A DNA stretch of 64,000 bases, from the NCBI GenBank assembly GCA_017536475.1, contig JAFXHH010000002.1, forward strand, positions 926-64,925. Reading direction: 5' to 3'. The position numbers were made by a program, and so were the translations under genes. The first letter of the stretch is position 1, and each line of letters begins with the position of its first letter. The notes beneath the pieces are model-generated. The model was not told the origin of the DNA and ran no database searches. It saw only the letters and a program-made list of their open reading frames with translations. Positions 1-64,000 of the stretch are shown piece by piece. The DNA is from Clostridia bacterium. GTDB lineage: Bacteria; Bacillota; Clostridia; Oscillospirales; CAG-272.

Positions 1-162
1 ATTGCCGCAGAGCCTGTTGCACGTACTGCCCAAATGGTATCACGGTGAGTTTTCCATAAATCACAGTGAGGATTATGCAAGCAAAATAAGAGAAATCGTC
101 CACGATTGATTTATAAACATATGAAATAAGGAATCAAATTCAAGAATAAGGAGGAAGGGCTT

Positions 163-2028
163 ATGAAAAAAACGAATACGAAAGAGCATGTTCTCGTGTG
201 CCTTTCCTCGTCCCCGTCAAATGCGAGAATCATAGAAACGGCATCAAAAATGGCAAAAGCCTTCGGAGCGAGCTTTACGGCATTGTACGTGCAAACACCT
301 GCCTCCGAGCTTATGCTTGATGCGGATAAGGCTCGTCTTGCAGATAATATTCGCTATGCTGAGTCACTTGGAGCGAACGTGGCGACCGTCATCGGAGATA
401 ACGTTGCGTTTCAGATTGCCGAGTTCTCACGGCTGTCGGGTATCACCAAGGTCGTTCTCGGAAGAAGCGTAGCTCCGAAGAAGCGACTTTTCAAAAAGCA
501 AACGCTTACAGATCAGCTTATCGCGCTTGCTCCGAATCTTGATGTACATATCATTCCCGATATGACTGTCAAGCAGAAGGAGCAAAAGGCTCGGTTGTTC
601 GGTAAGAGAACACTCTTGTCTACGCTTAAGGACTTTGGGATCAGTGCGCTTATTTTGGCAATCGCATCGGGAATATCCTTTGGGTTGCATTATATGGGCT
701 TTACCGATGCCAATATTATCACGGTATATATTCTTGCTGTTCTCGTCATATCGGTGCTAAACGAAAACAGATTTTGTTGGGTTATCAGCTCTGCCGCAGG
801 CGTTCTGTTGTTCAATTTCTTCTTTACCACCCCGAAGTTCTCTCTGATGGCTTATGACAAGGGCTATCCCGTAACATTCCTTGTGATGCTTGTCGCTTCA
901 TTGGTAACGGGCAGTATAGCCGCAAGAATGAAAAACCATGCCAAGCAATCGGCGCAGACGGCTTACAGAACGAAGATACTGCTTGACACCAACCAAATGC
1001 TTGCTAAAGCAAAGAGTTCAGACGAGATATTTGAAATAGCTGCCTCGCAAGCTAAAAAGCTGTTAGCGCTTGATGCCTTTGCGCTTCGTGATAATGACCT
1101 GTCAAAGCTCGGCATCACAGGCACGAGTCTATGCAAAACCGAGTCCTGCACCTATTATCCCATACACGCAAGCAATACGGTTTACGGAGCAATCGGAATA
1201 CAAAGCACCAAAACGGTCGATGCCTTTGAAAACAGTATTTTGCTTTCGATCCTTGGAGAATGTGCCTTGGCACTTGAAAGCGAAAGAAATGCGAGAGAAA
1301 AGGAAGCCTCGGCTATCCTTGCAGAGCAAGAGAAGCTACGCGCAAATCTGCTCCGCACCATATCTCACGACCTTCGCACACCGCTGACATCGATTTCCGG
1401 AAACGCAGGTAACCTTCTTGCCAATGATGAGATATTCGACATAGAAACGCGCCGTCAGATCTATGCCGATATTCGTGAGGATTCCGAGTGGCTCATCAGC
1501 CTTGTGGAAAATCTTCTGTCGGTATCCCGTATGGGAGATGGCAAGAGCGACATACGGATGTCCGCCGAGGTTGTTTCCGATGTTATTGATGAAGCAGTCA
1601 GACGCACCGAGAAAAATGCAAGCGAGCATAAGCTCACCGTCAAGGAAAACGACGGAATACTGCTTGCGCGGATGGATGCAAGACTTATCGTTCAAGTCTT
1701 GATCAATCTGATTGACAATGCGATCAAATATACACCGAGTGGTTCTGAAATAGAGATCTCAGCAGTCGAAAAGGACAATGAAATTGCAATTACCGTAGCG
1801 GATAACGGACACGGAATTGCAGACGAGATAAAGCCCCGTGTGTTCGATATGTTCTATACGGGTGCTGAAAAAATTGCCGACAGCCGCAGAAGTCTCGGTC
1901 TTGGACTTGCGCTCTGCAAGTCTATTGTAAATGCTCACGGCGGCGAGATCACCGTGACCGACAACAAGCCGCACGGTGCGGTATTTACCTTTACATTACC
2001 AAAGGAGGAGGTGGAGATCAGTGAATAA
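163..2028 (+). CDS. kdpD: KdpD-like sensor histidine kinase (Usp domain, 4 TM, HisKA, HATPase) lacking the N-terminal KdpD domain
   Basis: EHVLVCLSSSPSN Usp-like start, 4 TM segments, SHDLRTPLTSI H-box, NLIDNAIKYT N-box, SLGLGL G2-box; GAGGAAGG RBS. Confidence 0.85.
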   Translation: MKKTNTKEHVLVCLSSSPSNARIIETASKMAKAFGASFTALYVQTPASELMLDADKARLADNIRYAESLGANVATVIGDNVAFQIAEFSRLSGITKVVLGRSVAPKKRLFKKQTLTDQLIALAPNLDVHIIPDMTVKQKEQKARLFGKRTLLSTLKDFGISALILAIASGISFGLHYMGFTDANIITVYILAVLVISVLNENRFCWVISSAAGVLLFNFFFTTPKFSLMAYDKGYPVTFLVMLVASLVTGSIAARMKNHAKQSAQTAYRTKILLDTNQMLAKAKSSDEIFEIAASQAKKLLALDAFALRDNDLSKLGITGTSLCKTESCTYYPIHASNTVYGAIGIQSTKTVDAFENSILLSILGECALALESERNAREKEASAILAEQEKLRANLLRTISHDLRTPLTSISGNAGNLLANDEIFDIETRRQIYADIREDSEWLISLVENLLSVSRMGDGKSDIRMSAEVVSDVIDEAVRRTEKNASEHKLTVKENDGILLARMDARLIVQVLINLIDNAIKYTPSGSEIEISAVEKDNEIAITVADNGHGIADEIKPRVFDMFYTGAEKIADSRRSLGLGLALCKSIVNAHGGEITVTDNKPHGAVFTFTLPKEEVEISE

Positions 2029-2716
2029 ACCCTTGATACTCGTAGTCGAGGACGATGCGCCCGTTCGTAATCTGATTACAACGACCTTAAAGGCGCAAGA
2101 CTATAAATTTATAACGGCACAGAACGGAAACAACGCTATAATGGAAGCATCCTCGCACAATCCCGATATCGTTCTGCTGGATCTCGGTCTTCCCGATATG
2201 GATGGCGTTGAGGTTATTGAGAGAATACGCACGTGGTCGGATATGCCGATCATCGTCATCAGCGCACGCAGTGAGGATAAAGACAAAATTGATGCCCTTG
2301 ATGCAGGCGCGGATGATTATTTGACAAAGCCCTTTTCCGTAGAGGAATTACTTGCAAGACTTCGTGTAACTCAGAGGAGATTGACGGCTAACCGTAGCGA
2401 AAACACAAGCTCGGTATTCACAAACGGAGCTTTGAGGATCGACTATGCCGCAGGCTGTGCATATCTCGGAGAGAATGAGTTGCATCTAACCCCTATCGAA
2501 TACAGAATACTGTGTCTGCTTGCCGCAAACGTCGGCAAGGTATTAACGCACACCTTCATCACGCAAAAGATATGGGGCGCGGCGTGGGAGAATAACGTAG
2601 CCTCTCTCCGTGTCTTTATGGCAACGCTCCGCAAGAAGATCGAAGTAGCCCCCGACTCGCCGCAGTATATCCAAACCCACATCGGTGTTGGATACAGAAT
2701 GATGAGGGTAGAATAA
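2021..2716 (+). CDS. kdpE: KdpE/OmpR-family response regulator
   Basis: GTG start overlapping the kinase stop with GGAGG RBS; VVEDD, LLDLGLPD, DDYLTKPF receiver motifs; winged-helix C-terminus THIGVGYR. Confidence 0.88.
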   Translation: MNKPLILVVEDDAPVRNLITTTLKAQDYKFITAQNGNNAIMEASSHNPDIVLLDLGLPDMDGVEVIERIRTWSDMPIIVISARSEDKDKIDALDAGADDYLTKPFSVEELLARLRVTQRRLTANRSENTSSVFTNGALRIDYAAGCAYLGENELHLTPIEYRILCLLAANVGKVLTHTFITQKIWGAAWENNVASLRVFMATLRKKIEVAPDSPQYIQTHIGVGYRMMRVE

Positions 2717-2742
2717 TATGTCACAGTAAAACCGATAAAACA

Positions 2743-2784
2743 AGCCCGCTATGTAATCTCGCAAGAAAAGCATAGCGGGCTATT
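2743..2784 (+). terminator. Probable rho-independent terminator after kdpE
   Basis: Inverted repeat AGCCCGCTATG...CATAGCGGGCT followed by a T-rich tract. Confidence 0.55.
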
Positions 2785-2929
2785 TGATTATTTAATTAAA
2801 GCAACGGCAGTATCCGTATCGACATCGAACTTGCTTTCGATGGGAAGCTCTGAATCTTAAGCAGCGCAGATATAGCGTATTCTTGCAAAACTGTCCTTTA
2901 GTATCTGCCATAAGCTTCTCCGTTTTTTA

Positions 2930-3730
2930 TTATCCAACGTAAACCACGCCGTCACAGTGCTTGATCTCACCCTCGAGCCGCTGACAGTGAATATCACCGC
3001 CGCAATTCGTGATAGTGTGAACGTCTCCACAGGTCACATCGTCCCCTGCCGTAACCGAAGCACCAACGTTGCCGCAATTAACGCCGTCGCCTGCGTGAAC
3101 CGACATTCCTACGTTTCCGCAGTTTACTCCGTCGCCTGCGTGAACCGACATTCCTACATTACCGCAAGCAACTCCGTCACCCGCCTGAACCGACATTCCT
3201 ACGTTTCCGCAAGCAACCCCGTCTCCTGCAGTAACGTTTCCGCCTATATCTCCCTCAATATGCGCGTTTCCGACTATATGAACGTTCACCGTTTTTCCGT
3301 CTCCAATAGTTTTGTCGTCAATAGCCAGCGGAATAACCACGTCACGCTTGTAGTCATTCTCTCTGATAAGTTTTCTGCCCACAAACTGAAGCACGCGCAG
3401 ATCCTTGTCGTCAGGCAACGCGTCAAAATAATAACGCCCGAGAGCGTCACGTCGGTCAAAGTGCTGTCCTTCTCCGTCGGGGTTCTCCTCACGATCGCTC
3501 TCCCTACGACCTATATCAGTATCCTTGTCAAGCAAAAGCTTGTCAATCGTGATCCCGAAAAGCTCCGACAAAGCGATTATTGAATCGATATCGGGAATAG
3601 AAAGCATGCACTCCCATTTGCTGACCGCCTGCGATGTCACTCCGAGTCTTTCCGCCAGCGCCTCTTGACTGAGGCAGAGTTCTTTTCTATATTTCTTGAT
3701 GTTGTTAGATATGTTGCTCTGAATATCCAT
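2930..3730 (-). CDS. XRE-family HTH regulator with C-terminal 15-aa beta-helix-like repeats
   Basis: IKKYRKELCLSQEALAERLGVTSQAVSKWE HTH_3 motif; repeated GNVGMSVxAGDGVxC; start MDIQ chosen after AAGGA RBS. Confidence 0.8.
   Translation of the reverse strand: MDIQSNISNNIKKYRKELCLSQEALAERLGVTSQAVSKWECMLSIPDIDSIIALSELFGITIDKLLLDKDTDIGRRESDREENPDGEGQHFDRRDALGRYYFDALPDDKDLRVLQFVGRKLIRENDYKRDVVIPLAIDDKTIGDGKTVNVHIVGNAHIEGDIGGNVTAGDGVACGNVGMSVQAGDGVACGNVGMSVHAGDGVNCGNVGMSVHAGDGVNCGNVGASVTAGDDVTCGDVHTITNCGGDIHCQRLEGEIKHCDGVVYVG
3030..3250 (-). repeat. 45-bp coding tandem repeats (about 5 units)
   Basis: Recurrent ccgtcgcctgcgtgaaccgacattcctacg units at 45-nt period. Confidence 0.85.
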
Positions 3731-3903
3731 AAAAAATTCCTTTCTCACCTTCGCCGCGTCCGACGTATCGGGATAATCGATTTCCTTTACTATATTGTAG
3801 CATATTTCCCACAAAAACACAACATACCGTCCGTTGTATCACCGATTTTTTATACAACTGACAGTTGGATTTTGCTTTTTTCACTAAAAAATATCAAACC
3901 CCC

Positions 3904-3963
3904 TTGACATTTCCCCCATAGAATGATATAATATAACCAACACTTGAACAATTATTCAATTAT
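3904..3963 (+). promoter_or_regulatory. Sigma-A promoter and ArsR/SmtB operator
   Basis: TTGACA(3904)-17 nt-TATAAT(3927) with extended TG; palindrome TTGAA-CAATTA-TTCAA at 3944-3959. Confidence 0.75.
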
Positions 3964-3982
3964 CGAACGAAAGGACGCCCAA

Positions 3983-4351
3983 ATGCATCAGGATCAAGAA
4001 AAATTGCCCATGTGTGAGCACGAGTCGGCTCACACCACCGACCAAAGCCCCGCCGTCAACATCTCCCTTCCCGACGACGAGCATTTCTTCGACCTCGCCG
4101 AATTTTTCTCGGTCATCGGAGACAGCACTCGAATCAAAATTTTGTACCTCCTCTTTAACGGCGAGTGCTGCGTCTGCGACATCTCCGAAAAGCTCGGAAT
4201 GAGTATGTCCGCGATCTCCCACCAGCTTCGCGTCCTCAAAAATTCGCGTATAGTTAAATACCGCAAGGTCGGCAAATCCGTCCTCTATTCCCTCGACGAC
4301 GACCACGTCAAAACCATTATCAACATGGGCGTCGAGCATATAGAGGAGTGA
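3983..4351 (+). CDS. ArsR/SmtB (CadC/ZiaR-like) metal-sensing repressor
   Basis: GDSTRIKIL, CVCDI, SAISHQLRVLK, YSLDDDHV..EH alpha5 metal site; AAGGA RBS. Confidence 0.9.
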   Translation: MHQDQEKLPMCEHESAHTTDQSPAVNISLPDDEHFFDLAEFFSVIGDSTRIKILYLLFNGECCVCDISEKLGMSMSAISHQLRVLKNSRIVKYRKVGKSVLYSLDDDHVKTIINMGVEHIEE

Positions 4352-4354
4352 GGG

Positions 4355-4525
4355 AAAGGGATTGCGGAACCTTTCTTTCGCAGAAAGGTTCCGCGCCTCC
4401 AAAGAACTTCAATTAGGATAGATGAAGCTACAGACGTTTTGGGGTTTAAAACGGTGGAGCATATAATTTTTGTTTAACCCATGTGGGAAGTTTCTTTGCT
4501 TCTTTCTTTTCAAAGAAAGAAGAGA
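4355..4525. repeat. REP-like multi-hairpin intergenic element
   Basis: GCGGAACCTTTCT-ttcgc-AGAAAGGTTCCGC and CTTCTTTCTTT-tc-AAAGAAAGAAG palindromes inside the metal-resistance operon. Confidence 0.55.
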
Positions 4526-4566
4526 AAATCCATGCACAAACTACCTAAATACGAAAGGATAAAATC

Positions 4567-4788
4567 ATGAAAAAAACATTCACACTTGACGAAGTAGACT
4601 GCGCGAACTGCGCGGCGAAAATGGAAGTAGCCATTAACAAAATCGAGGGCGTCAGCTCGGCAACGGTCAGCTTTATGACACAGAAGCTCACGATCGAGGC
4701 AGACGAAAAGGATTTTGACAAGATACTTAAGGCGGCTCAGAAGGCGATCAGGAAGATCGAGCCCGACTGCCGCATCGTGATTGACTGA
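4567..4788 (+). CDS. Stand-alone heavy-metal-associated (HMA) domain protein
   Basis: DCANCAAKME CxxC motif, 73 aa, adjacent to a P1B ATPase. Confidence 0.9.
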   Translation: MKKTFTLDEVDCANCAAKMEVAINKIEGVSSATVSFMTQKLTIEADEKDFDKILKAAQKAIRKIEPDCRIVID

Positions 4789-6694
4789 AATGCGAAAAAA
4801 GGACAAAAAGCAACTGCTCAGAATCATTATTTCGGCAGTTGCACTGATATCAGTCGCGCTGACCGACCGTTTTGACCTGATCCCGAAGCTTCTCTGCATA
4901 AACGGCTTCGATCTGCAAGCACTTTTGCTTTATATGATCCCCTACCTCATAGTCGGCGGCACGGTTCTGATGCGCGCGGCAAGGGGAATTTTGCACGGTC
5001 AAATGTTCGACGAAAATTTCCTGATGTCGATCGCCACGATAGGCGCTTTCGCGATCGGCGAATACTCCGAGGCGGTCTTCGTTATGCTCTTTTATAGCGT
5101 CGGGGAGCTTTTCGAGCACGTCGCAGTCAATAAGAGCCGCGGCTCGATCAAGGCACTGCTTTCGATCCGCGCAGATACGGCTTTCGTCGAAAACGGCGAC
5201 GGCGAACTTGTCGAGATCCCATGCGAGCAAATCGCAATAGGCGACGTAATTTGTGTCAAGCCGGGCGGCAAGATCGCGCTCGACGGCGAGATAATTGAGG
5301 GCTCGACTTCTATCAACACCGTCGCACTTACAGGCGAATCGCTCCCCCGCGACGTAAAGGAAGGCGACATAGTGCTCAGCGGATGCGTCAATATGCAGGG
5401 CTTTATAAAGATCAAGGTCACCAAGCTCTTTGGCGACTCGACCGTCTCCAAGATACTTCAGCTTGTCGAAAGCTCGGTTGAAAACAAATCGAAAAGTGAG
5501 AATTTCATCACGAAATTCGCTCGATTTTATACCCCTGCGGTCGTCGGCGCGGCGGCGCTTCTGGCAATCCTCCCTCCCCTTATCATCGGCGCAGATAGCA
5601 TTGACGTCTGGCAGAATTGGGTGGGTCGCGCAATGACCTTCCTCGTCATAAGCTGTCCTTGCGCGCTCGTCATCTCGGTTCCGCTTTCCTATTTCGGTGG
5701 AATCGGCTCGGCATCCTCAAAAGGAATCTTGGTCAAGGGCTCAAGCTATCTTGATGCACTCGCCAAGTGCGACACCGTAGTTTTTGACAAAACCGGCACT
5801 CTCACCGAGGGCAATTTTACGGTCACGGATATAAAGACCGAAAACGGCATTGACCGAGAGAATCTGCTCTCCCTCGCATCTGCCGCAGAAAAATATTCAA
5901 CTCACCCTATCTCGCTTGCTATAATCGCCGCCGCAAACGCCGAAATTTGCGCCACAGGGCACGAAGCGACCGAAATAGAGGAAGTCTCGGGCCGCGGAGT
6001 CAAGGCTCTTGTAGAAGAAAAGCTCCTGCTTGTCGGCAATGCCGAGCTAATGAAAGAAAACAACGTTTTCCTGACCTCTGACAGCCTCGCGGAGCGCGGA
6101 GTGACGGTACACGTAGCACACGGCAGCGAATACATCGGAGCGATCACAGTCTCCGACTGCCCCAAAGCAAAGGCAAGCTCTGCGCTCGCAAAGCTCCGTA
6201 AGCTTGGAGTCAAAAGGACGGTTATGCTCACGGGCGACCGCGCCGCAGAAGCCAAGCTGACCGCGGCAGAGCTCGGCATTGACGAATATCACGCAGAGCT
6301 CCTCCCCGCCGACAAGGTGACCGCGATCGAAGATCTCCTCCGCGAGAGTAAAAACGGCGCAAACGTAGCATTCGTAGGCGACGGCATCAACGACGCCCCC
6401 GTCCTTGCGAGAGCCGACGTCGGCATCGCCATGGGCGCGCTCGGCTCGGACGCGGCAATAGAAGCCGCCGACGTCGTGCTTATGAACGACGACCTCGACA
6501 GAATAGGCGATGCCATTTTGCTTGCCAAGAAAACACGCCGCATCGTGATACAAAACATCGTTTTCGCGCTTGGTGTCAAGGCAGGCGTGCTCGCGCTCGG
6601 CGCACTCGGACTCGTAGGACTCAACGCCGCAGTCTTTGCCGACGTCGGAGTCGCAGTCATTGCGATCCTCAACTCAATGCGAGCTCTTAGATGA
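4781..6694 (+). CDS. cadA: Cd/Zn/Pb-translocating P1B-type ATPase
   Basis: FDENFLM, TGES, SCPCAL, DKTGTLT, STHPI, GDGINDAP motifs; start may be the ATG at 4790. Confidence 0.92.
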   Translation: MTEMRKKDKKQLLRIIISAVALISVALTDRFDLIPKLLCINGFDLQALLLYMIPYLIVGGTVLMRAARGILHGQMFDENFLMSIATIGAFAIGEYSEAVFVMLFYSVGELFEHVAVNKSRGSIKALLSIRADTAFVENGDGELVEIPCEQIAIGDVICVKPGGKIALDGEIIEGSTSINTVALTGESLPRDVKEGDIVLSGCVNMQGFIKIKVTKLFGDSTVSKILQLVESSVENKSKSENFITKFARFYTPAVVGAAALLAILPPLIIGADSIDVWQNWVGRAMTFLVISCPCALVISVPLSYFGGIGSASSKGILVKGSSYLDALAKCDTVVFDKTGTLTEGNFTVTDIKTENGIDRENLLSLASAAEKYSTHPISLAIIAAANAEICATGHEATEIEEVSGRGVKALVEEKLLLVGNAELMKENNVFLTSDSLAERGVTVHVAHGSEYIGAITVSDCPKAKASSALAKLRKLGVKRTVMLTGDRAAEAKLTAAELGIDEYHAELLPADKVTAIEDLLRESKNGANVAFVGDGINDAPVLARADVGIAMGALGSDAAIEAADVVLMNDDLDRIGDAILLAKKTRRIVIQNIVFALGVKAGVLALGALGLVGLNAAVFADVGVAVIAILNSMRALR

Positions 6695-6709
6695 TCAGAT
6701 ATTTCACAC

Positions 6710-6743
6710 AAAAAACGCTTGTGAATACTCACAAGCGTTTTTT
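6710..6743. terminator. Bidirectional terminator
   Basis: AAAAACGCTTGTGA-atac-TCACAAGCGTTTTT between convergent genes. Confidence 0.8.
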
Positions 6744-6749
6744 GTTTTA

Positions 6750-7484
6750 TTATCGAATAGCCTTGTCCAGATATTCGAGAGAAAGCTTTACCATCTTCTC
6801 ACCTAGCTCGGCATTTGCCCTCTCGGCACTCTTGGTAAACCAATGAGGTCTTTCACCGATTCGGTCAAGCTCCACGCAATCGGGATAAAGCGCCATAAGT
6901 ATCGAGCACTCAAACTCGCCCGCGTGGTCGTAGCCCGTGGCATTTTGAACCGCGGTGCTCATCGTGGGAATGACCTTGATCCAGTTGAAGGGGTTGTTGT
7001 CGCCCTCAAGCTGCTCGTAATAATTAGCGTAGCTTTCACTTCCCCACCAGCCCTGACCGAGCGTTTTTTCGAGATATGCCATAGTCGCTCTTTTGGCCGC
7101 CATACGGTAGCAAAGAGTCATCGGCATCTCGCTCTCCTGCTCAAACTGATGGTGAATGACCACGTAAATATTGCGGTATCCCGCCGAAAGCAGACTCATA
7201 AACACGTAATAAACGTAGTTTTCAAAAGCCCTCTCCTCAACGTGAACCGTGCCACTCTTGTCGTCACCGACCGCATAGCTCGAGGGGCTGTAGCTGATGG
7301 TGGGCGCAAGCATGATCTCCTTTGTCTTCATCAACTCCTTGATCAAGCCCTCTGCAACGAGGGTATCACAGCCGTAGGAGCAATGAGGACCGTGATATTC
7401 AACTGTTCCCGCGGGAATGACCAGCGGTATGTTCTCCCTTTGTGCGCGTTCAGCCTCTCTGGGAAAAGAATGATCCAAAATCAT
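6750..7484 (-). CDS. Creatininase / creatinine amidohydrolase family protein (divergent)
   Basis: PAGTVEYHGPHCSYGCD and DHAGEFECS motifs; usual NGHGGN replaced by IHHQFEQ. Confidence 0.82.
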   Translation of the reverse strand: MILDHSFPREAERAQRENIPLVIPAGTVEYHGPHCSYGCDTLVAEGLIKELMKTKEIMLAPTISYSPSSYAVGDDKSGTVHVEERAFENYVYYVFMSLLSAGYRNIYVVIHHQFEQESEMPMTLCYRMAAKRATMAYLEKTLGQGWWGSESYANYYEQLEGDNNPFNWIKVIPTMSTAVQNATGYDHAGEFECSILMALYPDCVELDRIGERPHWFTKSAERANAELGEKMVKLSLEYLDKAIR

Positions 7485-7511
7485 AATAATCCTCCTTAAA
7501 AACCCAAGCCC

Positions 7512-7874
7512 TTAAAACGCAAGGGTCGTGTAATACGCGAGATTGACCTGACGGTTGTCAAGACGGCCGTACTGCACTACGATCTCGGTGGAGCTTTCGA
7601 GCTTCATCGCGTACTGAGTCTCCTTCTCAACAACGTATCCGCACATATCGTCGACGTTGTTCATACGGAAGCACTTGACTCTCTGGGGCTCAACAACCCA
7701 CTCAATGTCGGTATAAGGCTCTTTGTCCACAAAGAACAGCTTTACCTTGATGTGCGAGGTCTTGTCGGTGTCGTTAACAACGATCACGCTCTCGTGGCCC
7801 TTAAGCTCGCCCTCACCCTCGGGAGGAAGCTCGCAATCGGGGATGATCCAATTTTTCTTTCCGCAGACTTCCAT
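7512..7874 (-). CDS. Sensory rhodopsin transducer (ASRT)-family beta-sandwich protein
   Basis: GKKNWIIPD, GHESVIVVN and IVVQYGRLDNRQ signatures; 120 aa. Confidence 0.8.
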   Translation of the reverse strand: MEVCGKKNWIIPDCELPPEGEGELKGHESVIVVNDTDKTSHIKVKLFFVDKEPYTDIEWVVEPQRVKCFRMNNVDDMCGYVVEKETQYAMKLESSTEIVVQYGRLDNRQVNLAYYTTLAF

Positions 7875-7875
7875 A

Positions 7876-9048
7876 TCAGAACTCCAATTCTATAATGCCC
7901 TTCTTGAGGTAATCGGTATAGCTCTCGATGCCGTCCTTCTTGATGGCAACGCCCTTTTCCCAACGGCAACCGAAGGTAGGTCCGGAGATAAAGGTATCGA
8001 TCTGGAAGGTCATATTCTCCTCGAGCAGATAGTCGGTGCTGGTCTCCATCCAGGGGGCCTCAACCTCGATCATACCTGTTCCGTGGCAAGGACCGTAAAC
8101 GTAGTTCTTCTCATATCCCGCATCCTTGTACTTCTGAAGGAATGCCTTTGCAACGTCACTCGCCATAACGCCGGCCTTGAGATTTTCGCCGGTCCACTCG
8201 TGCATCTGACGGCAGAACTCAACAAGCTCACGGCGCTCGCCCTCAAGCTTGCCCATAATAACGGGAAGTCCGATACTGGGAGAATAGCCGTCTATCTTCG
8301 CGGAGAGGTTGAGCTGGACGATATCGCCCTTCTTGATCTCTCTGTAACGCGAACGGCTGATAGCGTGACGAGTGCTCTCCTCACTGAATACGTACATAGG
8401 AAGACCCTCGTACTCTGCGCCGTTTTCATAAATAACTCTCTGAGCAACGCCAACCATCTGAAGCTCGGTAACACCGGGCTTGAGGGATCTGATAACCTCG
8501 TCAGTAGCAAGCTCGATAATGCGGAAGCCCTCGCGGATACAAGCAAGCTCGTTAGCGCTCTTTATCTGACGGAGAGATACCATAATATCGTTGCACTTCA
8601 CTATCTCAGCCTTGGGATAAGCGTCCTTAAGTCCCTCGTAAATGGGGAGAGTGCACTCAACGTAGCTTCCAAGACCGATCTTGATATGCTCACCGGTAAC
8701 GCCGATAGCCTTGAACACATCGTTAAAGGTGCTTGCCTGAAGCTCGGGATAGGAGGGGTCTGCGGACTCACGGAATTCGCGAAGAACGAATACCTTGTCG
8801 ATCTTACCGAAGTCCTTTCCGAAAACTGCGGACTCGGGACCAACGAGAAGCGCCGCGTCACCGCTTGCACTGATAGCAACGCCCGCTCTTTCAAAGAGAG
8901 GCCAGAAGCCCGAGAAATATCTTGCGTTAGCGTAGTCACTCTCGGTGGAAGCTACGATCATAACGTCAAGTCCGCGATCGCGGAGCATCTTGGCTGCCTT
9001 CTGGATTCTTTCCTTATATTCCCAATCGGGTATGCATACTCTGTTCAT
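7876..9048 (-). CDS. M24 (Xaa-Pro peptidase / creatinase fold) family hydrolase
   Basis: Creatinase_N-like N-terminus, LRQIKSANEL, HGTGMIEVEAP, GCRWE; canonical Asp metal ligands appear replaced. Confidence 0.85.
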   Translation of the reverse strand: MNRVCIPDWEYKERIQKAAKMLRDRGLDVMIVASTESDYANARYFSGFWPLFERAGVAISASGDAALLVGPESAVFGKDFGKIDKVFVLREFRESADPSYPELQASTFNDVFKAIGVTGEHIKIGLGSYVECTLPIYEGLKDAYPKAEIVKCNDIMVSLRQIKSANELACIREGFRIIELATDEVIRSLKPGVTELQMVGVAQRVIYENGAEYEGLPMYVFSEESTRHAISRSRYREIKKGDIVQLNLSAKIDGYSPSIGLPVIMGKLEGERRELVEFCRQMHEWTGENLKAGVMASDVAKAFLQKYKDAGYEKNYVYGPCHGTGMIEVEAPWMETSTDYLLEENMTFQIDTFISGPTFGCRWEKGVAIKKDGIESYTDYLKKGIIELEF

Positions 9049-9175
9049 GGTTATTCTCCTTTTTTATAAAATTATTTTCATTTTCATTATACATTTTTTC
9101 GCACCTTTTGTATTTGCATTATCTTCAATATATTTTGAACTTTCGTAAATTTTTTTACTAAATTAGATAATGCTA

Positions 9176-9210
9176 TTGACAAAACCGCGACATCTGCTAT
9201 AATAAAAATA
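9176..9210 (+). promoter_or_regulatory. Sigma-A promoter of the AraC gene (probably leaderless)
   Basis: TTGACA(9176)-16 nt-TATAAT(9198, preceded by TGc), 6 nt before the ATG at 9210; no SD. Confidence 0.7.
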
Positions 9211-10079
9211 TGGAATATATCATAAAAAGACTTCAAACGAACCTTAACATAACGGGCATCGTGAACATTCACTTTTTCGAATTTGACAAGAACTTTACAA
9301 CGGCTGACGAAAGGCATCCGTTCTACGAGCTGGTTTTTGTCAACACGGGAAAGCTGCAGATCATCTCCGAGAGCTACACGGGAAAGCTGTCGAAGGATCA
9401 GCTCATCATTCACCGCCCCAATGACTCTCACTCGCTCCGTTGCAGCGACGAGACCAACCCAACCGTCATCATAATCGGCTTCGAATGCGACACAAATGCG
9501 CTCGAGGTCCTGGCAAATACACCGATAACGCTTAACGAATCGGCTATCAAAAAGCTTGCCGAGATTGTAAAGGAGGCGCGCAACGTGTTTGCCCCTCCCT
9601 TCAACATCCCGACGCACAATATGAAAAAAAAGAAAAAGCAGAGCTACGGAGCCGAGCAGATGCTCAAAATACTGCTTGAGTATTTTCTTCTTAAGCTGGT
9701 CCGCGAGTATTATTACAACGAAAATATCGAAGAAAACCTAAGACCGCCACTCAGTCAAAGCGAGCTGGTGGAATACGTAGATCTCAACTACCGCGAAAGG
9801 ATCACGATAGAGGAGCTGGCGTTTTTGTTCAAGACCAACCGTTCAACGCTCTGTAAGGAGTTCAAGGCGGCAACCGGCAAAACGCTTGTCGAATATATCA
9901 ACGAAAAGAAGATCGGCAAGGCGAAGAAAATGATCGCCGAGTCAAACGACAGCTTCACAAAAATCGCCGAGGATCTGCACTTTGATAGCATCCACTACTT
10001 TACCCGCCTTTTCAAAAAGCTCTCGGGAATGACCCCGACAGAATACCGCGCCGAGCACAAAAAACAGGCGCAACCCTAA
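9210..10079 (+). CDS. AraC-family transcriptional regulator (cupin + HTH)
   Basis: ERHPFYELVFV cupin; FDSIHYFTRLFKKLSGMTPTEYR AraC signature; divergent from the M24 operon. Confidence 0.92.
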   Translation: MEYIIKRLQTNLNITGIVNIHFFEFDKNFTTADERHPFYELVFVNTGKLQIISESYTGKLSKDQLIIHRPNDSHSLRCSDETNPTVIIIGFECDTNALEVLANTPITLNESAIKKLAEIVKEARNVFAPPFNIPTHNMKKKKKQSYGAEQMLKILLEYFLLKLVREYYYNENIEENLRPPLSQSELVEYVDLNYRERITIEELAFLFKTNRSTLCKEFKAATGKTLVEYINEKKIGKAKKMIAESNDSFTKIAEDLHFDSIHYFTRLFKKLSGMTPTEYRAEHKKQAQP

Positions 10080-10121
10080 TAAAAAACCACGGCCGTCACG
10101 GTCGTGGTTTTTGTTTGAGTT

Positions 10122-11540
10122 TTATTTTTCTGTATTAACTTCAGGCTTTGCAACCAAAGCAGAGTTTCCGTCCGCGACCTCAATTCCGTCGCAATCAACG
10201 GGAGTAAGCGAATCACAGCCCTTGAAGGCATCCTTGCCGACAACCTTTACGTTGTTCAATTCGACCGAAGCGAGCGACTCGCAAAGCGCAAAGGTTGAGC
10301 TTCCGATCTCTCTCACCTTGTCGGGCATCGCGACCGACTTAAGCGACCTGCATCCGTAAAACGCCTGCATACCGATACTCTCAACACCTGCTCCGAAATC
10401 AACAGCCTCAAGATTGTCACATCCGAAAAACGCGTCGTCACCGATCATAGTAAGCGACTCGGGCATATCGATCGACTTCAGCGAGCGACAGCCGTAAAAA
10501 GCTCGTACGCCAACGCTCTCTATTCCCTCTCCAAGCGCAAATTTCGCAATATAAGCGCAGCTTGCAAACGCTCTGTCGGGGATCTCGTCACAATCTACCA
10601 AGGATAGCTCGCGCAGACTCACGGGAACAAAATCATCGTTGTAATCAGCGCTCTCCGCACCGAAAATATAGCCAAGGAATCGGTTGCTCTCGGCACTTTC
10701 TCCAACGACCGACAAGGTCAGCGAGTATAGCGACTTGCCACCGTAAAGCGCGCCGAATCCAATTCTCTCCGCACCCACAAGCGAGAGCGAAAAGAGCGAC
10801 GAACAATATCCGAACGCATAATTCCCGACCTCTGCGACCGAGCCGCCAAGATCGGCATAAACGAGGCCGAAGCACTCGTAAAAAGCAAATTTTCCAATAG
10901 ATCTAACGGTGTTCGGGAGCACGACCGCACAAAGCGACTTGCAGCTTGCAAAAGCATTCTCCGCAACAGACTCCGCCGCGCCTACTATAACGACCTCAAG
11001 CGTTGCAGGCACCTTGACCGCGTGGTATTCGTAGCTGTCAGCCCCGAAAATATAGCCGAAATGACTATTCTCCCCACCGTCGCCAATGAAAGGAACGCGA
11101 AGCGTGACCAACGCCGATGCGCCTGCAAAAGCACCCTTTTCTATTGATCTGACGCTGTCGGGCACGTAGACCGCGCGAACGGTAGCGTTGGCAAAAGCAG
11201 CCTCTCCGAGAGCAACCACGGCAGCACCGCCGATCTCCTCGGGAATAACAACAATGCTCTCCTCGCCGATATACGAGGTTATCTTGACCTCATTTTCTCC
11301 AACCGACTCGATCTCAAAGCAGGCCGCGTCGGTGACCTCGTTGAGACCAAACGCAGAGCCGACCTTGTCCTTATATTCCTCGTGCTTTAAAGCAATATTC
11401 GCCACCTGCTCGCTCATGCCGTCGGCGGCGGTAAATTCCTCCTTGCCCTCCCATTCGCTCTCCTCAACGGGCGCCTGAATACAACCGACGCACGCGAAAG
11501 CAAGACAAATAGCCAGGCAAATCATTAAAAATTTCTTCAT
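10122..11540 (-). CDS. BspA-like (LRR_5) leucine-rich-repeat lipoprotein
   Basis: MKKFLMICLAICLAFACVGC lipobox; many IGxxAFxGCxSLxSI repeats. Confidence 0.85.
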   Translation of the reverse strand: MKKFLMICLAICLAFACVGCIQAPVEESEWEGKEEFTAADGMSEQVANIALKHEEYKDKVGSAFGLNEVTDAACFEIESVGENEVKITSYIGEESIVVIPEEIGGAAVVALGEAAFANATVRAVYVPDSVRSIEKGAFAGASALVTLRVPFIGDGGENSHFGYIFGADSYEYHAVKVPATLEVVIVGAAESVAENAFASCKSLCAVVLPNTVRSIGKFAFYECFGLVYADLGGSVAEVGNYAFGYCSSLFSLSLVGAERIGFGALYGGKSLYSLTLSVVGESAESNRFLGYIFGAESADYNDDFVPVSLRELSLVDCDEIPDRAFASCAYIAKFALGEGIESVGVRAFYGCRSLKSIDMPESLTMIGDDAFFGCDNLEAVDFGAGVESIGMQAFYGCRSLKSVAMPDKVREIGSSTFALCESLASVELNNVKVVGKDAFKGCDSLTPVDCDGIEVADGNSALVAKPEVNTEK

Positions 11541-11541
11541 C

Positions 11542-12063
11542 TTAATTTCCCACACGCTTTTTCTCGTCACCGTTCTCCTGGAGCTCCTTCTCCTCGCTTC
11601 CGACGCGAACCGAGTGATAAGCAATAAGCACACAAAAAGGAATTATCTGTGCAAAGAACCACTCCGCACCGATATCCCAAAGCGTCTCTACCTCCTCGAC
11701 CTCCTCTGCCGACACCTCTCCCTTTTTGAGAAGAACGTATCCGAGCATAGCCGTGTAAGTGAACGCCGCGACCACACAAGCAATAAAGACCTGCTCCTTG
11801 CGGCTGTGCACGAGCTCGTATTTTTCCCTGTTCGAATAAAACACCGCAATGACTAACGCGACCAGCGGAACGGGAAAAATTGCGGCTGCGTGATCAAGGA
11901 GCCATTTAAGATTTGTGTATTTTCCCTCGTCGGTCAGCTTTTGAACGAATTCGGGTATCCTTTCGCAATATAAATAGAATGATATAACGAGCAGAACGCA
12001 CGCCACCACGATACACATCACTATCTGAAACGTATCGTGCTTTATCTTTTTGTTTTCCGACAT
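11542..12063 (-). CDS. Hypothetical membrane protein (about 4 TM)
   Basis: Hydrophobic segments; AAGGA RBS; operonic position. Confidence 0.7.
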   Translation of the reverse strand: MSENKKIKHDTFQIVMCIVVACVLLVISFYLYCERIPEFVQKLTDEGKYTNLKWLLDHAAAIFPVPLVALVIAVFYSNREKYELVHSRKEQVFIACVVAAFTYTAMLGYVLLKKGEVSAEEVEEVETLWDIGAEWFFAQIIPFCVLIAYHSVRVGSEEKELQENGDEKKRVGN

Positions 12064-12083
12064 TTTAAAATCCTTTGCCTTTA

Positions 12084-12290
12084 TCAATTTTGTTTCTGTA
12101 CGCTCTTATACTCATCATAAAAGCGATAATAGGGACATCGTCCCGTGTTTCTGCCGAGAAAATCTATCATTTCGTCCTCGTCAAGCGAGATAGAGCAGAT
12201 ATATTCGTCCCATTCCTCGTCGTAGTCGTAAAACTCGCAGGTCTCGCAAGTTCCGACCGCGCGTTTTTTGTTATCTGAAGCATTGTTCAT
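12084..12290 (-). CDS. Small Cys-rich protein (DUF6472-like)
   Basis: CETCEFYDYDEE..YIC..LDEDEM..CPYYRFYDEYKSVQKQN pattern; overlaps the cdd stop. Confidence 0.75.
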   Translation of the reverse strand: MNNASDNKKRAVGTCETCEFYDYDEEWDEYICSISLDEDEMIDFLGRNTGRCPYYRFYDEYKSVQKQN

Positions 12291-12700
12291 CAGTCGTCAC
12301 CCTTTAACACGAACGTATCGGGCAAAAGCTCTCCAAGTGTTCTCATAACGGGCTTTTCTCCGTCAAAAAGAACGATCTTGAAGTCCGCGCCGCAAAATTC
12401 GGACATAAATTGTCGGCAAATTCCGCAGGGAGCACATATCTCCCCGATCTCGTCGCCATGTGGCGCTCCCACGATAGCAACCGCCTCAAAATCGCGCTTA
12501 CCCATACTGATCGCGGCTAAAAACGCAGATCTTTCAGCGCAAATAGTTCCGCCAAACGAGGCGTTTTCCACGTTTGCTCCGCGAACGATCTGACCGTCCG
12601 AGCAAAGCAGCGCCGCACCCACCGCGAAATGCGAATAGGGCGAATGAGAACATTTTCTCGCCTCTAGGGCCTCACGTATCAATTCTCTTTCGTTTATCAT
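12290..12700 (-). CDS. cdd: Cytidine deaminase
   Basis: SPYSHFAVGAAL, GANVENAS, ICAER, PCGICRQ zinc motifs. Confidence 0.95.
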   Translation of the reverse strand: MINERELIREALEARKCSHSPYSHFAVGAALLCSDGQIVRGANVENASFGGTICAERSAFLAAISMGKRDFEAVAIVGAPHGDEIGEICAPCGICRQFMSEFCGADFKIVLFDGEKPVMRTLGELLPDTFVLKGDD

Positions 12701-12741
12701 ATTTTACAAGCCTCGGCACATCGCCGAGAATCCTCCAAGCC

Positions 12742-13329
12742 TTATTTGTTCGAGCCCTCGATGAAGTAAGCTGCCTCAGTGTCGGCACAGTTGAGGAAAA
12801 ACGCCAAGGGGAACATCTCAAGCGCCTTTCCGACGTTTCCGGGGTCCTCGTTGCCCGAGAATCCCATGTGATAGCGGATCGCAAACGCCTCGTCGCGAGT
12901 CAGTCTCATATATCCCGATGCGATATATACCGACTTTTCTCCGTGGCCGTAGGGCAGATTGTCCTCTATGGTGTAGTAAGGCACAGATTCCCACTTGCCC
13001 TCGGGGTTTTTGACGTTTCTGAAGCTGACCTTGTAAAAATTCACCTTGCAGATATCGTGAAGCAGAGCCGCGATAGCAATGCTCTCCTCGTTGTACTCTA
13101 TGCCGTAAGCTTCCTTGATCCTCGGACGCGAGAGAATATCGCAAAGGCAGTCGTAGACGTTGAGCGTGTGCTCAACCAATCCGCCCTCGTAATTTCCGTG
13201 AAAGCGCGTCGATGCGGGCGCGGTAAAAAAGTCACTGCCCTCGGAGCAAAGATATTCAAGCAGTCGGTCTGCACCGTCTCTTTTGATCTTTTCCTTATAG
13301 ATTGAAATAAATCTTTCTCTGTTTGTCAT
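12742..13329 (-). CDS. HD-domain hydrolase
   Basis: FFTAPASTRFHG, GLVEH, LLHDICK, YGHGEKS, IRYHMG. Confidence 0.85.
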   Translation of the reverse strand: MTNRERFISIYKEKIKRDGADRLLEYLCSEGSDFFTAPASTRFHGNYEGGLVEHTLNVYDCLCDILSRPRIKEAYGIEYNEESIAIAALLHDICKVNFYKVSFRNVKNPEGKWESVPYYTIEDNLPYGHGEKSVYIASGYMRLTRDEAFAIRYHMGFSGNEDPGNVGKALEMFPLAFFLNCADTEAAYFIEGSNK

Positions 13330-13455
13330 ATTCTGCCCCTTTCGCGTAAGCATAAAACTCTACATTTTATATTTTAACAAAATAACGGAGATTTGTCAAG
13401 TCCGCAACACAAAAAACCGAGGCAATGCCTCGGTTTTTATCATATCATTAAAAAA

Positions 13456-13755
13456 TTATTCTGCGCTTTCCTCGGTCTTTTCAGCCTCAGGTGCAGCGGG
13501 AGCAACGGTCTTGCCGCAAGGAACGCCCATAAACATCTCGTCCTTCTTAGCAGCGAACTCTTCGTCGGACATGCAGAGGATCTTGATACCCATAATGATA
13601 CCCATGATCTCGTTGATAAAACCGATAATTCCGCAGGTAACAACACCGAGAACGATACGCCAAACGCCCGTCTTAACCTTTCCTGCCATAAAGCAAGGAA
13701 CGCCGATCGAGTTGAAAATGATAGTCATAACGCCAAATAAAATTCTGTTTTCCAT
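13456..13755 (-). CDS. Small TM2-like membrane protein
   Basis: GGAGG RBS; GVPCFMAGKVKTG..MSDEEFAAK resembles TM2 proteins. Confidence 0.65.
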   Translation of the reverse strand: MENRILFGVMTIIFNSIGVPCFMAGKVKTGVWRIVLGVVTCGIIGFINEIMGIIMGIKILCMSDEEFAAKKDEMFMGVPCGKTVAPAAPEAEKTEESAE

Positions 13756-13849
13756 ACGAAAAACCTCCTTTTTGATGATAGATCAATTATACCATTCAAA
13801 TATCAAATTGTCAATAACATTCGACAAAAACCTTAATTTTTTGCCAAGA

Positions 13850-16564
13850 TCAATACCCTTTCTTGCCAAAGATCGCCCTCCAAAGCAGCTTTCTCAGAAG
13901 ATCCGCGGGAAAAACGAGCAACGCGAGCAAAAAGGTCGTCATAAGCTCCTGCGCGAGCAAGGGCGCCGTTCTCAACACCGCACCTCCAAGATAAACGAAC
14001 AGTATCTGAATGATCAGCACCGCCGCCATAATACCAATAAAGGCTCGGTTTTTCGTGATATTTGCCAGCAATTTTATCCGATCGGTGCGCGCGCAGAAGC
14101 AGTTGAATACCGAAGCAAAAATAAAGAGCGCAAAAAATGCAGTCAGAAGATAGATATTATCCCCCGACACTCTGAAGCGAGAAAGGATCTCGGGTACCTT
14201 TAAAAATGCGATACACAGCGCCACGGTAAAGCCACCGCCGAAAACGATCTGATAGATCATATATCCGTTCAAAATCGGCTCATCTCTCCTCTTGGGCTTT
14301 TCCTCCATACACGACTCGAGCGCGGGCTCGCCTGCAAACGCAAGGCCGCCGAGCGTGTCCATAATTATGTTTATCCAAAGCATCTGCACCACGGTCACGG
14401 GCGCTTCATATCCCAAAAAAGGACATATCATCGAAACTCCCACCGCGCAGAAATTCATCATAAGCTGCAAGGTTATAAATTTGCGAATACTCTTGAAAAT
14501 ATTGCGTCCGTAAAGCACCGCCTTGACGATACTCGCAAGATCGTTGTCAAGTATGATAACGTCACCCGCATCCTTCGCGACCTGCGTGCCGCTTCCCATG
14601 GCAAAGCCCACGTCGGCGCGCTTGAGTGCGGGCGCGTCGTTGACTCCGTCGCCCGTCATACCCGTAACGAGCTCAAGCTCCTGCGAGATCCTGACAAGCC
14701 TGCTCTTGTCGGCGGGAAGCGCGCGGGCGACCACTGCAAGCCGCGGCAAAAGCTCCTTTAGCTGCGAGTCCGAAAGATGAGCAAGCTCGCCGCCCGAAAG
14801 AACTACGTCAACGCCACCGCCAAGGATCCCGCATTTTGATGCGATATATCTCGCCGTGTCCTTGTTATCTCCCGTGATCATCACCACGTGTATCCCCGCG
14901 CCCCGCAGAGAAGTGACCGACCTCGCCGCCTCGCGCCTTATTCTGTCCTCAAGCGTAATAAGACACAAGAGCCGCAGATCACCAAATTCGCCCCTCTCAA
15001 ACCTCGCCCCCATATAGTCCGACTCGCATTCGGCTATCATCAAAACTCGCTTGCCCGAGCTCGTCAACGTACTGCAAAGCTGCTGAAAGCGAGAGCATGA
15101 AAAAGGCATTCTCTCCCCATTTTCTCCGACACATGAGCGCACGTAAGGCATCAATCGCTCGGGCGCTCCCTTGACGAAAAGCCGTCTTCTCTTGCCCTGC
15201 GTCACAAGCGCCGCCGAAAATTTCTTTTCGCTGTCAAAGGGAATGTTTTTGACCGCCTCGAATTCGGGAAGCTTCTTTTCCCTGCCGATAACGAAATTCA
15301 TAATAGCCCTATCGGTCGAATTACCCCCCACCGCAGTCCGTTTTCCGTGCGAAAGCCCCGCCGCACTCGTCGTGTTGCCGACCGCCGAAAGCAAAAAATC
15401 ACCGTATACCGCCGTTTTCGCAAGCCTACCAATGCCGTCTATCTCTCTGCCGTCGCCGAGAAATATCTGCCCGACCGATAGCTTCCCCTCGGTCAAGGTG
15501 CCCGTCTTATCGGTAAAAAGAATATTCATACTCCCCGCCGACTCTATCCCGACGGGCTTTCGCACGAGCACGTTATCCTTTACCATTTTCTTGATATTTG
15601 ACGATAATACCACCGCGATCATCATCGGAAGCCCTTCGGGGACTGCAACCACTATGACCGTCAATCCAAGCGTCAGCGCGTGAAAAAGATTTGCAAACAA
15701 AAAATCAAAGCTTGTCAGCTTGTATTTGATCACCGCTACGTCAAAAGCGCTGTCCACGAAAAACGTATTGAAAAGATAGACCAGCGCAACGAGCACCGCC
15801 GCGACGTACCCGACGGCGCTTATCTGCTTTGCAAGCTTTCCCAGCCGTATTTTCAGCGGACTTTCTCTGGTCTCGGTCTGAATCTCTCGCGAGATCCCGC
15901 CAAGAAAGGTCTTATCTCCCACAGAGGCGACCTCGATCTCACCCTCGCCCGAAAGCACCGTGCAGCCGCGCAAGCAGTAGTAAGACGAAGAGGGCGTCAT
16001 ATCCTCGCCCTGCCCCATTCTTCTCGGCGACTTGTAAGCCTCCTTGCTCTCGCCCGTCATCGCCGACTGATCGCAAGCGATCGCACCCGAGATAAGCGCC
16101 CCATCGGCTGATATCTGTTCCCCAGCCCCAACGAGAGCAATATCCCCGACGACGACCTCGCGAATATCGACCTCGCAGACCACTCCGTTTCGCCTGACTC
16201 TGCACCTCTGCTTGCCGCACTCGGCATCAAGCCTCTCAAAAGCCGCTGCCGAGCCGTATTCTGACGCCGTTGAGATCAAGGTCGCCAAAAGCACCGAGAT
16301 CGCGATCCCCGCCGTCTCAAACCAATCGGCGTTTCTAAACGTAAATATAACGTTGATAATAAGCGCACCTATCAGTATCTTTATCACGGGATCTCCGAGA
16401 TTGGAAACAAACTGCCGCAAAAAGCTCTTTCTTTTTCCTCTCGACAAGGAATTATCTCCGTGCTCTGCGCGCGAGCGCGCAACCTCTGCGTCGCTTAATC
16501 CCCGAGCACTCCCATATCCGATTTTTTTATAAGTATTCGTAACCGTATCCCTCCCTTGTGCCAT
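13850..16564 (-). CDS. Calcium-translocating P-type ATPase (PMCA/YloB-like)
   Basis: GLSDAEVARSRAEHGDN, TGES, VPEGLP, DKTGTLT, KGAPE, TGDGVNDAP; the real start is well downstream of the ORF-track start and uncertain. Confidence 0.9.
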   Translation of the reverse strand: MAQGRDTVTNTYKKIGYGSARGLSDAEVARSRAEHGDNSLSRGKRKSFLRQFVSNLGDPVIKILIGALIINVIFTFRNADWFETAGIAISVLLATLISTASEYGSAAAFERLDAECGKQRCRVRRNGVVCEVDIREVVVGDIALVGAGEQISADGALISGAIACDQSAMTGESKEAYKSPRRMGQGEDMTPSSSYYCLRGCTVLSGEGEIEVASVGDKTFLGGISREIQTETRESPLKIRLGKLAKQISAVGYVAAVLVALVYLFNTFFVDSAFDVAVIKYKLTSFDFLFANLFHALTLGLTVIVVAVPEGLPMMIAVVLSSNIKKMVKDNVLVRKPVGIESAGSMNILFTDKTGTLTEGKLSVGQIFLGDGREIDGIGRLAKTAVYGDFLLSAVGNTTSAAGLSHGKRTAVGGNSTDRAIMNFVIGREKKLPEFEAVKNIPFDSEKKFSAALVTQGKRRRLFVKGAPERLMPYVRSCVGENGERMPFSCSRFQQLCSTLTSSGKRVLMIAECESDYMGARFERGEFGDLRLLCLITLEDRIRREAARSVTSLRGAGIHVVMITGDNKDTARYIASKCGILGGGVDVVLSGGELAHLSDSQLKELLPRLAVVARALPADKSRLVRISQELELVTGMTGDGVNDAPALKRADVGFAMGSGTQVAKDAGDVIILDNDLASIVKAVLYGRNIFKSIRKFITLQLMMNFCAVGVSMICPFLGYEAPVTVVQMLWINIIMDTLGGLAFAGEPALESCMEEKPKRRDEPILNGYMIYQIVFGGGFTVALCIAFLKVPEILSRFRVSGDNIYLLTAFFALFIFASVFNCFCARTDRIKLLANITKNRAFIGIMAAVLIIQILFVYLGGAVLRTAPLLAQELMTTFLLALLVFPADLLRKLLWRAIFGKKGY

Positions 16565-16688
16565 CCTAAAACAGATATATGCAAACGGGCAAGGATTTAG
16601 CCCCAAACCGCAAAAGTCAACAAAAAAGACTGCTCTACCCAAAGTAAAGCAGCCTTTTCTCCGCAAAAGCGGAAATTTATTTATGCCA

Positions 16689-18077
16689 TCAACATCTTTC
16701 GTCCATCGCAACGTAATCTCTGGTCTTGGAGATACACTTGTAGGCAGGACGGATGATCTTGTTCGAGGTGCAGTATTCTTCCATACGGTGAGCGCACCAG
16801 CCCGCAACTCTCGCGATCGCGAATAGGGGCGTGTACATCTCGGTGGGAATACCAAGCATGCGGTAAACGAGACCTGAATAAAGGTCGACGTTCGCACACA
16901 TATCCTTGTCAACTCCCTTATATGCTCTGAAAAGCGAGGGAGTGATGGTCTCGATCTTCTCAAGAAGCTCGAAATCCTCACCGTAGCCCTTGTCGTAAGC
17001 CAGCTTCTTGGCGTATGTCTTGAGCATAACTGCACGGGGGTCGGACTTGGTATAGATCGCGTGACCCATACCGTAAATAAGACCCGAGCCGTCGTTAGCC
17101 TCACCGTTAAGTATCTTAAGCAAGAAGGACGCGACCTCGTCCTCGTTGTTTATATCCTTTACGTTCGCCTTGATGCAGTCGAACATCTCCTGAACCTTGA
17201 GGTTCGCGCCGCCGTGACGGGGTCCCTTGAGCGCACCTATCGCCGCGCTGATCGCGGAATAGGTATCCGATCCCGAGCTTGAAAGCACACGGCAGGTAAA
17301 GGTCGAGCAGTTACCACCTCCGTGCTCGGCATGAACGACGAGACAAAGGTCAAGCAGCCTTGCCTCCTCCTCGGTGTAGCTCTTGTCCGAGCGCAAAACT
17401 CTCAAAAAGTTCTCCGCAGTAGAAAGCTCGTCCTTGGGGTTGTGGAGATTGAGGCTCTTGTCGAAAAATGCGTTCTGATAGACCGCGTAGGACTGCGCCG
17501 CGATAACGGGCAGTCGAGCAAGCAGCTCCATGCTCTGATGAAGCATATTTTCAAGTCCCGTATCGTCGGGATTGTCATCGTAAGCGTAGAGAGAAAGCAC
17601 CGCGCTCGCCATCTTATTCATTATCGAAGCAGAGGGCGCCTTCATAATTATATCCTCGGTAAATCTCGGGGGCAGACGGCGGTATGCCGCAAGAATATCG
17701 TTAAATTCCGCAAGCTCCTGCTCGTTGGGCAGATGTCCGAAGAAAAGCAGATAAGCACATTCCTCAAAGCCGAATCTGCCCTCTTTTACGAAATTATTTA
17801 CAAGAGAGGTGATCTTGTATCCGCGGTATTCAAGGCTTCCCTCGACCGCGCACTTCTCTCCCTCGTTCATAACGTAACCGTGCGCGTTACCAACTCTCGT
17901 AACGCCTGCGACTACACCCGAGCCGTCAAGCTCTCGCAGACCGCGCTTGACTCTGTATTTATCAAACGAGCCCTTGGGTATAACGTAAGCCGACCGCGCA
18001 TCGTCGAGCATCGCCTGAAATTCTTTTTCAACTGTCTCGTCGTGGTCGCTTTTATATTTTTTAGAATTAAGCTGCAT
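16689..18077 (-). CDS. gltA: Citrate synthase
   Basis: HAEHGGGNCSTF, GPRHGGAN, GMGHAIY..DPRA, ANVDLYSG. Confidence 0.93.
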   Translation of the reverse strand: MQLNSKKYKSDHDETVEKEFQAMLDDARSAYVIPKGSFDKYRVKRGLRELDGSGVVAGVTRVGNAHGYVMNEGEKCAVEGSLEYRGYKITSLVNNFVKEGRFGFEECAYLLFFGHLPNEQELAEFNDILAAYRRLPPRFTEDIIMKAPSASIMNKMASAVLSLYAYDDNPDDTGLENMLHQSMELLARLPVIAAQSYAVYQNAFFDKSLNLHNPKDELSTAENFLRVLRSDKSYTEEEARLLDLCLVVHAEHGGGNCSTFTCRVLSSSGSDTYSAISAAIGALKGPRHGGANLKVQEMFDCIKANVKDINNEDEVASFLLKILNGEANDGSGLIYGMGHAIYTKSDPRAVMLKTYAKKLAYDKGYGEDFELLEKIETITPSLFRAYKGVDKDMCANVDLYSGLVYRMLGIPTEMYTPLFAIARVAGWCAHRMEEYCTSNKIIRPAYKCISKTRDYVAMDERC

Positions 18078-18335
18078 TCATATCTCCTTTCCGCCGCGTG
18101 CGGCGCAAATTCGCAAGTAATTTTTGCACAGATCCTCAAGGGGATCACGCAAAACAAGTATATTTATACATTTTATCACCAAATATCAAAATTTGCAATT
18201 AACAAATTGTAAACTTTCAATTTTCGGCACAATTTCCCGCGCCGACCTTTGTGTTTTGCAAGAATTCTTCGTCTCGAATTCAAATATTCAATCAAACACC
18301 ACCCCGACGATCTTGCAAAAAACAGCTGAAGGGCA

Positions 18336-18364
18336 TTGACAAAAAAACCAAACTCCTTTATAAT
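18336..18364 (+). promoter_or_regulatory. Sigma-A promoter of the GH28 gene
   Basis: TTGACA-17 nt-TATAAT. Confidence 0.7.
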
Positions 18365-18447
18365 GTTATTATAACTCGTATGCTTTCGCAAGACTATGAT
18401 ATCAACAAGAGCCTCTTTCCGACAATAGCGGAAGAAAGGACAAAAAT

Positions 18448-19698
18448 ATGACAAAAGAATTCTTTCCCGACGGCACAACGCCTATCGACGATTGGTTTTA
18501 CAATACCCGTATCCCCAACCTTTCGGAGCTTGGAAAACCTTATAAAATAACCGATTTCGGCGCCAAAAACGACGGAAATATATACACAAAAGAGATTCAA
18601 TCGGCTATCGATACCGCACACGCAAACGGCGGCGGCGTTATTATCATTCCAAAGGGCAGATTTATGTCAGGCGCACTCTTTTTCAAGTCAGGTGTAAACC
18701 TCTATCTCGAAAAGGATGCCATACTTATGGGTAGCGACGACATCTGTGATTATCCTCTTTGTTGGACGAGGATTGAGGGTCAATGTCGGTTATATTTTCC
18801 CGCCCTCGTCAATGCCGACCGTAACGACGGCTTCACTCTGTGCGGAAGGGGAGTGATAGACGGCAATGGATTTAAAGCATGGCGGGCATTCTGGCTTCGC
18901 TGGGAGTGGAACAAAAACCTTTCAAATCTCGACGAGCAACGTCCTCGGTTGCTCTTTGTTTCCAATTCAAGCAACGTAACCATCGCCGAAACTACCTTTC
19001 AGAATTCTCATTTTTGGTCAACGCATATCTACAAGTGTGACCATGTAAAATATCTGAATTGCAATATCCTGGCACCGCACTTCCCTGTCAGAGCGCCAAG
19101 CTCGGACGCTATAGACGTAGATGTCTGTCACGACGTGCTGATCAAGAATTGCTATTTCAACGTTAACGACGATTCGGTGGTGCTTAAGGGAGGCAAGGGT
19201 GTAAATGCCGAAAAGCTTTCCGAAAACGGTGAAAATCAGCGCGTTTTGGTTGAGGACTGTCACTACGGCTTCTGTCACGGTGTTCTGACATGCGGCTCGG
19301 AGTCTATCCACAACAAAAACGTCATCGTCCGCAACTGTCACGTAGACGAAACGATATATCTGCTTTGGTTCAAGCTCCGCAACGACACCGCACAGCACTA
19401 TGAATTTATACGCATAGAAAATATCGGCTGTGATAGCGCAAGAAGCTTTATAAATCTAAATCTTTTCGGCGATCAAAGCGACAACGGCCTTTCATCGAAG
19501 GTCAATGACGTAACCGTCAAGGATTGCTCCTGCAGCTGTGACGTTTTCTACGACGTAACCGTCACCGAAGGCAGAACCTCTGCGCAAAATTTCACTCTTG
19601 AAAACCTGCAGATCAAATGCCGCGAGAGCAGATTTGACAAGGATCTCGTGAGGAATACCGTCGCAAAAAACATCGTCGTAAACGGCGAAATTCAATAA
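18448..19698 (+). CDS. GH28 exo-polygalacturonase-like glycoside hydrolase
   Basis: TRIEG, EQRPRL, SSDAID, VNDD, CHG..CGSE, FKLR motifs; no signal peptide. Confidence 0.88.
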   Translation: MTKEFFPDGTTPIDDWFYNTRIPNLSELGKPYKITDFGAKNDGNIYTKEIQSAIDTAHANGGGVIIIPKGRFMSGALFFKSGVNLYLEKDAILMGSDDICDYPLCWTRIEGQCRLYFPALVNADRNDGFTLCGRGVIDGNGFKAWRAFWLRWEWNKNLSNLDEQRPRLLFVSNSSNVTIAETTFQNSHFWSTHIYKCDHVKYLNCNILAPHFPVRAPSSDAIDVDVCHDVLIKNCYFNVNDDSVVLKGGKGVNAEKLSENGENQRVLVEDCHYGFCHGVLTCGSESIHNKNVIVRNCHVDETIYLLWFKLRNDTAQHYEFIRIENIGCDSARSFINLNLFGDQSDNGLSSKVNDVTVKDCSCSCDVFYDVTVTEGRTSAQNFTLENLQIKCRESRFDKDLVRNTVAKNIVVNGEIQ

Positions 19699-19760
19699 TT
19701 CCACCGTCGATCTCCGCCTGATCCTTGCGCTAGATCATTCATACCGTAAACAACTCAAGC

Positions 19761-19804
19761 AAGACCCCCGACAGACTGCATTTTCAGTCTGTCGGGGGTC
19801 TTTT
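19761..19804. terminator. Bidirectional terminator
   Basis: AAGACCCCCGACAGACTG-cattt-tCAGTCTGTCGGGGGTCTT between convergent genes. Confidence 0.8.
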
Positions 19805-19805
19805 A

Positions 19806-20969
19806 TCAGCACCTATCCACGTTAACGACGATAAAATGATCGGGCTTTTCTTCTGCTATCTTACCTTGGACAGCAGCCTTTATCTCGTCATCGGTCAGCT
19901 TGACCTCAAACGGTACGCTGATGTCAAAAAGCAGATTGGTGTGACTTTTTCCTCGAACAAATCGGAAATCATGTATCTCAAGCCTTTCGTCTACGATCTT
20001 AACGCGATCCATAACGAAGGCTCTCATATTATTGATCTCCTCATCGTCAACAACGATGGGGTCCATGTGAATGTTCGACTGTATTCCAAGCTCGGCGTTC
20101 AATCTTTTCTCAATAAGATCGATCATATCGTGAGACTCAAAAATATCCTTCGAGCCGTCAACCTCAACGTGCAGATTTGCCACAAAGCGACCGGGACCGT
20201 AGCTGTGCACGACCATGTCGTGAATACCGAGCGCATCGGGAAATTCGGCAACTATCGCTTTTATTCCCTCAACCACCTCGTCGGACGGTGCCTCTCCGAG
20301 AATAGAATTTTTTGTGTCGTTGAGTATCTTGATGCCCGCGATAAAAATGACAACCGCAACCGCAACGCCCATGTATCCGTCTATGTCAACGCCCGTAAAT
20401 TTGAAGATAAGCATAGCGATAAGCACCGCCGTGCTCGCGCCCGCGTCAGAAAGACTGTCCGCCGCCGTCGCTCTCATTACCGCGGAGTCGATCTTCTTCG
20501 CGATCCTTCGATTGAAAAGCACGAGCCAGAGCTTAAAAAGTATCGACACCGCCAAAACGGCGATCATCAACCAAGAAAAGCTCGTTTCCTGGCTGTCATC
20601 AAATATCTTATCCAAAGACTCGCGCAGCAGATTCCAGCCCACAAGCATAATGAAAAACGAAACTATCATACTTGCCACGTACTCAATGCGTGCGTGACCG
20701 AACGGGTGGCCTCTGTCGGCAGGCTTTGCCGCCATTTTAAAGCTTATCAGCGAAATGATCTGCGAGCCCGCGTCCGACAGATTGTTAATACCGTCACCCG
20801 CCAAGGATATCGCTCCGAATAAAATACCGACCGCGATCTTGCCCACCGCCAAAACTATATTTACGATTATACCCACAACGCTTGCAAGCGTTCCGTACGC
20901 TCGTCTCACCGCAGGGGATTTTATATTTTCTCCGTCCTTAACGAACAGTCTGCATAAAAGCTCTGTCAC
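19806..20969 (-). CDS. Cation diffusion facilitator (CDF) family transporter
   Basis: NNLSD, HPFGHARIEY, DSLSD, GIHDMVVHSYGPG; GTG start. Confidence 0.92.
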   Translation of the reverse strand: MTELLCRLFVKDGENIKSPAVRRAYGTLASVVGIIVNIVLAVGKIAVGILFGAISLAGDGINNLSDAGSQIISLISFKMAAKPADRGHPFGHARIEYVASMIVSFFIMLVGWNLLRESLDKIFDDSQETSFSWLMIAVLAVSILFKLWLVLFNRRIAKKIDSAVMRATAADSLSDAGASTAVLIAMLIFKFTGVDIDGYMGVAVAVVIFIAGIKILNDTKNSILGEAPSDEVVEGIKAIVAEFPDALGIHDMVVHSYGPGRFVANLHVEVDGSKDIFESHDMIDLIEKRLNAELGIQSNIHMDPIVVDDEEINNMRAFVMDRVKIVDERLEIHDFRFVRGKSHTNLLFDISVPFEVKLTDDEIKAAVQGKIAEEKPDHFIVVNVDRC

Positions 20970-21008
20970 GGGAAAGTCCTCTTTTCTCTGAAATCTTTTT
21001 ACCGACCC

Positions 21009-22559
21009 TTACTCGTCGTCGGTTCCCCAATATTTTCTGTCAAGGCTTCTGAACTGTATCGCCTCGGCAATATGCTCTGCACGGATCATATCACTCTTGT
21101 CAAGATCGGCAATAGTCCTCGCAACCCTCATAATGCGGTCGTATCCGCGCGCGGAAAGGCCCATAGAATCGTACGCCGAGTGGAGCAATTCCATCGCATC
21201 CTCGTCTGCCTGACAGTATTTTCTGATCCCGCGCGAATCAAGAGAGGCGTTGTTGAGATATCCGTCCTCTCCCATTCTCTGCTGTGCAAATTTGCGCGCC
21301 TCGATAACTCTCGCTCTGACCGTCGCACTGCTCTCACCGACACCGGTGTTGCTCGAAAGCTCGTCGTAGCTCAGAGAAGGAAGCTCTATCTGTATGTCTA
21401 TTCGGTCAAGCATAGGACCGCTTATGCGCGATATGTATCTTTTCACGTCAGCGCTCTTGCAGGTGCACTTTCTGGTCGGATGACCGAAATATCCGCATCG
21501 GCAGGGGTTCATCGCGCCCACGAGCATAAAATTGCACGGGAAGGTCACGCGGCCGTTCGCTCTGGTGATGGTCACCTTGCGATCCTCAAGCGGCTGACGG
21601 AGCGCGTCGGTCACCTGCTTTGGAAACTCGGGAAGCTCGTCAAGGAACAAAACTCCGTTGTCGGCAAGAGACACCTCTCCCGGCATAGGATTTATACCGC
21701 CGCCCACAAGGCTGACCGCGCTCATCGTGTGGTGCGGTGAACGGAAGGGACGAACCGATAAAAGCGACACGCCGTCGGGCAGAGTGCCCGCGACCGAGTG
21801 CACCTTCGTGGTCTCAATAGCCTCGGCAAAGGAAAGCGGAGGCAGAATAGTCGGCAGACGCTTCGCCAGCATCGATTTGCCCGTTCCGGGAGGTCCGATG
21901 AGCAGAATATTGTGTCCGCCCGTAGCGGCGATCTCCATCGCACGCTTCGCCTGCGCCTGACCCTTAACGTCCGAAAAATCTATTCCGTAAGTATTCGCCG
22001 CATCGCAAAATCCTCCGCGGTCATAGACCTCGGGAGTGATCGGCTCGGTTCCGTTGAGGTGAGCCACAAGCTGTCTCATATCCTTGACCGCGTATACGGT
22101 TATTCCCTCTACCGCCGCAGCCTCGCCCGCGTTGTCGGCAGGCACGAAAAACTCGCGAAATCCCGCGTCTCTCGCCGCCACGCACATCGAAAGCACGCCG
22201 CGGATCGATCGCAGAGCGCCCGAAAGCGAAAGCTCGCCCACGAAGCATTTGTCGGATACGTCAATGTCCGATCTCACGATTCCCGCACACTTCATAATGC
22301 CGAGCAATATCGCCACGTCGTAAGCCGAGCCCTCTTTTTTTCGGTCAGCGGGCGCGAGATTGAGCATAAACGACATTTCGGGAAATCTGAACCCGCTGTT
22401 GATGCACGCCGTCCTGACTCTCTCCTTTGCCTCCTTGACCGCCATATCGGGCAGTCCAACGAGCTCGAAATTAGGAAGTCTCGGCTGCGCGTCAGCCTCC
22501 ACGGTGACGATATATCCGTCAATTCCGAATATTCCCGCACTAAATATCGATGATAACAT
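21009..22559 (-). CDS. comM: YifB/ComM Mg-chelatase-like AAA+ ATPase
   Basis: VGLPD..VKEAKERVR, GPPGTGKS, RSPHHT, LFLDELPEF, MNPCRCG, RVARTIADL. Confidence 0.93.
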   Translation of the reverse strand: MLSSIFSAGIFGIDGYIVTVEADAQPRLPNFELVGLPDMAVKEAKERVRTACINSGFRFPEMSFMLNLAPADRKKEGSAYDVAILLGIMKCAGIVRSDIDVSDKCFVGELSLSGALRSIRGVLSMCVAARDAGFREFFVPADNAGEAAAVEGITVYAVKDMRQLVAHLNGTEPITPEVYDRGGFCDAANTYGIDFSDVKGQAQAKRAMEIAATGGHNILLIGPPGTGKSMLAKRLPTILPPLSFAEAIETTKVHSVAGTLPDGVSLLSVRPFRSPHHTMSAVSLVGGGINPMPGEVSLADNGVLFLDELPEFPKQVTDALRQPLEDRKVTITRANGRVTFPCNFMLVGAMNPCRCGYFGHPTRKCTCKSADVKRYISRISGPMLDRIDIQIELPSLSYDELSSNTGVGESSATVRARVIEARKFAQQRMGEDGYLNNASLDSRGIRKYCQADEDAMELLHSAYDSMGLSARGYDRIMRVARTIADLDKSDMIRAEHIAEAIQFRSLDRKYWGTDDE

Positions 22560-22797
22560 AACAATCTCCGTTCCGCCGCACACGGCGGCAATATCAAGAC
22601 CCGTGAAAATAGTCCTCGGTACAGCTTTTAAAAATAAAGCTGATCATTAAATCAAGTATACCACATTTGCCGTAAAATTACAATAAAATATTGCAAAAAA
22701 TACCCGATCTTCCCTAAAAAGCCCTCACTTTTCGCGATTGTTCACAAAATTTGTTAAAATGTTTACAAAAGTTATCTTCAAACCGCCGATAAACCTA

Positions 22798-22826
22798 TTG
22801 ACAATTTCATTGAATTGCGGTATAAT
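22798..22826 (+). promoter_or_regulatory. Sigma-A promoter
   Basis: TTGACA-17 nt-TATAAT upstream of the LRR lipoprotein. Confidence 0.7.
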
Positions 22827-22870
22827 TTTATATGTATAAATTTGTAACTATAATCTCTCGGAGGTCTGAT

Positions 22871-24019
22871 ATGAAAAAAATAGCTCTGATAGTCCTTGCG
22901 GCGTTGTTGGCACTTTCGCTGATCGCTTGCTCGAATTCGGGCGGAGACAACACTTCTCTTGATGAATATATAGCTCCCGACTATACCTGTAAAATAACTA
23001 CGGGAACGCTCACTTTTGAAGACAGTGTCGGTGACACCGCGATCATTACCGACTATGCGGGTCTGTACAAGGCTCACGAGGTCGAAATACCCGAAAAGGT
23101 ATCTAACGCCACGATCGATGAGCGTACCGTTGTCGGCATAGGAGATGAGGCGTTCCTCTCCTGCACCTCTATAACCTCAATAGTTATTCCCAACACAGTC
23201 ACATATATCGGAGATTGGGCTTTCGCAAGATGCACCGGACTTGAAACGATAGTTATTCCCGCGTCTGTAACCTCTATCGGCAACGGCGCGTTCAGTGAGT
23301 GCACCAGCCTTAAGACCATCATTTTTGAGGAAGGCAGCCAGCTTACCTCTATCGGAGACTATGCGTTCAACGATTGCTCGGCTCTCACCGAAATCTCTCT
23401 TCCCGAGGGCCTTACCTCTATCGGATTCTTCGCATTCAACGGATGTTCCGCTATAACTTCCATGGAGACTCCCTCCACCCTCAAAACTATCGGCGACCTC
23501 GCGTTCTACAACTGTGCAGGCCTTAACGCAGAGGGCGCGCTCGTTCTCAACGAAGCGCTGACCTCTATCGGCAAATTTGCTTTTGCAGGAATAAACAAAG
23601 ACTATATCGTAGCTCCCGAGGGCTCTTATGCTGCTAAATACGTCGAAGCGATGATCGACCTTGAGGAAGAAGAGGAGACCACCGAAGACGTTACGGTTGG
23701 ACCGGGTGAGGATACCACCGAAAGCTCCGCCGAGGGCACAACCGAAGCAACCGAGGACACCTCCGATGACACGACCGAAGCAACCGAGGACACCTCCGAT
23801 GACACGACCGAGGTGACCGAGGACACTACCGACGGCACTACCGAGGCGACCGAGGACACCACCGACGGCACTACCGAGGCGACCGAGGACACCACCGACG
23901 GCACTACCGAGGTGACCGAGGATACTACCGACGGCACTACCGAAGTAACCGAGGATACTACCGAGGATACTACCGAGGATACCACCGAGGACGCGTCCAC
24001 AGAAACCGAAACCGCTTAA
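22871..24019 (+). CDS. BspA-like LRR lipoprotein with acidic Thr/Glu/Asp-rich tail
   Basis: GGAGG RBS; LIAC lipobox; IGxxAFxxCxxL repeats; TEDTTDGTTEA tail. Confidence 0.88.
   Translation: MKKIALIVLAALLALSLIACSNSGGDNTSLDEYIAPDYTCKITTGTLTFEDSVGDTAIITDYAGLYKAHEVEIPEKVSNATIDERTVVGIGDEAFLSCTSITSIVIPNTVTYIGDWAFARCTGLETIVIPASVTSIGNGAFSECTSLKTIIFEEGSQLTSIGDYAFNDCSALTEISLPEGLTSIGFFAFNGCSAITSMETPSTLKTIGDLAFYNCAGLNAEGALVLNEALTSIGKFAFAGINKDYIVAPEGSYAAKYVEAMIDLEEEEETTEDVTVGPGEDTTESSAEGTTEATEDTSDDTTEATEDTSDDTTEVTEDTTDGTTEATEDTTDGTTEATEDTTDGTTEVTEDTTDGTTEVTEDTTEDTTEDTTEDASTETETA
23735..23992 (+). repeat. 33-bp (11-aa) coding tandem repeats decaying into 12-bp units
   Basis: accgaggacaccaccgacggcactaccgaggcg-type units. 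Confidence 0.85.
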
Positions 24020-24034
24020 TAGAAATAATGATAC

Positions 24035-24070
24035 AAAAAACGCTTACGGCGCTGCCGTAAGCGTTTTTTT
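24035..24070. terminator. Bidirectional terminator
   Basis: AAAAAACGCTTACGGC-gct-GCCGTAAGCGTTTTTT. Confidence 0.8.
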
Positions 24071-24085
24071 GCTTTATCCTATTTT

Positions 24086-25105
24086 TTATCCTTCGGAAAA
24101 TCTGTGCTCTACCGCGACTACGACCGTCATCTCCGCGGAAAGTATCGAGTCTGCGCTGACCGTGCAGCCCGCCGCACGAATATGACCGCCGCCACCGTAA
24201 AGCGCGCATATTTCGGACACGTCAAAATCGCAGGACGATCGCATCGAAACGCGGAATCGGTTCTCTGCCGTGGGTTGCTTGATCACCGCGGCGACCTCAA
24301 CTCCCTTAACGCATCTCGCAACGTCGATAAGCGTCTCAAGATGCTCATCCTCTGCACCGTATTGCTTTTTCAGATCGTAAGGAAAGGTTATCACGGCCAA
24401 GCGACCGTCGCAATAAAAGTTCATTCGCTCAAAGCCTGCGTGCTCTACCTGCATCTGCTTTAAGGTCTTGATGCCGAAAAGCCTGTGATTGATCTCGGCA
24501 GACCGAGCGCCGCTTTCAATAAGCTTCGCCGCCAGAGCGTGAGTGCTCGGGGACACGTTACTGTATCTGAAGCACCCCGTATCCGAGCTTATAGCGGTAT
24601 ATATCAGGTCCTTGACTCTGCGCGGGAGCTCACAAAAACCACGCTTCTCCATAACCGCTGCCAATACCTCGTACAAGACCTCGCCGCAAGCCGACGCCTC
24701 GGGACGAACGTAATTGTCCGCGTATGCCGTGCCCTTTCCGTGATGATCTATCATCAACGCGATCTTATCCTTGTAGACCTCGTAAAGCTCGCCGAGCTGG
24801 GATGGAGACGCCGTATCGACCGTAACGATAAGAGTCGGCTCAAATCCGTCAGGTATCGACGACGGCAAAACGCTCGTCTGCACGCCCTCGCAAATAAATG
24901 CCAGTCTATCGGGTAGCTCGTCAGCGCAAACGCACCAAGCTCGCCCGCCGCAAGCCTCGATAAAAGCGCGCAAAGCAAAAGCAGAGCCCGCCGCATCTCC
25001 GTCGGGATGAACGTGGAAAAGTATCAGCACGTCATCGCTCGAGCAGAGTATATCTGCCGCCTCATCCGCCGAAAGCGCACGGAATCGGTTCATTTCATCA
25101 ATCAT
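24086..25105 (-). CDS. nrnA: DHH/DHHA1 phosphoesterase (NrnA-like)
   Basis: HVHPDGDAAGS, IDHH, SDTGCF, GGGGHIRAAG; directly after rbfA. Confidence 0.88.
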   Translation of the reverse strand: MIDEMNRFRALSADEAADILCSSDDVLILFHVHPDGDAAGSAFALRAFIEACGGRAWCVCADELPDRLAFICEGVQTSVLPSSIPDGFEPTLIVTVDTASPSQLGELYEVYKDKIALMIDHHGKGTAYADNYVRPEASACGEVLYEVLAAVMEKRGFCELPRRVKDLIYTAISSDTGCFRYSNVSPSTHALAAKLIESGARSAEINHRLFGIKTLKQMQVEHAGFERMNFYCDGRLAVITFPYDLKKQYGAEDEHLETLIDVARCVKGVEVAAVIKQPTAENRFRVSMRSSCDFDVSEICALYGGGGHIRAAGCTVSADSILSAEMTVVVAVEHRFSEG

Positions 25106-25484
25106 TGTTTTCTTCTCCGTCGACAGCGACCTCGTCTTCGGGATCGGTAATGGTTATACCCTCAAGTATCTTCGAGATCTTAGCCCCGTATTCTATCGAG
25201 CCATCTTCAATAAAGGCTATTTCGGGAGTGATACGAAGATTCATTCTGCGAGCGATCTGACTGCGTATAAAACCGTTTGCCGCCTGCAAGCCCTTCTTTA
25301 TCTCCTTTTTATCTCCCGTCAAAGAGGAATAGTAGACCTTTGCGTTTCGCAGATCGGGCGTGACCGTAGCTCCCGTAACGCTGATAAACGCTCCCGAGAC
25401 TCTTGGGTCCTTAACGTCGCGCAAGATCATTGCTATCTCCTTTTGGAATTCATCGTTGATTCTTCCCTGTCTGTATTTTGCCAT
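25098..25484 (-). CDS. rbfA: Ribosome-binding factor A
   Basis: VKDPRV, VTPDLRNAKVY, GFIRSQIA..LRITPEI.F..D.SIEYG. Confidence 0.95.
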   Translation of the reverse strand: MAKYRQGRINDEFQKEIAMILRDVKDPRVSGAFISVTGATVTPDLRNAKVYYSSLTGDKKEIKKGLQAANGFIRSQIARRMNLRITPEIAFIEDGSIEYGAKISKILEGITITDPEDEVAVDGEENND

Positions 25485-25664
25485 GTAAGTCTCCATTCTG
25501 CCGTAGTCGGCAAATATAGTAATCTATGAATTTTGCCGTCAAGGCGAAATTTGTGCGTGAAAAAGCATATTTCACTATTAGATGAACATAACTTTCACGC
25601 TGTCCTCCTGCCACCTGGGCAATATTCTATTATTGTACGTAAATAAGTTGATTTATTCTTAAAC

Positions 25665-26585
25665 TCAGCAAAGCTCGCCAAGCTCTTCAATTCCGACGGA
25701 GCCGTCGTCCTGCTTGACTCCCACAAATCCCACGTCGGCATAAAACGGCGAAAAATTGACCGTCACAAGTCCCTCGTGGAATTCATATCCGAAATCCATA
25801 CCGTGCTTTTCGTGTGCGATCCTTAAAAGCAGCTCAGCGCCACCTTCCCAACCGTCGTCGAAAGCATCAAACTGAAATTTCAAGCGAAGATAATCGAATC
25901 CGCCCACGATCTCACAGCTCAGCCTTCGATCGCGCGAATGTGCACGGGCGATCATCGCCAAGGTCAAAAAGCAAGCCGCGCAAAATCGTCCGTCAAATAT
26001 TTCGGGGCGCTCAAAATAGAGCTCTTCTCCGTCGGCAGCGACTGCCTCACATTCAATCTTGACTCCGACAAACTCCGCAACAGAGATCATACAAGTACGT
26101 AGCGTCCCGACATGCTCTGCGTTTCTTTGAAGCTTCAGGCACGACAGGGTCTCTATCTGCCCGATCACGCTCGTGAGATAGTCGTATATTTCCTTCTCTT
26201 CCCTCGCCGAAAAGCGTCTTTCGGCAGATGCGGCGGCTTTCAATCCCTCCGAGACCGCAAAGCTTTCAAAGAAAAAGCCTCGCATTATGACCGAGACCGA
26301 CTCGGTCGGCAGATCGAGTGCGACCGCCAAGCAAAGAGAAGTGTCGTAAGCAAAGTATTTAAAGAAAAGCACCGCCTTATCCTGTCCCATCGCGGCTATA
26401 CTTGTTTTTCCGTAAGCGTTCAGCTCACTTTGAAAAAACTCGATCTCCGAGTGTGGCATTCCAAGATGCTTGTATATGCTTTTGCCGATCACCTCGGACG
26501 AATCCTTCGCTCGGCACGCCACTATCCTGCCGTAGCCTTCTCTCGCAACACTGAATATGTATGCATCGTCCCGTAGTAATCTCAA
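25665..26585 (-). CDS. Hypothetical protein
   Basis: 306-codon ORF with GGAGG RBS 6 nt before a TTG start; no clear family. Confidence 0.65.
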   Translation of the reverse strand: MRLLRDDAYIFSVAREGYGRIVACRAKDSSEVIGKSIYKHLGMPHSEIEFFQSELNAYGKTSIAAMGQDKAVLFFKYFAYDTSLCLAVALDLPTESVSVIMRGFFFESFAVSEGLKAAASAERRFSAREEKEIYDYLTSVIGQIETLSCLKLQRNAEHVGTLRTCMISVAEFVGVKIECEAVAADGEELYFERPEIFDGRFCAACFLTLAMIARAHSRDRRLSCEIVGGFDYLRLKFQFDAFDDGWEGGAELLLRIAHEKHGMDFGYEFHEGLVTVNFSPFYADVGFVGVKQDDGSVGIEELGELC

Positions 26586-26645
26586 AACAAACCTCCTAAG
26601 TTGATTTCCGAATCACTCTGCCGTCGCGGTACAAATCAACCCATA

Positions 26646-27296
26646 TTATATTATAGTTGATTTTTGCCCTTTTGTCAAGTCATTTGCCGCCGTCTCGAGC
26701 TCCAAGAGATAAATTTCGGGCCTGTGAGCGTCGACCCGCGAATATTTACCCGATCTTCCCACGGTTATTGCCTCTCCAACGTGGCGGTAACCAAACAGTC
26801 TTGGGGGCAATCCCGTCACGACATCCCCCGCAACACTCACTCTGTAAAAATTCTCAAAGCGCTCCGCCGCATCGGATACCCTGCCCCAAATAACTCTCGG
26901 GCAGCCGAGCCCATAGCTTTCGCACTCCCCACGAATATCCGCCCGCTTCGAATAAACGTAGCTGTGACAAAGGAGAGAAAGCGCCGCACCGTGACTGTAT
27001 CCAACGGAAATTATGCGTCTGACCGAAGGGCTCAATATAAACCTCTCAATATACGGCAAAACGCTTTTCCAGACCCGCAAAAACCCCTCGTGGCAGAAAA
27101 AATCGCCCTCGCAGTCGCAATCCGCCGCGCGATAGGAGAGATTGTTTTTCCAATCCTCTCCCCCGTTGCTCTTTTCAAAAAATAAGTATAAAAGATCTCC
27201 GTCGCGTACAATCGCAAAGCTACCGCCGTTCTCGACCTCGCGGTAATCGGCATCAAGACAAGAGCTAAAAAGCTCGTACAAATAATCAAACTCCAT
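26646..27296 (-). CDS. Lipase class 3 family protein
   Basis: CHEGFL..W, GYSHGAA nucleophile elbow, GCPRV, DVVT.LPP...GYRHVG, DAH. Confidence 0.85.
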   Translation of the reverse strand: MEFDYLYELFSSCLDADYREVENGGSFAIVRDGDLLYLFFEKSNGGEDWKNNLSYRAADCDCEGDFFCHEGFLRVWKSVLPYIERFILSPSVRRIISVGYSHGAALSLLCHSYVYSKRADIRGECESYGLGCPRVIWGRVSDAAERFENFYRVSVAGDVVTGLPPRLFGYRHVGEAITVGRSGKYSRVDAHRPEIYLLELETAANDLTKGQKSTII

Positions 27297-27440
27297 AGAT
27301 ACAAAAACCCTCCGTTTTTATATCAATATATGCAAGATCTTCTCCTTGGGCGAATAATCTCCTCACTTGCAAATCCCTACCGACGCAGAAGGCTCACCAC
27401 CGCGAAAACGCGGCGGTGAGCCTGAAGTTCATAGCTGCTA

Positions 27441-28688
27441 TTATTTGTCGGTCTCTTCCTTAAAAAGCGCTATCTGTCCTGCAGACAAAAAGAAAGTATA
27501 GGTCTTTGTGTTGCCAACCTTATTCTCTCTCTCTCCAACGGGGTCGGTCAGCGATGTCGGGCGACCAAAGCGGTTGCCAAAATAGCACCTCGATATCTCC
27601 GCACCCTCGTTGATCGTCAAGGATACGCAGGTGGTCGTATCGGTCGTGTTGTTGCATATCGCGAAAAATTTCTCGCCCTCGTCGTTGTGATAGCCCGACG
27701 CGATCAGCGGCACGTTGCCTCTCGATTCGATATTCGCAACACAGCCAAACGGCTTGAACAGCGGCACGCCGCCGTAGGACTCGCAAACGTGATAGCATTC
27801 GTCAAGCGTCAGAGCCGCAAAAACCCTACCGTGATACTCGTTAAATGTCCTGTTGACCTCGCCCAGCGTGTAATACTCGGAAGTTCTCTCGCCGAGCAGA
27901 TTGATCGGCGCGTTTCTGTAATTATGTCCGTCGGGAGTATCGATAATAAACCACGAAACACCCTTCGCGCCGTGCGCGACCGAGGTGTTGAGCTGCCAGA
28001 GAAGATCGTCCTTGGTCGGACACATGTAATCGTAGTGCCCCGTGCAAAGCACGATGTTGTAAAACGGCACGTTGTTCCTCTTGCTTGCAAGGCTCTGCTC
28101 GCGAAGATTGTTGAAATAATCGTTGTAGCCAACCTTATTTGCATACATCTGTGTGTAGCAGTCGTATGAGAGCAGTTTGAGCTCTCCCTCCTTGACCACC
28201 TTATCAAGATAGGGAGCATACTCCTTTGTGCCCATTCTCTCGGCGATCCAATCAAACCACGGTAGCAGATTTATATACGCCGTCAGATGAGGCGCGAGCT
28301 CGTTGTTGATACGGCACGCCTTCAGCGTATCCTCCAGATTGTCCACGTGAGGCTCATCGGTAACGTAAAAGCCAAAGGTCGCAGGGTGCGAGCCAAACTC
28401 GTCAACAAGCTTTTTCATGCTCTCGCGATAATGCTCCTCGCCGTTAACGATCAGATTGTCCACGTTAGCGCCCCAATCCTGAATGATGAGCTTCATTCCA
28501 TGTTTGTGCGCCTCGTCAAGCAGAGCGTGCGTCCTTGACCAATCTTTGCTGTCGCTGTACGCTATCATGAGCGTCAATCCAAGATCATGCCACTCCTTAA
28601 CCACCTCGGCAGGTGAGTGGTTCCGTCCATGGCTGCTCCACGCTCTGCAGCTCCAGCCCGATATCGTAAAATTCTTCGTGTATTCCAT
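27441..28688 (-). CDS. Uncharacterised TIM-barrel glycoside hydrolase-like protein
   Basis: GGAGG RBS; HPATFGFYVTDEP, LLSYDCY, AHGAKGVSWF motifs resemble clan GH-A-like barrels. Confidence 0.6.
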   Translation of the reverse strand: MEYTKNFTISGWSCRAWSSHGRNHSPAEVVKEWHDLGLTLMIAYSDSKDWSRTHALLDEAHKHGMKLIIQDWGANVDNLIVNGEEHYRESMKKLVDEFGSHPATFGFYVTDEPHVDNLEDTLKACRINNELAPHLTAYINLLPWFDWIAERMGTKEYAPYLDKVVKEGELKLLSYDCYTQMYANKVGYNDYFNNLREQSLASKRNNVPFYNIVLCTGHYDYMCPTKDDLLWQLNTSVAHGAKGVSWFIIDTPDGHNYRNAPINLLGERTSEYYTLGEVNRTFNEYHGRVFAALTLDECYHVCESYGGVPLFKPFGCVANIESRGNVPLIASGYHNDEGEKFFAICNNTTDTTTCVSLTINEGAEISRCYFGNRFGRPTSLTDPVGERENKVGNTKTYTFFLSAGQIALFKEETDK

Positions 28689-28738
28689 AAAAAACACCTC
28701 CAAAGCCGAGAAATCGCTGCTTTTAAAAAAATTTTGAT

Positions 28739-29764
28739 TTAAAGTATTTTGCCAAGCGCCTCTATATCTTCCCGTGTGGTCGCCCAGCTCGTCGCAAAAC
28801 GCACCGCGCAATGCTCCGCGTCAACGCGCTCCCAAACCTCAAAGCGTACTAAAGGCTCCAGCTCTGCGATCTTTTCGTCCGAAAGAACGATAAACTGCTG
28901 ATTGGTCGGCGAATTTTTGAAAAATCTGTATCCCTTTTCACAGAAAAGCTGCTTGAGATCCTCCGCGCGATCGATCGCGTTTCTGCTGATCTCAAAATAA
29001 AGCCCATCGGTAAAAAGCACGTCAAACTGAATGCCCAACAGCCTTCCCTTCGCCAAAAGCGCTCCGTTTTGCTTCACGGTAGTGAAAAAATGCTTCGGCG
29101 CATTGTTGTGCGTAAAGACCACCGCCTCGCCGCAAAGCGCGCCCACCTTCGTGCCGCCAATATAGAAAACGTCGCAAAGCTCGGCAATATCGGTAAGCTT
29201 AACGTCGGTCTCGCGGCTCATAAGTCCGTATCCAAGTCTCGCGCCGTCAAGGAATAACGGAATAGAATATCGACGGCAAAGCGCCGAGATCTCCTTCAAT
29301 TCTTCAAGCGTGTAAAGCGTTCCGTACTCGGTCGGATGGGAAATATAGACCATTCCGGGAAAGACCATGTGCTCGTGCGCGCCGTCGGCGTAAAAGCTCT
29401 CTATCAAAGCCTCCGCATCGGCAGCGCGAAGCTTTCCGTCATATCCGGGTACGGTCAACACCTTGTGTCCCGAAGCCTCGATCGCACCCGCCTCGTGAGC
29501 ACTGATGTGCCCCGTCGTCGCGGCTATCACTCCCTCGTAATTCTTTAACATCGAGTCGATCACGATTCGGTTGGTCTGCGTGCCGCCGACAAGAAAACGC
29601 ACGTCCGCATCCTCTCTGCCGCACGCCGCGCGTATTTTCTCGCGAGCCTGCTCTGTGTAAACGTCGTTTCCATAACCCTTGCAAGCCTCCATATTCGTAC
29701 GCACAAGCGCCTCTAATATCCTCGGGTGAGCACCCGTATTGTAATCGCATTCAAAAGATAGCAT
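28739..29764 (-). CDS. ltaE: Low-specificity L-threonine aldolase (beta-eliminating lyase family)
   Basis: GGTQTN, HEAGAIE, TEYGTLY, FLDGARL, IGGTKVG PLP lysine, RFATSWAT. Confidence 0.9.
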   Translation of the reverse strand: MLSFECDYNTGAHPRILEALVRTNMEACKGYGNDVYTEQAREKIRAACGREDADVRFLVGGTQTNRIVIDSMLKNYEGVIAATTGHISAHEAGAIEASGHKVLTVPGYDGKLRAADAEALIESFYADGAHEHMVFPGMVYISHPTEYGTLYTLEELKEISALCRRYSIPLFLDGARLGYGLMSRETDVKLTDIAELCDVFYIGGTKVGALCGEAVVFTHNNAPKHFFTTVKQNGALLAKGRLLGIQFDVLFTDGLYFEISRNAIDRAEDLKQLFCEKGYRFFKNSPTNQQFIVLSDEKIAELEPLVRFEVWERVDAEHCAVRFATSWATTREDIEALGKIL

Positions 29765-29875
29765 ATCTGCCTCCACGTTCATAAAACTATTACATTGATT
29801 TTACCATAAAACCTCACCGTTTGCAACACCAAACAGAAAAAAAGAGCAGACCAAAGTCTGCTCTTTGCATCAATC

Positions 29876-30031
29876 TTACTCCTCGACCTCAAAAGCGTCC
29901 TTGCCAAGACCGCAGACGGGGCACTCGAAGTCCTCGGGAATATCCTCCCAAGCCGTTCCGGGAGCGATGCCGTTGTCGGGATCGCCGATCGCGGGATCAT
30001 ATTCATATCCGCAGGGGCATACGTATTTCAT
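29876..30031 (-). CDS. Rubredoxin (51 aa; not in the ORF track)
   Basis: Translated by hand: [51 protein letters not shown]; AAGGAGG RBS. Confidence 0.95.
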
Positions 30032-30127
30032 AGGAAAATCCTCCTTGTTATCATATATATCAGAGATTGTTCCCGCCGAAAAATTATTCTATTCGCACGG
30101 GAAAGTAAATGTTTGTTTCGATTTTAA

Positions 30128-30637
30128 TTACAGAACAAGACTCGGCGCGCTGTAAACTCTGCCCGCATACTCCTGATCGAGAGCATACAATCCCTTAGGA
30201 TCGCTTCCGAAAAGCTTGTAGCGGTTGATCATCGAGTCGGCATTGTCCTCTTCCTCCATCTGCTCGTCAACGAACCAGTCAAGGAACTTCATCGTGCGAT
30301 AATCTCTCGCCTCGTAGCACTCGTGGTAGATCGCGTTGATAAGCGAGGTTACGTATCTCTCGTGCTCTGCCGCTGCCTCAAGAGGACCAAGAATACCCTC
30401 GTATGTCTTGTCGGGTTTAGCGATCGCCTCAAGCGTGACCTTCCAGCCGTTGTTCTGCATATATTTTAAGAACAGAAGGGCGTGATCGCGCTCCTCTTGC
30501 GCCTGGATCATGTAGTAATTAGCATATCCGTCGAGATCGAGCTCGTCGTAATGATTGGCAATATCAACGTAAAGATACGCGCTGTAAAGCTCCTTGTTGA
30601 TCTGTTCGTTAAGCAGTGCCTTTATCTTATCGTTCAT
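30128..30637 (-). CDS. ftnA: Non-heme ferritin
   Basis: LNEQINKELYSAYLY, QAQEERDHA, HERYVT, FLDWFVDEQMEEE. Confidence 0.93.
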   Translation of the reverse strand: MNDKIKALLNEQINKELYSAYLYVDIANHYDELDLDGYANYYMIQAQEERDHALLFLKYMQNNGWKVTLEAIAKPDKTYEGILGPLEAAAEHERYVTSLINAIYHECYEARDYRTMKFLDWFVDEQMEEEDNADSMINRYKLFGSDPKGLYALDQEYAGRVYSAPSLVL

Positions 30638-30663
30638 AATAATCTCCCTTCTAATTTTTTATT

Positions 30664-30727
30664 TAAAGTTTTTGAGGGGAGCGCGAGGGGAACTTTTTTC
30701 AAAAAGTTCCCCTCGCGCCGCGTCCCA
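30664..30727. repeat. REP-like palindromic element
   Basis: AAAGTTTTTG..GCGCGAGGGGAACTTTTT-tc-AAAAAGTTCCCCTCGCGC. Confidence 0.65.
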
Positions 30728-30731
30728 TCAA

Positions 30732-31277
30732 TCAACCAAAGTATCTAGCAAGCAGACCCTCGAAAGCCTTGCCGTGTCTTGCCTCGTCGCGAGCCATCTC
30801 ATGAACGGTGTCATGAATAGCGTCGAGATTAAGCTGCTTAGCCATCTTAGCGAGCTCGAACTTGCCCTGAGTTGCGCCGTTCTCTGCTTCAACGCGGAGC
30901 TCAAGGTTCTTCTTGGTAGAATCGGTAACGACCTCACCGAGAAGCTCAGCAAACTTTGCAGCGTGCTCTGCCTCCTCCCAAGCAGCCTTTTCCCAGTAAA
31001 GACCGATCTCGGGATAGCCCTCTCTGTGAGCAACTCTTGCCATAGCGAGATACATACCAACCTCGGTGCACTCGCCCATGAAGTTAGCGCGAAGACCCTC
31101 CATGATCTCCTCGGGAGCGCCCTGAGCAACGCCAACTACGTGCTCTGCAGCCCACATTCTCTCCTCTTCCTTAACCTCGTTGAACTTCTCGGCAGGAACC
31201 TTGCACTGGGGGCATCTCTCGGGAGCAGAATCACCTTCGTGAACGTAACCGCAAACAGAACATACAAACTTTTTCAT
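30732..31277 (-). CDS. Reverse rubrerythrin (NADH peroxidase)
   Basis: N-terminal [14 protein letters not shown] rubredoxin-like domain followed by diiron EEAEHA / DEARHG. Confidence 0.93.
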
Positions 31278-31314
31278 AATCAAAATCTCCTTTTAAGTAA
31301 ATAAAAAATATTTT

Positions 31315-31758
31315 TTAGTTTTTTATAATATCGGCTATATCGGCGTGACTCACGTTTTTGTCGTGAAGCATCCTCACCGTTATAGAACCGAGATTTTCAA
31401 TGAGCTTGTCGTTTATCGCATCAAACGCGACGTGCATCTTGCAATCAAGCTTGCAGGGGTTTCGCGAGCACTCGTGATCGCATTCGAGACATTTCGAGAT
31501 CCGCACAGGCCCGTCGATCAGCTCAATGATCTCAAGCACCTTTATCTCGTCGCCCGAGCGCGTCAGCTCGTATCCTCCCTGAACACCCTTGTAAGACCTG
31601 ACGTACCCTGCCGTGTTCAGCTTGCGCAGAACCTTCAGCGCGATCTTCGGAGTAATGCAGGCGATGTCGGCCAAGGTTGCCGCGCCCGTTTTCTCTCCTA
31701 TACTGTCAAGGATCAGACACATTCGGATGGCATAGTCGGCTTCTTGTGTAACCCTCAT
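31315..31758 (-). CDS. Rrf2-family transcriptional regulator
   Basis: TQEADYAIR, SYKGVQGGYEL, Cys-rich CLECDHECSRNPCKLDC. Confidence 0.9.
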   Translation of the reverse strand: MRVTQEADYAIRMCLILDSIGEKTGAATLADIACITPKIALKVLRKLNTAGYVRSYKGVQGGYELTRSGDEIKVLEIIELIDGPVRISKCLECDHECSRNPCKLDCKMHVAFDAINDKLIENLGSITVRMLHDKNVSHADIADIIKN

Positions 31759-31779
31759 ATTGACTTGCCCTCCTTTTCG

Positions 31780-31884
31780 AATGTCTACCTCTCGGGTACA
31801 CATTGATTATAACACATCAAAAACGACTTGTCAATAGGTTTTTGAAAAAAATTTCAAAAAATTTTTACTAAATCGGTACACATT
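31780..31884 (-). promoter_or_regulatory. Promoter with two candidate Rrf2 operators
   Basis: Minus-strand TTGACA-17 nt-TATAAT at about 31806-31834; AATGTGTACC-CGAGA-GGTAGACATT (31780-31804) and AATGTGTACCGATTTAGTAAAAAT (31861-31884). Confidence 0.6.
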
Positions 31885-31962
31885 CGTAAACCCCTTATAG
31901 AATAAGGCTTTTCAAAACACAAAAAGAGAGCCAAATCATAGATTTGCTCTCTTTTGTTATTA

Positions 31963-33126
31963 TCAGCTCTCTAAAAGTGCCTTTTTGTCGAATCTGAACT
32001 GACGAATGCATCTGTTCCCTTCACCAAGTGAGTCGAACGAGACCAATGTGCCGTCGGGATTGAATCGGTCGTGCAGATCGCATCTGCAATCGGTGTTTCC
32101 CGTGTCCTTGGAGTAAATGCTGGCGATCTTGACGCTCCTCTCGGTCTCAAAATCGTAAAGCATAATGTCTCTGTACGGCGTTTTTTCGGGATAACCGTCA
32201 CCGATAAAGCAACTCCTATCGGGATGATATATGCAGTGAATATCCGCGCGATCGATTGCAGGGTCGCCAAGCAAACGACAAACGCCCGTAATATCATCAA
32301 TAAAATATATGCCCCACTCGGGAAGCTGCGCGTAGATCATTATCTCGCGGTCATTTTTCCAATGATAATGAGAATTTCCGCAATAATTAGTCAGATTTCT
32401 CATTTCCGACCCGTCGCGGTTGGCGGTGACGAGAATAGTCCCCCACTTGTCCCCCGCTTTTTCGGGAAAATCGCGAAGCAAGAACAAAAATCTCGAAGCA
32501 GACGGATTAAACGTAATGTGATTGACCACAAGCTTTCGGTCACAGTGCGGCTTTTCGGGAAACGCCTTGCTGAGCTGCTTGTAGCTGATGATCAGTCTTG
32601 AGGTGTTGTTCTCAACGTCAACAAGAAAAATTCCGTCGTCCTCGGGAGCATTCTCATCATAATGACGGTCTCGGTAGTTGCAATAGCCGTAGCCCGGACG
32701 AAAATTCCAAATTCTCGGGAAGTTGATCGAAAGCCCCTAGCGCCTGTCAAGCGAAAGATGCGCAAGCGGAGCGCACAAAACACGCTCCTCACCGCTCTTG
32801 ATGTTCTTGATCACACTGCAAAATTCGCCGTCTCTATAATCGTTGTAAATAACGCTCTCGTCGTCAAACCACTGCAGCAGACTGCCCTGCTGAAAATTCC
32901 ACGCGCGACTCTCGGCAACCTTGTGAAACCTTTTGTCATCAAGCGTTATGTAACCGATCTCTACAATGTCGTCCGCATTCGGTATCCTGTCGTGAAACCT
33001 CACACGGTGCGCAAGATGCCGCTTCGAGTCCTTGTCGTAAGGCTGAAGATCGTAATACGCAAAAAAATAGTCAAATTCATCATCGGGACTTATAGTCTCT
33101 ATCTCAACTCTCGAAAATTCCGCCAT
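31963..33126 (-). pseudogene. Beta-propeller (oligogalacturonate-lyase/TolB-like) protein interrupted by one in-frame TAG at 32737-32739
   Basis: The two ORF-track pieces are in the same frame and read ...LSLDRR*GLSINFPRIWNFRPGYGY...KLVVNHITFNP...RCDLH; GGAGG RBS. Confidence 0.8.
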
Positions 33127-33249
33127 TTCGTCCTCCTTGAAGTCATTTTGACTTCCATTATACACATTATACCGCATTTTTCTCGCCACTTCAACCACTT
33201 TTCTAAAAACTCCCGCTTTTCGTATAACAAACACTGCCGTCCTTCTCTT

Positions 33250-33394
33250 TCCCGAAAAGTTTTTGGAGTGGGTAGGGGGTGTTGCACAGCAAGCTGTGCT
33301 GCGAGTTTTGCTCGCAAAACATCGCTACGCTGTCGGCAAAGCCGACAAGCTAGGGGGAGAGGGCGGCTTTTCCAAAAAGTCACCCTCTCCCCCT
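33250..33394. repeat. REP/MITE-like multi-hairpin element
   Basis: AAAGTTTTTG start, several short hairpins, terminal AGGGGGAGAGGG..TTTTCCAAAAAG..CCCTCTCCCCCT; resembles the 30664 element. Confidence 0.65.
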
Positions 33395-33423
33395 AAATTA
33401 ATCCTTTATCTTACTGTGCCGCA

Positions 33424-34722
33424 TCAACCAAAGAAATATATATCGGACGCCCCGGAGTCGTAAATTACTCCCGTTTTTGGATAGTCACCCAATATTCTTT
33501 TAACGTCGGATTGCGAAACGAATTGATTTCCGGCTCTCGTAGGTATCTCTCCGTATATAGCACGGTAGATCATGTGCGCGCCTACATATCCTGCCATGGG
33601 AGTGCTGTGCAAATGCTGATCGTCAATACAGAAATCCCATTTATTTCCGCCATTGTCGATAAAGGCCTGCACCTCATCCTTCCAATTAAGAAGATAGACT
33701 CCTTTAACCCTTTTATGAGCATATTTTACAGATCCCGCTTGCTCGTTGTGTGCCGGGAACATAACGAGAGCAGTTTCCGAAGCGTCGCAAGCCTCCTTCA
33801 AAACCGCAAGATGCGTTGCCTGATCGTTGCTGTAAAAGCCGCAAATAAACACCGCGCCGTACATCCCGCTTCTGATGTCATCCATAATAAGCTCATCGTA
33901 AGCGAAGGTTTCAACGAGAGCGTATCCGATGGATATGTGATCCACAACTGTATGCTTCCCGTTTCGGTCGATCATTTCCTGCAAAATGCTTCCGACCCTT
34001 GACGAGTGGATAAAGCTGTTTCCCAAAATAAGAACCCTGTCAGCGTTGCTATTTTCTATATCGATAATACCAAACTGAGGATCAGATCCTACCTTTTTGA
34101 ATTGCGCGTATGTCTTTATCTTGTTTATGGCTGCCTCGCTGAGCTCCTGATAGTCGACCGTGAGAGCTATCCTTTGCGTCTCGTCGTTTACAGAAAAGTC
34201 AAAACAGATGCGATGCCTGTATGCTCCGCTTGAAACAGACTTTTCAATACTTATACTAATGTCCTGTTCGCCCGAATCCTCGGAGTAATTAGACAACTCC
34301 TTCCAATCGGAGTCCTTGCCGTCCGAGCCGAAAATAACTTCGCCGATATGTCTGCCGTTGGTGTATATATTGAAGATGCTTTTGGATTGCTTTTCAAATC
34401 TCCAATCCTCAGGCATACGTAAGGATAGCCCAAACGCGCTTCCGTCCGCCGCAAAGCAGCTGGTTATATAATCCTTCGGCTCAACTCTGTCTATTTCAAG
34501 ATAACCCGTATCAGACTCGGCAGTCTCGGTTTCCGTCAGAGTAGTTTCAGCCCCTGTCTCATCAATCGTCCCGACGGTCGTTTCGATCCCGTCGCCATCG
34601 CCCGAGCCGATACCGCAGGAGCAGAGCAACAGGACAACAAGCAACAAAGCTGCGAAAACACTTTTTGTCATTTTCGCAGCCATAGCCTTTGTTATATGCT
34701 TATTATAAAATACCGCTTTCAT
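33424..34722 (-). CDS. Lipoprotein with C-terminal SGNH-hydrolase-like domain
   Basis: LLLCSC lipobox, Thr/Glu linker, VLILGNSF and DDQHLHS motifs; start uncertain (34683 or 34671 possible). Confidence 0.7.
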   Translation of the reverse strand: MKAVFYNKHITKAMAAKMTKSVFAALLLVVLLLCSCGIGSGDGDGIETTVGTIDETGAETTLTETETAESDTGYLEIDRVEPKDYITSCFAADGSAFGLSLRMPEDWRFEKQSKSIFNIYTNGRHIGEVIFGSDGKDSDWKELSNYSEDSGEQDISISIEKSVSSGAYRHRICFDFSVNDETQRIALTVDYQELSEAAINKIKTYAQFKKVGSDPQFGIIDIENSNADRVLILGNSFIHSSRVGSILQEMIDRNGKHTVVDHISIGYALVETFAYDELIMDDIRSGMYGAVFICGFYSNDQATHLAVLKEACDASETALVMFPAHNEQAGSVKYAHKRVKGVYLLNWKDEVQAFIDNGGNKWDFCIDDQHLHSTPMAGYVGAHMIYRAIYGEIPTRAGNQFVSQSDVKRILGDYPKTGVIYDSGASDIYFFG

Positions 34723-34746
34723 CAGTAAATATCAAAAAATCTCAAA

Positions 34747-35502
34747 TCACTGTGCCGCTTCAACGATAGCCGCGAAAGCCGCAGACTTGAGCGATGCGCC
34801 GCCGATAAGACCGCCGTCAACGTTCTCCTTGGAAAGAAGCTCTGCAGCGTTCTTGTCGTTCATAGATCCGCCGTACTGAACGGTAGTAGCCTCTGCAACA
34901 GACGCTCCGAACATCTCGGCAACCGCCGCGCGAACGTAACCGTTACCCTCGTCAGCCTGATCAGCGGTAGCGGTAACACCCGTACCGATAGCCCAAACGG
35001 GCTCGTAAGCGATGATAACGTTCTTCATCTGCTCTGCAGTAACGTTTGTAAGCGCCATCTTGGTCTGGAACTTAAGAAGAGTCTCGGTGTAGCCAAGCTC
35101 TCTCTGCTCAAGAGTCTCACCAACGCAAACGATAGCCTTCAGACCTGCGTTAAGAGCCGCAAGAGTGCGGAGGTTAACGGTCTGATCGGTCTCGCCAAAG
35201 TACTGTCTTCTCTCGGAGTGACCGATAACAACGTACTCAACGCCTGCCTCAACGAGCATCTCTGCGGAGATCTCGCCGGTGTAAGCGCCCGATGCCTTGA
35301 AGTGAACGTTCTCCGCACCGATCTTTATGTTAGAGCCTGCAGCAGCCTCGATTGCCGCGGGAACGTCGATCGCGGGTACGCAAAGTACCACGTCGCAGTT
35401 GTCCTTGCCTGCAACGAGAGGCTTCATTTCCTCAATAAGCGCCTTTGCCTTATTGGGAGTCATATTCATTTTCCAGTTTCCTGCAATTACGTATCTTCTC
35501 AT
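34747..35502 (-). CDS. tpiA: Triosephosphate isomerase
   Basis: AGNWKMN, GHSERR, AYEPVWAIGTG, YGGS, GGLIGGASL. Confidence 0.98.
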   Translation of the reverse strand: MRRYVIAGNWKMNMTPNKAKALIEEMKPLVAGKDNCDVVLCVPAIDVPAAIEAAAGSNIKIGAENVHFKASGAYTGEISAEMLVEAGVEYVVIGHSERRQYFGETDQTVNLRTLAALNAGLKAIVCVGETLEQRELGYTETLLKFQTKMALTNVTAEQMKNVIIAYEPVWAIGTGVTATADQADEGNGYVRAAVAEMFGASVAEATTVQYGGSMNDKNAAELLSKENVDGGLIGGASLKSAAFAAIVEAAQ

Positions 35503-35525
35503 TTTAAAATATCCTCATTATGTAT

Positions 35526-35700
35526 TTTTTGAAAGTTTCGCTCAAGCCTTTTCAAAGGCTTGGCTGAGCCGCCGAGCTCGGCGGTCGCTCGTCGCAACGA
35601 GCGAAAATCCCCTATCCTTTCTAAGCGCCACGGAGGGGGAATTTCCAAAGCTTATCAAGCTTTGGAAAGGGGGAACCACACAAGTGGGGGGTTCCCCTTT
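35526..35700. repeat. REP/MITE-like multi-hairpin element between pgk and tpiA
   Basis: Stacked palindromes CAAGCCTTT-tc-AAAGGCTTG, CCGCCGAGCTCGGCGG, TTTCCAAAGCTT-atc-AAGCTTTGGAAA. Confidence 0.65.
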
Positions 35701-35714
35701 CATCTGCATATATC

Positions 35715-37034
35715 TTACTTATCCTGAAGTGCTGCGATTCCGGGCAGCTCAAGTCCCTCAAGGAACTCGAGAGAAGCTCCGCCGCCGGTGGAAATGTGGG
35801 TGATTCTGTCAGCAAATCCGAGAGTCTCACAAGCCGCCGCAGAGTCGCCACCGCCAACGATAGTTGTAGCATCGCTGTCAGCAAGAGCCTGAGCAACCGC
35901 AATAGTTCCCTTTGCGAGAGTGGGGTTCTCGAAAACGCCCATAGGACCGTTCCAAACGACAGTCTTTGCAGCCTTGACCGCATTTGCGTAAAGCTCCATA
36001 GTCTTTGTACCGATATCAAGACCCTCCTTGTCAGCAGGGATCTTGTCAGCATCTACGATCTCAACGTCAACGGGAGCGTCGATGGGGTTCGGGAAACCAT
36101 CAGCAACAGTGGTATCGATGGGAAGAAGAAGCTGAACGCCGTTAGCCTCTGCCTTAGCCATCATTTCCTTGCAGTAGTCGATCTTCTCAGTGTCAAGCAG
36201 AGAGTTACCTACGCCGTAGCCCTTAGCCGCGAGGAAGGTGTACGCCATACCGCCGCCGATGATGAGGGTGTCGACCTTGCCGAGAAGGTTGTTGATAACG
36301 TTGAGCTTGTCGGAAACCTTTGCGCCGCCGAGAATAGCAACGAAGGGTCTTTCGGGATCTGCGAGAGCCTTACCCATAACGCCGATCTCCTTGCCGATAA
36401 GATAACCGCAAACTGCGGGAAGATAAGCCGCAACACCTGCAGTGGATGCGTGTGCACGGTGAGCAGTACCGAACGCGTCGTTAACGTAGAGGCCGCCCTC
36501 GCCGCAAAGATCAGCAAGTGCCTTTGCAAATTCAGGCTTGTTCTTCTCCTCGCCTGCGTCGAAACGAACGTTCTCGAGAAGCACGCAGGTTCCGTTTTCC
36601 ATAGCCGCGATCTTCGCCTTGGCATCGTCGCCGATGATATCGGTAGCGTGAACTACCTTGCCGTCGAGATATTCGTTGAGCTTGTCCGCAACGATCTTGA
36701 GGGAGAACTTCTTGACGTCCTTCTTTGCCTTTTCAAGATACTCCGCGGTAGCCGCAGCCTGCTCGGACTCGGGAAGCTCTGCAACCTTCTTAAGCTCCTT
36801 CTTGGTGAGCTTGAAATCAGGGGTGAATACGTTGTGAGGCTTGCCCATGTGGGAAGCAAGAATAACCTTTGCGCCCTTAGCCATAAGGTACTTGATCGTA
36901 GGAAGCGCCTCAACGATTCTCTTGTCAGAGGTGATAACGCCATCCTTGCTGGGTACGTTGAAATCGCAGCGAACGAACACCTTTGTGCCGGGATTGATAA
37001 CAACGTCTTCAATAGACTTCTTGTTGTAGGTCAT
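35715..37034 (-). CDS. pgk: Phosphoglycerate kinase
   Basis: [55 protein letters not shown]. Confidence 0.98.
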
Positions 37035-37186
37035 GATAAATTCCGCCTTTCTTATTTTGATCGGCATTTCGCCAAAATTTTTACCAAATTATAGTTTACC
37101 ACAAATTTATATATTTATCAAGTGGTAGAAAGTAAATTTTTGCGTCTAGACGACGATTTTTTTGTTGCAGATTGCCAAATACCCCG

Positions 37187-38608
37187 TCAGATCGCCAAGC
37201 TCTCGGTTTTTTCTGCCGCATCCGACATCAGCCGCGCGTTGCGTTTACGCACCATTATCCTATAAGCCACCACGCAACACGCAAAATGCCCCAATATCGT
37301 GATCGCCCACGTAACGGGATAGGCAAGATACAAAACCGAAATGTTTCCCGGGAATATCGGGCAGACCGTGTATATCCAAACTATACGCAGCAAGCACGAG
37401 CCGAATATCGAAACTCCCATCGGCAAGACAGACTTGCCCATTCCGCGAAGCGTGCCGCTGAGCACCTCCATTATACCGCACAAAAAGTACGTCGTGCAGA
37501 TCATACTCATTCGGTTAGCTCCCGCCTGCCGTATCGCAACCTGTATCGGCGCTTCTCCGGGCTTGTATATCTCAAGAAGCGGCTCGTGGAAAACATACGC
37601 AAGCGTTCCGAGAAGCACGCCCAAAGCAGTTACTATCAGCACCGATAAAAGCACTATCTTTTTGATCCTTTCGAGCTTGCCCGCGCCCACGTGCTGGCCC
37701 ACGAAGGTCAGCGTCGCCTGATATACCGCGTTCATCGCCACGTATATAAACGACTCGATGTTGTTAGCGGCGGTATTGCCCGAAACGGCAATATCGCCGT
37801 ACTGATTAATGCTCGACTGGATAAGCACGTTCGACAAAGAGAACACCACGCTCTGCACGCTCGCGGGAACGCCCGTGCGAACGATATCGGCGAGCTCGCA
37901 TTTATACGCCCTGACGTCGCGAATCCGAATTCGGCAAGGTCCGCTTGTCCTCATCATAAATACGACGATCATCAAAGCAGACGCAACCTGAGAAGCGCTC
38001 GTGGCGATACCGACTCCGACAGCTCCCATGCCAAATCCGAGAACCATAACCAGATTCAGAGCTACGTTGATTATTCCCGACAGCGCAAGGAAGATAAGCG
38101 GTCTTTTGGAGTCTCCCGACGAGCGTAGCGCCGCCGCCAGAAAATTGTATATCAGACCCGCAGGAATACCAACGAAATAAGCCTTCATGTACGGCACCGC
38201 CTCAACGAGCAGGTTTTCGGGTGTCTGCATCATAAGCAGAAGCGGCTCTGCCATAAAAAACCCAAAGATACCAACGGCTATTCCGAAAACGATTCCGAGG
38301 AAAAGCGACGTGTGAACAAGCCGCCTGACCTTCTCATCATCCTTCGCGCCGATCGCGTGTGCCACGCAAATGCTCGTTCCGACGCTAAGTCCGATAAACG
38401 CATTCACTATAAGATTGATAAGAGATCCGCACGCACCGACCGCCCCCATCGCAAAGTCGCTCGCAAATCTTCCCACCACGATCATATCCGCCGCATTGTA
38501 AAAGACCTGCAAAATTCCGGTCGCAATAAGCGGCAGAGAATATTTTATAAGCTTCGGGAGCAACGCCCCTTCGGTCATGTCGTATTGCTGTTTAGCTTTC
38601 GTCGCCAT
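37187..38608 (-). CDS. MATE family efflux transporter
   Basis: DMTEG, YNAADMIVVGRF, LRSSGDSKRPL, LRGMGKS; about 12 TM. Confidence 0.92.
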   Translation of the reverse strand: MATKAKQQYDMTEGALLPKLIKYSLPLIATGILQVFYNAADMIVVGRFASDFAMGAVGACGSLINLIVNAFIGLSVGTSICVAHAIGAKDDEKVRRLVHTSLFLGIVFGIAVGIFGFFMAEPLLLMMQTPENLLVEAVPYMKAYFVGIPAGLIYNFLAAALRSSGDSKRPLIFLALSGIINVALNLVMVLGFGMGAVGVGIATSASQVASALMIVVFMMRTSGPCRIRIRDVRAYKCELADIVRTGVPASVQSVVFSLSNVLIQSSINQYGDIAVSGNTAANNIESFIYVAMNAVYQATLTFVGQHVGAGKLERIKKIVLLSVLIVTALGVLLGTLAYVFHEPLLEIYKPGEAPIQVAIRQAGANRMSMICTTYFLCGIMEVLSGTLRGMGKSVLPMGVSIFGSCLLRIVWIYTVCPIFPGNISVLYLAYPVTWAITILGHFACCVVAYRIMVRKRNARLMSDAAEKTESLAI

Positions 38609-38798
38609 CCAAAATCGCCTCCACCGCGCAAACGTCCGCAAAATATCTCATTTTAATTATAGTACCTGAAAAACCAAAGGTCAAGTCCTTTCGGAAAAAT
38701 AAATAAAATTCTTTCCCCGCCCCGCGTTGACAAAAGGAGGCGCGTGTGTTATAATTTTTTATAGAAAAGAAAGCAAAAACCCGAAAGGAAGAAAAACT

Positions 38799-39341
38799 AT
38801 GATATATATGTTTTTAGCCGACGGCTTTGAAGAGGTCGAAGCGCTTTGTCCGCTTGATATCCTCCGCCGCGCAGGACTCGAGGTCACCACGGTCGGCATC
38901 GGCAAGGATACTATAATCGGCGCTCACGGAATCACCGTGCAAGCCGATATCCCCGACGTTATGTACCGCGATTCAAGCCCCGATATGATCATTCTCCCCG
39001 GCGGAATGCCCGGATCGAGCAATCTCGACCAGTCCAAGACCGTCGACGCCGCGCTCCGCGCCGCATCACGAAAGGGAGCATATCTCTGCGCTATCTGCGC
39101 CGCACCTATGGTGCTCGGCAAACGCGGATATTTGAACGGTAAGAGAGCAGTCTGCTACCCCGGATTTGAACAATACCTTGAGGGCGCAACGGTATCAGAG
39201 ACCGAGACCGTAGTCCGCGACGGCAACGTGATCACCGCAAAGGCCATGGGTGTCGCACTCGAATTCGGACTTGAGCTCGTCCGTGCGCTTAAGGATGACG
39301 AGACCGCCAACCAGATCAAAAAATCGATCTTCGCAAAGTAA
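38799..39341 (+). CDS. DJ-1/PfpI (ThiJ/YajL) family protein
   Basis: LADGFEEVE, LPGGMPG, AICAAP; TTGACA-17 nt-TATAAT promoter at 38727-38755. Confidence 0.92.
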   Translation: MIYMFLADGFEEVEALCPLDILRRAGLEVTTVGIGKDTIIGAHGITVQADIPDVMYRDSSPDMIILPGGMPGSSNLDQSKTVDAALRAASRKGAYLCAICAAPMVLGKRGYLNGKRAVCYPGFEQYLEGATVSETETVVRDGNVITAKAMGVALEFGLELVRALKDDETANQIKKSIFAK

Positions 39342-39345
39342 AAGA

Positions 39346-40353
39346 ATGAAAAACAGAATAAAGAAGATCAAAAAATCGATAGGTGATATCCCCGCCGCCC
39401 CCGACGCGAGAGCATTCTTGCCAATATTGCTCGTGACCGTTTGTATGGCGGTCGCATTCTTAGCGGTGATCATCGACAGATTCATCTATCCCTTCGGCAA
39501 AGACCTGCTCTCGCCGATCATAGCGCAGCTTATCGCTATGCTCATCCCCGCATATCTCTGTATGCTCATCCTCTGCCCCGAGAAAAAGCTCTCCGCGCAG
39601 CTTAAGGGAGTAGGTATGGCGAAGATCGGGTACGAATACGTGTTTTTCCTTATCTTCGCTTCCCTTTTTCTCGTATCCACGGCGCTTGTGCTTAATATTA
39701 TTTTCGGCGGAGTCTACGCCTCATCCGAGGGATTTACCCTGCTTGGCGCCTTCACCGCAGGAGAGAACGAATATACCGTAAATACACTCTATCTTATCAT
39801 CGTGTACGCGGTTATTCCCGCAGTCGTCGAGGAGCTGGTGTTCAGAGGGATAGTTTATAGCGAGCTTTCCAAGATAAGCGAAGGACTTGCGTGCTGTGTG
39901 TCCTCACTCTTGTCAGCACTGTTCGCCTTCACGCTCGGAGGATTGCCCGCCGCGTTCTTCTGCGCCCTCGCATATTGCTTTGTCAGATTTACGACGGGCT
40001 CGCTGATCTCGTGCATGATACTGCACTTCATCTATAATCTCTACGGACTGTTTATCAATACGAACGTCTCAAAATATTTCATATCGTCTCAAAACAACGC
40101 CCTGCTGATCGTCATAATAATCGGCGCGTGGCTTGTAAGCACGGCTCTATTCGTGTCCGAGGCGGCAAGAGTATATAGAACGAAGGCGGCAAGAGTGGCA
40201 GACGGAGAAGAAAGCTCACGCGTGCCCAAGATCAAGCGTCAAGAGCTGTTTGGAGAGATCAAAAGCGCGTTTGTATATACTCCTACCCTCGTTTGCGCCA
40301 TCGTTACATTTGCACTCTGTATTGCAATAACGCTTATTGGATTTTTTGCATAA
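39346..40353 (+). CDS. CPBP (CAAX protease / Abi) family intramembrane metalloprotease-like protein
   Basis: PAVVEELVFRG and TGSL..CMILHFIYN motifs; multiple TMs. Confidence 0.8.
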   Translation: MKNRIKKIKKSIGDIPAAPDARAFLPILLVTVCMAVAFLAVIIDRFIYPFGKDLLSPIIAQLIAMLIPAYLCMLILCPEKKLSAQLKGVGMAKIGYEYVFFLIFASLFLVSTALVLNIIFGGVYASSEGFTLLGAFTAGENEYTVNTLYLIIVYAVIPAVVEELVFRGIVYSELSKISEGLACCVSSLLSALFAFTLGGLPAAFFCALAYCFVRFTTGSLISCMILHFIYNLYGLFINTNVSKYFISSQNNALLIVIIIGAWLVSTALFVSEAARVYRTKAARVADGEESSRVPKIKRQELFGEIKSAFVYTPTLVCAIVTFALCIAITLIGFFA

Positions 40354-40581
40354 ATAAAGATCACCACAGACCAATGGAGGCATTTTTGCCCGACATAAGC
40401 CCGTGGTGATCTTGTTTTTTTCGATATCTGAAGCACTTCTTGCAGAGAATTCAACACAAGTCCCCCCAAAGCAACGGTTTTCTCGCCGCAAGCCGAATTC
40501 CAAGCCAAAATCGCCGCCAAAATTTTTAAAACCGCTTGAAAACCAAATAAAAATATGCTATAATGATTCGTACATGAAAAT

Positions 40582-40658
40582 CTACCCGTGGCACAGCTGG
40601 ATAGCGCGTCAGACTCCGACTCTGAAGGTCAACGGTTCAAATCCGTTCGGGTAGGCCA
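40582..40658 (+). tRNA. tRNA-Arg(CCG)
   Basis: Acceptor CTACCCG/CGGGTAG, D-loop AGCTGGATA with A20, anticodon arm TCAGA-CT CCG AC-TCTGA, GTTCAAATC T-loop, encoded CCA; promoter TTGAAA-17 nt-TATAAT at 40536-40564. Confidence 0.93.
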
Positions 40659-40910
40659 AAAGGGAAAGAGGGGCTCGTCCCCTCTTTTCCTTTTGGCTTG
40701 CTCGAAGCGGTACAGAGAAACGTCTCACCACGACCGCAGGTCGTGTGTATGGGTTCTGAATCCGTTCGGCATTTTTTAATGTGCCCTCTTGTATCATTCA
40801 CGGGGCTCGCCCCCTTCTTTAATTTTTTGAGTTATCCGAATGTCAATGAGAATCGTTCACCACAATCGCTTGCGATTGTGCGTATGGGTTCTGAATCCGT
40901 TCGGGTAGGC
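40659..40910 (+). repeat. Two tandem tRNA-Arg 3'-end-derived palindromic units
   Basis: GGTTCTGAATCCGTTCGG at 40752 and GGTTCTGAATCCGTTCGGGTAGGC at 40887, each preceded by CACCAC-hairpin-GTG.GTATG and a degenerate inverted tRNA end. Confidence 0.8.
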
Positions 40911-41047
40911 GCTTGCTTCCCAAATTTTGCGTTCCAAAATCATTCTCCCCTTTTGTTCATGTACTCGTTGCCGAATTTAAAATTTTCAAACACCCCTGCC
41001 AAATTCCCCAAGCACACCGCCTTTCTGTCCTCGGTGTCAAAGTGATG

Positions 41048-41302
41048 TTATTCGCTTTCGTAATAAACATTATAGCAAATTTCTATTCCGAAAAAATATA
41101 TTCCATATCCCTTTTGGTAATATACTCCGCCATTGTTTTCATCGACCATTTCCACATTATAAAGGTACACTTCATATATGGGAATGATTGGTCTTAGATA
41201 TGTCGTCCCGCCGTCCTTTAATTTCTCTGGAACAGGAATTACGCAACTCAGCAGAATGGCTATAAATATACATACGATTACAACTACTTTTCGTTTTTTC
41301 AT
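41048..41302 (-). CDS. Small exported/membrane hypothetical protein (KDGGT motif)
   Basis: N-terminal hydrophobic segment; own TTGACA/TACAAT promoter; AT-rich. Confidence 0.7.
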   Translation of the reverse strand: MKKRKVVVIVCIFIAILLSCVIPVPEKLKDGGTTYLRPIIPIYEVYLYNVEMVDENNGGVYYQKGYGIYFFGIEICYNVYYESE

Positions 41303-41425
41303 AGCCTCACTTCCCTTCTGAATTTATTGTAGCATAGGTTTTACAGAATGTCAACTTCTATTTGACGCGGCAGATACAAAAAAGCCACCCGATTGGGTGG
41401 CTTCTACTTGTGGTTGACTATCGTC

Positions 41426-41845
41426 TTATATGACATTGCTTTTAGAAGAATTCAATTTAACGTGTTTAACAATAGATACGATTTCCAAAATAAAAATTGT
41501 CAAATAATAAGCGTTCCAAATATAAATATTGATTCCAAGACCGCCGCCTACAAATAATGCCATAGGAATCGCACCAATAAGCATAACGGCAAGAACTGAA
41601 TTAAAGATGGGATGGATCTTGCGGAATATCTTTATTACAGATAATACCGCATCTACAAAGTAGAAAATCAAGCTGAAATAGGCAACTATCATTCCCCAAA
41701 ACCAAAGGGCAAAGGAACGGCTAACTCCATCGTCAGTCGGCATTTCGGTTAACATTGCTACTAAAGAAGCGATCATTAATCCAAAACTGACAAGACTGAT
41801 CGCCATAGCAACTATTGCATGAATTTTTATAGATGTTTCTCTCAT
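41426..41845 (-). CDS. Hypothetical 4-TM membrane protein
   Basis: AAAGGTGG RBS; four hydrophobic segments; AT-rich; terminator at about 41379-41403. Confidence 0.7.
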   Translation of the reverse strand: MRETSIKIHAIVAMAISLVSFGLMIASLVAMLTEMPTDDGVSRSFALWFWGMIVAYFSLIFYFVDAVLSVIKIFRKIHPIFNSVLAVMLIGAIPMALFVGGGLGINIYIWNAYYLTIFILEIVSIVKHVKLNSSKSNVI

Positions 41846-41966
41846 ATTTACCACCTTTCTGTTTTTATTATAGCATATATAGTGAAAAAAGTAAAGCTAT
41901 CTATCGTAAATACGGGCAAAAAAACAAATTATGTACAGCAAACCGGTTGTCAATCTCAAACAACAT

Positions 41967-42072
41967 CACAGGGATTCTGAACCTTTACACACGCTTCGCG
42001 TGGTGCAGGATCAGAATCCTCTGTGGCTCGAGCCATAAAAATAGAGCAGCACGATGTGCTGCTCTATTTTTA
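41967..42072 (-). repeat. tRNA-Gln 3'-end-derived palindromic unit plus terminator
   Basis: Minus strand: terminator, inverted tRNA end TGGCTCGAGCCACAGAGGATTCTGATCC, CACCACGC-GAA-GCGTGTGTAAA, direct copy GGTTCAGAATCCCTGTG. Confidence 0.8.
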
Positions 42073-42148
42073 TGGCTGGGGCACAGGGATTCGAACCCCG
42101 GAAATGTCAGAGTCAGAGTCTGATGCCTTACCGCTTGGCGATGCCCCA
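42073..42148 (-). tRNA. tRNA-Gln(CTG)
   Basis: TGGGGCATCGCCAAGCGGTAAGGC..TCAGA-CT CTG AC-TCTGA..GGTTCGAATCC..TGCCCCAGCCA. Confidence 0.95.
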
Positions 42149-42504
42149 AAATATTCCATTGATCTTGACGACCTATGTATTATATCAAAAAGAAATCGGT
42201 TTGTCAATAGCTTTTTCAAAAATTTTTTAAATCTTTTTGCGCTTCCCTATCATTATCTCCCAAAAAATCAAGCTATATTCTCCGAAATCCGCCCCAAATG
42301 CTTGATTTTCATCACCAAAACCCTTAAAAATCAAGCAAAACAGCGCAAAAATTTTCCACAGTTTATCATAAGTTTACATTTACATTATTTTTTCGTTACA
42401 TTTTTTACACTCAATATGGTAAAATAAAAAATGGGTGTGTTTGCACCCAATATAAAAATTTGAAAACAAGTCAACATACGCAAAAAAAATGAAAGGATTA
42501 AAAA

Positions 42505-44304
42505 ATGGGACTTTTTGAAATCTTGGAGCTGGTCTGCGGTCTTGCCCTTTTCCTTTACGGAATGGACGTAATGGGCAATGCGCTCAAAAAGAGCGCAGGA
42601 CGCAAGCTCAAAACCATCTTAGGCAACCTGACCTCAAGCAAGCTCAAGGGCTTCCTGCTCGGTCTCGGTGTCACGGCAATAATCCAGTCCTCCTCCGCTA
42701 CGACCGTAATGGTCGTCGGCTTTGTAAACTCGGGAACAATGCTGCTCTCCCAGGCAATAAGCGTCATTCTCGGAGCAAATCTGGGCACCGCCGTTACCGC
42801 TTGGCTTACCGCGCTTAACAGTCTCGGAAACACTCAGGCCCTATCCGCGATAGCCTTCCTCGACTACCTCACCCCTGACTTCTGGATGCCCATTCTCGCT
42901 ATCATCGGAATAGCATTCATAATGTTCTCAAAAAGAGACAAGCAGAAGGACGTCGGTACGATCCTGGTAGGCTTCGCAGTTCTTATGGTAGGTATGAGCA
43001 CTATGTCGGGTGCGGTCTCGGGACTTAAAAACGACCCCGAATTCGCAAAGATACTCACCATCTTCTCCAACCCCATAATCGGTGTTATTGTCGGTGCCGT
43101 CCTCACCGCGATAGTTCAGTCCTCCTCCGCATCGATCGGTATCCTCCAGGCGCTCTCGGTAACGGGCGGAATCAGCTTTGGTATGGCTATCCCGATCGTC
43201 CTCGGTCAGAATATCGGTACATGTGTAACCGCAATGCTCTCCGCGCTCGGCGCAAACAAGAACGGTAAGAGAACGGCAGTTGCCCACCTCTTCTTCAACG
43301 TCATCGGCGTGATCTTCTGGCTCTCTATGTATTATCTCGTCGGTTGGATCCTCAATCTCGCAGGAGTAATTGATATCTTCCATCTTGCCGAAGCGGCTAT
43401 CGATCCCTTTGGCATTGCCATTGTCCACACCGTCTTCAAGATCCTCGCTGTCGCTCTTATGTGCCCCTTCACCAAGCTCCTCGAAAAGCTCGCGTGCGCT
43501 ATCGTCAAGGGCGACGACAAGAAAGGCGACGAATACACCTCTATGCTTGACGACCGTCTGCTCGACACTCCCTCGGTTGCACTCGACCGTTGCCGTGTTG
43601 TAGCGGCTCATATGGCAGAGCTTTCGATAAACCCCTTAAATCAATCAATATCGCTCCTTGAAAACTACGACAGCAAGGTAGCAGACGAAATACGCGCAGC
43701 CGAAGACAAGGTCGACGTGTATGAGGACGCGCTCGGCTCTTACCTCGTCAAGCTCGCATCTCGCAGCATGTCGGAGGAAGACAGCGCAGAAATAACCAAG
43801 CTTCTCCACATGATAGGCGACCTCGAGCGAATCTCCGACCACTCGGTCAACCTTGTCGAATCCGCAGAGGAGATCAAGGATAAGAACGTCACGTTCTCCG
43901 ATCAGGCAGTGCGTGAGCTTGAAGCTATGTATGGCGCAGTCAGAGAGATCAGTGAGCTGACCGCAGATGCATTCGTCAACACCAATATGGAAAGCGCTCT
44001 CAAGGTAGAGCCTCTTGAGGAGGTAGTAGACGACCTCAAGGATCAGATAAGAATAAACCATATCATCAGAGTGCAGAAGAACCAGTGTACCATCGAGCTT
44101 GGCTTCATTCTTTCGGATATCCTCACCAATCTCGAGCGTGTATCCGACCACTGCTCCAATATCGCAGGATGCCTCATCGAGATCTCCCGTCACCACGACG
44201 CGCTTGACCTCCACAATTATATGCACGAGCTCAAGGAAGCAGAGGGCACTCACTTCAACGAGCAGTACAAGATGTACTCCGACAAGTATTCCATCAATTC
44301 TTAA
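42505..44304 (+). CDS. Na+/Pi cotransporter family protein with PhoU domains
   Basis: Two QSSS motifs, GANLGT / GQNIGT, C-terminal DLERISDH / NLERVSDH PhoU repeats. Confidence 0.93.
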   Translation: MGLFEILELVCGLALFLYGMDVMGNALKKSAGRKLKTILGNLTSSKLKGFLLGLGVTAIIQSSSATTVMVVGFVNSGTMLLSQAISVILGANLGTAVTAWLTALNSLGNTQALSAIAFLDYLTPDFWMPILAIIGIAFIMFSKRDKQKDVGTILVGFAVLMVGMSTMSGAVSGLKNDPEFAKILTIFSNPIIGVIVGAVLTAIVQSSSASIGILQALSVTGGISFGMAIPIVLGQNIGTCVTAMLSALGANKNGKRTAVAHLFFNVIGVIFWLSMYYLVGWILNLAGVIDIFHLAEAAIDPFGIAIVHTVFKILAVALMCPFTKLLEKLACAIVKGDDKKGDEYTSMLDDRLLDTPSVALDRCRVVAAHMAELSINPLNQSISLLENYDSKVADEIRAAEDKVDVYEDALGSYLVKLASRSMSEEDSAEITKLLHMIGDLERISDHSVNLVESAEEIKDKNVTFSDQAVRELEAMYGAVREISELTADAFVNTNMESALKVEPLEEVVDDLKDQIRINHIIRVQKNQCTIELGFILSDILTNLERVSDHCSNIAGCLIEISRHHDALDLHNYMHELKEAEGTHFNEQYKMYSDKYSINS

Positions 44305-44317
44305 TCGCATAAAAAAT

Positions 44318-44351
44318 AAAAACCGCTTGCGGATCTCCGCAAGCGGTTTTT
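44318..44351. terminator. Bidirectional terminator
   Basis: AAAAACCGCTTGCGG-atct-CCGCAAGCGGTTTTT. Confidence 0.8.
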
Positions 44352-44352
44352 G

Positions 44353-44862
44353 TTATATGATCTTATCCAAAATTGTGCGCCGAACCACACGATAGCTCGG
44401 CTTTTCATGATCTCTGTAAGCTTCACTATGATGTACCGCAGGCATTCCCGCCTCGGCGTATCTTTCAAGAAAAGCGCGCCACTCGTCAAGCGAAAAATTC
44501 AGCTCAAGCTCACCAAAGCAAGCCTCTGCATCGTTGAGATAGCAGCCAAGCACCTCTCTGCCGCCGTTTTTCACGCTTGCCGACTCGGCAAACGCATCAA
44601 ACAAAGCCTCCTTCGACAATCCGCGCGACTTCCAAACGCTAAGATCGACCCTGCAAAGCTCGTCGGTCAAAAATTCGACCAAATCTCCCTGCCTTTCCTC
44701 AACTCGTTCGAATTCCGCGTCAAAATATCTCCGCGCCGCCGCGAGATCAGCAAGTAAATGCTCCGCGCCAAGCGCCGCCTGATAGCAAAACTTCGCCACG
44801 TCCTGCGGCATTATACTCGGATGCTTTTTCGCGTGCAAAATAAAATAATCTTTAAAATCCAT
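44353..44862 (-). CDS. Hypothetical protein
   Basis: HAKKHPSIMPQDVAKFCYQ..GAEHL and HHSEAYR..PSYRVV motifs; last gene of the run downstream of scfB. Confidence 0.7.
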   Translation of the reverse strand: MDFKDYFILHAKKHPSIMPQDVAKFCYQAALGAEHLLADLAAARRYFDAEFERVEERQGDLVEFLTDELCRVDLSVWKSRGLSKEALFDAFAESASVKNGGREVLGCYLNDAEACFGELELNFSLDEWRAFLERYAEAGMPAVHHSEAYRDHEKPSYRVVRRTILDKII

Positions 44863-44891
44863 AAAACCCTACCAAATACCGACGAATTTCC

Positions 44892-46238
44892 TTATCGCTT
44901 CACCACACGGCACTTTTCAATCCCATAATATTTAAAGCAAGCGATCGCATGCTCGTCTATCCTCTCACCGCAAACAACGATCGGTATCGCAGGAGGACAT
45001 GAGACCGTTGCCGAGGCAAGCACCTCGCCGCAGGCATCCTCAACCGCAACCTCTCGCGAGGATGACATCAAAGCCTGCCTTACCGACATAACTCTTTCAG
45101 CCCCCGCTACGCTCGGCGCTCTTTCGAGTATCTCTTCCCTCTTTTCGATCGAGCAAAGCGCGTCTAAAAGCAACTTAATGCCGCCTCTGTCGATCTCGGG
45201 CGTGAACATCATAACAACGTAATCGGGATCCGAAAACTCGCACGCGATCCCCTTCTGCAAAAGCATCTCGGCGATCTCATGCCCGTAATAGCCATAGCCT
45301 TTCGTAGCCAAGGCCAGCTTTGTCGGCTCGTCACCGATAACGCAAAAGCCTTTTTCAACAAGTACTTTTTTTAAACTCGCAATCTCGCCGCAAATCTCGG
45401 CAAGTTTCTCTCTATATCCGTCGCAAATATACAAATTCGCTATATCAAGCGACTGTAATATCAGATAAGAAGGGCTTGTCGAAGCAAAAAGCTGCATCGC
45501 CTGCTCCGCCATTTCAGAAAACAGCTCGGGGGCACGACGGGAAATATGCAAATACGCTCCTCCCGTCAGCACGGGCAAAGTTTTGTGCGCCGAATCACAG
45601 CAAATATCCGCGTCGAGATCGATCGGATGGCGCGACTCGGGCAAAAACTTCAGATACGCGCCGTGCGCGTTGTCGACCGCCAATATAACACCGTGTCTGT
45701 GGCAGACCTCTGCCAAGCTGCGTATATCCGCTACGTTTCCGAGATAATCGGGGCTCGTTACGTAGACCACCACGGGTTTTTCTTCCATTTCGCAGAGCTT
45801 TTTCTCAAGAGCCTCCGCACTCACGCGACAGCTTACAATGCCCTCATCATCGTGGGAAAATAGCCATTCAACACGCGCGTCCAGAAGCGCCACCGCAGAC
45901 AAAAAGGTCTTGTGCGCATTTCTCGCCGCCAATATCAGCGTCTCCCTGCCAAGCTCCTTAGCCCGCATAGCGCACAGATACACCATCGCCCGAATACAAA
46001 GCGACGAGCCCTCTGTAGAATAAAGCGTCTTTTTCGTGCCAAAAAGCGAGCTTGCGTTGCACTCACTCTCGGCAATAATGCCATTCCCTTCGGAGTAAAG
46101 CACGTCAGCTCCCTCGACTTCGGTAATATCTCTCTGCTCGACACCGAGAAAGCAAGCTCCCTTATGTCCGGGCATATGTAAACGAAGAGCGCCGTCGGCG
46201 CAGTATTTTTTCACGAAATCACAAATCGGAGCTTTCAT
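44892..46238 (-). CDS. Arg/Lys/Orn decarboxylase family PLP enzyme
   Basis: LHMPGHKG, DITE, RNAHK, TSPDYLG, DNAHGA, SAHKTLP, STSPSYLI, PPAIP. Confidence 0.9.
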   Translation of the reverse strand: MKAPICDFVKKYCADGALRLHMPGHKGACFLGVEQRDITEVEGADVLYSEGNGIIAESECNASSLFGTKKTLYSTEGSSLCIRAMVYLCAMRAKELGRETLILAARNAHKTFLSAVALLDARVEWLFSHDDEGIVSCRVSAEALEKKLCEMEEKPVVVYVTSPDYLGNVADIRSLAEVCHRHGVILAVDNAHGAYLKFLPESRHPIDLDADICCDSAHKTLPVLTGGAYLHISRRAPELFSEMAEQAMQLFASTSPSYLILQSLDIANLYICDGYREKLAEICGEIASLKKVLVEKGFCVIGDEPTKLALATKGYGYYGHEIAEMLLQKGIACEFSDPDYVVMMFTPEIDRGGIKLLLDALCSIEKREEILERAPSVAGAERVMSVRQALMSSSREVAVEDACGEVLASATVSCPPAIPIVVCGERIDEHAIACFKYYGIEKCRVVKR

Positions 46239-46280
46239 AAAAACAACCTCGCACAAACGGCGTTCCTTTCAAGATATATC

Positions 46281-47669
46281 TTAATTTTCTTCTTCGTCAA
46301 GCGTCTTGGCAACTTCAAGCATTATGGCACATTCCATTCTCTTCTTGAAGAGCTCGCAGCCGTACTTGTAAACTCCGCGCACCGAGCCTGTCGAATGGTA
46401 AGCGTTCGCCGCGCAACCGCCCGAGCAGTAAAGGCGAGCCCAGCAATCGCGGCATTCGGGGCGTGAGTAGACGTTGCAAGATGCAAAATCGCACTGCGCT
46501 TCGTGGTTGGTAACGCCGTCCCAGACGTTTCCAAGCTTGAACTTCTCCTCGCCAACGAACTGGTGGCAGGGATAAAGATCTCCCCACGGCGTGACCGCCA
46601 TATATTCGGTTCCCGATCCACAGCCCGAAATACGCTTGTAAATACAAGGACCGCCCTTGAGATCGATCATATAGTGATAGAAGGTAAAGGGCTTACCCTC
46701 TCTGTGTCGCTTGAGCATAAGCTCGGCAAGCTTTTCGTACTGATCGAGCACGATCGGCAGATCCTCACGCGTCAGCGCGGAGGGATCGTCCTCTGCGGCA
46801 ACGACGGGCTCCATGGAAAGCTCGGTGAAGCCAAGCTCCAGCATCTTCTCAATATCCTTCAAAAAATCGGGATTGGCGTGTGTAAACGTGCCGCGCATGT
46901 AATAATCCTTGCCGCCGCGCGCCTCAACAAGCTTCTGGAACTTGGGAACTATCTTCTCCCAGCTTCCGTTACCCGCGTAGTCGACACGGTAGCGGTCGTG
47001 GACCTCTTTTCTGCCGTCGAGGCTGAGCACGACGTTCGAGCATTCTTTGTTGGCGAACTCGATCACGTCGTCGTCGATCAGAACGCCGTTGGTCGTGAGA
47101 GTAAAGCGGAAATTCTTGCCCGCCGCCTTCTCGATCGAGCGCGCGTAAGCAACAAGCTCTTTGACCACGTCAAAATTCATCAAGGGCTCGCCGCCGAAGA
47201 AGTCGACCTCCAGATTGTGTCTTCCCTTCGAGTTTTCAACAAGAAAATCAAGCGCTCTCTTTCCGACCTCAAAGCTCATCAAAGCTCTGTCGCCGTGATA
47301 TTTTCCCTGACTTGCAAAGCAATACGAGCAGTTGAGATTGCAGGTGTGCGCGATGTGCAGACAAAGCGCCTTGACAACACCCGCGCTCTTTTCCTTGAGC
47401 TTGCCCGCCATCGACTCAAAATTGTCGGGAGAAAAGAGCTTGCCCTCTCCCTTCAACGCCTCAATGTCCTCAAAGCAGCCCTCGAGCTCCTCGCGAGTGA
47501 CCGTATCGTCGGATGCGTACTTTTCAAGCATCGCCGCGATTATTTCCTCTTTCGAGTGATCCTCATACATAGCGATCACGTCGTAAACAACCTCGTCGAC
47601 AACGTGCACCGAGCCCGAGCAGATGTCAAGCACGATATTCAGCCCACCCAATTTATAACAATGTACCAT
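46281..47669 (-). CDS. scfB: SCIFF/ranthipeptide radical SAM-SPASM maturase
   Basis: N-terminal RRE-like region, CNLNCSYC, FFGGEP, SPASM GPCIYKRISGCGSG..YPCHQF..CRDCWARLYCSGGCAAN. Confidence 0.95.
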   Translation of the reverse strand: MVHCYKLGGLNIVLDICSGSVHVVDEVVYDVIAMYEDHSKEEIIAAMLEKYASDDTVTREELEGCFEDIEALKGEGKLFSPDNFESMAGKLKEKSAGVVKALCLHIAHTCNLNCSYCFASQGKYHGDRALMSFEVGKRALDFLVENSKGRHNLEVDFFGGEPLMNFDVVKELVAYARSIEKAAGKNFRFTLTTNGVLIDDDVIEFANKECSNVVLSLDGRKEVHDRYRVDYAGNGSWEKIVPKFQKLVEARGGKDYYMRGTFTHANPDFLKDIEKMLELGFTELSMEPVVAAEDDPSALTREDLPIVLDQYEKLAELMLKRHREGKPFTFYHYMIDLKGGPCIYKRISGCGSGTEYMAVTPWGDLYPCHQFVGEEKFKLGNVWDGVTNHEAQCDFASCNVYSRPECRDCWARLYCSGGCAANAYHSTGSVRGVYKYGCELFKKRMECAIMLEVAKTLDEEEN

Positions 47670-47704
47670 ATTTAGTAACTCCAAATCAAAATCTTATAAA
47701 ACAG

Positions 47705-47917
47705 TGCTATGGGGGAAGGATTGCCTTCCCCCATAAAAATCTTAAGAATTCACGAAATCGATAAAAATTCGCGCAGGCAAGGCGCTTGCCGATAGGCAAG
47801 CGGTCAGCAAGCCATAGCTGCGTATCGCACCACAGAAAGCAAGGCGCAGGCATAGTTTTTCTACGTCAAGCCGCTTGCAAGGAGCAACGAAGCATACGCG
47901 GATTTTTAGAAGGTCGA
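47705..47917. repeat. Structured REP-like intergenic element between scfA and scfB
   Basis: ATGGGGGAAGG-attg-CCTTCCCCCAT, CGCTTGCC-gata-GGCAAGCG, repeated GCAAGGCGC. Confidence 0.5.
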
Positions 47918-47918
47918 A

Positions 47919-48062
47919 TTACTTCTTATTTTCGCACTGCTGGTTTGCTATTCCGCAAGAGGTCTTGCAAGCAGACTGGCAAGAGGTCTGGCACTCGCCG
48001 CAACCACCGTTCTTAGCGGTCTCGCAAAGATTCTTGGTTTCAATAGTCTTAATACGCTTCAT
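47919..48062 (-). CDS. scfA: SCIFF ranthipeptide precursor (47 aa; not in the ORF track)
   Basis: MKRIKTIETKNLCETAKNGGCGECQTSCQSACKTSCGIANQQCENKK; GGAGG RBS; TTGACT-17 nt-TATAAT promoter. Confidence 0.97.
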   Translation of the reverse strand: MKRIKTIETKNLCETAKNGGCGECQTSCQSACKTSCGIANQQCENKK

Positions 48063-48243
48063 AGCATTTATCCTCCGATAAATTAGATTTACGGATACAT
48101 TATATCACAGACTTTCGCATAAGTCAATAAGATAAAGACAAATTTCTGAAATTTAATTTAACAAGGAATGAATCGGGCAATAAGTTGACAAACCCTTCGG
48201 CTTGTGATAAAATTAAATCAGAAATCTTTGAGGGGATAAAAAT

Positions 48244-51228
48244 ATGACTAAAAAAACCAAACTATCCAAACGCTTCTGGATCTCATTGGCGCTCTTTGGC
48301 CTGATGGGACAGATCGCGTGGGTCGTTGAGAATATGTATCTCAACGTCTTTATGTATAAAATGTTCAACGCCTCGGCGGCGGACATATCTAATATGGTAT
48401 CTGCAAGCGCGATCGCGGCAACCCTGACCACAGTGCTCGTAGGAGCTCTGTCGGACCGAGTCGGCAAGCGCAAGGTCTTTATCTGCGGAGGATATATCCT
48501 CTGGGGACTCTCGATCTTTGCGTTTTCACTGCTTAAAATCGATCTTCTCGAAGGCATCTTCCCTGCAGTAAGCGGCGCGGCACTCGGCATCACCTTGACG
48601 ATCGTGCTTGACTGTGTGATGACCTTTTTCGGTTCGTCGGCAAACGATGCGGCATTCAATGCCTGGCTGACCGACAGCACGGACAATACCAACCGCGGCA
48701 GCGCGGAGGGCATCAACGCAATGATGCCGCTGGTGGCAATACTCGCCGTGTTCGGCGGCTTTATGGCGTTCGACCTGAACAAAAGCGAAAGCTGGACGCT
48801 CATCTTCACGATCATCGGTGCTGCAACGCTCGCTATCGGAGTCCTCGGCATCTTCATAATCGAGGAAAAGGCGGTCAATCCCTCCGAGACGGGATATCTC
48901 AAAAACGTCATCTATGGCTTCCGCCCGTCAACCGTCAAGGCAAACCCGAGCTTTTATTTCTACCTCTCCGCATTCATAATCTTCAATATCTCAATACAGA
49001 TATTTATGCCCTACCTCATCATATACTACGAGGTATCGCTCGCTATGACAAACTACGTTCTGATAATGGCACCCGCCATCATTATTGCCTCGGTCGTCAC
49101 GGCGTTCTGGGGCAGAGTTTATGACAAAAAGGGCTTTTCGCTCACCTGCTTCTTCTCTCTGCTCTGGCTGTCGGTCGGATATATCGTACTCTTCCTTTTC
49201 CGTCAGACAGTGCCCGTATTTATCGGCTCGCTCCTTATGATGTGCGGATACCTCGCGGGAATGGCGGTGTTCGGCGCAAAGATCCGCGACCTGACCCCCG
49301 AGGATAAGGCGGGACGGCTTCAGGGCGTAAGAATATTCTCACAGGTGCTCGTTCCCGGCGTGGTCGGACCCTTTATCGGAAAGACCATACTCGCAAACGC
49401 CGAAAAGATAGTCAACAACGACGGCACCGAGTCCTTCGTACCAAACGCAAACATCTTCCTCGGTGCGCTGATCCCCATAATCCTGCTCGCACTCATTCTC
49501 CTGCTTGTAAAAAAAAAGCCAACGCTCAAAACCGATCTGAAAACACCCTTTGAGGACGACGAAACAAGCAACTGGATCGAGCACCCCCACCCGCAGATGA
49601 AAAGAGACGGCTATATGTCGCTCTGCGGCGATTGGCAGCTCTCCGTAGTCAAAAAAAGCAACAAAACCGACCTTGGCATCATCAAGGTCCCCTTCCCACC
49701 CGAATCAAGACTTTCGGGCATCCACCGAGAGCTGAAAAGGGGCGAAAAATACGTATACCGCAAAAGCTTCTCGCTGCCCGAAAATATGCAGGGCAAAAGA
49801 ACGATCATCCACTTTGAAGCGGTCGATCAGGTCGCCGAGGTCAACCTTAACGGAGAGCTCGTCGGCAGACATGTCGGTGGCTATCTCCCATTCTCGTTCG
49901 ACATCACCGAATATTTGTGCGACGGAGAAAATCTGCTCACAGTCGAGGTCACAGACAACTTTGACAAGGATCAGGCTTGGGGCAAGCAAAGAAAAAAGCG
50001 CGGAGGTATGTGGTACACCGCCACAAGCGGCATCTGGCAGGCGGTCTGGCTCGAATCCGTGCCCGAAAATTATATCCGTTCGCTCAAGATCACCCCAACA
50101 CTCGACAGCGTTACGATCGAGATCGAAGGTGGCGAGGACGAAAAGCTCCTCACACTGACAAGCTCAGGTACCTCCTACAAATTCAACGGCAACAAAGCAA
50201 CTGTTGAGATCGATTCCCCTCGCCTCTGGTCGCCCGATGACCCATACCTCTACGAATTCACACTTGAATGCGGCAACGACCGTATAAGCTCATATTTCGC
50301 ACTCCGCACCGTCGGAATTGAAAAGGTCAACGGCAAAAACTATATCTGCCTCAACGGAAAGCCCTGTTTCTTCCACGGACTTCTCGACCAAGGCTACTTC
50401 AGCGACGGCATCTACACCCCCGCCACCCCCAAGGGCCTTGAAAACGACGTTTTGCAAATGAAAGAGCTCGGATTTAACATGCTCCGCAAGCATATCAAGA
50501 TCGAGCATGCTCTCTTTTACTACTACTGCGACAAGCACGGAATGATCGTATTTCAGGATATGGTCAACAGCGGCGGCTACAGCTTTCTTCTCGACACCGC
50601 CCTGCCCACCGTCGGCTTCAAAAAGGGACTTGACCGCCCCGCGCCGAAAGGTCGCCGCCAAGTTTTCGAAGAAAACAGCGCCGAGACGGTCAATATGCTC
50701 TATAATCACCCCTCGGTCTGCTACTACACGATCTTCAATGAGGGCTGGGGGCAGTTCGACGCCGACGGAAACTATAAGCGACTCAAAGCGCTTGATCCCA
50801 CAAGAGTCTGGGACGCAACGTCGGGTTGGTTTATCGAAAAAGAAAGCGATGTTACAAGCGAGCACGTCTATTTCAAAAAGCTCGACCTCAAAAATGATCC
50901 CGACCGCCCCCTCGTGCTTTCGGAATTCGGCGGCTACGCCCACAAGATATCCGGCCACTCCTTCAATCTCGATAAGACCTACGGATATTCGATGATCTCC
51001 GACGGAGAAAGCTTCGCCTCGGCGCTTGAGGCTCTCTATCGTAACGAGGTCATCCCGATGATAGATCGCGGGCTCTGTGCCACGGTATACACGCAGGTCA
51101 GCGACGTCGAGGACGAGACCAACGGCCTCATTACCTACGACCGTCAGCACCTCAAGGTCGATCAAGCAAGAATGAAGGCGCTCTCGAACGACGTTTTCCG
51201 CGCCTTCAACTCGCAATTTGACCGCTAA
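48244..51228 (+). CDS. MFS transporter fused to a GH2 glycoside hydrolase
   Basis: First ~420 aa: 12-TM MFS (GALSDRVGKRK); remainder GH2 (VPFPPES, HFEAVD, GKQ..WYT..SGIWQ, GLLDQG, RKHIK, FNEGWG, LSEFGG); TTGACA/TAAAAT promoter. Confidence 0.9.
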   Translation: MTKKTKLSKRFWISLALFGLMGQIAWVVENMYLNVFMYKMFNASAADISNMVSASAIAATLTTVLVGALSDRVGKRKVFICGGYILWGLSIFAFSLLKIDLLEGIFPAVSGAALGITLTIVLDCVMTFFGSSANDAAFNAWLTDSTDNTNRGSAEGINAMMPLVAILAVFGGFMAFDLNKSESWTLIFTIIGAATLAIGVLGIFIIEEKAVNPSETGYLKNVIYGFRPSTVKANPSFYFYLSAFIIFNISIQIFMPYLIIYYEVSLAMTNYVLIMAPAIIIASVVTAFWGRVYDKKGFSLTCFFSLLWLSVGYIVLFLFRQTVPVFIGSLLMMCGYLAGMAVFGAKIRDLTPEDKAGRLQGVRIFSQVLVPGVVGPFIGKTILANAEKIVNNDGTESFVPNANIFLGALIPIILLALILLLVKKKPTLKTDLKTPFEDDETSNWIEHPHPQMKRDGYMSLCGDWQLSVVKKSNKTDLGIIKVPFPPESRLSGIHRELKRGEKYVYRKSFSLPENMQGKRTIIHFEAVDQVAEVNLNGELVGRHVGGYLPFSFDITEYLCDGENLLTVEVTDNFDKDQAWGKQRKKRGGMWYTATSGIWQAVWLESVPENYIRSLKITPTLDSVTIEIEGGEDEKLLTLTSSGTSYKFNGNKATVEIDSPRLWSPDDPYLYEFTLECGNDRISSYFALRTVGIEKVNGKNYICLNGKPCFFHGLLDQGYFSDGIYTPATPKGLENDVLQMKELGFNMLRKHIKIEHALFYYYCDKHGMIVFQDMVNSGGYSFLLDTALPTVGFKKGLDRPAPKGRRQVFEENSAETVNMLYNHPSVCYYTIFNEGWGQFDADGNYKRLKALDPTRVWDATSGWFIEKESDVTSEHVYFKKLDLKNDPDRPLVLSEFGGYAHKISGHSFNLDKTYGYSMISDGESFASALEALYRNEVIPMIDRGLCATVYTQVSDVEDETNGLITYDRQHLKVDQARMKALSNDVFRAFNSQFDR

Positions 51229-51390
51229 AATCGAAATTTTTCCCAAGCCCCGAAAAATCGGGGCTTTTTCAACCGTAAGTTGTCGTAATATAAATATAAA
51301 TATATAAATTTATATTGACTTTTCCCCAAAAGTGTGTTAAAATCGAGTTTAATAGCTTTATTTTTCAGAACACAGATAGGAGGGATTTGT

Positions 51391-53199
51391 TTGATATTCG
51401 GAAAGCACATAAACCGATATTATCTCAAATACTTGCCCATGCTGCTATTGGGCGCACTTGCGCTTGTCCTCGTGGACTATATGCAGCTGGTCATCCCGGA
51501 GCTTTACGGAGCAGTCATCGAAGGAATCGAAGACGGCTACGTAATCGATTCTTCAACTAACATCAAGTATATCTTCAATTTGAATTACGTATTAGACCAT
51601 ATCTGCAGACCCATGCTCTTCGTCATTCTCTCGCTCGTATTCGGCAGATTTTTATGGCGAGTCTGCTTCTTCGGCGCAGGTATCAAGCTGGAAACAGACC
51701 TCAGAGACAGAATGTTCGATCGCTGTAAGGATCTCTCCCAGCAGTATTATCAGGTCAACAAGGTGGGCAATATGATGTCCTTCTTTACCAACGACCTCGA
51801 CACCGTACAGGAGTGCTTCGGTTGGGGAATAATGATGTTCTTCGACGCAGTCGTGCTCGGCATACTCGCGATAATAAAAATGCTGAGAATGAACCCTCTG
51901 CTTGCCCTGCTTTGTATGATCCCTATGGTTTTGCTTCTCGTCTGCTCGCTTATCGTCGGCAGATACATGAGTAAGAAATGGGAAAAGAGACAGGAGGCAT
52001 TCTCGATGCTCTCCGACTTCTCGCAGGAGACCTTCGCGGGTATAGCGGTCATCAAAGCCTTCGTTAAAGAGGCTCACGAGCTGCTTGAATTCAAAAAGCT
52101 CAGCAAGATCAACGAGGACAGAAACGTCGAATACACGAAGCTCTCCGTTCTTCTTCACGTAGCGCTCACCCTTCTTATAGAATCCGTAGTCTGCGTTATC
52201 CTCGGTTACGGCGGATATCTGGTATATACCGAGACCTTTAAGGCGGCACAGCTCGTCGAGTTCATCGGTTATTTCAACGCGATCATCTGGCCCATTATGG
52301 CAGTATCCGAGCTTATCGGTATGCACGCGCAGGGCAAAGCGTCGCTCAACCGTATCAGCGAGCTGCTCGACTCCACCCCCGACGTATTTGACAAGCCAGA
52401 CGTAGAGGACATGCCCGAGATCCGCGGAAATATCGATTTCAAAGACCTCACCTTCCGCTATCCCGACGGCGAGTTCGACGTGCTCCATAACGTGAGCTTC
52501 TCTATAAAAGCGGGAGAAAACGTAGGAATCATCGGACGCACGGGCTCGGGTAAAACGACTATCGTCGACCTGATCCTGCGTACCTACAACGTCCCCGAGG
52601 GAACGGTATTTATTGATGGCAAGGACGTCAATCATATCCCGATAAAGACGGTCCGCGCAGGTGCGGCATACGTCCCACAGGATAATTTCCTGTTCAGCGA
52701 CACCATCGAAAACAACATAAGCTTCGCAACCGACGGAGGAAACTACGACGACGTCGAGTATGCCGCAAAAATGGCGGACGTACACGACAACATCGCCGAA
52801 TTCCCCTTGCAATATCAAAGCGTCCTCGGCGAGCGAGGAGTTACCGTTTCGGGCGGACAGAAGCAGCGAATTTCTATCGCACGCGCGCTTATGAAGAACG
52901 CACCCATACTTATTCTCGACGACTCTGTCTCGGCAGTTGACGTTAAGACCGAAAAGGCGATACTCGGAAATCTCCGTCAGATCAGAGGCGGAAAGACCAC
53001 CATACTTATCGCGCACAGAGTCAGCACGGTAGAACAGATGGATAAGATAATCTTCGTAAACGAGGGCGAAATACTCGCGGTCGGAAGCTACGAGGAGCTC
53101 TGCCAGAGCTGTCCCGAATTCAAAAATCTCGTCGACCTGCAAAAGCTGGACGACGCAGACGATAGCGAAGGTCAAAAGGAGGTAGAAGAAAATGCATGA
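51391..53199 (+). CDS. Heterodimeric ABC exporter subunit 1 (TMD + NBD)
   Basis: TTG start after GGAGG; GRTGSGKT, VSGGQKQR, degenerate LILDDS. Confidence 0.92.
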   Translation: MIFGKHINRYYLKYLPMLLLGALALVLVDYMQLVIPELYGAVIEGIEDGYVIDSSTNIKYIFNLNYVLDHICRPMLFVILSLVFGRFLWRVCFFGAGIKLETDLRDRMFDRCKDLSQQYYQVNKVGNMMSFFTNDLDTVQECFGWGIMMFFDAVVLGILAIIKMLRMNPLLALLCMIPMVLLLVCSLIVGRYMSKKWEKRQEAFSMLSDFSQETFAGIAVIKAFVKEAHELLEFKKLSKINEDRNVEYTKLSVLLHVALTLLIESVVCVILGYGGYLVYTETFKAAQLVEFIGYFNAIIWPIMAVSELIGMHAQGKASLNRISELLDSTPDVFDKPDVEDMPEIRGNIDFKDLTFRYPDGEFDVLHNVSFSIKAGENVGIIGRTGSGKTTIVDLILRTYNVPEGTVFIDGKDVNHIPIKTVRAGAAYVPQDNFLFSDTIENNISFATDGGNYDDVEYAAKMADVHDNIAEFPLQYQSVLGERGVTVSGGQKQRISIARALMKNAPILILDDSVSAVDVKTEKAILGNLRQIRGGKTTILIAHRVSTVEQMDKIIFVNEGEILAVGSYEELCQSCPEFKNLVDLQKLDDADDSEGQKEVEENA

Positions 53200-55081
53200 G
53201 TTCTATCCCATTTTGATCGTAGGCGCTATCATCGGCGCATTCGCAACAATATTTATTATCGCATTCGCGACTATGAAGGACAAAAAGGAAGCCATCGGCT
53301 TTGAGCGTGACATGAAGGACTCGGTCATAATCAAGAGACTTCTGAAATACGCTAAGCCCTATTGGCCTCAGTTCCTTTTGGTTCTCATTCTTATGATCTT
53401 CTCGATCGCACACGAGATCATCTCCCCTCTTATCATGGGCGATCTCATCGATATGGTCGGCGAGGGAAGCTTCTCTCTTTCAGATCTTTACGTTCGCATC
53501 ATATCTTACGCGGCGATACTGTTAGTCTCGCTGATCAGCACGTATTTCCAATCGATCATTCTTCAAAAGACGGGACAGCGCATAGTATCCAATATCCGTG
53601 AGGATCTTTTCCATCACATCGAAAATCTTTCTCACGATCAGCTCAATAAGATACCCGTCGGAACTCTGGTCACGCGAGTTACCAACGACACCAACGCCAT
53701 CTCGATAACCTTTACCAATATTCTCGTAAATCTTATCAAGAATATGTTTATCATAATCGGCGTTCTCGGAGCGATGCTCCTGCTCAACTATATGCTGACG
53801 CTGGTAGTACTTTGCTTCGTGCCCTTCGTCGTTCTCTTCACCGTAATCTTCCGTAAATTCTCGCGCCGCGCTCACCGTCAGGTAAAGGACGGCACGACCG
53901 ATATCAATATCTTCCTCTCTGAAAACCTCTCGGGAATGAAGATCATTCAGATCTTTAACCGCGAGGAACGCAAAAAGGAAGAGTTCCAAAAGAAAAACCG
54001 CAAGCTTGGCAAGGCAAAAATGGGTCAGATGTTCGTGTTTGGCATATTCAGACCTATGGTCTATATGCTCTACATCTCCTCCGTACTCTGCCTGTTCTAC
54101 TTTGGAGCAAGAGGCAAGCTTGAGGGCTGGGAATTTCTTGGTCAGGCGATAGAGGTCAACGTGATCGTTGCGTTCTATCAGTACATCAATAAGTTCTTCA
54201 ACCCCATACAGAACCTCGCCGAGCAGTTCAACCGTCTTCAAGCGACCTTCGCCTCCTCGGAAAAGATATATAAGATATTCGACATCGTTCCCGAGGTGGT
54301 GGACGAGCCCGATGCGATCGAGCTTGAAACCGTCAAGGGAGACATCGAATTCAGAAACGTATGGTTCTCCTACCTGCCTGACGAGTGGGTGCTCAAGGAC
54401 GTCTCCTTCAAGGTCAACGCGGGCGACACCGTAGCCTTTGTCGGCTCAACGGGCTCGGGTAAGACCACGATCCTCTCGCTCATCTGCCGCAATTACGACA
54501 TACAAAAGGGCGAGATCCTGATCGACGGCATCAACATCAAAAAGATCAAGATCAGCTCCCTGCGCCGTCACTTCGGTCAGATGCTTCAGGACGTATTTCT
54601 CTTTGCGGGAACTATCCGTTCCAATATAATCCTCGGACTTGACAACGTCAGCGACGACGAGATAAACGCAGCCTGCAAATACGTCAACGCCGATAGCTTT
54701 ATAAACAAGCTCTCGGGAGGACTTGACGAAGTCGTAAGAGAGCGCGGAAACAACTTCTCCGCAGGACAAAGACAGCTGATCAGCTTTGCAAGAACGATCA
54801 TCCATAAGCCCTCCGTCATGATTCTCGACGAGGCGACCGCCAACATCGACACCGAGACCGAGGTGCTCATTCAGGATTCGCTCGAAAAGATGATGAACAT
54901 CGGAACTATGCTTATGGTAGCTCACCGCCTTTCCACGATTCAGCACGCCGACAATATCATCGTGCTCTCTCACGGAAGGATAATAGAGCAAGGCAACCAT
55001 AGCGCTCTGCTCCAAAACAAAGGTCATTATTACCGCCTCTACACTCTCCAATATCACAAGGAGCAGCTTGGCGGGAAATAA
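53192..55081 (+). CDS. Heterodimeric ABC exporter subunit 2 (TMD + NBD)
   Basis: GSTGSGKT, FSAGQRQ, ILDEATAN, AHRLST; overlaps subunit 1. Confidence 0.92.
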   Translation: MHEFYPILIVGAIIGAFATIFIIAFATMKDKKEAIGFERDMKDSVIIKRLLKYAKPYWPQFLLVLILMIFSIAHEIISPLIMGDLIDMVGEGSFSLSDLYVRIISYAAILLVSLISTYFQSIILQKTGQRIVSNIREDLFHHIENLSHDQLNKIPVGTLVTRVTNDTNAISITFTNILVNLIKNMFIIIGVLGAMLLLNYMLTLVVLCFVPFVVLFTVIFRKFSRRAHRQVKDGTTDINIFLSENLSGMKIIQIFNREERKKEEFQKKNRKLGKAKMGQMFVFGIFRPMVYMLYISSVLCLFYFGARGKLEGWEFLGQAIEVNVIVAFYQYINKFFNPIQNLAEQFNRLQATFASSEKIYKIFDIVPEVVDEPDAIELETVKGDIEFRNVWFSYLPDEWVLKDVSFKVNAGDTVAFVGSTGSGKTTILSLICRNYDIQKGEILIDGINIKKIKISSLRRHFGQMLQDVFLFAGTIRSNIILGLDNVSDDEINAACKYVNADSFINKLSGGLDEVVRERGNNFSAGQRQLISFARTIIHKPSVMILDEATANIDTETEVLIQDSLEKMMNIGTMLMVAHRLSTIQHADNIIVLSHGRIIEQGNHSALLQNKGHYYRLYTLQYHKEQLGGK

Positions 55082-55084
55082 CTC

Positions 55085-56503
55085 ATGAATAAAATAAATG
55101 TAAATTCAAAGAAATTACCCCTTAACCTTTGGAGTAAGGGCTTCTGGAGGGCGGCGTTGGCACTTGCCCTGCCCATAGCCTTTCAGAATATGCTGGCATC
55201 CTCCTTCAGCCTGGTCGATACCTTAATGGTCAGTCAGCTTGGCACAATATCGCTGTCCTCGGTCAATATGGCAGGACAGTGGAGCTGGCTTTTCAGCATG
55301 GTCATCTTCGGAATCACGTCGGGAGCGTCGGTTTTCGCCTCTCAGTACTGGGGCGAGAAAAACGTCAGCGGAATACACAAGATCCAAGGAATATCGATCA
55401 TCTCCGCGCTTTTCATCTCCCTTATATTTACCCTCGTGGCGCTGATAACGCCCGAGTGGGTGATCTCACTCTTCAACGATGACCCCGACGTAATAGCGAC
55501 GGGCTCTGAATATCTGCGCTTCGCCTGCATCTCCTTCCCCGCGATCGCGCTTACTCAGGTGTTTGGCGCGATACTGCGCGCGGTCGAGCGTCCTATGCTG
55601 CCGACCTTTACTACGGGATTTTCCGCCGCACTGAACGCCTGCCTCAACTACCTGCTCATTTTCCCCGCAGGAATGGGTGTCAGGGGCGCGGCGATCGCCA
55701 CGGCTATCTCGTCGTGGATCTCCCCATTGATCATCATCGCAGTATCCCTGATACAGAAGAACATCCTGATCGCTCCGCTTCGCGAGGTGTTCGCCTTTGA
55801 CCGTAAAACCATCGGCCAATTTTTCAGAAAAGCGTCTCCCGTCATCGCAAACGAATCAATGTGGGGACTCGGCACCACGGTGTATAACATGATATTCGCC
55901 AACATCGGATATGAGGAATACGCCGCCATCGCCATAGTAAAAACCTTTGAAAACTTCGCCTTCTGCTTTTTCATCGGAATCTGCACCGCCTGCTGCGTTA
56001 TGGTGGGCAAATCGGTCGGTGCGGGACAGATCAGAGAAAGCATCCGCGATTCAAAGCGATTTCTTATCATCATGCCCATCGTTTCGATCATTGTCGGTGC
56101 GATAATGATCTTAGCAAGAGATCCGCTGATCTCCTTGTTCAATATGGGCAACAATATCTCTCAGTACTCTCTGGACCTTGCCGGCAAGATCGTTATCATC
56201 GTCAGTGTCTGGTCGGCGGTGAGAAACATCCCCTATATCACCGTTGTAGGCATATTCCGATCGGGCGGAGACACCACGATGGGAACGATCATAGAGCTTG
56301 TCGTTCTCTGGTGCTTCTCAGTGCCGATGACCTTTATCGCCGCTAACGTCTGGCATCTTCCCTTCCTTGCGGTATATGCAATTATGTATCTCTGCGAGGA
56401 TATCCCCAAATCGATATTCTTCCTAATATATTGGCGCTCGGGCAAGTGGATCCGCCCCGTAACCGAGGCAGGCGTACAGGGACTACAGGAAATTTCACAG
56501 TAA
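55085..56503 (+). CDS. MATE family efflux transporter
   Basis: LALPIAFQN..VDTLMV, SQYWG, GIFRSGGDT; about 12 TM. Confidence 0.9.
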   Translation: MNKINVNSKKLPLNLWSKGFWRAALALALPIAFQNMLASSFSLVDTLMVSQLGTISLSSVNMAGQWSWLFSMVIFGITSGASVFASQYWGEKNVSGIHKIQGISIISALFISLIFTLVALITPEWVISLFNDDPDVIATGSEYLRFACISFPAIALTQVFGAILRAVERPMLPTFTTGFSAALNACLNYLLIFPAGMGVRGAAIATAISSWISPLIIIAVSLIQKNILIAPLREVFAFDRKTIGQFFRKASPVIANESMWGLGTTVYNMIFANIGYEEYAAIAIVKTFENFAFCFFIGICTACCVMVGKSVGAGQIRESIRDSKRFLIIMPIVSIIVGAIMILARDPLISLFNMGNNISQYSLDLAGKIVIIVSVWSAVRNIPYITVVGIFRSGGDTTMGTIIELVVLWCFSVPMTFIAANVWHLPFLAVYAIMYLCEDIPKSIFFLIYWRSGKWIRPVTEAGVQGLQEISQ

Positions 56504-56554
56504 AAATCAAAAGAGGCAAGCCTTATGGCTTGCCTCTTTCTTTTTGTAAACAGA

Positions 56555-57607
56555 TTAAAACATTGCTCCGAGTATCATTGCGATCACTCCGCAGCCAGTA
56601 AAAATAAGGTCACTTGCCTTGAGCCTGAAGCTTCTGCGATAAATGATATATCCGATCACCATAGCGATAAATATCAGAACGACCATAAAATCAAGCGAAT
56701 CGAACTCAAGCCAATCGAACAGCATAAGAAGCGAATAGCCGTAAATTGGGATAAGCAGCTTATATCCGAACAGCGAGCTCGATATCTCTCCCGCCTTCTC
56801 CGCGCCCTTCTTGACGAAGGCAACGACGTAGCCAACCGCCGACGCGATGCCGATAGCCCCCCATACGAAGAACATATACATCTGCGATATATATCTGGCA
56901 GCATATCTTGCCTGACTATTATATTCAAGCGCGTCCTTGTTGACCTCAATAATATCTTGGAATATAACCGTCAAATTGTTGATCGGCGCGTAAGCAATAC
57001 CCCAGCCACTCAGATCAATCACACTTTCACGGTCCTTTGCAGCTAAATAGGGTATCACTACCTTTCCCGTAATTACAGCAGAAACGATGCTAAGAACAAA
57101 CATCCATAGTATGCACATCACAACACCGTCCGCCACCGTGTTTGCCTGACCGAAAATGAAGCTGAAGAAGGAATACATCACAAATCCGAGCAGGATCGAG
57201 AACAAATAGTACAGAGGCATGTATCCAAGAGCGAAATAGTCAGTATTCGCCGCAAGATAGCCGTAAGCGATGAAAAAAGTCACCGAATAGATAAACAAAA
57301 TCTGAATAAATCCACTCAAAAAGTGAACCGTCGCCATTTTCCAGCGCTTGATCGGGAAGAAATAAAGGGTGTCGAGATTTCTGCGGTTTTTAAAGCACAT
57401 TGTCTCGAGGATCGGGATCACAGTGCATATTATTCCAAGAATCGTCGCGAGAATATAAAGTCCGGTCGAGTTATATTCCACTGCCCCATGATCGATGCAA
57501 TCCGATATGGTGTTTTGAGTGATTATGACCGAAATAATCGTGAAAACAACCGTCCTCAACGCTGAATTTTCGAGTCTGTATAAAAGATATCTTCCAAAAG
57601 TCTTCAT
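56555..57607 (-). CDS. ABC transporter permease (YtrC-like)
   Basis: Multi-TM; DTLYFFPIKR motif; ATGA overlap with the ATPase gene. Confidence 0.75.
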   Translation of the reverse strand: MKTFGRYLLYRLENSALRTVVFTIISVIITQNTISDCIDHGAVEYNSTGLYILATILGIICTVIPILETMCFKNRRNLDTLYFFPIKRWKMATVHFLSGFIQILFIYSVTFFIAYGYLAANTDYFALGYMPLYYLFSILLGFVMYSFFSFIFGQANTVADGVVMCILWMFVLSIVSAVITGKVVIPYLAAKDRESVIDLSGWGIAYAPINNLTVIFQDIIEVNKDALEYNSQARYAARYISQMYMFFVWGAIGIASAVGYVVAFVKKGAEKAGEISSSLFGYKLLIPIYGYSLLMLFDWLEFDSLDFMVVLIFIAMVIGYIIYRRSFRLKASDLIFTGCGVIAMILGAMF

Positions 57608-58485
57608 TTCAGATACCCCCTTCCCTCGACCTCGTGTATAAACATTTCCTCAAAATCCATCGGCATCTGCTCGATTACCGCAGGATTCAAGGCTTCAAGC
57701 ATCGATTTCATCTGCGCCTGCTGTCCCTCGAGCACAATGCGTACAAACCGTCCGTTTCTCTCAAGCGAAACCACGGGAAGCGCCGAGAACATAGCGTCCG
57801 AGATCTCGTTGGTAAAGGCAAGCTGGAACTTGCAGTAGCGGTCGACTCGCTCGGCAATATCTCCCGACGATGCAACGGTCATCTTGTCAATGAGTGCATA
57901 GCAATCGCAAAAATCCTCAAGCTCGCGCAGCGAATGGCTCGAGATGATAACGCCCGTACCATCCTCCTCAACCGCCTTGTTTATCGCCTTCTTGAAGGCA
58001 AGACGCGCCAGAGGGTCAAGACCGTCAAAAGCCTCGTCAAGCAAGAGATATTTGGGTCTGACCGCAAGCGCCAACGCTACGTAAAGCTGGCGTCTCATTC
58101 CCTTCGAAAAGTTGCGTATCGGCTTCTTTTCGTCAAGGTCGAACTCGGTCATATAGCGATCAAATACCTCATAATCCATCTTGGGATAAAAGACCTTATA
58201 CATCTGATATAGGCTTCTGCCCGTGGTGTGGATCGTGTAGTACGGGTCGTCGGGCAAAAAGAATATCTTGCCTCTCGCGCCTTCTTCTGTAAGGCTTTCG
58301 CCGTCGCAGAGGAACTCGCCCTCCGTGGCGGTGTATACTCCCGAGATAAGTCGCAGAAGCGTGGTCTTTCCCGCGCCGTTTATTCCGACAAGACCCATTA
58401 CGCTGCCCTCGTTAAGCGAAAGGTTAACGTTTTCAAGTATCTTTTTCTGACCGATGAAATGGGTCAGATTTTTAATCTCTAACAT
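57604..58485 (-). CDS. ABC transporter ATP-binding protein (YtrB-like)
   Basis: GINGAGKTT, FSKGMRRQ, LLDEAFDGLDP, SSH. Confidence 0.92.
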   Translation of the reverse strand: MLEIKNLTHFIGQKKILENVNLSLNEGSVMGLVGINGAGKTTLLRLISGVYTATEGEFLCDGESLTEEGARGKIFFLPDDPYYTIHTTGRSLYQMYKVFYPKMDYEVFDRYMTEFDLDEKKPIRNFSKGMRRQLYVALALAVRPKYLLLDEAFDGLDPLARLAFKKAINKAVEEDGTGVIISSHSLRELEDFCDCYALIDKMTVASSGDIAERVDRYCKFQLAFTNEISDAMFSALPVVSLERNGRFVRIVLEGQQAQMKSMLEALNPAVIEQMPMDFEEMFIHEVEGRGYLK

Positions 58486-58826
58486 TCGCCGTACACCTCC
58501 TCTATCCAATCAATAAGCGTTTGTTTTTCTATGCCCATATCGCGAAGCGCCGCTATCACCGACCGCTTGTCAGGCTGCTCTGCGGCCTCCTCTTTTCCAT
58601 ACGTAACAAAGGCTCCCTTCTTCGGCAGCGAGCAAATAAGCCCCTCTTTTTCAAGCGTTGCATAAGCTCTCGCTATCGTGTTGGGATTTACTCCAAGCTC
58701 TCCTGCCGCCTCTCTGACCGAGGGGAGCTTATCGCCGTTTTTATAAATTCCGAGCTTGATATATTCCTTGAAGCGCGCGGCGACCTCGAGATAAACGTCC
58801 TGTTTTCCCGAAAAATTCAGCTGCAT
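58479..58826 (-). CDS. GntR (YtrA subfamily) regulator
   Basis: GDKLPSVRE..LGVNPNTIARAY..LE; short C-terminus; GAAGGGAGG RBS. Confidence 0.92.
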   Translation of the reverse strand: MQLNFSGKQDVYLEVAARFKEYIKLGIYKNGDKLPSVREAAGELGVNPNTIARAYATLEKEGLICSLPKKGAFVTYGKEEAAEQPDKRSVIAALRDMGIEKQTLIDWIEEVYGEC

Positions 58827-58859
58827 TTTCCAAGCCTCCCTTCTTTCAAAATTGTTAAT

Positions 58860-58919
58860 CTGTATTATCTGTATTATCTGTTTCAACTGTATTATAGCAT
58901 ACTGAATATTCATTGTCAA
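58860..58919 (-). promoter_or_regulatory. Promoter with 9-bp direct-repeat YtrA-type operator
   Basis: CTGTATTAT x2, CTGTTTCAA, CTGTATTAT (58860-58895) overlapping minus-strand TTGACA-17 nt-TATAAT. Confidence 0.75.
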
Positions 58920-59085
58920 GCCCTTTTGAAAAATTTTTTATAGATAAGGGGTTTGTGGGCAAAAAACACCCGCCGAGGCGCTCTCGGCGGGTGAATATTC
59001 AATTTGCTGTTCGTTTGGTTGATGCTGCACAGATAGCCGTTTTCCTGCCACTTTGGCGGAATTGCTTTCTTGCGTCTCATTTTTC

Positions 59086-60186
59086 TCAACCAAGCTGATC
59101 GAGCGAGGCAACGACGACCACCTTCACGGTCTTCTCTGTCTTGTTGCCGGTCGAGTCGGTGGCGGTTATCGTGAGAGTGTGCTCACCTTCGGCAAGTCTG
59201 CCTCGGTTGTCGAGCGCGCCCTCGGACCACTCAAAAATCGTCTCAAGCTCGCCGTCGGTGTCATCGGTCGCGGAAATATCAAGCAGACATCTCGTGCCTA
59301 CAAGCGCGCTGATCGTCTCGGCTGTCCAGTTGATCTCGGGCGCCGTTACGTCCTTTTTGCCTACGGTCACGATAAGCGTGATCTCCGAATGGTTGCCTGC
59401 CGCATCGGTCGCCTTTACGGTGCAGGTGTGCTGTCCTGCAACGAGAAGCCCGTTCTCGTCAAGCGCTCCGTCCGACCAGATATACTCGGGAGTGATCGCT
59501 CTCTCCTCGTATTCGTCCCAGACGGTGAGATCGAGCTCGAGAGTCTTGCCCTCGGTGGTGCTGATCGCATTCTCTCCATTATAGGTAATAACGGGAGCAA
59601 CGGTGTCTGCTTCCTTCATATTAAATGTTATGCTATCGATATAAACGGTGGTGCTTTCGTTATCTGTGAAACGGAAGCCGAAGTTGACGGGCTTGAAATA
59701 TCCGTTCTCATCGGCAAAGCAAGCCATGCCCTCCGACTTGGATATATTATCTCCGTCCTTGGTAAGAGTGACGTCGATCCACGCCTCTGTTGCAGACGGC
59801 ACCACTCTGGAGATCCAAGAATAACCTGCGTCATCGGTGATCCTGATCTCTTTGACGTTAGCCGTACAGTAGACTCTGAACGTGATAGACTCGATCGCGT
59901 TAACCACGACCTTTTTCTCACTCAGATCAAGAGTGATACCCGTGGCTGCGGTATTGGTCAACGCAAGAACGTAACCCGAATAGCCCTCGGGAACCTCTGC
60001 CGCTGCCGCCTCCTCGGCGGTCATCATATTAAAGCCGTTGACATGCAAGCAAGTGACACCCTCAAGCTCTTCACCGTAGGGGATCTCTTCCTTGCCTGCT
60101 CCGTCCTCAAACGACGCGGCGTAGATCGAAACCGAAGAAAGAAGCAGCGAAAGAACAACAATAGTTGCAACAACTATTCTTCTCAT
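59086..60186 (-). CDS. Secreted protein with a beta-sandwich domain and two Ig-like (HYR/DUF5011-like) repeats
   Basis: Signal peptide; DTVAPVIT..WSDGALD..ATDAAGN and DVTAPEIN..WSEGALD..ATDSTGN repeats. Confidence 0.75.
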   Translation of the reverse strand: MRRIVVATIVVLSLLLSSVSIYAASFEDGAGKEEIPYGEELEGVTCLHVNGFNMMTAEEAAAAEVPEGYSGYVLALTNTAATGITLDLSEKKVVVNAIESITFRVYCTANVKEIRITDDAGYSWISRVVPSATEAWIDVTLTKDGDNISKSEGMACFADENGYFKPVNFGFRFTDNESTTVYIDSITFNMKEADTVAPVITYNGENAISTTEGKTLELDLTVWDEYEERAITPEYIWSDGALDENGLLVAGQHTCTVKATDAAGNHSEITLIVTVGKKDVTAPEINWTAETISALVGTRCLLDISATDDTDGELETIFEWSEGALDNRGRLAEGEHTLTITATDSTGNKTEKTVKVVVVASLDQLG

Positions 60187-60187
60187 A

Positions 60188-61381
60188 TTACTTTGCCTCC
60201 TCGAGAAGAATGTCGCGGATCGCCTGGATCTCCTCTGCGGTTATTCCGCAGGAGAGCAGATAATTCTCTACCTTTTCGGCAAAGGAGTAACCCTTGTAAG
60301 AGGTGTTAAGATAGTTATAGGTTGCCTGAATATTGCTTCTGATCGCCTCTATACTTGCATTGTCGAGCGTTCCCGTTACCGAGAAGATCGAAAGCTCGTA
60401 ATCCATCATAATATCGTTCTTGCCCACTCCAACAAGTCCTTGAAGCAGCAACACGATGGTTCCCGTACGGTCGCGTCCGAGCGAGCAATGGATATATACG
60501 GGATAATTTGCGGGGTCGGTGAAAACTCTTATCTCATCGGCAATTATCTCTTTGCCCTTTTTGTCGGTTATTCCCTTGTCCCCGATATAATATCTTCCGT
60601 CGAGGTTGACATACTTTATGTCATCTCCAAGAGGAGATTTAACACCTGCGCCGCCCTCGCCTACGGTACGAAGGTCAAGGTCGGTCTTTATTCCAAGAAC
60701 GTCGTGGAAGGTAGCAATGCCGTTGGCTGTGATCTCCTCAAGCTTGCCTCCGCGATAGATCATTCCCTGCTTCATTCGTCCGCCGTCGAGCGTGTCGTGT
60801 CCGCCCGCATCTCTGGTGTTGCTCACTCCCTCGACCTCGATGGTTCTGGGACTCTTCGCGGTTCTGAAGGAATGCACCGAGCTTCTGACAGTTTTCTCTG
60901 CACCCACTGCATCTATCTGCCAATAATAAGTCTTACCTGTAAAGAGCGTGGATACTGTGAGCGTATTTTCGTTTACAAGATAGCTTTCTACCTCGGACAT
61001 ATCCTCGTCAACAGAAAGATACACTCTGTAATAATCTGCCCATTCAACCGCTTCCCATTCAAGAACGACGGGGATCGGATAGTATATATCTGCATGCTGA
61101 TAAAACTCGCTGGAATCGGTCTTTTTCCAGTTGAAATCTTTCCACCAGCCGTATACGTTCTCGTTCGCGAGAACTATCTTGGAATTATCCTCGGGCGATA
61201 TCACGGCAATATCCTCGGCGGTCTCCTCTGTGGTCTCGCCGCTTGTCGTGCCCACTGCGGTGGTCTCTTCGGTGGTCGTTGCTTGAGTAGTCATATCGGT
61301 CCCCTCTCCTTGTCCTTTATCGCAAGCCGCAAATGAGAGCAGCATCGCCGCAGACAAGATAAAAATGAGTAGTTTTTTCAT
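60188..61381 (-). CDS. Lipoprotein tyrosine-phosphatase-family (Cx5R) enzyme with FN3-like domain
   Basis: FAAC lipobox; NTRDAGG, IYRG, DLDLR, HCSLGRDRTG, DYELS. Confidence 0.85.
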   Translation of the reverse strand: MKKLLIFILSAAMLLSFAACDKGQGEGTDMTTQATTTEETTAVGTTSGETTEETAEDIAVISPEDNSKIVLANENVYGWWKDFNWKKTDSSEFYQHADIYYPIPVVLEWEAVEWADYYRVYLSVDEDMSEVESYLVNENTLTVSTLFTGKTYYWQIDAVGAEKTVRSSVHSFRTAKSPRTIEVEGVSNTRDAGGHDTLDGGRMKQGMIYRGGKLEEITANGIATFHDVLGIKTDLDLRTVGEGGAGVKSPLGDDIKYVNLDGRYYIGDKGITDKKGKEIIADEIRVFTDPANYPVYIHCSLGRDRTGTIVLLLQGLVGVGKNDIMMDYELSIFSVTGTLDNASIEAIRSNIQATYNYLNTSYKGYSFAEKVENYLLSCGITAEEIQAIRDILLEEAK

Positions 61382-61429
61382 ACCCTTGTTCCTTTCAAAA
61401 AAAACAAATTAATTCGGGATGCAGGTAGG

Positions 61430-63535
61430 TCATTGCTTCATAGTCATTTCGCCGTAGGACGGCAGAGGCCAGGTCTTTGAGGGTACTATTCCCTCCATTT
61501 CGTCGACGACCTGTCTGAGCTCGGTCATTATCGGTCTGACATTCTCTTTATAAGCCATAGCTGACTCGGCGTAATGCTTTTTATGTGTGCGCTCGCGATC
61601 TGCCGACATTGCAGCCGTTTTCAGCTTTTCGGCAAGGTCGTACGCTCTCGCATTCAGATCTGACAGCTTACGGATTATCGTCTTTTCAAGAACTGCTCCG
61701 TTATTTGTCTCAAAGATCTTCATTTTGTTCTTGGCGATCTCAGCAAGCTCACCTACGTACTCCTCGACTGCGGGAATTATCTTCTTATTGGCGATATCGA
61801 CCATGGTCTTTGCCTCGATGTCTATCACCTTTGAGTAGTTTTCAAAATATATCTCTTCTCTTGCGCGAAGCTCGACCTCGCTCATAACTCCGAATTCGGT
61901 AAAGAGCTTGACGTTCTTTTCTGCCGTCAGACACGAGAAGGAATCCACGCTCGTCCTCATATTGAGAAGTCCGCGGCGCTCTGCCTCCTCGGGCCAAGCC
62001 GACGAATATCCGTTGCCGTTGAAGATTATTCTGTGGTGCGCCTTGAAGGTCTCCTTTATCAGCGCTCTCGCCTCGGTCTCAAGGTCGGCTGCGCCCTCAA
62101 GCTTGTCGGCAAAATCCTTGCACACCTTGGCAACCGCCGTATTTATGACGATATTGGACATTGCGATATTCTGCGACGAGCCTACCATTCTGAACTCGAA
62201 CTTATTACCCGTAAAGGCGAACGGAGAGGTTCTGTTTCTGTCGGTCGAGTCGTAACGGAAGGTGGGAACGCTGGGAACTCCGAGGTCCATCGTCTTTTTA
62301 CCCCTGCTCAAATAGTCGGTATCTCCCACGATCGCATCGATAAGCTCCTCGAGCTCGTCTCCAAGGAACATAGAAACTATGGCAGGAGGCGCCTCGTTAG
62401 CACCGAGTCGATGATCGTTTCCGGGCGTTGCCGCCGACAGACGAAGAAGGTCCTGATAATCGTCGACAGCCGCTATAACTGCGGCAAGGAAGAGCAAAAA
62501 TTGCGTGTTCGACGCAGGGTTTTTGCCTGCAGACAGAAGATTTTTGCCCGTATCCGTTCCAATAGACCAGTTGTTATGCTTACCCGAGCCGTTTATACCC
62601 GCATAGGGCTTTTCGTGAAGCAAGGCAACAAGCCCGTGTCGCTCTGCAACCGTTTTCATAGTCTCCATAATTATGAGGTTCTGGTCAACGGCGACGTTGG
62701 TATTGGCAAATATCGGTGCAAGCTCGTGCTGTGAGGGCGCTACCTCGTTGTGCTTGGTCTTGGAATTGATTCCAAGCTTCCAAAGCTCGCGGTCGAGATC
62801 CTCCATATACGCGCCGATCTTGGTCTTAAGGTGTCCGTAGTAATGATCCTCGAGCTGCTGCCCCTTGGGCGCGGGGGCACCGAAAAGGGTTCTGCCCGTA
62901 TAGAGCAGGTCGTCGCGTTTGTCGTAATATTCTTTGTTGATAAGGAAATATTCCTGCTCTGCGCCGACCGAGGTATTGACTCTCGTTGCGGTCGTATCGC
63001 CAAAGAGGGCAAGAATTCGCAAAGCCTGCTCGCTTATCGCATCCATAGAGCGCAGAAGCGGTGTTTTGGTATCAAGCGCATCTCCCGTATAAGAGCAGAA
63101 GACCGTGGGAATATAAAGCGTTCCGTCCTTTATAAAGGCGTACGACGAGGGATCCCACGCGGTGTATCCTCTCGCGTTACAGGTCTCGCGCAAGCCTCCC
63201 GAGGGGAAAGACGACGCGTCCGACTCTCCCTTTATCAGTTCCTTGCCCGAAAACTCCATAACGACCTTATCTCCGCCGATGGGGGAGATGAAGGAATCGT
63301 GCTTTTCCGCGGTAACGCTGGTAAGAGGTTGGAACCAATGAGTATAGTGTGTAGCTCCCTTTTCTGTCGCCCAGTCCTTCATCGCGTTCGCGACGACGTT
63401 GGCGATCGAAACGTCTATCATTTTTCCTGTTTTTATCGTTTCTGTAAGGGATTTGTATACGTCCTTCGGCAGTCTTTGACGCATGACCGCATCGTTGAAC
63501 ACCATACAGCCGTAAATCTCGGGTATATTTGTCAT
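61430..63535 (-). CDS. glnA: Glutamine synthetase type III
   Basis: HWFQPLT..AEKHD, DASSFPSGGLR, EQEYFL, HNEVAP.QHE, NGSGKHNNWS, DRNRTSPFAFTGNKFEFR. Confidence 0.95.
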   Translation of the reverse strand: MTNIPEIYGCMVFNDAVMRQRLPKDVYKSLTETIKTGKMIDVSIANVVANAMKDWATEKGATHYTHWFQPLTSVTAEKHDSFISPIGGDKVVMEFSGKELIKGESDASSFPSGGLRETCNARGYTAWDPSSYAFIKDGTLYIPTVFCSYTGDALDTKTPLLRSMDAISEQALRILALFGDTTATRVNTSVGAEQEYFLINKEYYDKRDDLLYTGRTLFGAPAPKGQQLEDHYYGHLKTKIGAYMEDLDRELWKLGINSKTKHNEVAPSQHELAPIFANTNVAVDQNLIIMETMKTVAERHGLVALLHEKPYAGINGSGKHNNWSIGTDTGKNLLSAGKNPASNTQFLLFLAAVIAAVDDYQDLLRLSAATPGNDHRLGANEAPPAIVSMFLGDELEELIDAIVGDTDYLSRGKKTMDLGVPSVPTFRYDSTDRNRTSPFAFTGNKFEFRMVGSSQNIAMSNIVINTAVAKVCKDFADKLEGAADLETEARALIKETFKAHHRIIFNGNGYSSAWPEEAERRGLLNMRTSVDSFSCLTAEKNVKLFTEFGVMSEVELRAREEIYFENYSKVIDIEAKTMVDIANKKIIPAVEEYVGELAEIAKNKMKIFETNNGAVLEKTIIRKLSDLNARAYDLAEKLKTAAMSADRERTHKKHYAESAMAYKENVRPIMTELRQVVDEMEGIVPSKTWPLPSYGEMTMKQ

Positions 63536-63675
63536 TTCTCCGCTCCTTAAGAGTTTAATCAAAGTAATTATATACCTATATCCTGATTTTGTCAAGCAAA
63601 AGTTGGCTCAAAACGGCTTGCGGGATAAAAAAAGCAGGAGACCGCGCAGGTCTCCCGCAATAAGCACGTAAATTT

Positions 63676-64000
63676 TCATCCCACAACGACCACCGACACC
63701 GAAATATCGTCTCTTTCTCTGCCGGGGTCAAGGTTTCTGACCGCCTCGTTCAAAAGTTCGTCGCGAAGTCGCTCGCAAAGCTCCTCGCCGACCGAAACGC
63801 TCTTTTTCCTTTTTGACATATAATTACAAAGATACTCGACCAGCCACGTACAATCCTCGCTGTCGGGACAGCAACCGTCGCTCATCATAATTATAATATC
63901 TCCCGCCTTGGTATCAAACTTGGTTATTCTCGCATCAGCGTTTTTGATGATACCCATAGGCATAGTCCGCGAGCTTATCTTATAGACCGTGCCGTCTCTT
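63676..64000 (-). CDS. C-terminal end of a SpoIIE-like PP2C phosphatase (partial, continues beyond the window)
   Basis: MPMGII..GDIIIMMSDG..DDISV PP2C motifs; frame open to the window edge. Confidence 0.75.
   Translation of the reverse strand, partial: RDGTVYKISSRTMPMGIIKNADARITKFDTKAGDIIIMMSDGCCPDSEDCTWLVEYLCNYMSKRKKSVSVGEELCERLRDELLNEAVRNLDPGRERDDISVSVVVVG

Follow-up and report, generated by a model that had tools for sequence, protein, structure and literature searches.

Among described systems, the closest in design to the elements considered here are the RtT repeats of Escherichia coli, 178-bp repeats of the tyrT-tyrV operon (Rfam RF00391, gene rttR). Annotation treats RtT as an RNA, which is described as coming from a single repeat unit of the tyrT operon and as a possible modulator of the stringent response; the mentions of it in the literature are brief and describe its mode of action as still unknown. 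Its features were checked on the E. coli K-12 sequence and on the Rfam RF00391 consensus, and three tandem units plus one additional match upstream were found in the stretch of E. coli examined. Hairpin-forming repeats of other kinds also invite comparison. Integron attC sites are imperfect palindromes of 60-140 nt in which the outer helix is conserved, a spacer is unpaired, one arm has unpaired bases and the central hairpin is highly variable; they are arrayed in one orientation, and their inverse core and core follow the consensus RYYYAAC ... GTTRRRY. REP/BIME elements are extragenic palindromes, mobilised by RAYT (Y1) transposases, that form mosaic arrays with alternating arms.

The elements described here lie in a 64,000-nt stretch (the window) of the genome of an uncultured gut bacterium (1,888,409 bases, 1.89 Mb, 98% complete). 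The original prediction was of a shared palindromic element, its arms taken from the neighbouring tRNA, in three copies at two tRNA genes. The copies are real: the pattern CACCAC-N(5-20)-GTGYGTAWRGGTTCWGAATC matches positions 40726-40762 (+), 40858-40897 (+) and 41973-42005 (-), three matches against none in 100 dinucleotide-preserving shuffles of the window. The degenerate inverted copies are equally real (I1, I2 and I(Gln) in Table 1), and the inner hairpins of the three copies differ in sequence while maintaining their pairing, both as had been predicted. Each unit folds as a rod. Exact matches to the pattern in the whole genome number just these three. The count of copies was nevertheless an undercount, as a covariance model built from the three window copies gives 21 matches genome-wide at a cut-off of E<=0.001.

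Table 1. Features of the tRNA-Arg(CCG) and tRNA-Gln(CTG) loci in the window, in order of position
Feature	Position	Strand	Basis
Promoter-like site of tRNA-Arg(CCG)	40536-40564	+	promoter scan
tRNA-Arg(CCG) gene, encoded CCA	40582..40658	+	ARAGORN; Rfam tRNA 58.2 bits
Intrinsic terminator hairpin after tRNA-Arg, A-tract/T-tract flanks	40659..40694	+	terminator scan, sequence
I1, degenerate reverse-complement copy of tRNA-Arg T-arm and acceptor 3' strand	40694..40725	+	sequence, fold
hp1, central hairpin, GCA loop, single bulged T near base	40726..40749	+	fold, pattern match; pairing backed by covariation (65 aligned hits)
D1, direct tRNA-Arg copy, G52/G53 into acceptor 3' strand	40752..40769	+	sequence; adjacent tRNA 1st of 37
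Second terminator hairpin relic, GGGGCTCG-CCCC core as in first terminator	40802..40829	+	read from sequence
I2, degenerate inverted copy of unit 2	40830..40857	+	fold; adjacent tRNA 1st, one tie
hp2, unit 2 central hairpin, bulged C	40858..40884	+	fold, pattern match
D2, direct tRNA-Arg copy, G52/G53 to first C of CCA	40887..40910	+	adjacent tRNA 1st of 37, score 15/17
D(Gln), direct tRNA-Gln copy, G52/G53 to two bases inside acceptor 3' strand	41967..41983	-	adjacent tRNA 1st of 37
hp(Gln), central hairpin, GAA loop, bulged T	41986..42005	-	fold, pattern match
I(Gln), inverted copy of tRNA-Gln 3' end	42006..42037	-	fold; adjacent tRNA 1st, two ties
Terminator hairpin after tRNA-Gln, symmetric A-tract/T-tract	42036..42072	-	sequence
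tRNA-Gln(CTG) gene	42073..42148	-	ARAGORN, Rfam
Promoter-like site of tRNA-Gln(CTG)	42207-42179	-	promoter scan

Units share the strand of the tRNA and are located immediately beyond the terminator that closes a tRNA or tmRNA transcription unit. In each, the first part (I) corresponds, in reverse complement, to about positions 49-76 of the tRNA; the second (hp) is a central hairpin of variable sequence but retained pairing; the third (D) is a direct copy running from G52/G53 through the T-loop and beyond, and an additional A/T or a whole hairpin usually interrupts the copied T-loop. Because I pairs with D, a rod forms in which the T-loop look-alike is buried. The copies stand 80-130 nt from the tRNA with no intervening ORF and occur singly or as two to four in tandem, in most cases with no ORF between units; in a minority D extends through NCCA and is followed by a terminator of its own.

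At the tRNA-Arg locus the A-tract and T-tract that flank the terminator allow it to be extended, by joining with the tRNA 3' end and I1, into a long palindrome, and such extended pairing was seen in the Rfam-search alignment. The microRNA-like rows returned by Rfam reflect this long palindrome, with scores far below gathering. I1 begins with TGG, the complement of CCA, and the adjacent tRNA-Arg ranked third of 37 candidate tails in alignment. In the T-loop of D1, TG replaces A (extra base at 40757), and the copy stops after CGG; the T-loop of D2 is 8 nt long, with the extra base at 40892. The stem sequences of hp1 and hp2 differ and the base of the two hairpins is identical. D(Gln) has an extra A after TTC, and I(Gln) includes the complement of this extra base, so that the two arms pair nearly perfectly. 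ARAGORN and Rfam call only the two real tRNAs in the window, and neither there nor in 20 unit-holding loci is a unit called as a tRNA.

RtT and the units described here have a design in common. Both stand in tandem directly 3' of a tRNA gene and on its strand, and both finish with the 3' end of the tRNA copied in direct orientation (18 nt up to and including CCA in E. coli) and with its T-loop interrupted; an upstream reverse-complement segment (in E. coli a 10-nt arm, which the Rfam consensus shows paired to the tail copied from tRNA-Tyr) pairs with this copied tail and closes a hairpin-rich rod; and neither encodes a conserved protein. In other respects they diverge. RtT serves one tRNA (Tyr), whereas the units accompany tmRNA and no fewer than 17 tRNA species and match the particular gene they follow, and an intrinsic terminator separates tRNA from unit, unlike in RtT. 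The T-loop is broken by 1 nt after C56 here and by 68 nt after A58 in E. coli, the units measure 77-95 nt against 178 bp, and their copied tail, in contrast to the 18-nt tail of RtT, is complete through CCA in just 8 of 59 units. E. coli RtT additionally copies the T-stem 5' strand and holds the small tpr ORF. The RF00391 model, which scores the E. coli K-12 units at 132.9-137.5 bits as a positive control, finds no match even at E<=10 in positions 39500-43500 of the window, and none at its gathering score of 45 bits in 20 unit-holding loci; nor does any other Rfam family match the units in either set. A search of the main-text literature found no description of such tRNA-tail elements. The original prediction, which a match to an already described REP or att-site family would have overturned, is half affected: the element has no match by sequence, whereas by architecture the E. 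coli repeats fit. We assign it with considerable confidence to the RtT class as an architecture shared by design, without sequence or model similarity.

The same core recurs through the genome and the genus. By hand count, units stand behind 19 of the 27 assessable tRNA/tmRNA transcription-unit ends of this genome. Among 59 non-overlapping model matches, 47 have a tRNA or tmRNA on the same strand within 450 nt upstream and none has one on the opposite strand only; a further two lie at contig ends, and six of the remaining ten are preceded by a partial tRNA 3' end or the end of a recombinase gene, plus a terminator. The model finds matches in 29 of 36 other species of the genus, in 2 of 140 other genomes of the family (97 genera) and in 1 of 24 other families of the order. 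Three of four inspected genus members that had scored as negative hold a variant with the same I and the same D, including the extra base, and with two central hairpins.

The arms follow the neighbouring tRNA or tmRNA far above chance. When each arm of 21 units was aligned to 37 candidate tails, the adjacent tRNA gave the best match for D in 12 units and for I in 14, and the predicted derivation of the arms from the neighbouring gene therefore extends beyond the window. The D tails of the tRNA-Arg(ACG) and tmRNA units, on the other hand, have a common sequence that mismatches their own tRNA. The T-loop expansion had been predicted for every direct copy; it is present in all three of the window, but not across the family. 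Where the upstream tRNA is known (47 units), the commonest state is a clean insertion of 1 nt after TTC (27 units: 15 T, 11 A, 1 G); three units combine an insertion with a substitution, one has a substitution alone, seven lack the insertion and nine are complex, including a whole hairpin inserted at the post-TTC site. The extra base is bulged in 22 of 59 units. One unit (G000:C7:89395) gave by eye the impression of a displaced tRNA-Leu(TAG) trailer, and the alignment test did not single out that tRNA.

Covariation, computed on 65 aligned hits with shuffled controls, indicates that pairing is maintained across the units. Paired cells make up 93.7% against 74.9% in shuffles, cells changed on both sides number 160 against 44, and pairing falls to 20-52% when the partner is shifted by 1-3 columns. 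The middle stem persists in 91% of cells and has a sense-strand bias (G.T 51, A.C 8), although this G.T excess is confounded, the G side being fixed by the tRNA copy and C-to-T being the commonest mutation. The central hairpin has no wobble enrichment (G.T 8, A.C 6 and 22 other mismatches in 531 scored cells), its covariation consists mainly of swaps from A-T to T-A or C-G, and in this it resembles a DNA palindrome more than the usual RNA helix. Pairing in the outer arm is frequently lost; since CCA too is kept in so few D arms (8/59), a tRNA-like acceptor end cannot be essential.

In our preferred reading the units are a new genus-wide family of RtT-like tRNA trailers that may act as a structured trailer RNA of the sense strand, and we judge this reading as a whole about equally likely to be right or wrong. 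A unit would have originated when the tRNA 3' end was partially duplicated, in inverted and in direct orientation, about the terminator palindrome; arrays would then expand and contract as the tRNA end and D recombine in the ordinary unequal or slipped manner (one array junction carries microhomology), and templated correction across the palindromes may keep the arms fitted to the neighbouring tRNA. The part under constraint would be the conserved middle, comprising the T-loop complement, the hairpin base and AAAGG-GTTC-W-GA. An intrinsic terminator precedes every first unit and the promoter scan found no promoter-like site within the units of the window, so that RNA could be made by read-through only. 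Read-through from the strong tRNA promoter would, by analogy with E. coli RtT, yield a structured non-coding trailer RNA of the sense strand, with I antisense to the tRNA tail and D as its decoy; this RNA could either be freed by the tRNA-processing enzymes or tag read-through transcripts for double-strand-specific cleavage. That the units act as RNA, a proposal that leans on this analogy, we rate a little short of an even chance.

The predicted folds bear on this last step. When read-through transcripts were folded for minimum free energy, I paired with the genuine tRNA tail, and 9 of 10 loci lost the acceptor stem if D was left out. These folds are compatible with a putative cis-antisense role in pre-tRNA processing, one of three candidate functions put forward in the original prediction. 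D was also considered as a protector of the tRNA against I, which the same folds do not support: the acceptor stem is lost at 8 of 10 loci even with D, and in such models D does not obviously protect the tRNA.

A second explanation, unlikely but one that deserves to be taken seriously, is that the units are a non-autonomous, DNA-level selfish palindromic element without RNA function. Such an element would home to the tRNA T-loop or 3' flank, or spread by gene conversion via conserved T-loop-like flanks, and its hairpins would matter as single-stranded DNA on the lagging-strand template. The occurrence of one core behind so many tRNA species and tmRNA points in this direction, as do the evolution of the central hairpin as a near-perfect DNA palindrome without G.U intermediates and the resemblance of the D tail of the tRNA-Arg(ACG) unit to that of the tmRNA unit rather than to its own tRNA. 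Dead copies hold extra hairpin modules nested at fixed tRNA-loop positions: behind C56, behind C61, within the variable loop in a pseudo-tRNA-Thr and within the anticodon loop in a pseudo-tRNA-fMet. A terminator loop is inverted between close relatives, a template-switch signature, and one array junction has microhomology.

The enzymes of known mobile elements, however, are missing from the 98%-complete genome. Searches found no Y1 transposase (PF01797, 0 matches; the control matched in 6 of 14 genomes), no TnpB (PF07282, 0 matches; control matched in 8 of 14), no reverse transcriptase and no small GIY-YIG nuclease, the sole match to the latter being a 613-aa, UvrC-sized protein. Nor was there a match to Y2/IS91, for which the control likewise matched nowhere; IS91 targets GTTC. 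The Y1/RAYT-mobilised element of the original prediction thus loses its transposase. Like REP/BIME, the units are short hairpin repeats at the 3' ends of transcription units, in mosaic arrays with alternating arm orientation, but they are found almost only behind tRNA/tmRNA genes rather than dispersed, their arms are locus-specific, and derivatives of IS200/IS605 and TnpB guide RNAs likewise lack a partner here, with neither TnpA (Y1) nor TnpB encoded. Orientation relative to the tRNA is invariant, no empty or filled site with element-like ends is documented, and units are kept at the same tRNAs across dozens of species, a retention that suggests constraint rather than turnover.

A third explanation, which we regard as improbable, holds that the units are hairpin recombination or landing sites, comparable to integron attC or to a folded single-strand Xer site, at which small accessory-gene islets and islands would dock or be swapped without breaking the tRNA. 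The likeness to attC is appreciable: the units are imperfect palindromes within the same size range, and they too have a conserved outer helix and an unpaired spacer, along with unpaired bases on one arm (the extra T-loop base where it is bulged, and a 1-nt bulge in the hairpin), a variable centre and arrays in one orientation. The 3' box, however, reads GGTTC-W-GA(W)TCC, so that the D start, GGTTC-W-GA, misfits the attC core, having C rather than a purine as fourth base after G; the arms are copied from the neighbouring tRNA, and most units have neither cassettes nor other ORFs between them. No integron integrase was found in the genome: the one PF00589 match, which is Xer-like and the only tyrosine recombinase, scores 79 and 47.5 bits with the integron models against cut-offs of 265 and 435. 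A tyrosine-integrase att site, as originally envisaged, is unlikely with this enzyme set; moreover, the copies are no more than 80-130 nt away from the tRNA, and in most of them the loop where crossover would occur has gained a base.

Accessory DNA does occur at the units. One relative has a 1.24-kb insert with two small ORFs, flanked by a duplication of about 125 bp of terminator and unit, although flanks of this length suffice for ordinary homologous recombination. The gene for an accessory membrane protein, patchily distributed (7 of 39 genus genomes), follows tRNA-Gln units in two genomes and tRNA-Cys arrays in three, and islands with one family of large serine recombinase adjoin terminator and units in four. 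The genome under study encodes two large serine recombinases. The recombinase beside one unit was considered as the cognate enzyme and rejected: it belongs to a patchy island family, occurs in 13 of 39 genus genomes and is present at 95% identity in a unit-free genome, and it is therefore not the enzyme of the units. The boldest form of the docking idea, decidedly improbable in our estimate, is that the trailers serve as recombination sites in folded single-stranded form, giving each tRNA gene a platform for safe docking and amounting to an integron-like cassette system built on tRNA 3' ends. Were it true, small accessory-gene islets and serine-recombinase islands would be captured and exchanged at or beside the units with the tRNA unbroken, and E. 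coli RtT would be a member of the same class.

The view that the units are attR-type scars of integrase-mediated insertion and decayed islands, or neutral duplication debris, is largely refuted already and has only the slimmest chance of being correct: a direct repeat of the 3' part of a tRNA downstream of the intact gene is, as in attL/attR copies, a well-known integration product (PMC9897764), genuine islands of the genus use these tRNA ends, and distal units are frequently truncated or interrupted, but no island or integrase lies between the repeats, and the view leaves unexplained the reverse-complement copy, the conserved hairpin with its compensatory changes, the recurrent extra base at one T-loop position (30 of 47 copies), the 80-130 nt spacing, the conservation in 29 of 36 species and the occupation of 19 of 27 transcription-unit ends despite a single tyrosine recombinase. 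Partial tRNA copies close behind tRNA genes are thus not automatically integrase scars.

RtT has been described, in the brief accounts available, for one E. coli repeat unit, whereas here the same design stands behind about twenty tRNA/tmRNA genes in dozens of species. Being repeated across many tRNAs and species, the design forms a natural set of replicates, which separates the parts that follow the tRNA (the arms) from those that are constant (the T-loop complement, the hairpin base and the broken T-loop), and the resulting rules on constant and variable parts can guide experiments in E. coli. The question is also raised whether the 3' flanks of tRNA genes are home to widespread, uncatalogued structured elements tied to tRNA processing or to genome plasticity. 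As to the real islands of the genus that use these tRNA ends, they sit beside the units and not inside them.

Directly 3' of each tRNA in the window lies a terminator hairpin with an A-tract/T-tract, and a sequence check defines the unit that follows it on the same strand. An inverted arm (I) reproduces the tRNA 3' end as a degenerate reverse complement and begins with TGG, the complement of CCA; a central hairpin with a 1-nt bulge near its base succeeds it, and the last part is a direct copy (D) of tRNA sequence from G52/G53 on, in which the T-loop has 8 nt. The predicted fold of every window unit is a rod with I paired to D. tRNA-Arg(CCG) carries two units, the second preceded by a terminator relic that has the core GGGGCTCG-CCCC in common with the first terminator. 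The three copies of the original prediction are borne out: its pattern, CACCAC-N(5-20) with a fixed 3' sequence, has three exact matches in the window, none in 100 dinucleotide-preserving shuffles of it, and no others in the whole genome (1,888,409 bases, 28 contigs).

Positions of the features discussed (plain numbers, window; G000:Cn, contig n of the source genome; L, locus stretch from the source genome or a relative)
Feature	Position	Strand	Basis
tRNA-Arg(CCG)	40582-40658	+	ARAGORN
Pattern match 1	40726-40762	+	exact match
Pattern match 2	40858-40897	+	exact match
Small membrane protein gene (142-aa product), between the window's two arrays	41426-41854	-	
Extended ribosome-binding stretch (also L007, L008, L036)	41860-41875	-	
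Pattern match 3	41973-42005	-	exact match
tRNA-Gln(CTG)	42073-42148	-	ARAGORN
Inverted terminator loop	L016 about 245-265 vs L022 about 112-130		sequence comparison
1.24-kb insert, relative	L022:222-1460		
~11-kb stretch after tRNA-Leu(TAG) (L041, outside window)	G000:C7:78218-90416		
tRNA-Ser(GCT) and tRNA-Ser(GGA) trailers (L017, L018)	G000:C27:10080-10400; C28:400-651		
tRNA-Thr(GGT) with dead copy (L008)	G000:C13:95877-96034		
Partial initiator tRNA-Met copy	G000:C13:196427-196700		
Two-hairpin module	G000:C16:93873-93916; C28:82661-82710; C13:207870-207920; C8:41470-41517		
GGGTTTAGAACCC repeat	G000:C3:20682-20756; C18:4056-4131		

Real as these copies are, the element is genome-wide, not local to two tRNAs. 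A covariance model built on alignment A1 (16 simple units) has 30 matches in the genome at E<=1, of which 21 reach E<=0.001. In a strict string test the T-loop-to-3' segment of each of 38 ARAGORN calls was sought again downstream, and was found repeated after 17 genes; two of these matches are something other than the gene's own trailer unit (the next tRNA gene for tRNA-Leu(GAG), a pseudo-tRNA copy for tRNA-Thr(GGT)), and tRNA-Arg(CCG) escapes the test because of its A-to-TG change. The flanks were also inspected by eye. After exclusion of 8 cluster-internal genes, 2 genes at contig ends and a single doubtful ARAGORN call, 27 transcription-unit ends were counted, 19 of them with a unit that includes a D copy (one lies 11 kb off, beyond an island). 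The others are two tRNA-Ser ends with an inverted copy and a different module, Thr-GGT with its pseudo-tRNA copy, Val-GAC with a degenerate unit lacking D, and four bare ends (fMet, Leu-TAA, Pro-GGG, Pro-TGG). tmRNA also carries a unit.

The different module is common to both tRNA-Ser trailers and reads GAGAGGGAGAA ... CGCCGCCGGTGGCGGA ... GAGTGGCA, downstream of a long stretch in which the tRNA 3' half is copied in inverted form. At tRNA-Thr(GGT), the gene and its terminator are followed by a dead whole-tRNA copy, whose acceptor stem is broken and whose variable region contains a ~46-nt hairpin module, and then by the same terminator again. An unrelated repeat with GGGTTTAGAACCC occurs twice, its flanks conserved for >100 nt and no tRNA genes adjoining; both copies are weak model matches (E 0.006 and 0.87).

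Position and orientation were assessed by a model search of 42 sources (the window, 20 source-genome loci, 19 relatives' loci and 2 further stretches), which gave 65 matches, 59 of them non-overlapping. A same-strand tRNA or tmRNA gene lies at most 450 nt upstream in 47 of the 59, and in none is an opposite-strand gene of this kind alone upstream; two matches are at contig ends. Ten matches are without an upstream tRNA gene. These follow a partial tRNA 3' end beyond a 1.24-kb insert (two), a recombinase gene end and terminator (one in the source genome, two in a relative), a displaced tRNA-Leu 3' fragment and terminator (one), or an ORF or terminator (three); the last is an inverted tRNA-Ser copy read on the opposite strand.

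The arms fit the neighbouring gene, as originally claimed. When the region past the T-loop look-alike was aligned to the last 17 nt of 37 tRNA/tmRNA genes, the adjacent gene ranked top for D in 12 of 21 source-genome units; the reverse-complemented 5' arm, compared with the same 37 tails, gave 14 of 21 for I, against a chance expectation of about 0.6. Units that fail are mostly distal, with nested inserts, and the D tails behind tRNA-Arg(ACG) and tmRNA are alike each other and unlike their own genes.

The 8-nt T-loop ascribed to every copy is found in the window units but does not extend to all 47 units whose tRNA is known. In 27 a single nucleotide is cleanly inserted after TTC (15 T, 11 A, 1 G) and in 3 an insertion is combined with a substitution; 7 lack the insertion, 1 has a substitution alone and 9 are complex, five of these with a ~20-nt hairpin at exactly the same site. 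Where I preserves an exact complement of the native 7-nt loop, as in 22 of 59 units, the extra base bulges out of the I:D helix; in 3 units the helix runs on unbulged, and in 34 it does not continue. Larger insertions were also seen. A two-hairpin module (TTAC GTTCGC...GCTCAC...CGAGTTTTGC-loop-GCAAAAC-G-TCG) lies within D copies of four different tRNAs at an identical point, after the first base of the T-stem 3' strand, and its second hairpin recurs in the tRNA-His trailer in opposite orientation. Upstream of the initiator tRNA-Met gene is a partial 5' copy of it that includes 8 leader bases and stops at the anticodon loop; ~230 nt of hairpin modules, plus a degenerate T-arm, come next.

The units constitute a new family, restricted to the genus, that follows the plan of the E. 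coli tyrT operon repeat, RtT. In E. coli K-12, RF00391 recognises a tandem run of three units after tyrV and one more unit upstream (133-137 bits). The E. coli unit has a 10-nt exact reverse complement of the tRNA-Tyr T-loop end, T-stem and first acceptor bases, which pairs with these in the Rfam consensus. After it the T-stem and the beginning of the T-loop are copied directly, 68 nt rich in hairpins are inserted, and the tRNA's last 18 nt, CCA included, close the unit. Both kinds thus have an inverted arm, hairpins, a direct tail copy broken in the T-loop, tandem arrangement and the strand of the tRNA. A described family is matched in architecture but not in membership, the units here falling outside RF00391 by the Rfam model. 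Unlike RtT, they have an intrinsic terminator before each unit, a T-loop break of 1 nt rather than 68 nt, and arms that match a variety of tRNAs. PMC3318445 places rttR within one tyrT-operon repeat unit, and a preprint (bioRxiv 10.1101/2024.07.17.603846) describes it as thought to act in transcript processing and the stringent response, its mode of action unknown. The RtT kind is already known but poorly understood, and the family described here, though carried by an uncultured organism, supplies naturally replicated cases for this long-standing question.

Among relatives, the model has matches in 29 of 36 further species of the genus (at most 28 in any one genome), 1 of 24 other families of the order, and 2 of 140 other genomes (97 genera) drawn evenly from the family, one of the two being of the same genus. 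At the tRNA-Met/Glu locus of four model-negative genus members, three have a variant that keeps I and D, extra base included, around two central hairpins, and the fourth has a plain terminator. Fifteen stretches of a species-representative genome collection contain a 22-letter core motif, all in records titled uncultured Eubacteriales, Oscillospiraceae or Clostridia bacteria.

The tRNA tail, terminator and I would form one long palindrome, and I, hairpin and D a second; two chained palindromes suggest fold-back or template-switch copying. The terminator loop after tRNA-Glu(TTC) is inverted between close relatives (AACAGAAAGTT vs AACTTTCGGTT), a signature of template switching within a palindrome. 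Arrays may grow by unequal recombination between tRNA tail and D; the junction of the tRNA-Arg(CCT) tandem array is at CAAA microhomology.

The favoured reading, drawn from the analogy to RtT, is that the unit would be a read-through trailer RNA, bearing antisense and decoy of the tRNA tail. A promoter scan found clear promoters for the window tRNAs and no promoter-like sites inside the window units. In minimum-free-energy folds of read-through transcripts, I is predicted to invade the real tRNA tail, with the acceptor stem lost at 9 of 10 loci when D is left out and at 8 of 10 when it is included. Because I is predicted to displace acceptor stem pairing, read-through transcripts might form long duplexes and so be removed or processed. 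The conserved part of the unit comprises the T-loop complement, hairpin base and broken T-loop, for which reason the middle helix is probably its functional heart.

Pairing is kept while the hairpins vary, as predicted, and stems at orthologous tRNAs show paired changes between species. In the 65-hit alignment, whose fit to the model favours structure, standard pairs fill 93.7% of cells (74.9% when shuffled), 160 cells are changed on both sides (44 shuffled), and sliding the 3' partner by 1-3 columns drops pairing to 20-52%. The middle stem (I-arm GAAYY : D-arm GGTTC; 220 Watson-Crick, 51 G.T, 8 A.C, 15 other mismatches) suggests that the structured strand is the tRNA-sense one, an indication confounded because the tRNA copy fixes the G side. 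The central hairpin (495 Watson-Crick, 8 G.T, 6 A.C, 22 other mismatches) has no wobble excess, and covaries mostly by swaps of A-T to T-A or C-G; it is more like a DNA palindrome than a typical RNA helix. A DNA-level reading, as selfish palindrome or hairpin recombination site, is live beside that of a trailer RNA.

The units as landing pads are kept alive by what lies beside them (recombinase islands, the 1.24-kb insert and an accessory membrane protein gene), but the island and islet observations are also compatible with ordinary homologous recombination. In four genomes a recombinase gene ends directly against terminator and units, which places the insertion point of the serine-recombinase islands at tRNA 3' ends and upstream of the trailer. 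The ~11-kb stretch holds McrBC-like genes, an S24 peptidase/repressor and a 526-aa large serine recombinase, whose gene's conserved end (...GCACCA) adjoins terminator and unit, as does that of a 54%-identical homologue in another species; the arm-matching test did not confirm the unit beyond as the displaced tRNA-Leu(TAG) trailer. The large serine recombinase was rejected as the trailer's enzyme, being patchy (13 of 39 genus genomes) and present at 95% identity in a unit-free genome. The 1.24-kb insert, behind tRNA-Glu(TTC), contains two small ORFs, one lipoprotein-like by eye, and lies between directly duplicated ~125-bp copies of terminator and unit; a partial, interrupted tRNA 3' end stands at its right junction. 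The gene for the 142-aa membrane protein (7 of 39 genus genomes) follows tRNA-Gln units in two genomes and tRNA-Cys arrays in three, and in one it lies between convergent units.

The integrase/att reading is not supported, the proposed co-occurrence check returning one tyrosine recombinase, of Xer type and far under the integron-integrase cut-offs. No mobile-element enzyme that fits was found: searches of the genome (98.3% complete) gave no Y1 transposase, TnpB or reverse transcriptase and no GIY-YIG protein other than a UvrC-sized one, and the genome has two large serine recombinases; the Y2 search carries no weight, its positive control having matched nowhere. Genes just 3' of several arrays share an extended ribosome-binding stretch, AGAAAGGCGGTG or AGAAAGGTGGT, which may be the organism's strong Shine-Dalgarno sequence.
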